DNA of 63,764 nucleotides, counting the filler, from Octopus bimaculoides (Eukaryota): assembly GCF_001194135.2 (NCBI RefSeq). It is 5 parts of 4 records of this genome, joined end to end, with 100 filler letters (N's around TTAATTAATTAA, not from the genome) between each part and the next. Parts side by side here need not be neighbours in the genome. Positions count along the whole stretch, not along the records: positions 1 to 25,073 come from NC_068982.1; 4 more parts are not named here. One strand, written 5' to 3'. The translations under genes were made by a program, and so were the position numbers. The number at the start of each line of letters is the position of its first letter. The first letter of the stretch is position 1. The notes under the pieces are model-generated. The model ran no database searches. It was not told the DNA's origin and was given only the letters and a program-made list of their open reading frames with translations. This document shows, in pieces, positions 1-63,764 of this stretch.

Positions 1-1415
1 ATGGTATTTCAGCGGCAACAATACCGCATGGTGAAATTGACCGCGTGCTGAACAGGAAATCGACCACGTGGTGAACAAGAAATCGGACGTGTGGTTGGGG
101 GGAAGTAGGGAGGGGCGGTAGATGTGAGGGTGGGTATGTATCCATATATGTACATGTTTTTGCGGATGTATCTGCGTACACGCACCTGTACTTATACGAG
201 TGTGTAAGTGTGCTTAGATGTACATTCACACATCCGAACGCGCGTGCACACACGCCTCCCCCCCACACACACACGAAACGCATACGCACACACACGAAAC
301 ACATACGCACACACACGAAGCACACATATACACACATACACGAACTCACGGACACACGCGCATGCACATCTTTATCTCCATGTACATATGCACACCAGCA
401 CACACCTACACACACACACACAAATATACGTGTGTATGTGTGTGTGTTTACTTTCAATATTTCCAAGCATACATGGATATGATAATAAAATGAACTCATG
501 TCAACCTCAGTTTTCAGGGTCCTCAAATACTATTACGCATAAGTTCTTGACACGTCATTGATGATGCAGTTCCGTAAGAATCTACTCCGACAAAGCTGAA
601 ATAATCATGTATGTAATGAAAATCGCGTTCCCAATGAAAAATATTGACCGTGAACGTAAATAATATATAGGAACGATGGAGGGTAAATTGAAACAGCTAC
701 ACTTGAATTGCACTTCTTCATCGAGACAAACAAAACAGAAATGTACAAATAATTCTATTAAAATTGGCATTTGAGAGTAGATACTATTGATTCTAACTTC
801 AAATGGAAAATATTTTAGAGACATATTATATATATTTACAATATAACATTATTTGTGTACCGTTGAGCAAAACCTCGTATGAGAAAGAAAAATAACACAA
901 AAGTTTCACTATACAGCTAAGTGTCTGAAGAACAGACCAGAGATTTTGTCAAAGTTAAATTTTGTATCAAAACCAGACAAGTGACTTTTTTTTACTTCAC
1001 ATTAATTCCTTTATCAGTCAATAGCATTTTTGCTTTTTTCATACAACCGAAATGTTGGTTCATAATTCTAAGTTTTGATATTTCTGTACTGTACACGAAG
1101 TGTCATAGCAGTTTTATTTCTGCTACAACCAAAGGGAAGTTACTCGTTTGTTTACTAGCATACATCCAACGGATACCAATTTAAGCTGTTTTATAAATGA
1201 GGATTTTAATTCAGCAATCTTATGACTGTTTAAACAATTATTTAATTTGGCATGAAAGCAGAGGAATGTATATTCTACTGTGACACGCAACACTTCTTTG
1301 TTAACTACGAGGTTTCAATTCAATATTCGTTCATGACATCACTACCATAGTAATTACCGCTACCGAGACTTCTAATTCTTAAACCATAACAACAACAGCA
1401 GGAACTACTGCTGCA

Positions 1416-1432
1416 ACTACTATTACTACTAT

Positions 1433-1501
<69 letters not shown>

Positions 1502-1544
1502 TACCACCACCACCAGCACCACCACCATTACTACTACTACTACT
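1416..1544. repeat. (CTA)n/(CCA)n trinucleotide microsatellite
   Basis: Read directly from sequence; explains the poly-Ser/Gly ORF 1320..1622(-). Confidence 0.95.
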
Positions 1545-2659
1545 GAGGCTGCATGATGTGTTTATTACTTCTAAGTAGTCTATCACTTTATAAAAATGAG
1601 CTGTTGGCTCATTCCTTGGCAACGATTCCGAAACAACAATAAGCTAGATGACATTCATGGTAGGTTTTCTGAGTAGGCCAACTAAGGTTTCTTAAAATTT
1701 ATCACGCTGAGTTGGATTTGCTATGCGAAAGAAAAAAAAACATGGGATTTTCTGTTTGAAGATTTGGGTGTACTATGCTGTTCGTCCTTTCGTAATATAC
1801 TGACGTTAAGTGAATCCTCTTGGCAAATATATAACTTTGTAACTATTCCAAAAACTATAACCATATGATAATTGAAAAATAAAAACAAAATCTTTGTCAC
1901 ACGAAGGTACAGCGAGGAAACATTTGAATCTACTTCTTCCCACAGCATACACAAGTAATTTCATGTATTTCACAGAATATTTTTGCCCGAAGTAGAGTAT
2001 TAACAATACTCTGTGTTTTTTCACTCCCACAGTAGTATTATATCATATTAGTTAATTGTGTAATAATAAACTTAAGAGAACCAACACTGTTATTATTAGT
2101 GTTATACAAATATATAAAATCGTAGTTTGTAGTAGTTATCAAAATGCATTTACAAAGTAAACACATTCTGTACCGTGAAACAAAAAAAACGAAAAAAAAA
2201 ACATTAATATCAAAACTATATAGCTAAGGAGCCGCCAAGAAATTCTTTGTAATGTTATATAGAAAGAGGATTATGGAAATATTGCCTTAGGAACTGTACT
2301 CAGATTGTGCGAGATAATATTGTTATCGAAATAAATGTAACAGAAATTTGGAAGAAATCAAAGCTTTTCTTGTGAAAAAACAGTGAATGCTGAAACAGAT
2401 GGCGGAACCAATTATCAAAACAAACGAAGACTGAGTGCCAAATTTGTTTTATATTTATTTTTCTTTTACAACAATATAAACTTTTCTTTGTTCACCCCAC
2501 CACAAACTTATTCTCACTCAGATGAAATACATTAAAAGAAGAAAGATACAAAGATATATAGATTTGAAAATAAAGAAAATATATGTGAATAAGATGAATC
2601 TGATGCTTTTCTCAGGTGAATATCTTGTTTAGTGATTTGAAGAATACAAAAGTAAACAT

Positions 2660-2970
2660 TGTTGGTGATGTTCGTATTAATGATGGTGATGGTGAAGATA
2701 GTGATGGCGATTATGATAATGATGTTGAGTGTTGAGGGGTTGGAGATGAAGGAATTAATGGTAATAAAGAGGTTGATGATGATGGCGGTAAATGAAGTAA
2801 ATGGAAAAAAGATGCCTGCTGATGATGAGATCAATACTTATTAAAAAAAGGTTGGTCATGTGGGATATGATGATGGCGTTGTTCTTATTTTTGGTGAAGG
2901 TGGTCATGATTATTACGATGAGAAAGACGATAGAAATGGTAACGACGTCGATAATGATCATGAGGATTCT
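2660..2970. repeat. Degenerate GAT/GGT low-complexity tract
   Basis: gatgatgatggcg-type degenerate triplets; produces spurious Met/Val/Ile-rich ORFs on both strands. Confidence 0.8.
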
Positions 2971-4611
2971 CTTGCTTGTAGCTTTTGCAGTGTTTGTAGT
3001 AGTACCAGTAATAAAGTTTTATGCTTTCAACAATAAAATAACAGATTTTTCGTTAAGGAAGACAATGAACTCAATGTGTATGGGCGAACTGGAAAGTTTA
3101 TAGCGCAAAATGTTTTTAAGAACCTTCACCTTCATAAGAACCCTGAGTTTATTGTTGAGTAGCTATGTGGCAACAAAAATGTTGAAAAAAATCAGTGAGG
3201 GCTACGAATATTCAGAAAAGAAATAGACAGAAATCAGTGAATTCATAGATATTTATGCAGGGATAAAATCTAAATCTTACATTAAAACATTTATGTAGAA
3301 TATATATCAATTGTGGAAATTTTGAAAAGCAGCGTCGATGAAATTATAATAAAATACATTTCCATGTTTAGAAACTGCTTGATGCATTTTGTGAAGTAGA
3401 TTGATGAATGCTTAGGTATATGTTTTGTTAATAGTTGAATAAACGACATATTAATAATGTTTTTACCATAATGGAATTGCAACACAAAGTAATGCATAAT
3501 AAAAAATTTTATAAGCAGTGACGTAAGAGTAAATAACTTAAAGAGACTTAAAGAAAGCTTTTGAATACAAGGAAATATAAAGGGATAAAAATATAATAAC
3601 ATATCGACCCTACAATGAACGGGAAATTTGTTGGTAAATAATATAAGAGTAATTTAAACACGCTATGGAGTGTGTCTATTGTAATAGTACAAGTTCTTAG
3701 TTGATGTTGATTGTATAATCGTATAACTAAAGAAAGATATACAGATGTCTACAAAATTTTTGCGGGGGTAAAACATGGGGGATTTGTCTGGTGTGTTTGT
3801 CTCCTCTTTATGACAACACATCACAGACTGCGAAAATGACTGTCTTTCCGTCTAGAGAAAACCGTGAACTAAAATTTGCCTCAATATCTCTTTATTAGAA
3901 CCGATTACTTCATTAATGAGGCGCTGATCAGCATGGGCTCGTTTAACTAAATAATTTTAATTATTAAATAAATTTGTAAACACGAGAAATTCGAGGTGAT
4001 ATCGTTAATTTTCCAGCAATAGCTTCCTCGCAACTTTATTTTGTTAGGAAGTACTTTAAGAATTTATGTAGACACCAACAGAAATATGAAAATATGATTT
4101 CACATGAAACTAAAGCCACACTAGGACTTTAATATAACTTTAACAAGAATAATGATTCTTTTGGCTAGACATATCACGAGGAGAAATGGGAGTATATTGA
4201 ATACTTGATATATTGGTGGTACAAATTTTATGAATCAGTGTAAGGATACAATGTTGCTACATCAAATTTGAACGCATGATGAGAAGTTTTCTGAGAGAAT
4301 ACAATCAGTGAAGTTAGCTTTACTTACTCTAGATAAGTCTGAAACTTGATAGAGATAAAGCGTTTACGTTTGTCCAAATTGCGTGACCTTGCGCGAATAT
4401 TACAAATAAATATTTACTCGCTAAAGATATCCAGGATATCAATGAGCGCCCACGACGGTACAAAAGATTATTTCATGGATCTAGCGCATTTCAGAACAAA
4501 TGCATATGTAAACTAAAACCATCTTCTTTCTAACCTGGCAAGCAGCATACCAACATAGGTGCTGAGTTCCGTCATTTGACCTTCTAGAAATGTCTGTCAG
4601 ATATCCATCCA

Positions 4612-5023
4612 TCTATCCATCCATCCATCCATCCATCCATCTATCCATCCATCCATCAATCTAGCCATTCTGCCAGCCAGCCATCACCGCTGCTATTCTT
4701 GTGACTCCTTAGACAACTCTTCCATAGGGTCCTATCAGAACTTATGATCATTAAACTTTCTGGCTAGGTTCCGAAGCGTGACCAACTAAGACAATGATCA
4801 CGTTCTTGGCCTACCCATTGGCCTCCTGAATGTTGGATAGGTGTTGTAGCCTCTCAGTGCAGAGAAATAGAGGCCTAATCTGGAGAGATTCCCTCATACC
4901 CCAGCTACGCACCCAGTCGGTTAACGTTACTTCAGAAAGCCTTCGAAGGAACTCCATTTGGGCCACTTGTATTCGCTATCGTACCGTTTCGTTCCTTACC
5001 CAATATTCATGGCGAAAGGTGAG
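4612..5023 (-). mobile_element. RTE-clade (Rex3/Expander-like) LINE 3' end, decayed, with (GATG)n tail
   Basis: Minus-strand translation LTFRHEYWVRNETVR*RIQVAQMEFLRRLSEVTLTDWVRS...IRPLFLCTERLQHL, then RRPMGRPRT* after a frameshift. This matches the RTE C-terminus (LTYGHELWVMTER..RIQAAEMSFLRR..RVRS..EPLL..IER...GRPRTRW). The (CATC)n run at 4612-4660 is the 3' tail. Confidence 0.8.
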
Positions 5024-5182
5024 GATATACAGAAAAACCAATTTGAAGATAAAGAATTTTGCTTTTTTTGCCAACTTTTTCTCTCCTGAGGATGAGATAC
5101 TGGAGCTGGTATATTACTGAGCTAAATTTCTCAAATTATTTCTTTTTTTAGCATTTCAATAAGACGACGATATACCATATAA

Positions 5183-5280
5183 TGTGTATCTGGTACTTGT
5201 TTAATCGATCCCGAAAAGATAACATGCAAAGTCGACCTCGGCAGAATTCGAACTCAGAAAGTAGCGGCAGACGAAATAAA
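5183..5280 (-). mobile_element. SINE family A (tRNA-derived), partial
   Basis: caaagtcgacctcggcagaattcgaactcagaa is the reverse complement of the B-box/body seen in the other copies in this window. Confidence 0.75.
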
Positions 5281-6240
5281 TATTAGCCGTATACTTCATG
5301 CCTCTTTATTAATTTTACTAAATTTTCTCAAGTTGGAATGCTAGCTATAATAGCTAAACAAACTTCACATGCACAATCATACACACACGCACACACATGA
5401 ACGCGCACACACAGACACAGACAGACACAATTATACACACGCAAACACACACAAAATGCAACGATAATTTTACTGATCTAATCATTTGTAAATTTTCAAC
5501 TCTGTCGATGGGCGCAATTATACTAATAAAATATAATTACACACTTATATTTGCGCACAGATTTCTAATACAGTCTTTTATGTATCTTCTGCGGCTTATC
5601 TGCTATACAAATCAACCACAAAAACGTCAGAAATATCAGATATTTTTACTTTACAGACTGAAGATTTCTGAACATAGAAAAAAAATGGAATTGGAAAAAT
5701 ACATACATTGAAACTGTTAACTATTACAAACACATACACTTATAANNNNNNNNNNNNNNNNNNNNNNNNNNNNNNNNNNNNNNNNNNNNNNNNNNNNNNN
5801 NNNNNNNNNNNNNNNNNNNNNNNNNNNNNNNNNNNNNNNNNNNNNNNNNNNNNNNNNNNNNNNNNNNNNNNNNNNNNNNNNNNNNNNTATATATATATAT
5901 ACATATATATATATGCACATATGTATGTACACACACACACATATATATGTATATATATGTATGTCTGTGTGTATGTATATGACATTGATCATATATACTT
6001 TACGTATCGAGCATTTAAAGTTAGGCATCGGTGAAAAATATTGAATTGCGAAAAAAGAATCGTATACAAGAAGGCAATGAATTGATAGTTTCCAGATAGT
6101 AAGTCATTTAAAGATAAAATAAGTTCAAAAGAATGTCTGTGGATAGAAAAATAAATGAAAAAGAGAAAATAAATCAACAAAAACTTCGCAGATCACAGCT
6201 ATATGTTCAAACCCATACATACAAACATACATACATACAA

Positions 6241-6273
<33 letters not shown>

Positions 6274-6731
6274 CATACATACATTTTCTGTAGGAGAGGG
6301 AAATTCGTTAGTCCGAGTTTCTTTTTTGTCTTCTCCAAGTAAGGAAAACAGGCTGTGTACACATGCATATATATATACATACATACGATGTATACATACA
6401 TGCTACGCGCACTTATATCGCGACATGATCTCTCTCTCTCTCTCTCTCTCTACATATATTTATATATACAGGGAAAGAGATGTGTGTGTTCGAGTGCGTG
6501 TGATATGTTGATGTATACATATATAAAATATATACACATTTATATGCTTAATAAATTTTTATCCATAATATGAAAACGATACACCAAATTTTAAGTATAA
6601 CATAAACTGAGATAAGTTACTTATTTATGTCTATATTAATATATATATTACACATATGCATATATGTATATACATATATATGCATACAAGTATGAATATA
6701 CACAACACTCACACATACAAACATATATAGT

Positions 6732-6732
<1 letters not shown>

Positions 6733-6793
<61 letters not shown>

Positions 6794-6997
6794 NNNNNNN
6801 NNNNNNNNNNNNNNNNNNNNNNNNNNNNNNNNNNNNNNNNNNNNNNNNNNNNNNNNNNNNNNNNNNNNNNNNNNNNNNNNNNNNNNNNNNNNNNNNNNNN
6901 NNNNNNNNNNNNNNNNNNNNNNNNNNNNNNNNNNNNNNNNNNNNNNNNNNNNNNNNNNNNNNNNNNNNNNNNNNNNNNNNNNNNNNNNNNNNNNNNN

Positions 6998-7090
<93 letters not shown>
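6733..7090. repeat. (TG)n/(TA)n microsatellites flanking an assembly gap
   Basis: Read directly; typical of the many gap-flanking CA/TG/TA arrays here. Confidence 0.95.
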
Positions 7091-7093
<3 letters not shown>

Positions 7094-8614
7094 AAGAAAT
7101 ACATACATGTATATATAAATACACAAATACATACATGTGTTTGTGTGTGTATACACATTCCTATATACAAATTTATGTATTTGAATATATGCATATACAT
7201 TTAAATACATATGTATCTATATGTTCATATCTGTGTGTGTTTGTATGTTTGTATGCTTGTATATGTGTGTCAGTGAGTAAATGTGCGCTCACGCGTGTGT
7301 GTATACGTGTGTATAATATAGACTATATACACTTCATATATGCAGACAGTAACGATCAATGATTTCATTTATGGGAGATAAAATATTTTTCTTAATGGTT
7401 TTGAATTTCTGAGCAAAATGGGTAGGAAATGTGTTACTGAAACGATAGGCAAATATTTTTGGCATCTTATCAAAGACATATACATTTATACCGATAAATA
7501 TATTGTATAGCTTAACATCAAGAAAAGTATACAAAATATTAGCAGGGTTTTGCATTTACTGTAAATCATAAGAAAAAAAATCAATAGTCGAAGTGTATAC
7601 TCTGTGTGGTTGATATCTATACAGAAAAAGAAACTAGTTGGAAAGTATTATAATATATTACAATAATGGAATATTTGTATATAAATCATGAATAGAATTG
7701 ATAAAAATTTCTTCAATTCTGGGTTATTTCATATAAATATATGTTATGAAATAGCAATTTAAAAAAAAAAGTTACATAGTCATGAGGCCTTACGCGTTAT
7801 TTCATATTTGTGAATAACGAATGTATATAAAATGTTGTATAGAAAAAATATTAAATCATTAATGCGAAATCAACATCATAAAACTATATTTCACTGGATT
7901 TGTTTATATGTTCAATGAAAACAGTTGCATACGATCTGTTGCAAACAGTTTTTGCACGGTAGTGTAAAACTATATAACCGAATATATACATGTTGCATTT
8001 AGTCTCATTATGGCGCAAGGTTTGCATGAAATCCGAATGCGAGAGGCATAAATGAGAAAATCGTTTGACTTGTTTTAACTACACAAATGGGTTCTTGCAG
8101 ATGTAGTTTATGCGTTTGTCATTGAACGATGAACATATCCATTGTGTTATAGAAATGGATTAGTTAAAGAAAAAGAAAAAAAAGGGCATTTACAAAGGAA
8201 TCAATAGCTTACAACGAATCTTGATACACGGCTCAACCGAGTTATAAAACAAAGTCAACCAAATTCAATCACAGTGAATGGGTTAGTTACAAGATAGACT
8301 TCAATGCGAATTGGATATTAGTAACTAATGAGATTGGGGCTGTAGGCCATGGATTATGTCAAACTCTGAATAGACACTTGATTCGGAACGGGAATTAGGG
8401 AATAGTGCAAAGCTGCATTAAATAGAGTATGTGCGAGAACATACACACACGAGCACACATCTATATGAATACATGTATACACACATTCGTATGTACTCAC
8501 ATATATATGTATGTGTGATAAATATTAAATATATGTGTACGTGTGTAAGTATGTCATATATATACATTGTTATTATACATTATGAAATTTGAATAATTAT
8601 ACTCAAGAGTCTTA

Positions 8615-8624
8615 CTACTACTTT

Positions 8625-8665
<41 letters not shown>

Positions 8666-8710
8666 ATACTACTACTATTACTGCTGCTGCTGCTGCTGCT
8701 GCTGCCGCCA
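8615..8710. repeat. (CTA)n(CTG)n microsatellite
   Basis: Read directly. Confidence 0.95.
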
Positions 8711-8886
8711 TTTTACTGCTTCCTATTGTCTCGTCATGTCCTGAAAGTCATTAATCATCTAACTCGCTGTGTGTAGAGCTAAAATAAGAGAAAAGGAAAG
8801 AAAAGAAAAGGGTACGTAAAATACAACCAAATATGAATTTAATTGGTCAACAATAAACACAAATCCAGAAACAATGACGGTACTTT

Positions 8887-9249
8887 TTGGTTACCTCATC
8901 CCCATTAAAATAGTGAGTTATCTACCCCCGTTTTACGAGAAATATCGGTACTTTTGGTTATTTCCCTCAACTCTAAAATTGTTCAACCCTCAATAAAAAA
9001 AAAATGAAAAAATTAATAAGCATGAAGCCTGAATTAAATTAAGCCTGAATAAACTAAACATCTTATTGAGTCTGGTAACATTTAAAAACAAATCATACCA
9101 CGCCTAATGAGGAGGTCAAAGGTCAACAATGTGTTGAAGTTTTCAATCAAAAGGATCTAACTCTTTTAATCAAATATCTTGTCGCCACAAACTCAATTTT
9201 GTAATGGGGAGATAAAATGGTAATTTTTTAATGGGGGTGAGATAACCAA
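8887..9249. mobile_element. MITE-like non-autonomous DNA element
   Basis: 24-bp imperfect TIRs: ttggttacctcatccccattaaaa (8887-8910) and ttttaatgggggtgagataaccaa (9226-9249), 2 mismatches. No coding capacity and no clear TSD. Confidence 0.5.
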
Positions 9250-10319
9250 CGTAGCTCACATCCATATCTGCTATTCCTATAAGGTTGAGCTTTTCTTATA
9301 ATTTCTACTTGGAGAGTTTAAATGTAGTCATGAAAATATATCCTTCTGGTGAAATGTAATTTCAGTAAATTTTTATATCTTTGTGCAGCTGAGTATTGCT
9401 CTGCATTTTACATTTGATGTAATGTTCACAATGCTTAATTAAATGGAGTCCCATGAAACGATCGTACTGCAATAACTTTGGATATCCTTGTGGCTTATTT
9501 TGATTATATATANNNNNNNNNNNNNNNNNNNNNNNNNNNNNNNNNNNNNNNNNNNNNNNNNNNNNNNNNNNNNNNNNNNNNNNNNNNNNNNNNNNNNNNN
9601 NNNNNNNNNNNNNNNNNNNNNNNNNNNNNNNNNNNNNNNNNNNNNNNNNNNNNNNNNNNNNNNNNNNNNNNNNNNNNNNNNNNNNNNNNNNNNNNNNNNN
9701 NNNNNNNNNNNNNNNNNNNNNNNNNNNNNNNNNNNNNNNNNNNNNNNNNNNNNNNNNNNNNNNNNNNNNNNNNNNNNNNNNNNNNNNNNNNNNNNNNNNN
9801 NNNNNNNNNNNNNNNNNNNNNNNNNNNNNNNNNNNNNNNNNNNNNNNNNNNNNNNNNNNNNNNNNNNNNNNNNNNNNNNNNNNNNNNNNNNNNNNNNNNN
9901 NNNNNNNNNNNNNNNNNNNNNNNNNNNNNNNNNNNNNNNNNNNNNNNNNNNNNNNNNNNNNNNNNNNNNNNNNNNNNNNNNNNNNNNNNNNNNNNNNNNN
10001 NNNNNNNNNNNNNNNNNNNNNNNNNNNNNNNNNNNNNNNNNNNNNNNNNNNNNNNNNNNNNNNNNNNNNNNNNNNNNNNNNNNNNNNNNNNNNNNNNNNN
10101 NNNNNNNNNNNNNNNNNNNNNNNNNNNNNNNNNNNNNNNNNNNNNNNNNNNNNNNNNNNNNNNNNNNNNNNNNNNNNNNNNNNNNNNNNNNNNNNNNNNN
10201 NNNNNNNNNNNNNNNNNNNNNNNNNNNNNNNNNNNNNNNNNNNNNNNNNNNNNNNNNNNNNNNNNNNNNNNNNNNNNNNNNNNNNNNNNNNNTATATATA
10301 TATATACATATATATATAT

Positions 10320-10350
<31 letters not shown>

Positions 10351-13300
10351 AGTGTGTATCTGTGTCTGTGTGCGTGTGCGCGCGTGTATTTACCTTTGGA
10401 AATGTAGACATACACAAGCATCGTACAGTAAAATTGGTTGTCTACAGTATTTAACCTGAAGTTTTACTCCAAATTGTAAGCAATGGCATCATATCTCTAA
10501 GAATTCCACTGGAAAAGTTAGAATAAATGAGTCAGATCGTGCTTGCCAAGCTTGGACTATTCTCATAAAACAAAGAATGAATTTCATTGTGACCCTGTCA
10601 GCTTCTGATAAACTATTTTTGCTTTATGCACTGACTTCCAGAGTAGAATCTGGTAGGGATGCAAGGACTCATGTCATTGAACATAGAGCATTTATCCTTA
10701 GTGTAATGACAATCTCCTAATGAGCAGAATGCAAGCTCTTATAAGCAATCCAATCTCCCCATTCCAGCAAGCTGCAAATCATCTTCGCTCCAAACAATTT
10801 TACCATTCGAAGTAGATGCGCACTAAGTGATATTCTAATAAGATCAATGCGTAGAGCTTTATGCAGCGCTAATCACAGGTTTACCATTCGTAGAATAACA
10901 TTGATATTTAGAAGCTGGATATGCGCTCAGGGCAAACGTCTGTAAGATGGCTACAGGAGAATCACAAATAATTATCATTTAAAAATGAAACCATCTGAAG
11001 CCATCTCTGAAAGACTAAATAAGTATTCCTGAAAGACTAAACAATCAATACTGAAAACGTGGAAACATGATGGTCTTCACACACTATGAAAGATTTATGC
11101 GTCTATGTAGGTGGCATAATGGGCCATCGAAGCTCGTTCTGCCAGGATTGATTTGATAAAAATAAGAAAGAAATTAAATGAAGTCTTTAAGAAAAAAAAA
11201 GAAGCTAACTATGCTACCTGCAGTTACACCCTCCCGGAGCAACAACAAAGCTCAGAGTAAAAAACTCATGATCTTTGAGTAAACGTGTTCTCTTCCAAGA
11301 AGAAAAAAGTATGGTGCATGAATAATGACTGAACTGGAGAAAAGCTTCGGAAGACACAAATTATGCACGAGCTTTCTTTGAATTCCTTTGTGAAATCTAT
11401 GGCTCCGCTACCTTGCAAGTTTCATTTCTTCTTACAGCAGATGGAGATATATCAAACACAAAGAAGGATTGCGTGGGAAATGGCTAAACGCATAAAATGT
11501 TCTGGACAGATATTCAAATTAAATTAAGAGGTGTTATAATCTTGTGCGGATTCTAATCTCCAAAACCACCTTGCATATATATAGGAAAACTATAATTGTC
11601 GCTAAATGTGACTAGGGTGCTAGAAACACCTAAATTGATAGAAATAGCACTCTAGTCACATTCAGTGATAATTATAGTCTTTTTTTTTTTTTTTGTAAAA
11701 CACTGATATAGACGTTTTTGGTTAAACATTAATATAGACTGCTGTCTATATTAATTTTCTGTATGTATGTATATATATATATGTATGTGTGTGTGTATGT
11801 GCGTGCGCGTGTGTGTGTATAACTCATATATACCATTCTAATTTTCTTAACAATAGTTGAACATAATTTTGTAGATATATTTTCAATGCTTATTATTTTG
11901 GGGATGTTAAATATTTGTCCTGCTTTTAACACAACTTGGATTTAGAGATTAAGTTTATTTTCCAAAATAATATGAAAATAATACGGCATAACCGCTTAAT
12001 AATACCAATACAGTCGTATTATTTTTCTTTTGAAGTTTGGAATAAAATAGATGACTTGAGTTGCTTGGGCTTCGTGTATTTTTCAATGATTGATAGTAAA
12101 AGCGGATCTGCAATTGATGCCTCACTTCACAATTTTCGTACATCATTGTTACTTCTTTGATTTTCTCATACATCTTTAAATATTCAGAATAAATTGTAGT
12201 CAAATGTGTTTTCTTGAACATAGAACAGAATATTCAGCTCGATTAGACAAATACGCCTAAATCATGAGAACCAGGTCATCCAGCAAAAATTCGTGCAACT
12301 AGTGAAAAGTAACAATGAAATTCTTAAACTGTAAAAGAAAAAAAATATTTGTGGAATTCTTTTGAAAAACTTTCTCTATTTTGAAACACAGAGATCTTGA
12401 TTCAAAATTTTGAGGTCATGCTCTGTGTTTTCATAAATCTAGTTCAGATGTTACATAAAAAAAAAACGGAAAAAGAAATCTGTCGTAGATTTAATATACG
12501 ATGTATAGGTGTAGTGAAATTACGTAACCTACTACACGACATTAATTCCTGAAATTGTATATCTGATATATATTAGATGATAAGCTGTTCTATCAGAAAG
12601 CTCTTACAATCACTGCTATACATGCGTACGTGTATGTGTATGCATGTGTATGTGTAAGTGAATGTGTATTTTTGTGTTTGCGTGTGTTTGTTATTGATAT
12701 ACAACTGATAGATATTAATAAATAATATATTTTACAGTTGAGAAACAAGAATCAGTGCTCTTTAACTTTTATTGTCTTCCGGTTACCATATATTATGACT
12801 TACAAGATAGTACATCTAGAGCAATGCTTACTGAGGTCCTTAATATATATATANNNNNNNNNNNNNNNNNNNNNNNNNNNNNNNNNNNNNNNNNNNNNNN
12901 NNNNNNNNNNNNNNNNNNNNNNNNNNNNNNNNNNNNNNNNNNNNNNNNNNNNNNNNNNNNNNNNNNNNNNNNNNNNNNNNNNNNNNNNNNNNNNNNNNNN
13001 NNNNNNNNNNNNNNNNNNNNNNNNNNNNNNNNNNNNNNNNNNNNNNNNNNNNNNNNNNNNNNNNNNNNNNNNNNNNNNNNNNNNNNNNNNNNNNNNNNNN
13101 NNNNNNNNNNNNNNNNNNNNNNNNNNNNNNNNNNNNNNNNNNNNNNNNNNNNNNNNNNNNNNNNNNNNNNNNNNNNNNNNNNNNNNNNNNNNNNNNNNNN
13201 NNNNNNNNNNNNNNNNNNNNNNNNNNNNNNNNNNNNNNNNNNNNNNNNNNNNNNNNNNNNNNNNNNNNNNNNNNNNNNNNNNNNNNNNNNNNNNNNNNNN

Positions 13301-13474
13301 NNNNNNNNNNNNNNNNNNNNNNNNNNNNNNNNNNNNNNNNNNNNNNNNNNNNNNNNNNNNNNNNNNNNNNNNNNNNNNNNNNNNNNNNNNNNNNNNNNNN
13401 NNNNNNNNNNNNNNNNNNNNNNNNNNNNNNNNNNNNNNNNNNNNNNNNNNNNNNNNNNNNNNNNNNNNNNNNNN

Positions 13475-14169
13475 TAGACGCATGGCACCACGAGTGCCGC
13501 CTTGCTCTCAAGCAACTCTGCCGTCCGTAACCAAACTTGTTCGACTTCAATTCCACGAAGGCGTTCTGTAGACGTTTAGTGGTGGCGAGGAGTAACGACG
13601 TTCTTGCAGAGAATCTGGGCGTGTACGGGAAACACCTGACCCGCCTATTCAGGATAGCTTTCGGGCCGGGACCTACGGACATTCACCAGAGATCCCAGGC
13701 CTGGCAATTCTGTCGGGAAGCATTGCCGGTTTGGAATAAGCTCCATATGCATGGTTCGAGATACACCCGACCGACTTGTCCGAAATGCGGTCAGAGCGAC
13801 GAAACCGTTCTGCACGCACTTGCGCAGTGTCCAACCATTTCAGACATGTGGGTTTATGTGGAACGGCTGCTGTTCCGTGTACATATTGCCTCGCCACCTT
13901 CCTTTAACCGAGAAGAGCAAGGCAGTTTTCATTCTACTGGTGGCTATGGTGAAAGAATGTGTGTGGTGGTCTCGTGCGAAAAGTTTAGAGACAAACACTT
14001 TCCTCTTTGGCCAATCGCTCATCAACTTGTTCAAGTTCTACTTGAAAAGGAAGGTGAGAATAGAGAGGGAAGTTTTGTCTCATAAAAGTTTCAATAAAAG
14101 GTGGGTGAATGTAGCAAAGATGGTTCGCGTAAATGACGAAACCACTTTAAACATGATCCTGTAAATCCA

Positions 14170-14204
<35 letters not shown>

Positions 14205-14447
14205 GCACTTTACTCTCATATCTTACTTTCCCTGCCTGAGGTTACCGTGGTCTTTTCCGTAGGCATTTCTTTCCACGTATAAACCTCTTTTATATTTTTA
14301 CGCCGCTTTTTTTTTGCTGTTTACACGTCACTAACACTTTCAATCCCTTTTGATCTTTTTTCCTTTTTTCTTTCTTTCTTTCGAAAAGAAAAGTTCTACC
14401 TTGTATTGTCCCCTCTGTGTTCGGCCCTGCGTGGCTAATATACAAAG
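13475..14447 (+). mobile_element. Tx1/L1-clade LINE, ORF2 C-terminus (zf-RVT) and 3' UTR
   Basis: ORF 13537..14085 has AWQFCREALPVWNKL...CPKCGQSDETVLHALAQCP (CCHC zf-RVT). It frameshifts into 13751..14164 (..KECVWWSR..RWVNVAKMV..), followed by a T-rich 3' UTR ending at (TATC)n. Confidence 0.85.
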
Positions 14448-14460
14448 ATATCTATCTATC

Positions 14461-14491
<31 letters not shown>

Positions 14492-14496
14492 CTATC
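14448..14496. repeat. (TATC)n microsatellite
   Basis: Read directly; abuts the LINE 3' end. Confidence 0.95.
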
Positions 14497-14701
14497 NNNN
14501 NNNNNNNNNNNNNNNNNNNNNNNNNNNNNNNNNNNNNNNNNNNNNNNNNNNNNNNNNNNNNNNNNNNNNNNNNNNNNNNNNNNNNNNNNNNNNNNNGCCA
14601 AATACTCTAATGCTACGGTCAAAGTGTATAATCGCTAAACCATTCATAGATTTCTATAGCGTAGATATATATGCTGAGAGTGATCGTCGTCCGGAATCAG
14701 C

Positions 14702-14773
14702 CGAGTCGGGCCGCTCCTGCTGAAGAGGCTACGGCAAAAGCCGAAACTGACCGCTCAGTCTGGGATTATCTCG
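14702..14773 (+). ncRNA. Type I hammerhead ribozyme, intact catalytic core
   Basis: Stem I TCCTG(14715-19)/TGGGA(14761-65), with 3 WC and 2 GU pairs; core CTGAAGA (14720-26); stem II GGCT/AGCC with loop ACGGCAAA; GAAA (14743-46); stem III CTGA-ccgc-TCAG; GTC site ending 14760; distal stem I CGAG/CTCG beyond an internal loop. Confidence 0.9.
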
Positions 14774-15026
14774 ACCGCTACTTCTCGGGCGATTACGGTC
14801 CCTGTCAGCATGTATATATACATTTATGGGCTTTGACTGCAGCATTATAGCGTTTAGCTCAACACCGTCAGTCATATTTAATGATGGTTATAGGTCTCCT
14901 TGGTAGACATTTGCTTCCCGCTGCCTATATACATTATTTGTATACACATTAGCGATTCGCTAAATCATCCACACATTTCTATGGCTTAGACATATGGGCT
15001 GAGAGTGATCGTCGTCTGGAATCAGA

Positions 15027-15098
15027 CGAGTCGGACCGATCCCACTAAAGTGGCTACGGCAAAAGCCAAAACTAACCGATCAGTCTGGGAATAACTCG
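15027..15098 (+). ncRNA. Type I hammerhead ribozyme, mutated core (probably inactive)
   Basis: Perfect stem I TCCCA/TGGGA and distal CGAGT/ACTCG; stem II identical to copy 1. Core reads CTAAAGT instead of CTGAAGA and AAAA instead of GAAA, and stem III has one mismatch. Confidence 0.8.
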
Positions 15099-15195
15099 AC
15101 CGCTTCTTGTATGTATACAATTAAGTGCTTCGACTGCAGCATTATAGCATTTAGGTCTTATTTTTAGCAATGTAGGTGTTTAGAACACCCTTAGT

Positions 15196-15234
<39 letters not shown>

Positions 15235-16439
15235 ATGTNNNNNNNNNNNNNNNNNNNNNNNNNNNNNNNNNNNNNNNNNNNNNNNNNNNNNNNNNNNNNN
15301 NNNNNNNNNNNNNNNNNNNNNNNNNNNNNNNNNNNNNNNNNNNNNNNNNNNNNNNNNNNNNNNNNNNNNNNNNNNNNNNNNNNNNNNNNNNNNNNNNNNN
15401 NNNNNNNNNNNNNNNNNNNNNNNNNNNNNNNNNNNNNNNNNNNNNNNNNNNNNNNNNNNNNNNNNNNNNNNNNNNNNNTGTGTGTGTGTGTGTGTGTGTG
15501 TGTGTGTTCGTGAAATTGGGTTCATTCACGCTAGTAATTCAATATATTGATTTTAAATCTTAACACAAGGCTGTCAGTTTGGGATATAAGCGCAGTCCAC
15601 ATGACAGAACCAGTGCTCAGTTGATGCTTCAAATAAGAACATCATTTGTCTCGTCAGTATTTGAAATAAGAACGTAATGTGATGCAACTAAAAACTGGAA
15701 AATAAATAAAGAAAGAAAGAAAACAATCTTGTTCTTCTAATTTTGCCAATGCACCAGTTGGGATATATTGATTTTTAACACAGGCAGAAACGTGATTTGC
15801 ACAGGAAAGGAAAGATAGGAAATCAGTGCAGACCTAATCATTAAGCTATGAAAATATAAAAGAATGATACTCAGAGGAAGTTGGACGTTTTTACCACGGT
15901 TAATGCATGGAATAATTAAGGGTTCTTTTACTTGCATCGGATTAAAATGCAGCCAATGTCAAATAGGCAGCAACCTTGGATGTACTGACTCAATTTACTC
16001 GGTCAGGTTTTCACGCATGCGTAGGTGAAATACTCTTGTGTATTTCATTTTTCATATGACATTTTCCTTTACTTTCATATGACATTTTCCTTTAATTTTA
16101 ACTATTATCTCATTAGATATGTTTAATTTACAACAAATTTATAACGGTGTCTTATTACAATACATAACGTCTTTATAACTCCAATGGTTCTCATATAACC
16201 TTTTTGTCTCTATTCACATGCTTATAAACCCCCAAATTTACGTTTTGTCAATTAATAGTATCATTAATGGTAAATATTGTTGTTGTTTTTCATATCTAAT
16301 ATTTTAAGGAAAAATAATAAAACCGAAACACTACAGTAACTTTTCAGGATCTCTGAGACTGGTAAGAGGAATTAAGGACATTACTTTCATCCGAAGTTTT
16401 GATGCGTGTGGATTTTACTAAAGGCATTCAAGTAAGAAA

Positions 16440-16650
16440 TATTCGATAGATTAAGTTCAACAGTGTGTGAATTGAAACGATTTCTACCAGTATTTACGCA
16501 ATTCTATTTAATAAATATAGCATGCAAGTGTTTGGTCGACTTGAGGCTATGACAGAAAATACTTAACCAAGTTCCTCTGCAATGGAATTGAACACAAAAC
16601 ACAACGTTTTGAAGTGAACCACTTGAACAAGCAATCGTGCCTACGTGCAC
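16440..16650 (-). mobile_element. SINE family B, old degenerate copy
   Basis: Reverse complement ttcaattccattgcagaggaacttggttaagtattttctgtcatagcctcaagtcgacc aligns by eye with the family B head/CORE-like region. Confidence 0.55.
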
Positions 16651-18158
16651 ACGGATTTCCCTTGCACTGCTGCAATATGTCACCTGAGGGTAACGAAGTA
16701 GGAGTCATTGTTTAAGTGACGTATTACTACCACATTGAGTTACTTGACGTCAAGTAAAACTGATCGACGCGGTTTTTTTTCTTCTGGCATCTACAAAATA
16801 TAGATACCGGCTTTATATTCTTTGTAAAACATTGACAATAAGTCACAGGCTAAGTTGTCGATTAGTATTTCATCAATATTCCCTAATTTTACTATATATT
16901 TATTTCTTATGCGTATTTTTGCCCCTGTCTTCTTCGCCTTATCATCATATGTATATATAAATATATATTCTATACCTCCTAATTCTCATGCTTTTTTCCA
17001 GATATCCAATGTCAACTTCTTAGATGGTATTAATTTCTTCTTTCTTTTCCAATATCTACAAGCGCCGAGCTCTCTCTTTTCTCCAGATACCAATACTTCT
17101 TCGTTCTGTCGATACTGATAATCGTTTGTATTGCCAAATGTAGAGCACATTTTGTTTATGCTATTTCAAAAGATTAATATTTTCATCTTTTGCTGAATAT
17201 CTTTTCGTTGTGGTTTCATTTTCATTTATTTTTATGTATGTCACTTTGCTGAGTCATACTACTTTGGATTAGCATTGCTTTTATACTGTGCCTGCAGCGG
17301 ATGGTGCACTTTCTAATAAAATTACAGTGCTTAGAGATCCAGATTACTGTAAATCAATTTCTATCAGTGTTTCCCGGAATGTGTTTGAGTTTCCACAATT
17401 ACAAATGGCGCTTTATTAAGACATCATACCAAAAGAGGACGAAAGATATAGTATTACGTAAAATTACATTATCATACTAAACTACATCTGATTACGCGGG
17501 ATACACCCTGATAACTTGCAATTAACTGTTGCTTTATATTGATATCAGTCATATTTGATTTTTTTTTCTTATGTATATTACTGTAATTACAAGTTAGAAA
17601 TACTTTGTTTTATGGTTCATTAAAACTCAAGTGTAGAATGTACAATGAACTTGATACTGAATTATAATTTCTCATTATACATTATTTCCCCTTTCATTTT
17701 CACTGTTCATTTTCTGTAACAAAGAGAATGGTGCTGCGGGAAATAATATCAACACACATGTAAATAGTTCTATATCTTAAAGAGAACGCAAAACCAAATA
17801 TCTTAATATTTCCATTGGGATACACTTATGAAAGGGTGGATTTGATACGAATTTCCATAAGAGATTGGAGAATGGGCACAGAATATGACCTCATATTATG
17901 GAGATAGTAAGTATCTTGTATTTTCTAAAATGTAATGATGATGGCTACTCAGAATTTATCACCGTATTTCATAGTTTGGATGTACATGGGAAATTACTAA
18001 GAAATAAATGTACAAGTAAACAATTTTTGTTAAGAATTTTCGGCTTCGATCCCAATATTTGTCCCCAATAGAGAAGCCTCAGATTTGAACATAGTAGTTA
18101 AAAAACAAAAGAAAAAAAACGATGCTTTTCATAGGAAATCGAGCTGCTTAAAACTTAC

Positions 18159-18230
18159 CTCGCCACAGTCGCAGTCAGAAATGTAATGAAATACTGATCG
18201 ATGCATTGGATACTTGTACCAAATACACCT
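18159..18230 (-). CDS. Candidate 72-nt internal exon, product unassigned
   Basis: Minus-strand acceptor cttatattgcag| and donor GCGAG|gtaagt. Length is a multiple of 3, with two open frames (GVFGTSIQCIDQYFITFLTATVA; RCIWYKYPMHRSVFHYISDCDCGE). No recognisable motif. Confidence 0.25.
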
Positions 18231-18774
18231 CTGCAATATAAGCTACACACACACGCACACATGTGTGCGTAATTCTGTGTGAGCAGGATCGCTCATATAA
18301 CATTTAACTGTAACTGTATTCCTGAGTATGGGAATTGACTATCTCTCAATAAACTACCGTAAATCTGTAATATTCTTGAATTATATTCTTTACCCATATA
18401 TGATATATCCCTTTGTGATATATTAATTTATTTCTTTTGTAAGAATACTTTGATCTTCAAAAACATTTCTGTCTTAACTTCATGCCATAGAGTTTTCACT
18501 CAGTAAGACGCTGCCAACAGATCAACGACTTTCTAACTTTCCTGAGATTATTTATATCATAATTTGCATTGACATTGCCTTTCCATTTCGTTATTGGGTT
18601 CGATTTACGATTATCAGATAACTTTCTTTAAACTGCTGTCTTCCTTTTTCACACAAATATGTATTACTTTAGCATCTCTGGAAATTCAGAAGGCGTCTTC
18701 TATAAAACTTTTTACGTAGTTCATGTTCTTTTTCATGCTCATAAAAGTTATTATCACCGACACTCCTCCCACAC

Positions 18775-18789
18775 CACCACCACTACCAC

Positions 18790-18820
<31 letters not shown>

Positions 18821-19222
18821 GCCACTGCCGCAACTGCACCACAACCATCATTCCCTTCATCTCTTCCTGCTTCTCATCTGGTGGTCATTGTGATGGTGCC
18901 GCGTTCGCTGCCGCGTCCGCTGCTGCGTTCGCTGCCGCAGCTGCCGTCCTTTTCCCCGTTGGCGCGGCTACCATCCCCATTGCCGTGGTTGCTGCGACCA
19001 ACACAGGCGCTATTGTCATCGATGCAGCAGCCTGTGCGGCCGCTGCTGCTTCCACCTCTGCCGCCGCTGCTTCCCTCGCTACTACTCCCTGCTGCCGATA
19101 CCACTGGTGCTGCTTCTGCTGACGCCACCGCTTCCACCACTGATGCTACCAGTGCTGCCATCAGTGCTGCCACCAGTGCTGTCACCGCCTCTGAGGCCGC
19201 CGCCGCCTCTGATGCCGCCGCT
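18775..19222. repeat. (CAT)n followed by a GC-rich GCC/GCT low-complexity tract
   Basis: Read directly; includes repeated gcgttcgctgccgc units and gives Pro/Leu/Ala-rich translations. Confidence 0.85.
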
Positions 19223-19402
19223 TTAGTGAATCGAAAAGGAGTGATGTTTCATCAGGACAATGCGCGACCCCACACTGCAAAGATCACATCACAGAACATC
19301 AAAGAGGTTGGTTGGGAAAAAATTCCTAATCCACCTTATTCTTTCGACCTTGCTCTTTCAGACTACCATTTGCTTCGTAGTTTACAGAATCATTTGGGGA
19401 CA
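19222..19402 (+). mobile_element. Mariner (DD34D) transposase C-terminal fragment
   Basis: LVNRKGVMFHQDNARPHTAKIT...GWEKIPNPPYSFDLALSDYHLLRSLQNHL matches the mariner HDNARPH and YSPDLAPSDY motifs. Confidence 0.92.
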
Positions 19403-19409
19403 TAACTAT

Positions 19410-19803
19410 GAAGTAGCTTTGACTATGATCCAGCAGTTCATTATGCTCATGACATTAGTGTTTCCATTGGTGCAATGACAACTGAGTGCATCCACTGTAA
19501 AGCAAGGAAGTGGCCTGGAGAGACATCGGAACTGTGCTGCAGTGGTGGAAAGGTTAATGTCCCTGCAATCCCCCAACCTCCAGAGTCATTGAAGGTACAG
19601 TTGTCATCAACTGACCAAGATTCCAAACACTTCTAAAACAAAATTAGACAATACAACGTCTCACTACAGATGACATCATTTGGACCCACAAGAGATTTAA
19701 CTGAGTCAGGATTAATGCAAACTGTTAGGATCCAAGGTCAGATTTATCATTGGATTAGCTCTCTACTACCTCTGTCAAATGAATCACCAAAATCGGCCTT
19801 TTA
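19410..19803 (+). mobile_element. Helitron RepHel N-terminal fragment (pseudogene)
   Basis: FDYDPAVHY..VSIGAMTTECIHCKARKWPGETSELCCSGGKVNVP..PPESL..SKHF*NKIRQYNVSLQMTSFG..GLMQTVRIQGQIYHWISSLLP is the characteristic C2C2 region and QMTSFG/QGQIYH motifs upstream of the Helitron Rep domain. One in-frame stop. Confidence 0.88.
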
Positions 19804-20462
19804 ATGTTTGTAATCTGTACCTGTCCTTTTTATTACGAAATACGTTACACAAAACGTGTTTTTGAATTACGTGTGTCTACGCCATATGTAGCGCGTCAGT
19901 AAGGTCGCTGTAAAACCTATAAATATGAGATTACCATACGTACCGACCAATCAATTCCATCTTTATACATCAAGAATTCAACAAAAATCGGAAACAACAG
20001 CAGCATCGCCATTGATGTTGAAGATGATAGAAACGTGTCCAATATCATTGAAGTGAATTCTAGCAAGAGTTGGTCAGTTCCAACCATCAGACACGCAACT
20101 AAATTTTGGTTGGTGTAGCACTCAACATAAGCAGGATTCTTTTCCGCAAAGGATTTAATGAAAGTAAGGGTAATTGTCACTTGCAGCACAAATCTCAAAC
20201 ACCCCAAATAGTTAATATTCCCCGTTAGTGAAAGCCAAAATGAATACATGGTGTACAGTCTCCGTGTGTTGCACCATCAAACGCGTACAATATCTCTAAA
20301 CATGGATATCTTTAACATAAAAAAAGGGGCGCCGAGACTGTTTCAACAACCACCAAAGTTTCGAAACAGTTGAAGTATGAATTGCAAAGGAAACTCAATA
20401 ATATGAAAAATAAATTGGAACGAATGGATAAAATATATCACATACAATACACATTTGTATTA

Positions 20463-20652
20463 TGGTTTCAAATTTTGGCATAGAGACAGAGACCTTTGAG
20501 TGGGTGGGGAAATTGATTACATCAATCCGACTCCCAAATAATGAAAGCTGGCCTCGACCTCAACGAAATTTGAACACAGAAAATAAAGATCGACTAAATG
20601 CCGCTAATCAATTTATTCTGGCGTGTTTACGATTCTGCTACCTCACTGAATT
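20463..20652 (-). mobile_element. SINE family A
   Basis: Reverse complement gtgaggtagcagaatcgtaaacacgcc...gttcaaatttcgttgaggtcga...gccaaaatttgaaacc. Confidence 0.75.
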
Positions 20653-23199
20653 ACGCTTGTCTAGTAATATAACTTATTTCCACCAAAAACCTTCATTACT
20701 CTGTTGTTTCTCCTGCATCGTGAATTTAATCAGGTATGGGCTTATGGTGACATATATTGTAATCATACACCACTTTATTTTTAGTCACAGAATGTTTAGG
20801 ACTAGGCAATCTAATACTTTCTCTCGATTTTAAGATGGTATTTTATAACCTAGGTGAATTGGGACCGCGTATCTTTTACTACTTCAAGAGTACATTTATT
20901 TCAAATTCATATTCTCATGTCACTTGACAATGGGCTAGTTCTGGTTACTAAGACTCATGGTGAAATACATTTTACAAATGAATGTTGCTTCTTTTATTTT
21001 CATAACATGTATAGTATTACATTATCCTATATGTCCTTTCTTTTAGAAGAAGACAGGTTATAACACGAGAGGGTTTTGATCGTTATTTCATGCAGACTGT
21101 TCACTATTTCTAGTAGAATGCAGCGTTGGTATGTATATTCTTTGTTTTTCTCCCCGAATGATTGTAAATGTTATACGAGAGTGTTACTGTTATCTATTTA
21201 TGGTATTTTGTTTTATCTTCGAAGTTACACACGTCATGAAAGAAATTTATCTTTGAAATGTTTAAAACTTTATAATAAACTCATTTGGAATTTCTTTTCA
21301 GTGACCACTACATTTCATTCCATCTACTCTTCATTCTGTTTTCGTGTGATATCACATATAGAATACCAATTCTTCATCGACATTCGACCACCTACTTCAA
21401 TTTTAATGGAACACAAATTATTTCTTGAACTCTCTCTTCAATGTAGTCTTCATTCGTCCTCTACTGTCTCATTTCAACTTGTGACGTATGCCACATCTTT
21501 CATGTTATTCTTGCCGCCGGCCCTGTTTGTTATTGTCGTGACAAGGAACTCATTAATTGTTTTGCCAATCAGATTATCGATTTTCTTAAAGATTTCATTC
21601 ATCTGCTGTCGATCGTTTCTATTCAACTGAGGAGGCTATTTTTCCCACAAATTATATCACAGGAACTATTGCAGAGAATATGCATTTACTTGGGAGTCTC
21701 TCCGCGGTTATCCAATCTGCTAAACATGTGAGAAAAATCGCCCTCAAATGATATCATGCAGCATTCTTTGATAAGGGAAAGTATGAAACTCCTATCTCAA
21801 TAACAAGGAGTACATGATGTAGGCGGCTGTAACATATATAAAATATTTTCGCTCATAATCGTATAAGTCATATTTAGTTAAATGCATGTGGTGCGTTTTA
21901 TTGTTGAAAAAGGTGACTCTCCTCCAAATAAGTTCACTCATTCTTAAAGTATTTCGTGTAATTATACCTGAATTTCCTCATATTCAGAGACATTTCTCTG
22001 CCGATTTTTTTTGTTTTGAAGACAAAATACGATTACAAACGTGCTCGTTCACGCGCCAGGAAAATGAACTTCATATCAATTTTTGATATACTAGTCTAGC
22101 AGCCTAATTTTCCACAAATCACACCATACCGTTGTATACAAGAAATTAACGCCATTTACTGCTTAACATTATAAAGACGGGGAAGTCACAATCAAAAAAC
22201 CTTTGCACTTAAGTTTGATAGATGAAGTACAGTGTATACAACAATATCAAGCACTATAGTCTTCCTTTTATGTACATTACATTTGTGTTTCTTGAACTAT
22301 CAGTTTCTATATCATGGTCAACTTGCTCTATATTTTTATTAGATTTTTCTCAAAGATATTGTCAAGAAGGAAACGTCTATGGGTCATTTTGTCATTTCTG
22401 AACGCTATTTGCATTATCATAAATAGTTTACTTGTATAATCTTTTATTTCATCAGTTAAATCTTTGGAGATACTCTTAACTTTTTCTCAGTTATTAGCCT
22501 TGCCAATTCATTTCACTTGATCAGTTTCTCCAAAAGAAGAATGACAAATCTTTTAACTTTTACAGGGATCTTTGCTGCTAGTTATTGTGCTTCGGCTTTG
22601 ATTTTTTTTTTTGCAGTCATCTACATATCTATGTTATATAATATACTCGTATAGGTACATCATACCAAGGTAACCCACGGATACTGTAACACCCTGCTCA
22701 TATGAAGTATCATAGCAAATGCTCCTCTCTACTGCGTAGTTTTCAGCCTACAGCGGCACTTCTAAGAGTAGGTCCATTCAATCGGATTATTCAACACACA
22801 ATTCATCCACTTCTCTATAGATCTATTGGGGCAGCACCTCTATCTCCACCATCACTTTTTTCTAGGACATCTTGACAAAAGTCTATGATGGCGTAGCTGA
22901 AAAGGAAAGTGATTATCGATATTCCTTTCAGTCACACACACCAAACAACCGCATTCACTATAATATATGTATATATATATATATATNNNNNNNNNNNNNN
23001 NNNNNNNNNNNNNNNNNNNNNNNNNNNNNNNNNNNNNNNNNNNNNNNNNNNNNNNNNNNNNNNNNNNNNNNNNNNNNNNNNNNNNNNNNNNNNNNNNNNN
23101 NNNNNNNNNNNNNNTGCGTGTGTGTGTGTGCGTCTGTGTGTGTGTGTGTGTGTCTGTGTGTGTGTCTGTGTGTGTGTGTGTGTGTGTGTATACTCATTA

Positions 23200-23509
23200 A
23201 CGCTTTATTCGAACAAATCGGCCCCAGGAGTATACCGTGTGAGCCTAGTATTTATTCTATCGGCTTCTTTTCCCGAACCGCTAAGTTACTGAGAGGTAGA
23301 CACATTAGCGTCGGTTGCCAAGCGATGGTGGGCGGAGGGAACACACGCAGACAAAGACACACACATATATACGACGGGTTTCTTTCGGTTTCCGCCTACG
23401 AAATCCACTCACAAAGCTTTGGTCGGCCTAAGGTGCCACGCAGTGGGACTGAACCCGGAATCATGCGGTTGGTAAGCAAGCTACTTACCACACAGCCACT
23501 CCTGTGCCT
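23200..23509 (-). mobile_element. SINE family B (tRNA head, CORE-like region), near full length with a small internal deletion
   Basis: Reverse complement aggcacaggagtggctgtgtggtaagtagcttgcttaccaaccgcatgattccgggttcagtcccactgcgtggcacctt contains A- and B-box-like motifs. Followed by (GA)n at 23510-23630. Confidence 0.85.
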
Positions 23510-24984
23510 AGAGAGAGAGACAGAGAGAGACAGAGAGAGTGACAGAGAGAGACAGAGAGAGAGAGGGGCAGAGAAAGAGAGAGAGGGAGAGAGAGAGAGA
23601 GGGCAGAGACAGAGAGAGAGGGAGAGAGAGAAATATTCGAAGGATCTTTGGTCTGAAGTGTAGCTTGAAGTCAACCACGCGTTTGGATGATTTCCTACCT
23701 CCGCTAGCTATGAAATATATGTAGCATAAATTTTATCTACTCCATTACCTAATGTTTGTNNNNNNNNNNNNNNNNNNNNNNNNNNNNNNNNNNNNNNNNN
23801 NNNNNNNNNNNNNNNNNNNNNNNNNNNNNNNNNNNNNNNNNNNNNNNNNNNNNNNNNNNNNNNNNNNNNNNNNNNNNNNNNNNNNNNNNNNNNNNNNNNN
23901 NNNNNNNNNNNNNNNNNNNTATATATATATATATATAATATACATATGCATTCATATGTGTGTAGGTGTGTGAGCGTATGTATGTGGGACAAGTATTTGG
24001 CCTACCGAATTCCTCTCTCAACATATGGTTCAACTCGTGAGAACATTAGCTATTCAATGTTTGTATGATCAAAACCAGAAGCAAGTGGTTGTGAAGCAAA
24101 CCACTAAACAGGCGGAGGAAGCGAGGGTGTACATTTAATGATGTTTGTATATAGCTGGCACTGGATAAATCGCGATGTCTCATAGAATGGTCATTTCATT
24201 ATTCAGTTGTGTTTTTGTATATTGTCGGATTTGCTTCTTGCATCTGCTTTTTTCCCAGACATTATATAATTCAACCACACATTGCAGCTTATGAAAACAT
24301 GAAATTGTTTTGTCTGCTGTAGCCACCACTGGGAGTCAGAAAGTATATGACTGATTATTCTGTGGTTTCTAAAATTCTCAATTCATTTTATTCTCTGCTT
24401 CATTATATATATTTTACGAATTTCCATTTCACAATGAATATCACTTCGGTCTTAACGTTGATTGTTAAGCTTCTTAGCTGGTCTTCAAATTTTTTCTATA
24501 TTCATTCGTTGTCCATTCTATTCATTCTTTATCCATTTTTGACTTAGTCTTGTCGTCTACTATTCATGTAAAGTATTATTTCCCTATATCTTAGCACAGT
24601 TTTCATGCTCCTGAATATAATTTTGTTTTTATGAGTTTTCATGTAATCGTTAATAGATTGTACGTAGCTATTTATAAGATCAGATTCTGTTGTATATCTG
24701 TATATCTGTATGAAGACGGGAACCTTCCCTGTTTTGAATTCTAAACGTTTGATAGGTGAGTTAGGTGTCTTACTTTTTTCTATTCGATTTTTCATGCAAA
24801 GAAAAGTATGTACTCAGGACTAAAGATTACATTCTGTTTGATTTGTGTTTCACTGGTTACTTATAAAACGTGCCCTCGTAAAGTGAGGTATTACTGTATC
24901 CATAAATACTACTCACCTACCTACCTACCCATGTATCTGTCAGTCTGTCAGCCTGTCTGACTGCCTGTATCTCGCTCACTCTCA

Positions 24985-25017
<33 letters not shown>

Positions 25018-25033
25018 TATCTCTCTCTCTCTC

Positions 25034-25067
<34 letters not shown>

Positions 25068-25073
25068 TATATA

Positions 25074-25173
25074 NNNNNNNNNNNNNNNNNNNNNNNNNNN
25101 NNNNNNNNNNNNNNNNNTTAATTAATTAANNNNNNNNNNNNNNNNNNNNNNNNNNNNNNNNNNNNNNNNNNNN
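25074..25173. other. Assembly linker N44-TTAATTAATTAA-N44 (unsized gap)
   Basis: Exactly 100 bp; identical at four places in the window. Confidence 0.95.
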
Positions 25174-25180
25174 AAACATA

Positions 25181-25181
25181 A

Positions 25182-25238
<57 letters not shown>

Positions 25239-25241
25239 TAC

Positions 25242-25311
<70 letters not shown>

Positions 25312-25373
25312 GAGTGAGAGAGCAGTGCTTACCATCAAAGTGACACTGGGGTAAATTATTATTATTATTATTA
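25181..25373. repeat. (AAT)n then (TTA)n arrays with a 44-bp retroelement 3' end embedded at 25312-25355
   Basis: gagtgagagagcagtgcttaccatcaaagtgacactggggtaaa closely matches the end of the 41503-42039 element. Confidence 0.85.
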
Positions 25374-25888
25374 TACTTACATTTGTTTCAATAATAAGAC
25401 TGAAAATAAAATTTGACTGTTTGTCAGATATTTTGGACCTGAGTTTGCACTGCATTTATGTCACTGTTGAGAGTTAAACCAGAATCTTTTGTGTGGAGGG
25501 ACTTCGTTGTAAAGATGGTTTTCAAGAGTTAGTTCCAGAATCTATTCTGACCCAGAGGATATGTAATATAAAAGTTTCCAATGTCTAAGGATGTATAAAA
25601 GGCTTGTGGATATAGAGGTAGATTTAAAAGTAGATAGGAGCTGGGTAGGGAGGTGGATAGACAGATAGATAACTGGGTTGATAGATAGACAGACAGATAG
25701 AACAATCTACTATGTATGTATATATGTATGTATGCATGTATGTATTAATGTATGTATGTATGTATGTATGTATCTATCTATCTATCTGTCGACCTATCTA
25801 GATAAATAAATAGATGGAGAGCTAGATAGTTTGGTAGGCATATAGAATATATAGATTAGCTTGTATGTGAGCTGCAAAATAACCTTAC

Positions 25889-26111
25889 CTCAGTGGTGAT
25901 TGAGGTGTGCGTGTTGGATTTATCGTACACCCAAGGGCTGCACTTCTGTGTAGTTCGATTTCCATTTTCTGTGGTATTGAAATATATCAAACATTTTTCG
26001 TAAACCACCTCCCCTTCATCCTCACTCTTTGGAATATATTCTTTGATCAGTTCCTTATGGATTTCACTTTGGATTTTATACGTGTCGTTGTCGTAACCAG
26101 GAATAGCACAC
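25889..26111 (-). CDS. Internal exon of an SLC22 / organic cation transporter (Orct-like, MFS) gene, large extracellular loop 1
   Basis: Acceptor cttattttgtatattttcttag| and donor GAG|gtaagg; 223 nt = 1 + 74 codons. Translation (R)CAIPGYDNDTYKIQSEIHKELIKEYIPKSEDEGEVVYEKCLIYFNTTENGNRTTQKCSPWVYDKSNTHTSITTE matches the SLC22 HRC..P...C...C..WVYD.S...STI.TE loop, has N-glycosylation sequons, and ends at the conserved intron position before FNLVC/WDLVC. Confidence 0.9.
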
Positions 26112-26532
26112 CTAAGAAAATATACAAAATAAGTTTCTTTGATCTTTCATTTAAATTTACTTACATCTTCTGTAGCTTTCAGCCTTGTGGGCCTTACCAT
26201 GCATCTAAAAATATTTTGGTTGTTGAATTTTATAGACAGAAACAAGTATTCTTATCTCGCTGCAGAGGTCCAATGTACTGTCTCTCACTTAAAGCGGCTG
26301 AATTATACTAAAACACAGGCTGTTTTAGAGTCATTGAATTGTGTGTATTGTTAACACACATCGTCTCAAAGTGAGAAATGTTTATTCAGGCAAAATCCAA
26401 CAGCGTGCAGCATTATTTACTTTTCAGGTCTGTTGGAATACATGCATCAGTGACCTGATTCTCTTTGCTTTGCATGCTCTGGGTAATTAAATTTATAATA
26501 TGCATACACACACACACACACACGCACGCACG

Positions 26533-26584
<52 letters not shown>

Positions 26585-27352
26585 NNNNNNNNNNNNNNNN
26601 NNNNNNNNNNNNNNNNNNNNNNNNNNNNNNNNNNNNNNNNNNNNNNNNNNNNNNNNNNNNNNNNNNNNNNNNNNNNNNNNNNNNNNNNNNNNNNNNNNNN
26701 NNNNNNNNNNNNNNNNNNNNNNNNNNNNNNNNNNNNNNNNNNNNNNNNNNNNNNNNNNNNNNNNNNNNNNNNNNNNNNNNNNNNNNNNNNNNNNNNNNNN
26801 NNNNNNNNNNNNNNNNNNNNNNNNNNNNNNNNNNNNNNNNNNNNNNNNNNNNNNNNNNNNNNNNNNNNNNNNNNNNNNNNNNNNNNNNNNNNNNNNNNNN
26901 NNNNNNNNNNNNNNNNNNNNNNNNNNNNNNNNNNNNNNNNNNNNNNNNNNNNNNNNNNNNNNNNNNNNNNNNNNNNNNNNNNNNNNNNNNNNNNNNNNNN
27001 NNNNNNNNNNNNNNNNNNNNNNNNNNNNNNNNNNNNNNNNNNNNNNNNNNNNNNNNNNNNNNNNNNNNNNNNNNNNNNNNNNNNNNNNNNNNNNNNNNNN
27101 NNNNNNNNNNNNNNNNNNNNNNNNNNNNNNNNNNNNNNNNNNNNNNNNNNNNNNNNNNNNNNNNNNNNNNNNNNNNNNNNNNNNNNNNNNNNNNNNNNNN
27201 NNNNNNNNNNNNNNNNNNNNNNNNNNNNNNNNNNNNNNNNNNNNNNNNNNNNNNNNNNNNNNNNNNNNNNNNNNNNNNNNNNNNNNNNNNNNNNNNNNNN
27301 NNNNNNNNNNNNNNNNNNNNNNNNNNNNNNNNNNNNNNNNNNNNNNNNNNNN

Positions 27353-27559
27353 TGTATATTATGGCATATCTTTCTCGTCTACGCTCTAAGGAATAGAGTC
27401 TTAATCTCTTGAGTCTTTCCCAATAGCTTATATGCTGCATAGAGGCTATCTTCTTCGTGTAGCTTCGTTGGATTGCCTCAAGTTCTGAGATTAATTTGAC
27501 ACTGGTTGGTGACCATAGCTGAGAGCAATAGTCAAAGTGGCTTAGAACAAGTGTCCTCC

Positions 27560-27560
<1 letters not shown>
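27353..27560 (-). mobile_element. CR1-like LINE RT C-terminal fragment (duplicate of 28091-28298)
   Basis: WRTLVLSHFDYCSQLWSP...LEAIQRSYTKKI...SYWERLKRLRLYSLERRRERY. Confidence 0.85.
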
Positions 27561-27592
<32 letters not shown>

Positions 27593-27789
27593 TGTATGTA
27601 TGTATGTATGTATGTATGTATGGATATAGATGCAACATGCGTGTCTTCAGTGTTCCACAAATATACATTAATTGTAGTGCCCATTCTGATGAGACACGGA
27701 CGACAAATTACTTTATTTGTTCATTGATGTAGAAACTCGAGTACAAGTGGTAACTATTGAAATGTTTTTATTTTTCATTCCTTTTGAAA

Positions 27790-28298
27790 TTACTCTTATC
27801 CGTGGTTTGGGTTTTAACTGCCCTTTTCAGCANNNNNNNNNNGACACCTGACAGGAAGAGGTCCAGCCTCATCTTGAAGACACCTACATTCAACGCATGC
27901 AGGTCTCTCAGGTCCTTCGGGAGGATATTGAAGAGCTATGGACCTCTGAAACCCAGGCTATTGCAGTATCTTGTCCTACACCTTGATGGCAAATTTGGAG
28001 TCCTTGGCACTATGCAATGGCGTCCATTTCTTTTATTTGTGTAACTTTCGATGCCAAAGTTTGGGACAATTCCTTCGAGGATCTTCCAGATGTATATTAT
28101 GGCATATCTTTCTCGTCTACGCTCTAAGGAATAGAGTCTTAATCTCTTGAGTCTTTCCCAATAGCTTATATGCTGCATAGAGGCTATCTTCTTCGTGTAG
28201 CTTCGTTGGATTGCCTCAAGTTCTGAGATTAATTTTACACTGGTTGGTGACCATAGCTGAGAGCAATAGTCAAAGTGGCTTAGAACAAGTGTCCTCCA
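27790..28298 (-). mobile_element. CR1-like LINE 3' end, 5'-truncated at (ATAC)n
   Basis: Same RT C-terminus continuing IYIWKILEGIVPN...CNSLGFRGP*LFNILPKDLRDL..VGVFKMRLDLFL, typical of the CR1-group ORF2 end. Confidence 0.85.
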
Positions 28299-29046
28299 TA
28301 TATGTATGTATGTATGTATGTNNNNNNNNNNNNNNNNNNNNNNNNNNNNNNNNNNNNNNNNNNNNNNNNNNNNNNNNNNNNNNNNNNNNNNNNNNNNNNN
28401 NNNNNNNNNNNNNNNNNNNNNNNNNNNNNNNNNNNNNNNNNNNNNNNNNNNNNNNNNNNNNNNNNNNNNNNNNNNNNNNNNNNNNNNNNNNNNNNNNNNN
28501 NNNNNNNNNNNNNNNNNNNNNNNNNNNNNNNNNNNNNNNNNNNNNNNNNNNNNNNNNNNNNNNNNNNNNNNNNNNNNNNNNNNNNNNNNNNNNNNNNNNN
28601 NNNNNNNNNNNNNNNNNNNNNNNNNNNNNNNNNNNNNNNNNNNNNNNNNNNNNNNNNNNNNNNNNNNNNNNNNNNNNNNNNNNNNNNNNNNNNNNNNNNN
28701 NNNNNNNNNNNNNNNNNNNNNNNNNNNNNNNNNNNNNNNNNNNNNNNNNNNNNNNNNNNNNNNNNNNNNNNNNNNNNNNNNNNNNNNNNNNNNNNNNNNN
28801 NNNNNNNNNNNNNNNNNNNNNNNNNNNNNNNNNNNNNNNNNNNNNNNNNNNNNNNNNNNNNNNNNNNNNNNNNNNNNNNNNNNNNNNNNNNNNNNNNNNN
28901 NNNNNNNNNNNNNNNNNNNNNNNNNNNNNNNNNNNNNNNNNNNNNNNNNNNNNNNNNNNNNNNNNNNNNNNNNNNNNNNNNNNNNNNNNNNNNNNNNNNN
29001 NNNNNNNNNNNNNNNNNNNNNNNNNNNNNNNNNNNNNNNNNNNNNN

Positions 29047-29084
<38 letters not shown>

Positions 29085-29328
29085 CAAAAGAAGTGGGTGT
29101 TTCCACGCAGGTAAAAAATATAGGAAAAAGTGTTGTTGAAAATGCACCTAAATTTCAAAACCTCGTAAATGTTTAAAATACATTTATTTATATATATATA
29201 CCAAACTACAGTTTCAACAATATCTTTTGTTTATCAATGGTAAAAGTTTAAAATTAGAAAAAAACATCTTTAAATGTTTCAATGTTGACAAATTAAAATG
29301 TTTCAATGTTGTCTATTCTAGACACAGT

Positions 29329-30860
29329 TCTTGTCTATTCTAGGCACAAGGTCCGAAAACTGTTTCCAGTGCATTGATAGAGAGGGCAGACACACAGACT
29401 CAGTAACTTTATCGATGTCCTCCTTAAACCTATTCTCCAACATATACCGAGCTTTATACGGGATGATCTAGACTTTTTAAACCATCTTCCGAACAAAACC
29501 AGTAAAGACTCCCTCCTGGTTTCATTCGATGTAATAAACCTCTGCACCTCGATTCCTCACGAATACGGAATAATAACGATACAATACTGGCTGGAAAAAT
29601 TCCCAAATGACATTCCTGACCGAATCGGAAAAGAATTCATCGTTGAAGGAATAAAATTCATCCTACAGAACAACTTTTTCAATTTCAACGAAAACACTTA
29701 TAGACAAAAATCGGGCATGGCGATGGGAACGAGGGTAGCGCCTACTTTTGACAACCTTGTCATGGCATACTTGAAAGTCCAAGTATACGAGCACGCTAGA
29801 TTGAAATTTGAAAACAACTTCCAAAAATACTTACTCACCAACTGGAAACGCTACCTGGATGATTGTTTCATCCTATGGCTATATAACCTTGAACAACTCT
29901 CAAAATTTAAAAACCTAATCAACAGCATTAACCACAGTATCCAGTTTACAATGGAATACAGCCACAAACAATTACCCTTCCTGGACATCTTAATGATAAA
30001 GAGAGATACTGAGACTGAAACCGACATCTTCAAACCAACGGACTCAAAACAATATCTTCTATTCTCCTCTTGCCACCCAAAACATACTAAAATAAATATA
30101 CCGTTCAACTTAACGAGAAGAATTTGCATGATTGCATCAAATCCCGAAACCCGAGAAAAGCGACACCAAGAACTTAAAAGCACATTACTAGATAGAAAAT
30201 ACCCGGTCAGTCTAATCAAAAATGAATAGAACGCGCAAAAATGATAGACATCCAAGAGTTACGGAAAACAAGAAAACACCATGACACACTTAAACTCTAT
30301 CTTACGTATCAACACACAATCCAAGAAACATGGAAGCATACAACATCATCCACCAAAATATACTCCTACTTCTGAAGGACCCACGAATGAAAAAGGCACT
30401 AGAAACACATAGGATTATTAAAAGCAAGAGACAACCGCAATCCCTAAAAAAATTACTTACCAGCACCAAATTACCCACCAAAAATACAACCCCGCAAGTC
30501 AAAAAGTGCAACCGCCCTAACAGCGGAACTTGCATCTTCCTCTTAGTTGGCTCAACATACAAATTTAAGTCAGGTCAAACTTTTACCATAAAATATGGCT
30601 TCATCTGTGTTTCGAAGAACTTAATCTTTGTTCTTAAATGTGGAGGTTGTGGTGGTGAGTACGTTGGTCAAACCAGCTTAACTTTGAGGGATAGACTTAC
30701 GGTGCACAGGCAACAAATCCGGGACCCCACTACTAGGAAACTTCCCGTAAGCAAGCACCTAGACCAATGCCCCGTAGACATAAACCCTAAATACCAAATC
30801 TTCCCTCTCTATCAATGCACAGAAAACAGTTTTCGGGCCTTGTGCCTAGAATAGACAAGA
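29329..30860 (+). mobile_element. Penelope-like element (Neptune-type), 5'-truncated, RT plus GIY-YIG, two frameshifts
   Basis: Open frame from about 29390: LSNFIDVLLKP..LVSFDVINLCTSIPH..QKSGMAMGTRVAP..KRYLDDCF..LPFLDI..SSCHPKHTKINIPF. Frameshifts near 30225 and 30298, then a Cys-rich linker and NLIFVLKCGGCGGEYVGQT..LRDRLTVHRQQI (GIY-YIG). Confidence 0.93.
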
Positions 30861-30974
30861 TTATTTGTAAAACTTTGCTGTTTACTTTCATTTTATGATA
30901 GTTATCATGCAGAAAATGCTGGCTTTGAAATCTTGTTCTCTAATTGGGTAAAAAGGATCAAACTTTAAACTTCT

Positions 30975-31152
30975 TTTTATTCTTTTACTCTTTCAATCAT
31001 TTGACTGTGGCCATGCTGGAGCACCGCCTTTATTCGAATGAATTGACTCCATGGCTTATTCTTTGTAAGCTTAGTACTTATTCTATCGGTCTCTTTTGCC
31101 GAACCGCTAGGTTACGGGGATGTAAACACACCGATATCGGTTATCAAGCGTG
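30975..31152 (-). mobile_element. SINE family B, 3' part
   Basis: tcatttgactgtggccatgctggagcaccgcc...cttattctatcggtctcttttgccgaaccgct, shared with the 23200-23509 copy. Confidence 0.8.
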
Positions 31153-31404
31153 TCTGCCTTCATTTTAGGTGAAAAATATACTGCCACGTAACACTAACGC
31201 ACGGACGTAGCAAGAAATCTTATAAACTTAATCAGGTGTTCTTTCTCTACATACACTTTACAGAAAACATTCAGGGCGTTGATTAATTAGTACTGTCATT
31301 AGATATGTTCAGTCAACCGTTCGGCCTTAAATTACGACGCTAAACAATATCACTTGATACTAACACACGGACGGAGCGGGGAACCTACAAAATTTTCTAA
31401 GACC

Positions 31405-31510
31405 AGTCATGTGACTATCCTCTACCAATCAAAACCTATTCACAGTGTATACAAATTTGAGCCATAAACTCCTTATAAAAATAGGGCAGGCTTCAAACAC
31501 TAGTCAGTAG
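31405..31510 (+). promoter_or_regulatory. Candidate Pol II core promoter (E/M-box, CCAAT, TATA, Inr)
   Basis: AGTCATGTGACT 31405-16, CCAATCA 31425-31, TATAAAA 31474-80, TCAGT 31504-08 (TATA at -32 relative to A31506). Motif spacing only; no transcript evidence. Confidence 0.35.
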
Positions 31511-31653
31511 CAGAACTGTTGCAACATTAGTCACGCCTTTCTATTTCAAATTTTTGAAAATCACAGTAAAGTGTGAAAAAACTGGTTAAATCTTTAAATA
31601 TGATAATAAGAAAACATTTTAGTTATTCTCAGTGCATTTTCAACTTCTATTTT

Positions 31654-31730
<77 letters not shown>

Positions 31731-31734
31731 GTTC

Positions 31735-33633
31735 AAATTTACAGAAAAGCAAAAGGCGAAAACAAGTGTAGGAACAACAAGGAGGTGTATTTGTTTGACG
31801 CCCGGGAAAAAGTGAAAAGTCTTTTACGTTTCGAGCCTACGCTCTTCGACAGTAAGGAACAAAAGAGAAAAAAATGGAGAGAGAATGAAAAAAAAACAAA
31901 ACGGGGAGAGAAAAAACAGTGTAGATTTTAGCGGTCCAACATGGTGTATAACAGTAAAAAAAGAGGAAGTTGAATGAAAGAGAGATAATGATAAAAAAAG
32001 AGGTTGAATGAAAGGGAGATAATAATGATCCCAACGAACTAAGGTGCGCGAAAGTGTGTACGTACGTGAGAATGGTGTGTGTGTGAGTGTGTATGTGTGA
32101 ATGAGTGCAAGTAAGTCTGACGTGTGTGTGTGTGTGTGTGTGCGTATGTAACGTGTGTGTACATATGTAACGTGTGTGTGTGAGTTGTGCGTGGCAGTTG
32201 ATATGTACTATTTCAAGTGGTGTGTGTACATGTGTATATGAGTGTGTATGTGTTTGTGACCAAATAGTGAGCATGTGTATAGTGTATACTTGTGGGTGAA
32301 AGTTATCATTGTGCATGTTGCGTTGGGTGTGTACGCATTGTTTGTATTCAAGTATTATGAGCTTATGTAGGTGTGGATGTATATATTGTCTGTGTCCAGG
32401 CATTATGTGCTTGTGTGACTGTGAGAGTGTGCATGAGGGTGTGTGGTGTGTGTACTGAGTTAAGCAGTGTGTGTGGCTGCTCGTATAGTGGTATGTGTGG
32501 TAACGCTATTGAAGATTGCGTGTGGATGACGGTGTGGGTTCTGAGAAGTGGTAGGGGCTAGATTGTGTGGAGTGGGAAGGTGTCGTGGGTGTGTGTATAA
32601 TGGTGTGTGAAGTGAGTGGTGAGTTAAACAGTGTGTATGGGTGTGTGTATAGTGGTGCGTGTGTAATGAGGATATCGAGGTGGGTGGTATGTAGGTGTAT
32701 AGGTGGAGGAGGCAGTTGAATGAAGGAGGTGTGGGGGAATCCGTGTGGGGTTGGTGTCAGATGAAGAGAGGGGTGAGTTGAGCTGATATGACGCAAAGGA
32801 AAGAAGAGAGAAGATTAATTTCTGTTCACGGCGAAGGCGGGATTCCGGGTGGCCCTGTGCAAAGACAGTCTGAACACAGACAGATGTTGTAGCGAATGTT
32901 CGATAGAGCGGAAGCGGCGCGAGACCGGGGTTTCGATGCCTAGCCTAATGTCTCGGGGGTTTTGATGTCTCGGAGCAGGAGATGCAGTAAATAACATTAC
33001 TAGAGGTGCAGGNNNNNNNNNNNNNNNNNNNNNNNNNNNNNNNNNNGGAGTCGGTGACGTGATAGGGACGGTGATGGGTGCCTGTGAGGATGGTGGTGTT
33101 GGAGAGGTATGACAGCGCGAGTGGGCTCAGGGGAGGGGACCAGGCTCGGAGGTGGGATAATGAAGGAACTATGGACCAGGGGGTCACGCAAGTTATGGGC
33201 TTGTTTGAAGGAGGGCAAGGCTAGGTTAGGGAAGATGTGCGAGGTGGAGAGGTAGAACTAATGTCGCTGAAAGGCTCAGAGAATGGTGCGTTGGAGAGGT
33301 AGGGTGGAGGGTTGGTAGGTGCGGAGAAACGGGAGACGAATAAGGATGGGGCGGGTGCGAGGAGAGAGAGCAGAGGCATGGTCTACATGTCAAGAAATTC
33401 GTCAGAAGAGTTAGAGATAGTGCAGGAGAATTCGAGGGCAGGATGGAAGGATTGGACAAAAGAGAGGAAAGAATCTAGTAGTTCGCGGTAGAGTGAGGTC
33501 GTGCCGATACAGTCATCGATATAACGACCATATAGTTCGGGAGTGGGACCAGTGAATTGTGAAAATATTTGGGCCTCAGTGTAGCCAATGAACAGGTTCA
33601 CATAATTGCTGGTCCATTCTTGGTTCCCGTGGT
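31735..33633 (-). mobile_element. Second Penelope-like element (Neptune-type), internally deleted, with CA-rich 3' region
   Basis: Minus strand: ..YVNLFIGYTEAQ..GRYIDDCIG..FHPALEF..FLDM; LPSFKQAHNLRDPLVHSS; CTSSNVIYCISCS; ..RLRREQKLIF. Degenerate (CA)n tract at 32040-32790 and a hammerhead-like relic at 31821-31856. Confidence 0.8.
31821..31856 (-). ncRNA. Degenerate minimal (Penelope-type) hammerhead motif
   Basis: Minus strand: CTTA-CTGTCGA-A-GAGC-gtag-GCTC-GAAA-CGT-A-AAAG. Perfect stem II and ACGT palindromic stem III, but core A6 is T and the first stem I pair is A.A. Confidence 0.55.
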
Positions 33634-33874
33634 GTGTGTGTATGTATGTATGTATGTATGTATTATGCAGATAAGGTTAAACCCCCAAGCTGTGTAATCT
33701 TGAAGCAGACCTTCTTATTACAGTAATCCAAATCCATATGTAGCTGCTATATTTGCGTGAGGTATGCATAAAAATTGAAAATGCTGGGAAATATTTTTTG
33801 CAGAATAACAACAAAACAGGAATTGAAAAATTCTGTTGTATTATTTATTCCCCATGTATGCGTATGTGAGTGAA

Positions 33875-33938
<64 letters not shown>

Positions 33939-34138
33939 NNNNNNNNNNNNNNNNNNNNNNNNNNNNNNNNNNNNNNNNNNNNNNNNNNNNNNNNNNNNNN
34001 NNNNNNNNNNNNNNNNNNNNNNNNNNNNNNNNNNNNNNNNNNNNNNNNNNNNNNNNNNNNNNNNNNNNNNNNNNNNNNNNNNNNNNNNNNNNNNNNNNNN
34101 NNNNNNNNNNNNNNNNNNNNNNNNNNNNNNNNNNNNNN

Positions 34139-34179
<41 letters not shown>

Positions 34180-34406
34180 GTGCGTGTATGATTGGATCTG
34201 TTCAACATGTGACAGTTATGCCATTCAGGTTTCAGCTCAAATGTCGATCCCGTTAAACTCCCTCCATCACACGTACATACAGGTCCTCGGCAGTTCAAAG
34301 ATGGCCTGTAACGTAACACAAACAGCACAGCGATAGGAAGAGAGGGAAAACACGAACTTTGATTTGGTACTCCTTTGTCGCATTTGTCACAGATGTCATA
34401 CTGAGA

Positions 34407-34543
34407 ATGCAGTCGGTAGATGAACCTCATAGGACCAGCATGCAAAGCAAATACTTTCGTCAGACAGTTGTGTTCTTCTCCAGCTCTCTGATGAAATGTT
34501 TCCTTTGCATGCTGATCCTATGAGGTTCATTTATCGATTGCAT
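34407..34543 (+). other. 137-nt long hairpin (41-bp outer stem plus inner stems)
   Basis: 34407-34447 pairs with 34503-34543 (3 GU, 1 CA mismatch); 34455-34464 pairs with 34487-34496 (1 GU); AGTTG/CAGCT closes a 10-nt loop. Confidence 0.85.
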
Positions 34544-34554
34544 CGAATGTGGGT

Positions 34555-34738
34555 GTGTGTGTGTTCGCCCTCCTGCCACCACTCGACAATTTAGTTTGGT
34601 TTGTTTACCTCCCCATAACTTAGCAGTTTGGCAAAAGAGACCAACATATAAAAATGATCGATCTGTTCACCTAAAACCCTTTAAGGTGGTGCACCAGTAT
34701 GGCCACAGTCCAATGACTGAAACTATTAAACATCTAAA
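34555..34738 (+). mobile_element. SINE family B, 3' part
   Basis: tgtttacctccccataacttagcagtttggcaaaagagacc...gcaccagtatggccacagtccaatgactgaaac. Confidence 0.7.
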
Positions 34739-34849
34739 CTTAGAAACATACTTTTTCTTTTACTACACCTATTTTCTTGAGATGTTCATTTTGTATATTA
34801 TATTTAAAGTAGTAACCGGAATTTGGTTTAAATATTTAAAGGCGTTAAG

Positions 34850-35048
34850 GTGATGAGCTGGCGGAATCGTTACTGTGATGGGCAAAATGCTTAGCAGAAT
34901 TTCCAGGTTCAAATGCAGCTGGGGTCGACTTACCTTTTAATCCGTTCAGGGTCGATAAAACATGTACCAGTTTAACTCGGGGGGTCAATGTAATTGCCTT
35001 ATCCTCTCCCCCTAAATTGTTAGCCTTGTGTCAAAATTTGAAATCAAT
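34850..35048 (+). mobile_element. SINE family A
   Basis: gtgatgagctggcggaatcgtta...ggttcaaatgcagctggggtcgac...ccttgtgtcaaaatttgaaatc. Confidence 0.8.
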
Positions 35049-35290
35049 ATTTAAAAACGTTTCTGATGAAATGACTTCCACGTCACATTCAAGTAAATGA
35101 ATTTCATAACTACAATTAATAATTAAATGGTTGACATCTTTGTGTGAGTCATAGAAACAAAATGGTTGACAATGCCTTTGTGTGAATCATAGAAACAACC
35201 GTAAACAAAATGAAAATTTGGAAATATCAATGAGATCTTTTGTTTTCCATTCATCCTAATATACTACTGATATTACATTGGAATAATAAA

Positions 35291-36029
35291 TACGAGGGGA
35301 CATTAAAAATTAACCAGAAACGTGCTCTGTGAGATAGGCCCGTTGTAGTTCATGCTTCCACTACTAGAAGCCATTCTATGTGGCCATCAGGCATCAGTAT
35401 ACCGACCGGTGTGTCTTTGCTTTGCAGTGCTTCTCCCCTGTTCGTTGACTTTTGCGATGACTGAAACGTAGGAACAGCGTGCTTCTGTTTTCTGCTGAGG
35501 AAAACAGCGGCTGAAGCAGTTGTCTTGCTTCAAGCAGCTTAGAAGGACGCTGCTACGAGCATAACACAAGTTTTCGAGTGGTTTCCGTGCTTTAGGAATG
35601 GTTACTTGACGCTTGAAGACCAACCTCGTTCAGGACGACAGTCGATCTACCGAATGAATGTAAATATCATGAAAATTCATGAACTGATCTTGGAAAACCA
35701 TCACTGAACAATTTACAAACTTGTTGATATGACTGGTGTGTCCTGCTGACGCATTTTGAGCGAAGAATTGCGAATGAAAAGAGTTNNNNNNNNNNCATGT
35801 GATACGGAATCTGCAGACGTGGAAGAGGCGAAGGAAAAAAAACGATGGAGGCGTTAAAAGGCATCACTTTGCAAGAATTCTAGCACAGCTTCGAATAGCG
35901 GAGAACACGCCTGGACGGATGCATTCCTTCAAATGGAGAATACTTTGAAGGCGATAAAAGTGTAAACATGTAAAACTATGTGAATAAAATAATATTGCAA
36001 AATTACGGTTTCTTTTAGGTCAACATGTA
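35291..36029 (+). mobile_element. Non-autonomous mariner derivative (N-terminal HTH remnant plus C-terminus)
   Basis: Starts TAcgagggg; decayed ..KTAAEAVVLLQAA..QVFEWF..LEDQPRSGR..HELILE..LRMKRV; C-terminal ..RLDGCIPSNGEYFEGD; degenerate right TIR ending catgTA. Same family as 51031-51813. Confidence 0.88.
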
Positions 36030-36127
36030 AATACTTGTTAAACAACCGAGCTCTTAAATTCTGTTATTTTTTCAGGTGCATAAGTACTTAACCAATGTGT
36101 GTATGTGTGAATATATGCCTTAACACA

Positions 36128-36182
<55 letters not shown>

Positions 36183-36892
36183 ATTGTAACAAAAGGCACT
36201 TTTAAACAGGTTACTTTTATTGACTGAGAAGTGCATTTAAAAGAGAATAATACATAAGAAGAAGAAAAGATAGCGAAAACCTGATATCACACGATGTAAA
36301 AGTTGTTCACTGAAAAAGTACACTGAAAAGTACAGTAAAAATGAAATAAAATAAGAATATAATACAATGTCCTACTTATCATTTATGATATTATATGAAG
36401 TTAGAAGAAATTTCAAATATGCATAAATATATGACCAGTTGATAAATTCCTAGGAATATATAACTTTGTGAAAATAATAGCAACATGCATCTTTGCATTC
36501 GGCAGAAACACATCAGGTAGGTGTTGGTTGTCTGAATATTATAGGATGGTCAATAGGGCATCAGTGGTTTACAAGTGTGGAGACATTTAAAGTAATTAGG
36601 TGAACGATGCTAGGTTTATTAATCCTTTGTTGGGTTCAATTATAAAATAAAGAGCGCTTAAACTCGATGCATTATTTCGTTATCGTTTAATGTGTTGGGT
36701 CGTCTGTGTAATTATTGTTTCTCTGTTTCAATGGCGTAAGGTTCCCCACCTGGTCGGGACGCTGGTCCGTCGCACGTCTGTGGAATTAAAAATTTAAATT
36801 CAAATCAATCAAGTTTGATTTTCAAACACATCAGATGTTTAAAAATATTGTGTAATAGATTCAAATTTGTTTGTTTCATAATTGATTGCTTG

Positions 36893-36925
<33 letters not shown>

Positions 36926-36926
36926 G

Positions 36927-36970
<44 letters not shown>

Positions 36971-36995
36971 TTGTGTATCTATCTATCTATTTGTG

Positions 36996-37049
<54 letters not shown>
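36893..37049. repeat. (ATCT)n microsatellite
   Basis: Read directly. Confidence 0.95.
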
Positions 37050-37149
37050 NNNNNNNNNNNNNNNNNNNNNNNNNNNNNNNNNNNNNNNNNNNNTTAATTA
37101 ATTAANNNNNNNNNNNNNNNNNNNNNNNNNNNNNNNNNNNNNNNNNNNN
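37050..37149. other. Assembly linker N44-TTAATTAATTAA-N44
   Basis: Identical 100-bp marker. Confidence 0.95.
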
Positions 37150-37455
37150 CACGGCGCAGAACATTGGCAAATCTTTTCTTATCTGCTTCCCCTCTGGCTA
37201 AATAAACCTGTCGCCTAGCTTCCCTTCTGGCAGATTGGTACAATTCTCTGCTACCACCGTTCTTCCAGTCCTTCCAAGCCTGTTTCTTTTGTCTAATAGC
37301 CCCGGCTACCTCCTTGTTCCACTACCAGGTTACTCTGGGTCGAGAGGGGACTTTACACCAGCCACAGATCTGGTCGGTGGCTCTCAACAGGTTGTCCCGC
37401 AGAAATCTCCAATTGTCTTCCACGTTGTATGATGCTATATCCCTTTCTATTTCGT
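37150..37455 (-). mobile_element. RTE-type LINE ORF fragment (linker between APE and RT)
   Basis: NVEDNWRFLRDNLLRATDQICGWCKVPSRPRVTW*WNKEVAGAIRQKKQAWKDWKNGGSRELYQSARREARRQV, the typical W..L...A...CG...WWN.EV..AI..KK.AWK pattern with one TGG>TAG stop. Confidence 0.85.
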
Positions 37456-37492
37456 CAAATGCTTCAAGTAACTATATATATATATATATATA

Positions 37493-38437
37493 AAAATTAA
37501 ACAATAGGGTAAAAAATTAGATATTAATTAATATCAATTTAATACCAGGGAACAAGCACATTAAAAGAATCAGGGAGATTCAGAAAAAGTATCTGAGATC
37601 TCAAAGGATTATTGTATATGTATATATAAAAATATATATAAAGGAGGCCACTAGGTGGACTAGTGAAAATTACATAAAGAAATACAATTATCTGTAAACA
37701 TGTTTCGAAATTAATACTTTCTTACCAAAAATATTTGTTTCTCATCAGTACAGACCGTTGGGTAAATACAATTTACAGGATCGCACATTAAGTTGTACGC
37801 CACAAGTGAAGCACGTGTGTACGGTGCTATTAAATTATATTTATGGTAAGATTCAAAAGTCTTCGTTTTTGCGCGCTAAATCCGGAAATATCTCCGCAGA
37901 AAAAAGTTTCCGCATCGAATATACCAACTTTGAGAATTTGGTTATGGTTAATTAAATTAAACAATAGGGTAAAAAATTGGATATTAATTGACATCAATTT
38001 AATACCAGAGTAATATCAATTTAATACCAGGGTATGGTTAATTAATACCAGGGTATGGTTAATTAAATTAAACAATAGGGTAAAAAATTGGATATTAATT
38101 AATATCAATTTAATGCCAGGGAACAAGCACATTAAAAGATATTTTCGTTTAGAAAGTATTAATTTCGAAACATGTTTACAGATAATTGTATTTTTTTATG
38201 TAATTTTCACTAGTCTTGCCTGTTTACGTTCTTTTTTTTTTTGAGACTTATTCGGTCTTAGTAGATACATGACATGTGATCTTCTTCTAGCACATTAGCA
38301 GTCCACCTAGTGGCCTCCTTTATATATATTTTTATATATACATATATAATAATCCTTTGAGATCTCAGATGCTTTCTCTGAATCACACTGATTCTTTTAA
38401 TGTGCTTGTTCCCTGGTATTAAATTGATATTAATTAA
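37493..38437. repeat. Rearranged pLTR-like repeat block with nested inverted and direct copies
   Basis: 37524-37661 is the reverse complement of 38300-38437; about 37660-37722 is the reverse complement of 38151-38214; partial direct copies of aattaaacaatagggtaaaaaatt at 37493, about 37952 and about 38065. Confidence 0.85.
37691..37754 (-). ncRNA. Minimal type I hammerhead ribozyme (Penelope pLTR type), intact core
   Basis: Minus strand: TCTGTA-CTGATGA-GAAA-(27-nt loop)-TTTC-GAAA-CATG-T-T-TACAGA. 6-bp stem I, 4-bp stem II, palindromic ACATGT stem III, GUU cleavage triplet. Confidence 0.8.
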
Positions 38438-38439
38438 AA

Positions 38440-39000
38440 TCCAAATCCTTGTCATCTTTTGCATATAATTTCACATCATCCATGTCGAGCTAGTGTGAGA
38501 TGATCTTGTCAAACATTTTGTAGCCGTAATTTGTTTTATGCAGCTTGTGGGACAAGGGAATGAAGGAAAACAGAAGAGGAGAGGGGAGAGTGAATCGCTC
38601 TGGAATATTCTACGGTCTATTTTGGTGTTCTCTGACACATGCGTGTCTTTCTCGTGGTTGAAAAACAATGTTATGTTCCACATTCCCATACTACTTGTAG
38701 AAAACCTTTTTACGAATGAAGAGATCCGGTAAATATTTAGTGCCCTTAGGATGTGGGACACTGTTAAATGCTTTACAATAATCAATTCATGCTGTGCTAA
38801 GATTTCACTTTTTGGATGATCAATTTTCGAGAATCATACGTTTTATTAATAGCTGGTCTGTGCACTCGTGCGAGTTACATTTGCACCCTTTTTGTTCGAA
38901 TGGAAGAATGTTATTTTGATCGAGAAATCGGTACATCCTTTCGGTGAGGCTGGATGTATTTTGTACATAGTGGTCAACAAGTGGTCGATGTGTAGTCATT
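38440..39000 (-). mobile_element. R4/Dong-like LINE RT core fragment (decayed)
   Basis: LTERMYRFLDQNNILPFEQKGC..DQLLI..IDYCKAFNSVPH..IFQSDSLSPLLFC..MDDVKLYAKDD, across stops and frameshifts. Confidence 0.85.
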
Positions 39001-39074
39001 TTTTTTTTTTTTTGTCAGACGAGTCCATAATGATGATTGCCCAGCTGCTCTCCTTTAATCGGACAACATTTTTT

Positions 39075-39327
39075 TGTCATTTTCAGCTTCCTTAAAGATA
39101 GAAATCAGTTTTTTGTTTTGCTCGTGTTTTGTGGCTATTTGTACCAGCTTTCCTTACTTTTAGAATGAGGTATTTCTGTAATCCTGTGGTGGTTATTTTA
39201 TAATCGTTTTCTAGTTGTTTAAGCCTCTACCGACTGCAGCGTTGTATATATAACCTTTCTATGTCAAATTTTGGGTGGTGCATCCTAAATTCTGTCGTTA
39301 TTTTTCTTGTCTTCCTGTCTAGTTTTA
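39075..39327 (-). mobile_element. R4/Dong-like LINE post-RT (thumb) fragment
   Basis: LDRKTRKITTEFRMHHPKFDIERLY..GRGL.QLENDYKITTTGLQKYL; begins at the (TAA)n array. Confidence 0.8.

Positions 39328-39385
<58 letters not shown>
39328..39385. repeat. (TTA)n microsatellite
   Basis: Read directly. Confidence 0.95.
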
Positions 39386-41465
39386 CTCTTTATCATAGGT
39401 TTTCTTGGAACTCTTGGAGTTTTGCATGCGTAGAGGGCTTACTTCCTGCAGCTTACGGTATCATGCTATCCGTCTTTTCAGCTATCTAATACTTTCCTCA
39501 TCATTCTGGCCGTGCCAAGGAGGCGAACCTTTTGTAAGAGTTCTACTGGGCACTCTATTCCAATTTCCTTTATATTCCCCTTGATACTTTCTTATACTGT
39601 CCCCAAGGACCCAATAATAATTGACAGTCTTCATCTTCATTCTTCATAGCCGGGCTATATCGTACTTATTAGGGTTGTATATATCTATTTTTCGCCTTCT
39701 TTCTCGACTATTCGTGGGGCAAAGAGGCATGCAACATCAATTATATAGCACATGAGATGCCTCTTGTCGACCACCACCATGTCCTGTCTGTTATGCATTA
39801 GGTCTGATCTATTATGCTCTAGCACCTGATCTGTTTGGATTGGAAAATCTCAGAGGATTTTGCTAGTCTCCGACTCCGTCACTCTCTGTGGTTTGTGCTC
39901 ATACGTCTTCCCTCTCTTTAGCTCCCACTTTTCGCACAGTTTCCAATGAAGCAATTTCGCTACCTGATCGTGTCGCCACAACTTGTAGTGGTTTTGGGCA
40001 ATCCTAGGGCATTTGTTTATGATATGAGCAATGGTTTCATCCACTCTCTTACAGATGCGGCACAACGGAGACACTTGCTTATCCAAAGGTCCACCCTCCA
40101 GTTCGTGGTCAAGGCATCGTCTTGCGCTACAAGTATAGTGCTCTCGGTCTCTTTTTTTAGTGTTCCTTTCTTCAGCCAATCCCACCTATTTTTTTCCAGC
40201 AACTTGTGTTGTAGCTACATGGAATCGATTGTGTAGTCCCTTCTTGCGTTATTCTTCTTCGCGTCCTTTTTGTACTTCGTTTTTCCTTTTTTTTCTCTAC
40301 TCTATCGTTCCTCACCGACATTAGCAAGGTCTCCTTACTTTGGTCTAGGTGTCTCATTAAGTTCTCGAGTACTATACGTACACAGTCTTCCACACTTATC
40401 AGTCCCCTTCCTTCTTTTGCTCTTTTCATGTATAGGCGATCAATGTCTGCACGTGGATGATGCACTTCATGCATCGTTAGAAGCTTTCTCGATTTCCTGT
40501 CCATCTCCTTTATCTCCTCCTCTGTCCACTTCAGGATTCCAGCGGCATACTGAACTACTGCGACTGCACGCGAATTTATTGCCGAAATTATGTTTATGGC
40601 ATTCAGCTTTGAAGCCAGTATTTTTCTCATTCGCCGCAGGTACTCTCTTTTTGTCTTTTCCTTCTTGTTATTGCGTTTGATTTCATCTGCCTCAGGTATT
40701 CCCAGGTATTTATAGCTGGATTGAGGTTGAATTGCTTTCATCATCTCACCACATGGCAAGCTATGCCTTCTGTCCTGACAAGCTTTCCTCATCTCATCAC
40801 CATCGTAGCATATTTTGAGAACTCAACTCTATCTTAATATCATTCGAGAAAATCCGGGCAGACTGGACTAGTTTCTTACAAATTCGTCTACGCCAGTATC
40901 GTTCTTCACGTTCTGTTTGTTCCTTTCTTTTGTATCCAACTTTATCTGCAGCAACCATAGATGCAGCCCAAATAATCTTGTTAGTTTCAGTTATATTTCT
41001 CGTCTGGAATAGCCCAAGGACCGAAGTTATCTTTTCGGTTTCAACTTTGAGCTTACGTCGATCAATGTACCTCAGATTAGGGCGATGGGGAGGAGGAGCT
41101 TGATCCTGGCCTTCTTTAATATATCTGCACAGCACCCTCACTATGGTCATCGTATTCTTGTGATATAGCTCGTCCCATTACTTCTGCTTTATTTGCTGGG
41201 AATGACTGTACGTTTACGCTTTGTTCTACGTCTTCACTGCTGCCATTCATTTCTCTGTCCTCGCTGAGCGCGTTATCTGGTGGTGAAGTATTACTTCTAT
41301 TTTCTACTTTCCTTTTTATCTCTTCAATTTCCATGTCTGTTAATCACCCTTTTGCTTTTATTACTCTTGCCTGGTCTGCTAGCAGTTGTTCACTTATTTC
41401 GAAGACTCCTGTTTCATTCCATTTTGCTTTCATGCGTTGTCGGAATCCCCTTCTACCGAGTTCGA
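39386..41465 (-). mobile_element. R4/Dong-clade non-LTR retrotransposon, RT core deleted, flanked by (TAA)n on both sides
   Basis: N-terminal RRGFRQRMKAKW..EQLLADQARVI; RPNLRYIDRRKLK..ITETNKIIWAA..YWRRRI; jumps to YKYLGI..KREYLRRMRKIL..AINSRAV..MDRKSRKLLTMH..HPRADIDRLY..GRGLISVEDCV; zinc knuckle CRICKRVDETIAHIINKCP..RHDQVA; REL nuclease DFPIQTD..HNR.D..IIDVA; C-terminal LLGTARMMRKVL. Confidence 0.93.
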
Positions 41466-41502
41466 TAATATTATTATTATTATTATCATTATCATTATTA
41501 TT

Positions 41503-42039
41503 GAGTGAGAGAGCAGTGCATGCAATCAAGGTGAAAATGGGGTAAATATACGAAGCCCAGTATACCCATCGTGACTACCCGTCTGATAAGGGTACACCAG
41601 GCACATGCATCACAACCATATGTGCGCGACAGAGATCTCATATCAAGATAAACAATGCATGACCTTGCAGATGGGGCCTAGTTAGAATTTTCTTCGGGTC
41701 GAGTAGCCCATCCCGCTCAAAAGGTCCTTGTGTAAGGGTTGTTTAAGAACTTTGAACGAAACACTAATGTTTCCAGAGGTGAATTATACAAACCCCATCA
41801 TAGCTATGATGCTCCTCCACTACTTCTGCTCATGATCAGAGACGCACGTATCGTCAACCACTAAGGGATATGCTCAACTGGTTAAGGTCAAACAACTGAC
41901 AAGAAAATCTGTGGTATTGAGCAGAATATTTGCTGTAGCCCATCTTTTATACCAAGACAAAACAATGTACATGGTAACACTTCCAATTAGTTAACATGAG
42001 AATCCATGAAAGCCACAGCCTGGTGCTGCATCAGGGCAT
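41503..42039 (-). mobile_element. About 540-bp non-coding retro-type element inserted in (TAA)n
   Basis: Bounded on both sides by TTA arrays; its end (..gcactgctctctcactc plus aat repeats on minus) recurs at 25312-25355; no long ORF. Confidence 0.65.
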
Positions 42040-42054
42040 TTATTATTATTATTA

Positions 42055-42103
<49 letters not shown>

Positions 42104-42104
42104 C

Positions 42105-42160
<56 letters not shown>
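42040..42160. repeat. (TTA)n immediately followed by (AAT)n
   Basis: Read directly. Confidence 0.95.
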
Positions 42161-42163
<3 letters not shown>

Positions 42164-42223
42164 AATAATATTACTATTATTATTTCGTCTCTGTATTGAA
42201 CGTTGTTGTTGTTGTTGTTGTTA

Positions 42224-42425
42224 AGGCGCCGAACGGGCAGAATCGTTTGCACTCCAGACATTTCGTCTGTCTTTTTGTTCTGATTTCAAATTCTGCTGAA
42301 GTCGACTTTGCCTTCCAAACTTTCGGAGCCGATAAAATAAGCACCAGTTGTGTACTGAAGTTGATAGAGCTGACTTCCACCCAACCCCTCAAAAACTGTT
42401 GGCACTGAGCAAAAATGCCTGAAAC
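42224..42425 (+). mobile_element. SINE family A
   Basis: aaggcgccgaacgggcagaatcgtt...ttcaaattctgctgaagtcgactttgccttcc...ataagcaccagtt. Confidence 0.75.
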
Positions 42426-43379
42426 AAAGTCAGCGAAAAACACCAAAAGAAACAACAGTAACAATAAACAAAACAACAGTGAATTAATGAACGATATAAA
42501 TAAAACAATACAGAGACGAAATCATCCCTACCATCAAAAGACAGATTGGTAATAAAACTTGAGACAAGCGTATTACTGCGCTCTTGGACGCTTTCCCAAG
42601 AAGTGTTGGAGCTTACTACAAATATTAAGCAACAATACAGAAGTAGAGAGATCTAAGATATATTGACGTATCGTCATTATCTTATATTACTTTCTTATTG
42701 TTATAAATATATTAAAGTATGCATTGGAACTAGTGGATGGTTTTTTTAATACTTAGGTGTATATTATATTTCAATTCTTTTTGTTTTGTTTTTTTGTCCA
42801 ATCCCATTCCTTCTTGTGTGTTCAAAGGATTAAAATGGAACCAGGGATAATAACACTCTTATCCATAATGTCACTGTTTCATGTATAATTAATGTTATTT
42901 TTTTTTTTATATTTTGCATTCATCTTTTAGTAACGACAGCCTAACTGAGCTGATGTCAGGATTAAGTTTAATAACTGAGTAACCAAAAGGCGTTATATGT
43001 ACTGCTTTGGGGATTTACCACGTTTCCATTGCTGCTCTCTGTCAACTATGGACATTTCATTCTGTAGAGATGTGATATCCTTTCTCACACCATATATGGT
43101 CGGTTAATTCTTGGCTTTAACACCTGATAACAATCAAAGATGAGAACAATCAAAACCTAGTGCAGTCGTTTTTTTTACTTTTATCTCTAACGATGAGATT
43201 ACTCATCGCAGCAATTATAATCTTATTAACAACTCATCGCAGACATTTAGATATTTAAGCAACATGAATCCCTTACAGAAATACTTCTGTGATATAAATT
43301 TGGCGATACATAAAGGCTGGACTGTTGCATTTCACAACGGTATCGATTGTTGAAGTATTAGTAGGGGTGTCATTCGCGA

Positions 43380-43771
43380 AGGAATTGGTAGTTGTTGAGG
43401 TGTTAGTGTTGTTAGTAATGTTGTTCGTTGAATTGATTTCGAAGATGACAACGATTAAATTGGTTGCGATGGCGTTGATGGTGGGGAGAATATAAGTGGA
43501 ATAATGATACTGGTGTTATCAATGATGGTGATTTGGATAATGACAAAGATATGCATTAAACTGCATTTACAGTAAGTGGTGAAGATGCTGACGGTGGTAT
43601 TTAGGGTGATGGCAGTTAAATTGGTGAGGGTATGGATAAGGTGGTGGTAATGATGGTTGTAGTGTAGATGGTCATGGTAAGAGCAGTGGAAATGGTTATT
43701 GGGAAAATATGATGATTTTGATGTCGGTGGAGGTGACGGTGACAATAACGGATGATGATGCTCTTGATGGA

Positions 43772-43808
<37 letters not shown>

Positions 43809-44196
43809 NNNNNNNNNNNNNNNNNNNNNNNNNNNNNNNNNNNNNNNNNNNNNNNNNNNNNNNNNNNNNNNNNNNNNNNNNNNNNNNNNNNNNNNNNNNN
43901 NNNNNNNNNNNNNNNNNNNNNNNNNNNNNNNNNNNNNNNNNNNNNNNNNNNNNNNNNNNNNNNNNNNNNNNNNNNNNNNNNNNNNNNNNNNNNNNNNNNN
44001 NNNNNNNNNNNNNNNNNNNNNNNNNNNNNNNNNNNNNNNNNNNNNNNNNNNNNNNNNNNNNNNNNNNNNNNNNNNNNNNNNNNNNNNNNNNNNNNNNNNN
44101 NNNNNNNNNNNNNNNNNNNNNNNNNNNNNNNNNNNNNNNNNNNNNNNNNNNNNNNNNNNNNNNNNNNNNNNNNNNNNNNNNNNNNNNNNNNNNNNN

Positions 44197-44237
<41 letters not shown>

Positions 44238-44420
44238 CAGCAGCGGGAGCAACAGCAGCTGTGTCGGTGGCGGCAGCGGGTTAAATTTTTGTGATTTTGT
44301 GGCGGTATAGTGGTAATTGTAATGGTATACATTGTCATTACAAGCACCGATGTAGTAGTGGCAGCGGCGTCGACGGCGGTGGTCTCGGTGGTGGTGGTCG
44401 TGGTTAATAGTAGCAGAGTT
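43380..44420. repeat. (GTA)n microsatellite and degenerate GAT/GGT low-complexity flanks around a gap
   Basis: Read directly; accounts for poly-S/T/Y/L ORFs. Confidence 0.9.
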
Positions 44421-45245
44421 GTTAATAGCGTTGGTGGCAGTGACGAACTAATTTCCAAATGCGAAGTGCAGCAGACTGCTAAATAGAGAACCAAAAAGCA
44501 TAGTCTAAATCAAAAAAGAAAATCAAAAGTAGTACGAACGCACTGTTGTTATATATAGTCAAAATGTAAATGATAACTAAAAGTATGTGTACGTCTAACA
44601 AAGGGTGTGAAGTGAGGCGGAGAGAATTACATCAAGGGCAATGCTGCTGCACAGTGCTAAGAAAAGTTCGGAGGCTTGAGTACTTCAAAGGCTTAGAATA
44701 TTAAAAGAGCAACTTGGGTGTTACATATTCAAAGGAAGAAAACAGACAACACTCTTCAATTTCACAGAAAAACAAATAAGTTGAAGTGCATTTCAAATAC
44801 GCTACAGGAGTGAGAGAAAGTTAGAGAGAAAAGGGAAGGAGAAAGAGAGAGAAGGGAAGAGAGAGGGTGAGAATGAGAGATCGAAACTGGTAAAACCATT
44901 AGCAAGTAAAACTGTTTAGTGTAAAGGTGGCAAATGACGGTTTCAGCAGACATCCTGTTAGAATGTATAATGTCAGAGTGAGCCTTGCCTGGACGGTCAA
45001 GGTCTCTGAATATTAAAATCACCATCACAGAGTAAGTGAGGACGAGTGTGTGTGTGCGCGTGAGACTGAGGGAGAAAGAAAGAGAGAGAGGGGGCATAAA
45101 AAAAGAACAAGAAAGAGCTGGGAAAGAGGGAAATTTTTTTAAATGTTTGTGTTTGTGAATATTTGCATTTATGTACGTAGATACGGACGACGTGCGTGCA
45201 TGGGCGTGTGTGTGATTGTTTGCAAACCTAAGTGTGTGTGCGTGC

Positions 45246-45670
<425 letters not shown>

Positions 45671-45840
45671 ATAATATATATGTGAATATATTTAGAAGGT
45701 TGTTTGTTGTGGCCAAAGCGCTTAGCTGTATAGGCCACTTGTCAGATTCAAACGAGTTGCCTGTCCAGCTGTGCGCTTTATAGGTACGAAACCAATAGTT
45801 ACTCTCTGACCAGATTTAACAAACAACCTTTTAAATATTT

Positions 45841-46062
45841 ATTTCTTTATTGCCCACAGGGGACTAAACATAGAGGGGACAAACAAGGACAGACAAAGAG
45901 ATTAAGTTGATTACACGAGTCCAGTGCATAACTGGTATTTATTTAATAGACCCCGAAGGGCAAAGTCGACCTCGGCGGAAATTGAACTTAGAACGTAATG
46001 GCAGAAGAAATACCGCTATGGATTTCGCCCGGTGTGCTAACGATTCTGCCAGCTCGCCACCT
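45841..46062 (-). mobile_element. SINE family A with 12-bp target-site-duplication-like flanks
   Basis: Head reverse complement ggtggcgagctggcagaatcgttagcacaccgggcgaaat; cttttaaatatt at 45829-45840 and 46070-46081. Confidence 0.85.
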
Positions 46063-46214
46063 TGACAATCTTTTAAATATTACTACTCTAATGAGTGTGG
46101 GGTTTTTTTCGGGTATATGAATTATTACAAAAGAATGGAAATTATATAATCATATTTATTGACTTACAGCTGTCTGCTCTGTAAGGTCCTTCAGTATATT
46201 GTTTTTGTAACAAC

Positions 46215-46570
46215 GTTTTGATGCATAGGGAGGTATTATCCTGATGACGTTTTGGGGCAGCTACTAATCACATGTGAGATGTCTACCACAAAAATATGAC
46301 ATAATCGGCTGCATCCTGGAGTTCCAAGGGCATCACTGTCTCTTTTGTTTATTAAGTATTTCGTAGCAATCTCCTGGTCTTAGATTGCAAATGCATAGCC
46401 TTCGCAGTGAAATAGGATGTAACGGTCACGAGTCCAAGAAAGGCTACGCTTCACGTTGATATTACTGTCTTTTTTTCGAGTCTTCGGGAAACATAACCAT
46501 GCGCACACACTTTTTGTTAAGTTGAGCGTTTTACATTCAGATCTTCTTTGTATGTATGTCTCTTCTTTTT
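46215..46570 (-). mobile_element. REL-endonuclease LINE (R4-like) zinc-knuckle fragment
   Basis: FHCEGYAFAI*DQEIATKYLINKRDSDA..CSRLCHIFVVDISHVISSCPK. Confidence 0.75.
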
Positions 46571-47517
46571 TTTTAATTATTATAAATCTTCCACTGAGGA
46601 GGGAGCCGGTTTCCAACAAAGATACAAGGCTCCATCTTTGGGATGTATGTATGTATGTAGGTAAGATATAGATTGTTTGGAATTCAATGAAATCATTAAA
46701 AATGAAAAGAAAGTATTGGAAAATTCGTGTATTTTTAATACATTGTGAGCTTAATTATTTCAATTTATTTCCATTTCTTTCAGTGAGTGTATTTACTGTG
46801 TTATTTTTTTTTTAAGATAGTAAGCTATTTTTAGTTCCTATTCTTATATATAAAAGACATACGGTATGTGTACTTGTGTGTGTGTATCCTTGCGTCATGT
46901 AATTGCATATATTTTTGAATTTCCAGTCCTGTGTTGGAATTACTTTTTCTGTCCTGCGTATTTAAAAAACGTATGTTTATCATACACAAGTGCATATATA
47001 TCTACATGTACACTTATACGATTCTATCTATTAAATTCACATATTCCGAAATCACTGGAACTGCTTCCACTCAAAGAATCCTTATCATTTTATAAGTGAC
47101 TAACTTAGAGCCATCGTAGAACATTAATCTTCAAGAATGGCATACACAGATGCACACGTTACACACACACACATACACACTCGCAAACATTGGAAAACAA
47201 TTCAAAAGAATTTATATTTTGTTTGTTACTAGATCTGCTCGAATGTTATGCATTTAACTAGGGAACGAAATCGAAAATATAATCTTATCCTTTAACATAA
47301 TGTAACAATGTTATGAAGGCTTTTAAATTTACGCCTCATAGGTGAAATAAGAACATTTATAAAACATAATATTTCCCCAGGTCGAGCAAGCAGTTATAAT
47401 CTGTTAAAAAGTGCATCTTTTTACCACGTAAGTAGTAGTGTGAACCCTGGTATTTTATTTCGAGGAAACTTTAGAAAATGATATTATTGAACTTGTTTTG
47501 TTTGCTGAAATTTTAAT

Positions 47518-47738
47518 ATTGGTTTCAAATTTGGCACTTTCCCGAAGTTGCTGGCAACTTCTGGAAAGTGAATGCGTCAATTACATCGACCCCAGTGCTC
47601 AACTCCTATGTTATCGATCCTGAAAGGATGAAAAGTAATGTTGACCTCGGCGGAATTAGAACTCAGAACGTAAAGACAGACCAAATGCTGCTGAGCCTTT
47701 TGCCCGGCGTGCTTACGATTCAGCCAGCTCGCCGCCTT
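47518..47738 (-). mobile_element. SINE family A (left arm of head-to-head pair)
   Basis: Head reverse complement aaggcggcgagctggctgaatcgtaagcacgccgggc; tail reverse complement gtgccaaatttgaaaccaat. Confidence 0.85.
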
Positions 47739-47753
47739 ATGTTAAAGTATATC

Positions 47754-47955
47754 AAAGCGGTGAGCTGGGAGAATTGTTAGCACGCCGAGTAACATGTTTA
47801 GTCCGTCTTTAAGTTCTGAGTTCAAATGCCACCGGGGTCAACTTTGTCTTTCATCCTTTCAGGATCGATAAAATAAGTATACCAATTGAGCACTGGGGTT
47901 GACGTAATCGTCTAACTCCGAACTTGCTGGTCTTGTGCCAAAATTTGAAACCAAT
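47754..47955 (+). mobile_element. SINE family A (right arm of head-to-head pair)
   Basis: aaagcggtgagctgggagaattgttagcacgccg...gttcaaatgccaccggggtcaac...gtgccaaaatttgaaaccaat. Confidence 0.85.
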
Positions 47956-50712
47956 GTTTAATAGCATACTTGTTTAAACGTTAACCAAACGACCAGAATG
48001 ACGAATCTTTTACAACCAGTGGGAAACATGTAGCTCTATTAGTGATGTTTTACGTTACTTATTTGCAGTGTTTTTGCCCCATCCTGTTATAAAATATCTG
48101 TTTTTCACCCTATGCTTCCCAAATATATTTGAATAAAAGTGTGTGTCCTGAGAAGTATTAGACATTATTGACAAGAATGAGGTACATGAGATCAAATTTC
48201 GAGGACTGTAGTGTAATGAATTGAATTCATTACTTGACTTTCACCTATCTCATCGCCCCTAGTGGGATGTCAAGTAAAGTGGATTCTGATGGGTTTTAAA
48301 TCCACAGGATTAAGAATCGTATGTCAATGACGTAAGCTACATAAATATGTTGTCTTGTCGTGTCTACTAAATCATAATCTCATTTTCTTTTGAGACATTA
48401 AAATAAATACAATGCTTTCTTACAATGACATGTGGCCAGAAATTCATAGGAAAGTTGATTTAATCGATCCCAGGACGGCGATTGTAGAAAGATGAAAGGT
48501 AAAGTAAACTCATTAGTACAAAGTAAACTCATTAGTACAATGCCTTAATTAAAACTGTAAGTTATTTAGGCCAACGCACTACAGTTTCCACTACTTCATT
48601 GTCTGCTGCTTTGTTTTCTTTATGTTTTATTATCTGTCTGGGTGTCTTTGTGTGTGTGTGTGTGTTTTAATCTTGTTTTGCTTCCACTATACTTTGTTTG
48701 ATACGAGTTTCCCTCAAATTATTATCAAAATAATTAGTTTCAAATTTAATTAAACCAAATCCAGTATACCATCCGATCATTCACAACTGAAAGACTTAAA
48801 ATGAACCATGGGTAATAGTACTGACAATCTATCACTCTTATCCCTTTCTTCCTTTCTTTCATTTTTGCTATTTCATTGTGAGTGCCATGTAGAAATAAGC
48901 TCAAAATGAGTCGAGTGCTCAACTCCACTCCCTATTATTTAACTACCCTTCACCTATATCCAGAATGCTCTTCAAAGTAGCTTGTAAATCACATCTCCAT
49001 TTCTTCTGCATCTGGATTCAATAAAGATTATCGCAAATTAGCGGATAACGAAGATTATAAAGAAGAGAACAAATGATCGAAATTTCAGTTTTTGACATAA
49101 AAGGAGGTTAACAGAGAGACTAAATGTTTGTGACATAAAAGGGAGTTTACTGATAGACTAAAAGTCGAAGAAAGAGCAAATGAAACTGGCGCGGATTCTC
49201 CAAATCTAATCCATTAGTGGCACGGTGAAGATCTGTAAGATATTCCAAACATTTTCCATCTAAGATTCATTCAATGAATAGATGCTCAAACTTGCGTGTG
49301 CACATCGACTGCTCACCCAACACAACAACTTAAGCACATATTTACAAACAGCTGGAACTCTGTTAACTCAAAGACTCTTGTCGCTGTGTTAGCGACCGGC
49401 TTGCTCTCTCAAGAAGAACTTAAATAAAACTCAAAGATATATACATGCATACATAAGGACTGACTCATTTTGTCCGATGATGGACGTCTCACATTAGATA
49501 GAGATAGATCGTACGTTATTGGATTTAAGTAACAAATGTATGTTCAGCACTTCTGCCATTCTCTCGGTCGTCATAGTAGGTTTCAGTGACAACCATTGCA
49601 AGATGACTGATATTATTTTGACTCTAGTTTTATGTCAGCGTATCTTTCTCCTAAAAGAACTGCCTTCATTGTAGCTTTGGTAAAAATAACAGCAGCATCC
49701 TCTACTCCTGGGAAATCTATTTAACCCATAAAGGGAACTTTCACAGGTACTACCGTTCCAGATCAGAACGGACCTGGGACTAATAGTAATGAAGGGGTGA
49801 CCCTTACGCTCCCCTAAATTCCAGAACTCCCGACCAGATGCAGTTCAGTGTCATATCCAGGATGTACATACACGCATACATACAACATATATACATGTAT
49901 ACATACATACATTGTTACTCTTTTGATGCAAGTTAAACGAAAGAAATGTACTGCTAGTTTATATATAACATGTAGATATATAATCTAATATTGTTAAATA
50001 CAAAATGAAAATGAAGCAAAGCAAGCCGATATGTAAATATTTGATAGCAATGAAAAATACTAAAAGTATATTTACCGCCGTTAAAACAATGAAATATTTA
50101 CTGTTGTTAAAGCAACGAAATATTAACTCTTAGTAGAACGCTAACGAAATACGCTACTGTTGAAAATGTAAAATTTAAAACTGACAACTATAAGATGAAA
50201 TATTTCAGAGCAGCTGTTAATAGAACGTCCATTTAATATTGAAAAACAATGATGATTAATTGAAGCATCTCAATTGAAAAAAAAATCAATGAAACATACG
50301 CTGTAACAGTAATAGCAAATTTTATAACCGAAAAGGTTGTAACAAAGCGTTGTTAGCAACCGGAATGGGTTTTTAAAAATATCAGTAGTAGTAAAGAAGC
50401 AGGAAGGAAACACACACAACGATAAATGTATAAGAAAAAAGCAATGAAAATTTTTTAATGGCTAATATCAGATAGAAATAACATATTAAGCTGTAGTGAT
50501 GGTCCAACTTGTAATGTTTTGCCAAGTACAAATTCAAATGAGAGGTTACTTGTGCTCACGCATGCGCATAACTGTAGTCCGGTCATAAACACTTCACTTC
50601 GGCCGTGGACAGTATAAAGGAGGTTACTGTATATCATTGCGTATGCCGTAACTAAAGATACATAAATATACGTATACACAACCGCGCACACATACAAACA
50701 TTTACACGCACT

Positions 50713-50791
<79 letters not shown>

Positions 50792-50859
50792 TCACGCACA
50801 CATACATACACATACAAGAGCAGCAATTTTGAACGGAGATAGGTGATTAGACGATACCA

Positions 50860-51020
50860 TCGACTCATTTACCTAGCTGGTATTTAGCTTTATGGCTCCT
50901 GGAAGGGGTGAATGGTAATGTGGAACTCGGCGTGATTTCAATAGAGAATGTAAAGTGCCTGAACAAACGCTTTAAGACATTTTGTCCGACACCCTATGAA
51001 TACCGCTGACTCACGCCCCC
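50860..51020 (-). mobile_element. SINE family A, highly degenerate
   Basis: Reverse complement gggcgtgagtcagcggtattc...gccgagttccacattaccattcacccc...accagctagg; weak alignment by eye. Confidence 0.5.
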
Positions 51021-51030
51021 AAGGCGGGTG

Positions 51031-51813
51031 TACGAGGAGGTATCCAAAAGTAACCGGAAACGTTCTCTGTAAGGCAAGCCTGTTGTAGTTCAGTCTTCCA
51101 CCGCTAGAGGCCACTCGATGCGATCCTCAAGTATTAGTCTGCCGACCGGCGACTTCTGCTAGGGGGTCATATTATCACGTGGTGCGTCGTTATTTTGCAG
51201 TGATTTACCCCATTTCTTCAATTTTTGCGATGGCTGAAACAAAGGAACAGCATACTTGCTAGAAATTCCGTTTCCGCTAGGGAAAACGGCGGCCGAAACA
51301 GTTGTTATGCTTTAAACAGCTTACAAAGACGCTGCCGTGAGCAAAACACACTTCATGAACTGATCTTGGAGGACAGTCACCGAACAGCTGACGAACTTGT
51401 TGATATAACTGGTGTGTACTGGAGCTCCTACCAACGGATCTTGGGCGAGGAATTGCGAATGAAAAGAGTTGCAGCAAAATTTGTGCCTCGCTTGCTCTCG
51501 GAAGATCAAAAGCAGTCGCGACTGAATGCGTGTCGTGAACGGAAAGAACAGGTGGACATTAATCTTCGAAGATTATTACTGGCGAAGGAAGATGGTGTTA
51601 CGGAATTTGCATATGTGGAAGAGATGAAGAAAAAATGACAGAAGTGTTAAAAGGTATCACTGAGCAAGAGTTCCAGGACTGCTTCGAACAGTAGAAAACG
51701 CGTCTGGACCGATGCCTTGCTTCAAATGGAGAATACTTTGAAGGCGATAAAAATGTAAAACTAAATAAAATAATATTGCAAAATTCCGATTTCTTTTAGG
51801 GGGACCTCTCGTA
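51031..51813 (+). mobile_element. Non-autonomous mariner derivative with TIRs and TA ends
   Basis: TAcgaggaggtatccaaaagtaaccggaa ... ttccgatttcttttagggggacctctcgTA; HELILEDSHRTADELVDITGVYWSSYQRILGEELRMKRVAAKFVPRLLSEDQK (WVPHEL-equivalent FVPRLL); DD34D core deleted; C-terminal RLDRCLASNGEYFEGD. Confidence 0.93.
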
Positions 51814-51873
51814 TAATGCATATATTAACACAAATGATTTTCAGTCGTTCTTAGACATACACTCACCCACGCG

Positions 51874-51916
<43 letters not shown>

Positions 51917-52499
51917 GCAGCAAACAAGAGGGCTATAAATTTCATTACTGAAGTTGTAGATCCTGATAAAGAGGTCTGGTCAGTGGTTTGCTGCTAATGG
52001 GAGAGGGGTCTGACGTTGAAAGACCAGAAATTTCTTGAGATCCCAGAATCATCACTGACGATCCCAAAGCATCCACGAGATTCAACTTAAAAACTAAGCT
52101 ATATTTCAATAAATGTATTTTTATGGCTTAGTTAGAAGGGGGAAAGTTGCGCCATGACCCATTTCAGGACCTCCAAGGTGGAGGCGGGCCTATATAGGGA
52201 GACACACACACGGGTTGATGCGGTAGGAAGTAACAAGATTATAGAGATATTCATAGACGTATGTCAAGTGTGGCATAAAATGAAGTGTGTAAAAGTAAAA
52301 GGAAGTGAACTATAGGAAGAAAGACAGAGACGGGGGTATCAACTGGAGCGTGAAGTATTGTAAAGGTCATGTGCTAACATACAGAACAACAACATCAACA
52401 ACAACAGCAGCGATAATAACAACAAAAACAACAGCTGCCATACTTATCAAATGGCACCAACATGAACAGTAAACAATAATGATAATCCACTTTGATGTT

Positions 52500-53306
52500 G
52501 TCAACGAGGAGGGGGGAGGTGAAGAGGAAAGGAAGAAGAGGGGAGGAGGAAGAGGGAGAGGAGACGGACGAGAAGGTGGAGGAGGACAGCAACGACGTCG
52601 ATGACGAAGACAATGATAATGACGACCACCATCACGACCAGTACACTCACGACCGTGACGGCGATGACGGCGGCTACAGCAATGATGATGATGATGATGA
52701 TGACTTCGACGACAACGACGGCGATGATGGTGATAATGATGATGATGATGATGATGACGACGATGACGATGATTTGATCACTATCACCACCACCACTACT
52801 ACCATTACGACTCCTCCCACCATGATCACAACGGCAGCCATGTTGATGGTGATGATTATGATGCGGAATGATGACGTTGATGACAGTGCTGATTATGGTG
52901 CTATTGTTGTTGTTGTTATTGTTACTCAATCAAGGCTGACGAAGCCAACAAGAGAAATAGCAGCCAAATTTCCCCCTCTTTATACACCCCATCATCTTAA
53001 AAGAAGAAGAAAGGACAAACAGGATAGTGTAATCCTACTTACATAATGCTTGAAAAGATAAAAAAGAACTGGATAATAATGGCTGAAATAACTTTGATCA
53101 TAAATCATTGATCTGATTGATCAAGGTTGGGTTGCTCTTCTAAAACGACGTGGTATGATTTGAGGAAGATTTTTGGGGTTCACTGATTTGGTTCGATGGG
53201 ATCCCTTGTTAGTTCGACGATAGCGGTAGACGACGACAAAGACAAAGACAAAAAACGAAGACCACAAGAAAGATGACACCGACGACGACGACGACGATGA
53301 TGATGG

Positions 53307-53364
<58 letters not shown>

Positions 53365-53563
53365 NNNNNNNNNNNNNNNNNNNNNNNNNNNNNNNNNNNN
53401 NNNNNNNNNNNNNNNNNNNNNNNNNNNNNNNNNNNNNNNNNNNNNNNNNNNNNNNNNNNNNNNNNNNNNNNNNNNNNNNNNNNNNNNNNNNNNNNNNNNN
53501 NNNNNNNNNNNNNNNNNNNNNNNNNNNNNNNNNNNNNNNNNNNNNNNNNNNNNNNNNNNNNNN

Positions 53564-53661
<98 letters not shown>

Positions 53662-53800
53662 AATGATGACGACGCCACCGCGCCGCCAAAGACGACGACG
53701 ACAACGATGAAGATGATGGTGGTGATGGCGGCGGTGAAGATAGCGATGATGATGGCGATGATGATGATGATGATGACGATGGCGACAACGACGAGGACAA
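52500..53800. repeat. (GAT)n/(GAC)n trinucleotide arrays and low-complexity tract
   Basis: Read directly; source of the poly-D/H/S/M ORFs. Confidence 0.92.
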
Positions 53801-54242
53801 TAGTGGCAGAGATTGAGCTGAAGTGACGCAGTTTCTTTTAAGCTTCATGATTAACCCGTGATTAACTTGAGCTAAATCCCTCATTCAAGTTACAATTGGT
53901 TTATCTCAAACCTACTGCTGGACCAGCAACAGATTAATTAAACTATATAATCCACACTAATTCAATCCTTCTAACTGATTACCATCCTACCCACCAATAC
54001 CACTACCAATACCACGAAACTCACCATCACCACCAATTCCACGATAATCAATATTAACCAATACCACCATCAGTAGCAGCAGCACTACCACCACCACTAC
54101 CACCATCAGAAACATCGCCACCATCATCAGCACCAATACTATCACCCTTACCGCCGTCGTTGTAAATGCACCTTCAACTATAATCACGACCATCAAAAGC
54201 TACGTTCGTTCTCATCGGTGCTACACCAACACAAGGATCATT

Positions 54243-54578
54243 AAAGTAAAAGTAAAGACCCCCTTCGGTCATGAATGACCATGTGATTGCACCGAGAAAG
54301 TTACCCTCCGAGGCATAAGTCCGTGCAACGTTGTTGAAGGAAGACCAGCAGTCGCTCAATCATACCAGCCTCCCCTCTCCACGTCACTGATACCCAAGGG
54401 AAAGGCAAAGGCCGATACCTATTGGCATCAATGACGTCACAGCTCATTTCTATCGCTGGAGCAACGTGAAATAATGCGTCTTGCTCAAGAACATAACATA
54501 CAGCCCAGACTAGGATTCGAATTCACTACCTCATGATTGTGAGCCCAACACTCTAACCACTGTGTCATGCGCCTTCAC
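54243..54578 (-). mobile_element. SINE family C (tRNA-derived head, about 335 bp, CTTTA-type tail)
   Basis: Reverse complement gtgaaggcgcatgacacagtggttagagtgttgggctcacaatcatgaggtagtgaattcgaatcct (A box, B box), then ttcttgagcaagac and a 3' end ggtcattcatgaccgaaggggtctttacttttacttt. Confidence 0.85.
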
Positions 54579-54606
54579 ACTAGGATCATTACAATTATAA
54601 GAATTA

Positions 54607-54832
54607 CTGGCAGAAACGCGCTGGCAGAATTGTTCGAGCACCGGGATAAAATACTAAGCGGCATTTCGTCCATCTTTAAATTCTGAGTTCAAATTCTGCT
54701 GAGGTCGACTTTTCCTTTCATCGCTTTCGGGGGTCGATAAAACAAGAACCAGTTGAGTACAAGGGTCGATGTGATCGACTTATCCTCCCGCCTTTGAAAT
54801 GTTTGGTATGGTACCAAACTTTGAAACCGTTT
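54607..54832 (+). mobile_element. SINE family A
   Basis: gcgctggcagaattgtt...ctgagttcaaattctgctgaggtcgacttttcctttcatc...gtaccaaactttgaaacc. Confidence 0.85.
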
Positions 54833-54859
54833 ATAAGAATTGCTAACGCTAAAACTACT

Positions 54860-55121
54860 ACCAACATTATTTTTCCTTTTACCTCACCAACACTCCTAAA
54901 GACCATGATCTGAAATACACAACCAGCTGACACAAAAAATACTACAACCAGAGCCATGAACCATGACATCAAACCAAAACCAAATCCACAACCATCACTA
55001 GATACACTATCACCACCACAACAACAACCGAATCTATTACAAGCTACCAACATCAATACAAACCAGCATCACTACCACCATCGACAAAAGTACCACTACT
55101 AACACCACCACCACCACCACC

Positions 55122-55153
<32 letters not shown>

Positions 55154-55640
55154 AACTACTACTACTTCTACCATCACCAACGCTACCAGTAGAATCACCA
55201 AGGGAACGGCAGCCCGTTATCTAAGCTAGACTTTAAAAGACGGGATGGTCAAAGCTGGAATGTCTTTGATTATACGTTTCCTAGATCCAGACTGACCTGG
55301 GGTTAAATAACAAAAGACAACAGCGCCCCACCATTATCAGCATAACCACTACAACTACCAAGAACTACAAGAACACCATATCACACACACTTCTAAATTC
55401 TACATTCTCCAACACCAGCCCCATCAACAATAACATCATTCTCACTCCCACCCCAAACACGACTACCCTCCTAAGACACCTCCAGCGCTAACATCACCAC
55501 TACCACCACTACTAACTACCATCACCACCACCATCACCGCCACCACCACCACAGCCACTGCCACCATTACTCTTAACTACCATTGTCACGCTCGAACACC
55601 ACTAACCGTTACCATCACCACAATCAGCACAGCCACCACC
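54860..55640. repeat. (CAC)n/(CTA)n low-complexity tract
   Basis: Read directly. Confidence 0.85.
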
Positions 55641-55897
55641 CGCTAATAAACTATGTTTATATAATCTTCGCCCAGACTTAGCCGCACAGTCCGCCAATCA
55701 TGGCCCCGATTTCAACACTTTGGGTGGTCCTCTATTGGTATATGTTGAAAGATCCGCACTGATTGCTTAAACAATGCTATTGCTGTTCATTTTTGGAAGG
55801 TTGTTACTATTTGGTTTCTTAATTGCTAACTGCCAACATTAGAGGTGATTTTATGTTTAAGTATCAACATAGATGTGAGAGAGAGAGAGAGAGAGAG

Positions 55898-55943
<46 letters not shown>

Positions 55944-57533
55944 CGCGTGCGAGCGCGTGTGTGAGAGTGTGTGTGCATGTACAACATCTATATATCTATA
56001 ATATAATAATATATATACATGCATGGATATTTTTATATATATATTTTCATATATATATATATATGTATACATAGATTTTATATATATATTTATATATANN
56101 NNNNNNNNNNNNNNNNNNNNNNNNNNNNNNNNNNNNNNNNNNNNNNNNNNNNNNNNNNNNNNNNNNNNNNNNNNNNNNNNNNNNNNNNNNNNNNNNNNNN
56201 NNNNNNNNNNNNNNNNNNNNNNNNNNNNNNNNNNNNNNNNNNNNNNNNNNNNNNNNNNNNNNNNNNNNNNNNNNNNNNNNNNNNNNNNNNNNNNNNNNNN
56301 NNNNNNNNNNNNNNNNNNNNNNNNNNNNNNNNNNNNNNNNNNNNNNNNNNNNNNNNNNNNNNNNNNNNNNNNNNNNNNNNNNNNNNNNNNNNNNNNNNNN
56401 NNNNNNNNNNNNNNNNNNNNNNNNNNNNNNNNNNNNNNNNNNNNNNNNNNNNNNNNNNNNNNNNNNNNNNNNNNNNNNNNNNNNNNNNNNNNNNNNNNNN
56501 NNNNNNNNNNNNNNNNNNNNNNNNNNNNNNNNNNNNNNNNNNNNNNNNNNNNNNNNNNNNNNNNNNNNNNNNNNNNNNNNNNNNNNNNNNNNNNNNNNNN
56601 NNNNNNNNNNNNNNNNNNNNNNNNNNNNNNNNNNNNNNNNNNNNNNNNNNNNNNNNNNNNNNNNNNNNNNNNNNNNNNNNNNNNNNNNNNNNNNNNNNNN
56701 NNNNNNNNNNNNNNNNNNNNNNNNNNNNNNNNNNNNNNNNNNNNNNNNNNNNNNNNNNNNNNNNNNNNNNNNNNNNNNNNNNNNNNNNNNNNNNNNNNNN
56801 NNNNNNNNNNNNNNNNNNNNNNNNNNNNNNNNNNNNNNNNNNNNNNNNNNNNNNNNNNNNNNNNNNNNNNNNNNNNNNNNNNNNNNNNNNNNNNNNNNNN
56901 NNNNNNNNNNNNNNNNNNNNNNNNNNNNNNNNNNNNNNNNNNNNNNNNNNNNNNNNNNNNNNNNNNNNNNNNNNNNNNNNNNNNNNNNNNNNNNNNNNNN
57001 NNNNNNNNNNNAGTGATTAGTAGAAATTATCGAAATAAGACAATTTTTTACATGAAATAAATTCGAATACAAAAATATTTTTCTGTTCTGTAACACAAAA
57101 TAGATAAGTATACGAAGTTTGAAAGTCTTTCCGTACCAAAAACACTACATAAAACATAAATGAAAACTTGCGCCCCCGTTTTAAAATAGATCCCAGTATA
57201 CTGCTGGGAGGGTACCAATTATTGCTACACTAGTGCTATACTAGGTGCAATCAATGGGAGCGGGTAAAAGTGGAGGTTTTACCCAAAATTTGTATAACAA
57301 TTAGAAAATGGAGGATAATATGCTGAACCCAACTACTTGCAGACGGTGTATCCCGTTGAATTCATTAATTTAATTCATAGCAAAAGTGACAAAAAAAGAA
57401 AGGAAAAGAAATAAAGAACCAAAGCACAGGTGTCCATGGCAGACTATGTTATTTTGCCAACCTGGTTTACATATAGAAGTACAAATTACATAAGGAATTA
57501 GAGGATGAACAGAAGTTTAATCTTACAGCTGTT

Positions 57534-57633
57534 NNNNNNNNNNNNNNNNNNNNNNNNNNNNNNNNNNNNNNNNNNNNTTAATTAATTAANNNNNNNNNNN
57601 NNNNNNNNNNNNNNNNNNNNNNNNNNNNNNNNN
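57534..57633. other. Assembly linker N44-TTAATTAATTAA-N44
   Basis: Identical 100-bp marker. Confidence 0.95.
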
Positions 57634-57679
<46 letters not shown>

Positions 57680-60000
57680 AAAACACAAAGGATTCCACCC
57701 CGGTCACGATCTGGCATACACAGGTGCTTACAATTATCAAGTTTTACCTCTAACATTTACTTTACCTATTTCACTACAGATATTGCTAACTTTGACAAAC
57801 AGGCGCAGGCTTTTTAATATGTTCACAAGGACGGACATGTGTGGAGTGTTTTACAAAATGATCGTACTGCTAAGGATGCAGTCGAGGGTCTTTTCTGTGA
57901 TATCAGAAGGAATTATTTCAAACAACTAAAGAGTCGTCTGTCTTCTTCAGGAACAGGAATACTTTAGACATGATTAGTCAATGACTCTCTGCATATCTTA
58001 AACCCGAACTATACAGCTAATTTATTTGGAATAGGGCAACTGCTATGCGGACGAACATCCTGGACTCGTTCAAAATAATCCCATTTCAATGACCGGCAAA
58101 TTATCACCAACGTATCACAGACACTGGTTCTCTATATCGCTTTTAATGCTATCTTTAATGTTTCATTTTGTTGCTGTTGCTTCTTCTGAACTAAACACTA
58201 CATACCTTTTCCTACTCCTCGTAGGTAGTCCGTCGTTCAGCTAGAAATAGTAGACAAATCTCTTTCAAACCGTAACCTACTGTTTCACTAAAGAAAACTG
58301 AACTGTGGCAAGTCTGAATGCTTTTTGCCCATAGCTCTGCATAATCAGAGCTTATCCTATGCTAAACAACATCGACAATCCATACTCACTCATTATACTC
58401 CTCTCTTCTAATATGAAGTAGAAATTGTAATTTAAAATCGGTTATTTGCTCTGAAAGCTGTAATACATCCTCCTCATACATTAGAAAGTAATTTTAGGAG
58501 AAAAACGGCTTTAAAAAAGTTGCCTTTCGAATTTATATATATATGTATATATATGTATATATATATATATATATATATAAGAAAGGAAATTTCAGATATT
58601 GCCAGATAATCATGGGTCAGTATCTCAGGTATGATTAAAGAGACAAAATTTTTGCATATAGAAAATAGGTGATAAGTTAGTTTTGAATTGTTCTTTATAA
58701 TAAAATGTTTTTAAAAGGTTTTTAAATACAAGAATTATACTTTTAAATTTCTTCTGCTTGGNNNNNNNNNNNNNNNNNNNNNNNNNNNNNNNNNNNNNNN
58801 NNNNNNNNNNNNNNNNNNNNNNNNNNNNNNNNNNNNNNNNNNNNNNNNNNNNNNNNNNNNNNNNNNNNNNNNNNNNNNNNNNNNNNNNNNNNNNNNNNNN
58901 NNNNNNNNNNNNNNNNNNNNNNNNNNNNNNNNNNNNNNNNNNNNNNNNNNNNNNNNNNNNNNNNNNNNNNNNNNNNNNNNNNNNNNNNNNNNNNNNNNNN
59001 NNNNNNNNNNNNNNNNNNNNNNNNNNNNNNNNNNNNNNATATATATACACACATTCATATGTGTGTGTGTATGTGTGTGTATGTGTGTGTACTTATAAGA
59101 AGATATTTGTAAAAAACGTTGAAGAAGAATGTGAATTGACAAAGTCCAGCAGAAAAAGAGAAAAAAGAAACGTAAGAAGGAAACGAAAATTAAAAAATAA
59201 AACAGCAATGCAACAATCCACTACGACTACGATAGGCGTCTATAGCAACAAACAATCACCTAATTTTGATCTATATTTTTTATTTGCTTTTAAATACAAA
59301 ATGGCATATTTATCACATTTAGCTTTTTCCTCTTGACTACATTGTGTTGAAACCTTTAAAGAAATTCGTTAATTAGCTGTCGGTTTATATCAATCATTGT
59401 CTCCTCCTTTCTTTCTTTCAATGGATAACCTTTTCTTTAAAATGGATATTTTTTGTATTTCTCTTCTCTTTTTCTCTGAACTAAACTTTTTATAATATTC
59501 TTTTTCGTCTTCTTTTGTTGTTGATGTTTCTAGATCAGCTTTTAATCTTTTCTTTCTGTGGTTACCTGGGTTCCTAACGAGAAAACAAAAGATTGCTGAG
59601 AAAAGAGATGAGACAAACGTATTTATATGTCTTATACCAAAAAATATAATTACCAATTCATCATATCTTATACAATGAATACACCTTCACACGGTCATCT
59701 AACCTCCTAGAAATAGTAACTTAACATCTCTCAAATGATACTCTACTACTTTAAAATATATAACATAGTGAATAATTTGGCTCTTTTGCATGAAAAGAAC
59801 AAGTTAATCACTGCTAGAACGCATGTCATCATTGGTTCTTTAAATCAGGCATTATCCTACGACTAGAGATCAAAAGCAAAACAAAAAAACACAAATATTC
59901 GTAGAAAGATAGGTACATATATTGATACATTGTATGAAGGGAAGCTTTTATGGTACATAGGCATCAAAAAAAGAACAAAAGTATATAGTCATATCCACTC

Positions 60001-60044
<44 letters not shown>

Positions 60045-60624
60045 TGCATACACACACACACATAAATGTAAGATCCAGGGATCGGAGTGTAGGAAGAAAG
60101 TTAGCTTCAAGCAATCCGTAGTGAATATAGAAAAACAACTTTCAGGGACAAAAGTGCTTTATTGAGATAGAAGGTTGTGGAATTTTTCGTATCGAAGAAC
60201 GATAAGCTGAAAAAAGTTCTTTTTATATTCCGTGGTAGACGACCAGGGTTGCCAGGTGTGCGAATAAGAATACAAGAGTTACGGAATGGAGCAGGAAAGA
60301 TCCGGGCTACATATGTTTCATAGCGAGCGGAACCTCAGAAGTGGCAAAATCCAAGTGAGGTTTATACTGCCGGCTACTTTTCAGGCCAAGGATATCTTGA
60401 TTAGATTAAAGGTTACATTGTCGCTCAGAAATATATGTTGACGCAAGGGAGATTTAGTCATAAATGCACCCACCATATACACGCAGACACACAGACATAC
60501 AGCCACTCAGACATACGTGGAGGTAACGTTCGAGAATTTAGAGGAGTTCATATGCCGTGGAGAGAAGAGGAATTAGGCGTTTCGGGACTAATACTTCGTC
60601 TGAGTGAAATAATTGGAAAAATTT

Positions 60625-60668
<44 letters not shown>

Positions 60669-61373
60669 TCCCGCTCTCTCTGATGACATATCAATCCAGG
60701 AAGCATTAGATTCCTCTTACCCAAATGGCATACACTCTTCTCGAATGTTGCTGACACAGGCAACAACTAGTGTTCTCGGATTCTGTGTGTTACAAACACA
60801 GATTCAGATATAGATGCATAAAAAAACTTGCTACTTCGTATTGGATAAATGGTAGTTATTCCGCAAAAAGATTTCTTTCTCAATAATATCGAACCACTCA
60901 GTGGTTTCATTGTGACAATATTCTGGTTTCTAATCTTCAACCTAATCCCATCAAATAAGGGATTACCAGAGTCGTTAGGGCGTCGACCAGATTACCGTGC
61001 GATATTCTGATTCCCTGGCTTCTATATTAAATTCCAGCTAAGGTCATCTGCTCAATTTCAATAAATGAAGTATCAGTCCAATATAAAGGATTAAATATAT
61101 AAAGGCCTTTATATATTTAACACTTTATATTGAACACTCAATATTTCATCTATTCAATAAGACATATTCCATATATTCAATAAGACATTCAATACTTTAT
61201 TTCATAGTACCATCCATTTTTATTTTATATTATATATTGTATATCATATTATATATTGTATATTCCATATTCTATATCCCACATTGGTTTTGCAGGAATA
61301 TAAATAAAACATAAAAAACAGACAGTGTTGGAACTCTTTTAAACAAAATAATATATATATATATATATATATA

Positions 61374-61473
61374 NNNNNNNNNNNNNNNNNNNNNNNNNNN
61401 NNNNNNNNNNNNNNNNNTTAATTAATTAANNNNNNNNNNNNNNNNNNNNNNNNNNNNNNNNNNNNNNNNNNNN
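61374..61473. other. Assembly linker N44-TTAATTAATTAA-N44
   Basis: Identical 100-bp marker. Confidence 0.95.
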
Positions 61474-63764
61474 CACATACGTACATACACATATACACAC
61501 ATACATACATACGTACATACACACATACATACATACGTATATACACATATACACACATACATACATACGTACATACACACATACCTACATACGTACATAC
61601 ACACATACCTACATACACACATACATACATACGTACATACACACATACANNNNNNNNNNNNNNNNNNNNNNNNNNNNNNNNNNNNNNNNNNNNNNNNNNN
61701 NNNNNNNNNNNNNNNNNNNNNNNNNNNNNNNNNNNNNNNNNNNNNNNNNNNNNNNNNNNNNNNNNNNNNNNNNNNNNNNNNNNNNNNNNNNNNNNNNNNN
61801 NNNCACATACATACATACGTACATACACACATACACACATACGTACATACGTACTTACACACATACACACATACGTACATACACACATACATACATACGT
61901 ACATGCACACATACATACATACTACATACACACATACACACATAGTACATACACACATACATACATACGTACATACATACATACGTACATACACNNNNNN
62001 NNNNNNNNNNNNNNNNNNNNNNNNNNNNNNNNNNNNNNNNNNNNNNNNNNNNNNNNNNNNNNNNNNNNNNNNNNNNNNNNNNNNNNNNNNNNNNNNNNNN
62101 NNNNNNNNNNNNNNNNNNNNNNNNNNNNNNNNNNNNNNNNNNNNNNNNNNNNNNNNNNNNNNNNACACACATACACACATACGTACATACACACATACAC
62201 ACATACATACATACGTACACATACACACATATACATACATACGTACATACACATATACACACATACATACATACGTACATATACATATACACACATACAT
62301 NNNNNNNNNNNNNNNNNNNNNNNNNNNNNNNNNNNNNNNNNNNNNNNNNNNNNNNNNNNNNNNNNNNNNNNNNNNNNNNNNNNNNNNNNNNNNNNNNNNN
62401 NNNNNNNNNNNNNNNNNNNNNNNNNNNNNNNNNNNNNNNNNNNNNNNNNNNNNNNNNNNNNNNNNNNNNNNNNNNNNNNNNNNNNNNNNNNNNNNNNNNN
62501 NNNNNNNNNNNNNNNNNNNNNNNNNNNNNNNNNNNNNNNNNNNNNNNNNNNNNNNNNNNNNNNNNNNNNNNNNNNNNNNNNNNNNNNNNNNNNNNNNNNN
62601 NNNNNNNNNNNNNNNNNNNNNNNNNNNNNNNNNNNNNNNNNNNNNNNNNNNNNNNNNNNNNNNNNNNNNNNNNNNNNNNNNNNNNNNNNNNNNNNNNNNN
62701 NNNNNNNNNNNNNNNNNNNNNNNNNNNNNNNNNNNNNNNNNNNNNNNNNNNNNNNNNNNNNNNNNNNNNNNNNNNNNNNNNNNNNNNNNNNNNNNNNNNN
62801 NNNNNNNNNNNNNNNNNNNNNNNNNNNNNNNNNNNNNNNNNNNNNNNNNNNNNNNNNNNNNNNNNNNNNNNNNNNNNNNNNNNNNNNNNNNNNNNNNNNN
62901 NNNNNNNNNNNNNNNNNCACATGTACACATACACACATACACACGTACGTACACATACACACATACATACATACGTACACATGCACACACATACATACGT
63001 ACGTACACATACACACATACGTACACATACACACATACATACGTACGTACAATACACACATACATACNNNNNNNNNNNNNNNNNNNNNNNNNNNNNNNNN
63101 NNNNNNNNNNNNNNNNNNNNNNNNNCATACATACCTACGTACACATACACACATACATACGTACGTACACATACACACATACATTCATACGTACACATAC
63201 ACACATACACATACATACATACACATACATACATACGTACNNNNNNNNNNNNNNNNNNNNNNNNNNNNNNNNNNNNNNNNNNNNNNNNNNNNNNNNNNNN
63301 NNNNNNNNNNNNNNNNNNCATACATACATACGTACATACATACATACACATACATACGTACATACATAGACATACATACATACGTACATACATACATAGA
63401 CATATATACGTACGTACATACATAGACATATATACGTACATACATACATACGTACATACATACATACGTACATACNNNNNNNNNNNNNNNNNNNNNNNNN
63501 NNNNCATACATATACATACATACGTACATACATACATATACATACATACGTACACCTACATACATACGTACGTACATACATATACATACGTACGTACATA
63601 CATATACATACATACATACGTACGTACATACNNNNNNNNNNNTACATACGTACGTACATACATATACATACATACATACGTACGTACATACACATACATA
63701 CGTACGTACATACGTACACATACATACATACGTACGTACATACATACACATACATACATACGTA
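61474..63764. repeat. Compound ACAT/ACAC/ACGT satellite, more than 2.2 kb, running off the window
   Basis: Near-pure purine/pyrimidine-alternating units such as catacatacgtacatacacacata, interrupted by gaps; all long ORFs here are spurious. Confidence 0.95.

What the first reader, a model, noticed from the sequence alone, without database searches (positions are those of the whole stretch)
14632..15153. Tandem 325-nt repeat with a canonical type I hammerhead ribozyme: candidate cephalopod non-LTR retrozyme / circRNA
Seen: two units exactly 325 nt apart, each with a full hammerhead fold. Copy 1 has an intact CUGAAGA..GAAA..GUC core; copy 2 has perfect stems but core mutations (G5A, A9U, G12A). 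The two copies combine to a perfect consensus, TCCCA CTGAAGA GGCT ACGGCAAA AGCC GAAA CTGA CCGN TCAG TC TGGGA. Established: non-LTR retrozymes are short (about 170-400 nt) non-coding tandem repeats with type I hammerheads that self-process into linear and circular monomers; they are reported from corals, mussel and axolotl and are proposed to be mobilised by Penelope-type RTs. Inference: this is a locus of such a family in an octopus genome. The monomer would be 14761-15085, but the dead second core suggests this particular copy is a fossil or cleaves only once. I do not know whether the family has already been described.
Basis: partly seen in the sequence, partly recalled or inferred. Interest (0 to 1): 0.88.

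Follow-up and report, generated by a model that had tools for sequence, protein, structure and literature searches.

The report
Decayed hammerhead-ribozyme tandem repeat (retrozyme-like)
A short non-coding DNA repeat carries one intact and one mutated copy of a self-cutting RNA motif; it looks like a worn-out insertion of a 'retrozyme', a kind of small mobile element already known from many animals, so it is a new example rather than a new kind of thing.

Summary
Two head-to-tail units lie 325 nt apart (14632-14956; 14957 to about 15203) and are 85% identical. Unit 1 carries a complete type I hammerhead: core 14720-14726 and 14743-14745, and cleavage after C14760. Helices I/II/III are 5/4/5 bp. 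The hammerhead sits at the tip of a 150-nt hairpin (z = -4.75). A hammerhead descriptor finds only this site in the window. It matched once in 3000 shuffled windows at these stem lengths, and it recovers experimentally validated coral and mussel retrozyme ribozymes.

There is no ORF with homologues. No RT or GIY-YIG endonuclease is detectable within about 3 kb on either side, and GC is 44%. Every locus-level feature fits a non-LTR retrozyme. By the "two complete ribozymes" criterion the locus is inactive.

Rfam does not call the motif at gathering score. Copy number, expression, circular RNA and the source organism could not be tested, because no eukaryotic genome or RNA-seq data were available.

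Verdict: a probable fossil copy of an undescribed family of a known class. Interest is modest.

The parts
14632..14956 (+). Repeat unit 1 (325 nt), complete
   Evidence: Direct repeat family D1/D2, spacing 325; alignment. The left flank 14597-14629 is not similar to the tail of the unit.
14957..15203 (+). Repeat unit 2, partial and rearranged. It has a ~28-nt deletion relative to 14784-14811 and a ~25-nt internal duplication (15166-15203 aligns to 14841-14880). It then runs into a microsatellite and a gap.
14715..14765 (+). Intact type I hammerhead. Helix I 14715-14719/14761-14765. C3-A9 CUGAAGA 14720-14726. Helix II 14727-14730/14739-14742 with loop 2 at 14731-14738. G12-A14 14743-14745. Helix III 14746-14750/14755-14759 with loop CCGC 14751-14754. 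C17 = 14760; predicted cleavage between 14760 and 14761.
   Evidence: Sequence. Only descriptor hit in the window, with 1 hit in 3000 shuffles at these stem lengths. Rfam sub-threshold alignments. Energy of the hammerhead fold is -10.2 kcal/mol, comparable to the validated coral ribozyme.
14666..14816 (+). Long imperfect hairpin with the hammerhead at its apex; it is an extension of helix I. After the 5-bp inner helix I come a 4x4 internal loop (14711-14714 / 14766-14769), a 6-bp outer stem (14705-14710 / 14770-14775), and further pairing out to 14666/14816.
   Evidence: MFE -67.3 kcal/mol, z = -4.75, 0 of 200 shuffles as stable. With the hammerhead helices enforced the outer stem is retained, -61.1 kcal/mol.
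15040..15090 (+). Dead hammerhead of unit 2: G5A (15047), A9U (15051), G12A (15068, at a CpG), helix III G>A giving an A·C mismatch (15074). Helix I (UCCCA/UGGGA) and helix II are intact.
   Evidence: no Rfam match at E <= 10
14761..15085 (+). Notional 325-nt monomer between the two C17 positions. It would be released only if both ribozymes cut, and the second cannot.
   Evidence: Circular fold: MFE -86 kcal/mol, 62% paired, z = -2.15 (10 of 300 shuffles as stable); GC 44%
15196..15238 (.). (TA)n(TG)n microsatellite that ends the contig at the gap 15239-15478. It hides the right end of the array.

Best explanation
This is an old, decayed genomic insertion of a small non-coding, hammerhead-bearing tandem repeat of the non-LTR retrozyme kind.

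How a live copy would work (mechanism taken from PMC7229834, inferred here):
1. A multimeric transcript is made.
2. Each type I hammerhead folds. Helix I is closed by the sequences that flank the ribozyme.
3. Each ribozyme cuts after its GUC. [quoted passage not shown]
4. A host tRNA-type ligase circularises the monomers.
5. A Penelope-like reverse transcriptase copies the circle round and round into tandem cDNA, which integrates.

At this locus only ribozyme 1 is intact. Ribozyme 2 has lost G5, A9 and G12. From mutational and structural work on the hammerhead, the first and last of these are individually incompatible with catalysis. A transcript would therefore be cut once, after C14760, and could not release a monomer, unless an intact unit is hidden in the downstream assembly gap.

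Shown here: the repeat, the intact and the mutated motif, the long hairpin, the lack of coding capacity, and the absence of an adjacent RT or endonuclease.
Inferred: transcription, cleavage, circularisation, mobilisation, and membership of a multi-copy family.
For: - Repeat of 325-nt period at 85% identity.
- Complete type I hammerhead with 5/4/5-bp helices. It is the only descriptor hit in 25 kb on both strands; shuffles give 29 hits in 3000 at minimal stems and 1 in 3000 at the observed stems.
- The same descriptor recovers the experimentally cleaving coral and mussel retrozyme ribozymes, and the axolotl one when helix III is relaxed.
- Helix II of 4 bp, and helix I of 5 bp up to an internal loop, is the geometry of natural tertiary-stabilised hammerheads (established knowledge).
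- Helix III (5 bp plus tetraloop) is stronger than in the validated mussel and axolotl ribozymes.
- The hammerhead fold energy is -10.2 kcal/mol against an MFE of -16.4. Validated coral (-11.6/-15.2) and mussel (-5.7/-13.1) show the same relation.
- The ribozyme caps a 150-nt hairpin with z = -4.75. The monomer circle has z = -2.15.
- GC is 44-45%.
- No ORF longer than 59 aa, no Pfam hit and no homologue.
- No RT or GIY-YIG in ORF fragments of 10293-12853, 13475-14496 or 15479-18600. The only RT remnant is a LINE-type zf-RVT tail.
- The two helix I differences between the units (U>C, G>A) both keep pairing with the unchanged UGGGA strand.
- The literature definition and size range (150-450 bp; mussel 350-390 bp) fit (PMC7229834).
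Against: - No second copy could be found anywhere, so a family is not demonstrated.
- Rfam does not call the motif at gathering score.
- The two units are as diverged inside the ribozyme (13.7%) as outside it (15.2%), so nothing shows selection on the motif at this locus.
- Only about 1.6-1.8 units are present, and only one ribozyme is complete. The operational criterion for an active retrozyme, at least two consecutive complete hammerheads (bioRxiv 10.64898/2026.07.22.740005), is not met.
- At genome scale (gigabases), a chance rate of about 3e-4 per 23 kb would give tens of chance motifs. The motif alone is therefore not proof. The repeat and the hairpin context carry the argument.
Confidence: 0.72

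Rival explanations
1. It is a fragment of the pseudo-LTR region of a Penelope-like element, or a partial tandem of such termini, rather than a stand-alone non-autonomous unit. The coding part would be deleted or hidden in the assembly gaps.
For: - Penelope-like elements carry type I hammerheads in their pLTRs and insert as partial tandems, often into microsatellites such as (TA)n (PMC8557442).
- This array abuts (TA)n(TG)n and gaps.
- Xenopus retrozymes are sequence relatives of pLTRs.
- Octopus genomes hold Penelope families (PMC13282606).
Against: - The units are directly adjacent at 325-nt spacing with no ORF between them.
- No RT or GIY-YIG signal within about 3 kb on either side.
- The hammerheads described for PLEs are minimal variants with little or no helix III that act as dimers (PMC7761336). 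Here helix III is 5 bp with a tetraloop.
- The stated gap sizes (100 and 240 nt) are too small for a PLE ORF, although gap sizes in scaffolds are only estimates.
Confidence: 0.12
2. It is a dispersed SINE-like or otherwise solitary hammerhead-bearing element, in the manner of the Schistosoma Sm-alpha repeats. It was duplicated locally by replication slippage or unequal exchange, so the tandem arrangement is incidental and no circular RNA intermediate is involved.
For: - Fewer than two units are present.
- The units differ by indels, including a local 25-nt duplication that shows the region is prone to slippage.
- Monomeric 'solo' copies are common in retrozyme families.
Against: - No tRNA-, 5S- or snRNA-like head is detected by Rfam or ARAGORN.
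- No convincing Pol III boxes.
- No A-rich or simple-repeat tail between the units.
- The junction between the units is seamless at 14956/14957, as expected from a continuous template.
Confidence: 0.1
3. It is a chance hammerhead-like motif inside an ordinary local duplication, with no ribozyme biology.
For: - Sub-threshold Rfam scores.
- No conservation excess of the motif between the units.
- The scan that found it looked at many windows, and the descriptor's chance rate is not zero.
Against: - All 11 invariant core positions, three uninterrupted helices and a permitted cleavage triplet (GUC) are present together.
- Chance gives 1 hit in 3000 shuffled windows.
- Independently, the motif lies exactly at the apex of a 150-nt hairpin with z = -4.75.
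- It also lies inside a repeat of the size typical for retrozymes.
Confidence: 0.04

Closest known systems
Metazoan non-LTR retrozymes (Cervera & de la Peña 2020, PMC7229834), e.g. the Mytilus galloprovincialis 350-390-bp repeats and the Acropora millepora 220-240-bp repeats
   Same: - Head-to-tail non-coding repeats of a few hundred bp.
- One canonical type I hammerhead per unit.
- GC below 50%.
- Self-paired monomer.
- No LTRs.
   Different: - No sequence similarity to the coral, mussel or axolotl units beyond the catalytic core.
- Helix III is longer (5 bp) and loop 2 is 8 nt.
- Only about 1.6-1.8 units here, and the second ribozyme is inactivated.
- Copy number, transcription and circular RNA are not shown.
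[quoted passage not shown]
   Same: - Type I topology.
- Tandem arrangement.
- Association with microsatellite-rich sites.
- These elements are the proposed source and mobiliser of retrozymes.
   Different: - PLE hammerheads are minimal, with helix III nearly absent, and act as dimers. Here helix III is stable.
- No RT or GIY-YIG ORF is nearby.
Classical hammerhead-bearing satellite or SINE-like repeats: newt satellite 2 (~330 bp), Schistosoma Sm-alpha, cave-cricket pDo500
   Same: - Similar unit length.
- Type I hammerhead.
- Tandem genomic repeats transcribed into self-cleaving RNAs. The field now treats these as retrozymes.
   Different: - Newt and axolotl ribozymes have a 2-bp helix III and need dimers. 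This one should fold as a monomer.
- Those are high-copy arrays. Here only a short decayed array is seen.
Rfam Hammerhead_1 hits annotated in the giant squid genome (235 loci, PMC6962438)
   Same: Type I hammerheads in a cephalopod genome, if the window is indeed cephalopod.
   Different: This motif does not reach the gathering score of any Rfam hammerhead model, so it would not have been counted by such an annotation. The squid hits were not analysed as repeats or retrozymes.

Membership tests
Non-LTR retrozyme | Type I hammerhead with a complete catalytic core (CUGANGA / GAAA / RUH) and three helices | tested here: met
   Unit 1, 14715-14765: stems of 5/4/5 bp and GUC at the cleavage site. 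The descriptor was validated on the coral and mussel ribozymes.
Non-LTR retrozyme | Head-to-tail repeats of about 150-450 bp, each carrying the ribozyme | tested here: met
   Period 325 nt, about 1.6-1.8 units, seamless junction at 14956/14957
Non-LTR retrozyme | [quoted passage not shown] | tested here: not met
   Unit 2 has G5A, A9U, G12A and a helix III mismatch and no Rfam match at E <= 10. An intact unit hidden in the gap cannot be excluded.
Non-LTR retrozyme | Non-coding: no ORF of known function and no LTRs | tested here: met
   Longest ORF is 59 aa, with no Pfam hit and no homologue. PBS and PPT motifs were not specifically searched.
Non-LTR retrozyme | GC content below 50% | tested here: met
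   44.3% for the monomer and 45.4% for the array
Non-LTR retrozyme | Monomer RNA predicted to be stable and highly self-paired, with the hammerhead free to fold | tested here: inconclusive
   - Circle: 62% paired, z = -2.15.
- The ribozyme-bearing hairpin is strongly structured, z = -4.75.
- The monomer tested is a chimera of two diverged units.
Non-LTR retrozyme | Multi-copy family in the genome, with arrays of variable length | not testable with these tools
   No eukaryotic genome collection was available. There is no other copy in the 25-kb window, and all external searches were empty.
Non-LTR retrozyme | Self-cleavage, and accumulation of linear and circular monomer RNA | not testable with these tools
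   Needs in vitro transcription, a northern blot or RNA-seq.
Non-LTR retrozyme | Co-occurrence with autonomous Penelope-like elements in the same genome | not testable with these tools
   No PLE in the window. Octopus and squid genomes do hold PLEs (PMC13282606, PMC6962438), but the source organism could not be verified.
Penelope-like element (pLTR) | Repeats flank or adjoin an ORF encoding RT plus GIY-YIG endonuclease | tested here: not met
   The units are adjacent with no ORF between them. Pfam finds no RT or GIY-YIG in ORF fragments within about 3 kb on either side. The upstream zf-RVT (13537-14085) is LINE-type.
Penelope-like element (pLTR) | Minimal type I hammerhead with vestigial helix III | tested here: not met
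   Helix III is 5 bp plus a tetraloop
Rfam hammerhead clan CL00010 (Hammerhead_1, _3, HH9, HH10, II) | Score at or above the family's gathering threshold | tested here: not met
   The best clan member is Hammerhead_3 at 24.3 bits against a gathering score of 48.5, as a permuted alignment. The others score lower and are hidden by clan competition.

The most novel reading that the evidence does not exclude
The unit belongs to a still-active, so far undescribed retrozyme family of cephalopods. The family would be transcribed into abundant ~325-nt circular RNAs whose ~50-bp helix I extension is near-perfect double-stranded RNA. In animals with exceptionally strong ADAR editing, such circles would be prime editing substrates. 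Edited circles copied back into DNA would leave an A-to-G trail in genomic copies. That would give a heritable record of RNA editing and a ribozyme-based route to circular RNA in cephalopod tissues.
Probability: 0.15. Interest if true: 0.6.

Novelty: new member of a known kind. Interest (0 to 1): 0.33.

Why it matters
If genome and RNA data confirm it, it would add cephalopods to the animals that carry hammerhead retrozymes. It would also supply a ribozyme with an unusually stable helix III, which should cut as a monomer.

It shows that Rfam-based annotation misses such motifs, so published counts of hammerheads in cephalopod genomes are lower bounds.

The locus itself is a fossil and has no evident function. 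Its value is as a seed sequence for finding the family, not as a discovery in its own right.

Tried and rejected
- **Rfam at gathering score, whole piece:** nothing. Restricting the search to the type I register did not bring out Hammerhead_1, because clan competition keeps only the best member.
- **Type III reading suggested by the Hammerhead_3 alignment** (cleavage after GUC at 14707): rejected. Its helices I and III are full of non-pairs, whereas the type I reading has three clean helices.
- **Finding more copies through protein space:** the 59-aa ORF across the ribozyme was searched with the word index and with full HMMER over 1.84 billion representatives. A six-frame concatenate of the whole array was also searched. 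No true hit.
- **The best HMMER hit, P0001:** I fetched it (L001). It is an ORF read through an unrelated 119-nt satellite with no hammerhead. Rejected as chance.
- **Exact-pattern DNA scans:** two of metagenome contigs, one of viral contigs and one of prokaryote genomes. All empty.
- **Identifying the organism:** exact look-up of window ORFs and a homologue search with the LINE ORF returned nothing. The claim 'octopus' remains unverified.
- **TRF** did not report the 325-nt repeat, because there are too few units and they contain indels. The repeat finder did report it.
- **Target-site duplications:** not assessable, because the right end is lost in a microsatellite and a gap.
- **Pol III A and B boxes:** only 1-2-mismatch noise.
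- **tRNA-like head:** none.
- **Second ribozyme on the minus strand or elsewhere in the window,** including minimal PLE-type hammerheads: none.
- **Similarity to the validated coral, mussel and axolotl retrozymes:** none beyond the core.

Full report
**Setting.** The finding lies in a 642-bp contig (14597-15238) bounded by runs of N at 14497-14596 and 15239-15478. The window is AT-rich, full of microsatellites, and has eight assembly gaps. It reads like a short-read scaffold of an animal genome. I could not verify that it is from an octopus. Exact look-ups of window ORFs and a homologue search with the neighbouring LINE ORF returned nothing.

**The repeat.** The repeat finder gives 14632-14783 vs 14957-15108 at 85% identity, spacing 325. 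It also gives 14811-14860 vs 15108-15157 at 86%, spacing 297, so unit 2 lacks about 28 nt.
- A local alignment shows that unit 2 continues. 15166-15203 aligns to 14841-14880 after a ~25-nt internal duplication. It then runs into (TA)n(TG)n and the gap.
- The 33 nt to the left of the array are unrelated to the tail of the unit. The array therefore starts near 14630, and its right end is unknown.
- There are about 1.6-1.8 units. No other copy exists in the window.

**The ribozyme.** Unit 1 reads 5'-UCCUG CUGAAGA GGCU ACGGCAAA AGCC GAA ACUGA CCGC UCAGU C UGGGA-3' (14715-14765). Every invariant position of the hammerhead core is present: C3 U4 G5 A6 N7 G8 A9, G12 A13 A14, A15.1-U16.1 and C17.
- Helix II starts with the usual G10.1-C11.1 pair and is 4 bp long.
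- Helix III is 5 bp with a tetraloop.
- Helix I is open, which makes this type I. It is 5 bp (two of them G·U), followed by a 4x4 internal loop and a 6-bp outer stem.
- I wrote a type I descriptor. It hits only this site on either strand of the window.
- In 3000 dinucleotide-preserving shuffles of the window it hit 29 times at minimal stem lengths and once at the observed lengths.
- The same descriptor finds the experimentally cleaving coral and mussel retrozyme ribozymes, and the axolotl one when helix III is relaxed to 2 bp. Those sequences come from the supplement of PMC7229834.

**Rfam.** Rfam is not supportive at its curated thresholds, with no hit at gathering score. At E-value threshold the best clan member is a circularly permuted Hammerhead_3 alignment (24.3 bits, E = 0.009). 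The RAGATH-1 hammerhead model aligns in the type I register, including GUC and helix I, at 12.9 bits. I reject the type III reading because its helices I and III are mostly non-pairs.

**Fold energy.** The thermodynamic MFE of the isolated 55-mer is not the catalytic fold: -16.4 against -10.2 kcal/mol for the hammerhead fold. The same is true of the validated coral (-15.2 / -11.6) and mussel (-13.1 / -5.7) ribozymes. This is therefore not evidence against activity.

**Structural context.** 14664-14816 folds into one long imperfect hairpin with the hammerhead at its apex. The MFE is -67.3 kcal/mol, z = -4.75, and none of 200 shuffles is as stable. With the hammerhead helices enforced the outer stem persists at -61.1 kcal/mol. 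The notional circular monomer 14761-15085 is 62% paired with z = -2.15 and GC of 44%. The 28-nt deletion in unit 2 removes part of the 3' strand of this long stem.

**Unit 2.** At +325 the motif has G5A (15047), A9U (15051) and G12A (15068, a CpG site). A G>A change at 15074 puts an A·C mismatch in helix III.
- Helix I differs at two positions (U>C, G>A) on the 5' strand only. Both changes keep pairing with the unchanged UGGGA strand.
- From established mutational and structural work on the hammerhead, G12 (general base) and G5 are indispensable. Unit 2 is therefore dead.
- Rfam finds nothing there even at E <= 10.
- The units differ at 30 of 202 aligned sites: 13.7% inside the ribozyme against 15.2% outside. 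This is neutral decay with no sign of constraint at this locus.
- The JC distance between the units is about 0.166. Suppose both arose in one insertion, the host is an octopus, and the calibration quoted in PMC13282606 holds (JC 0.09 about 25 My, 0.2 about 56 My). The insertion would then be roughly 20-25 My old. This is a rough inference only.

**Coding capacity and neighbours.**
- The longest ORF across the array is 59 aa. It has no Pfam hit and no homologue.
- Upstream, 13537-14085 encodes the zf-RVT tail of a LINE-type reverse transcriptase (PF13966, E = 1.4e-6). That is not a Penelope-type protein.
- ORF fragments of at least 45 aa from 10293-12853, 13475-14496 and 15479-18600 show no RT or GIY-YIG domain.
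- The two units are directly adjacent.
A deleted or gap-hidden coding part cannot be strictly excluded.

**What it is.** Each locus-level feature in the definition of metazoan non-LTR retrozymes is met. Those features are a canonical type I hammerhead, head-to-tail non-coding repeats of 150-450 bp, GC below 50% and no LTRs. The self-paired-monomer feature is only weakly supported for the circle itself. The operational criterion for an active element, two consecutive complete hammerheads, is not met. I therefore read the locus as a fossil insertion of such an element.

The mechanism for live copies is taken from PMC7229834 and the recent preprint 10.64898/2026.07.22.740005, not shown here. It runs: transcription, self-cleavage, ligation to a circle by a host ligase, then rolling-circle reverse transcription by a Penelope-like RT. 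A transcript of this locus would be cut once, after C14760.

**What could not be done.** No eukaryotic genome or RNA-seq collection was available. I looked for further copies in four ways: through spurious ORFs in the protein collections, and through exact-pattern scans of metagenome, viral and prokaryote contigs. All were empty. The one marginal HMMER hit turned out to be an unrelated 119-nt satellite without a ribozyme. Family size, conservation of the core across copies, expression and circularity remain untested.

**Novelty.**
- Retrozymes are described for cnidarians, a mussel and amphibians. By bioinformatics they are also reported for rotifers, flatworms, annelids, crustaceans and insects.
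- A 2026 preprint ties them to Penelope pLTRs in vertebrates.
- Searches of the library found no paper describing them in cephalopods. Neither the retrozyme paper nor its supplement mentions cephalopods. The 2026 repeat annotation of O. vulgaris mentions neither ribozymes nor retrozymes.
- However, 235 Rfam Hammerhead_1 hits were listed for the giant squid.

This is a new member of a known kind, seen here as a decayed copy, and its interest is modest.

Noticed in passing
window 13537-14085 (+), with (AGAC)n at 14170-14204: C-terminal remnant of a LINE-type reverse transcriptase (Pfam zf-RVT, E = 1.4e-6), followed by a tetranucleotide tract that may be its 3' tail. No homologue was found in the protein collection.
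   Followed up: partly
window 19228-19405 (+): The end of ORF 18659-19405 reads ...VMFHQDNARPHTAKIT...PPYSFDLALSDYHLLRSLQNHL. By eye this is the C-terminal catalytic region of a mariner/Tc1 transposase. It is fused in frame to low-complexity Pro/Ala/Ser-rich sequence built from 12- and 18-nt repeats (18897-19221). Pfam gave no hit on the 63-aa piece.
   Followed up: partly
window 19440-19650 (+): Cys-rich stretch ...CIHCKARKWPGETSELCCSGGKVNVP.... From memory it resembles the N-terminal region of Helitron-type Rep/helicase proteins. No Pfam hit.
   Followed up: partly
window 14632-14956 vs the rest of the window: CpG observed/expected is 1.19 in the repeat unit against 0.80 in the rest of the window. 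The unit is unusually CpG-rich for its surroundings even though it looks old.
   Followed up: no
window gaps at 5746, 6794, 9513, 12854, 14497, 15239, 22987, 23760: There are eight N gaps in 25 kb. Several of them, including 6794, 15239 and 22987, are directly flanked by TA, TG or similar microsatellites, so contig ends are set by simple repeats. Array ends and insertion sites near them cannot be trusted.
   Followed up: no
L001 2987-4228 (ENA ERZ25069853 ctg27604l): A 119-nt tandem satellite (more than 10 units) has been called as a 432-aa 'protein' that cycles through all three frames. It surfaced as a chance hit to the translated ribozyme region. It has no hammerhead and no Rfam hit.
   Followed up: yes
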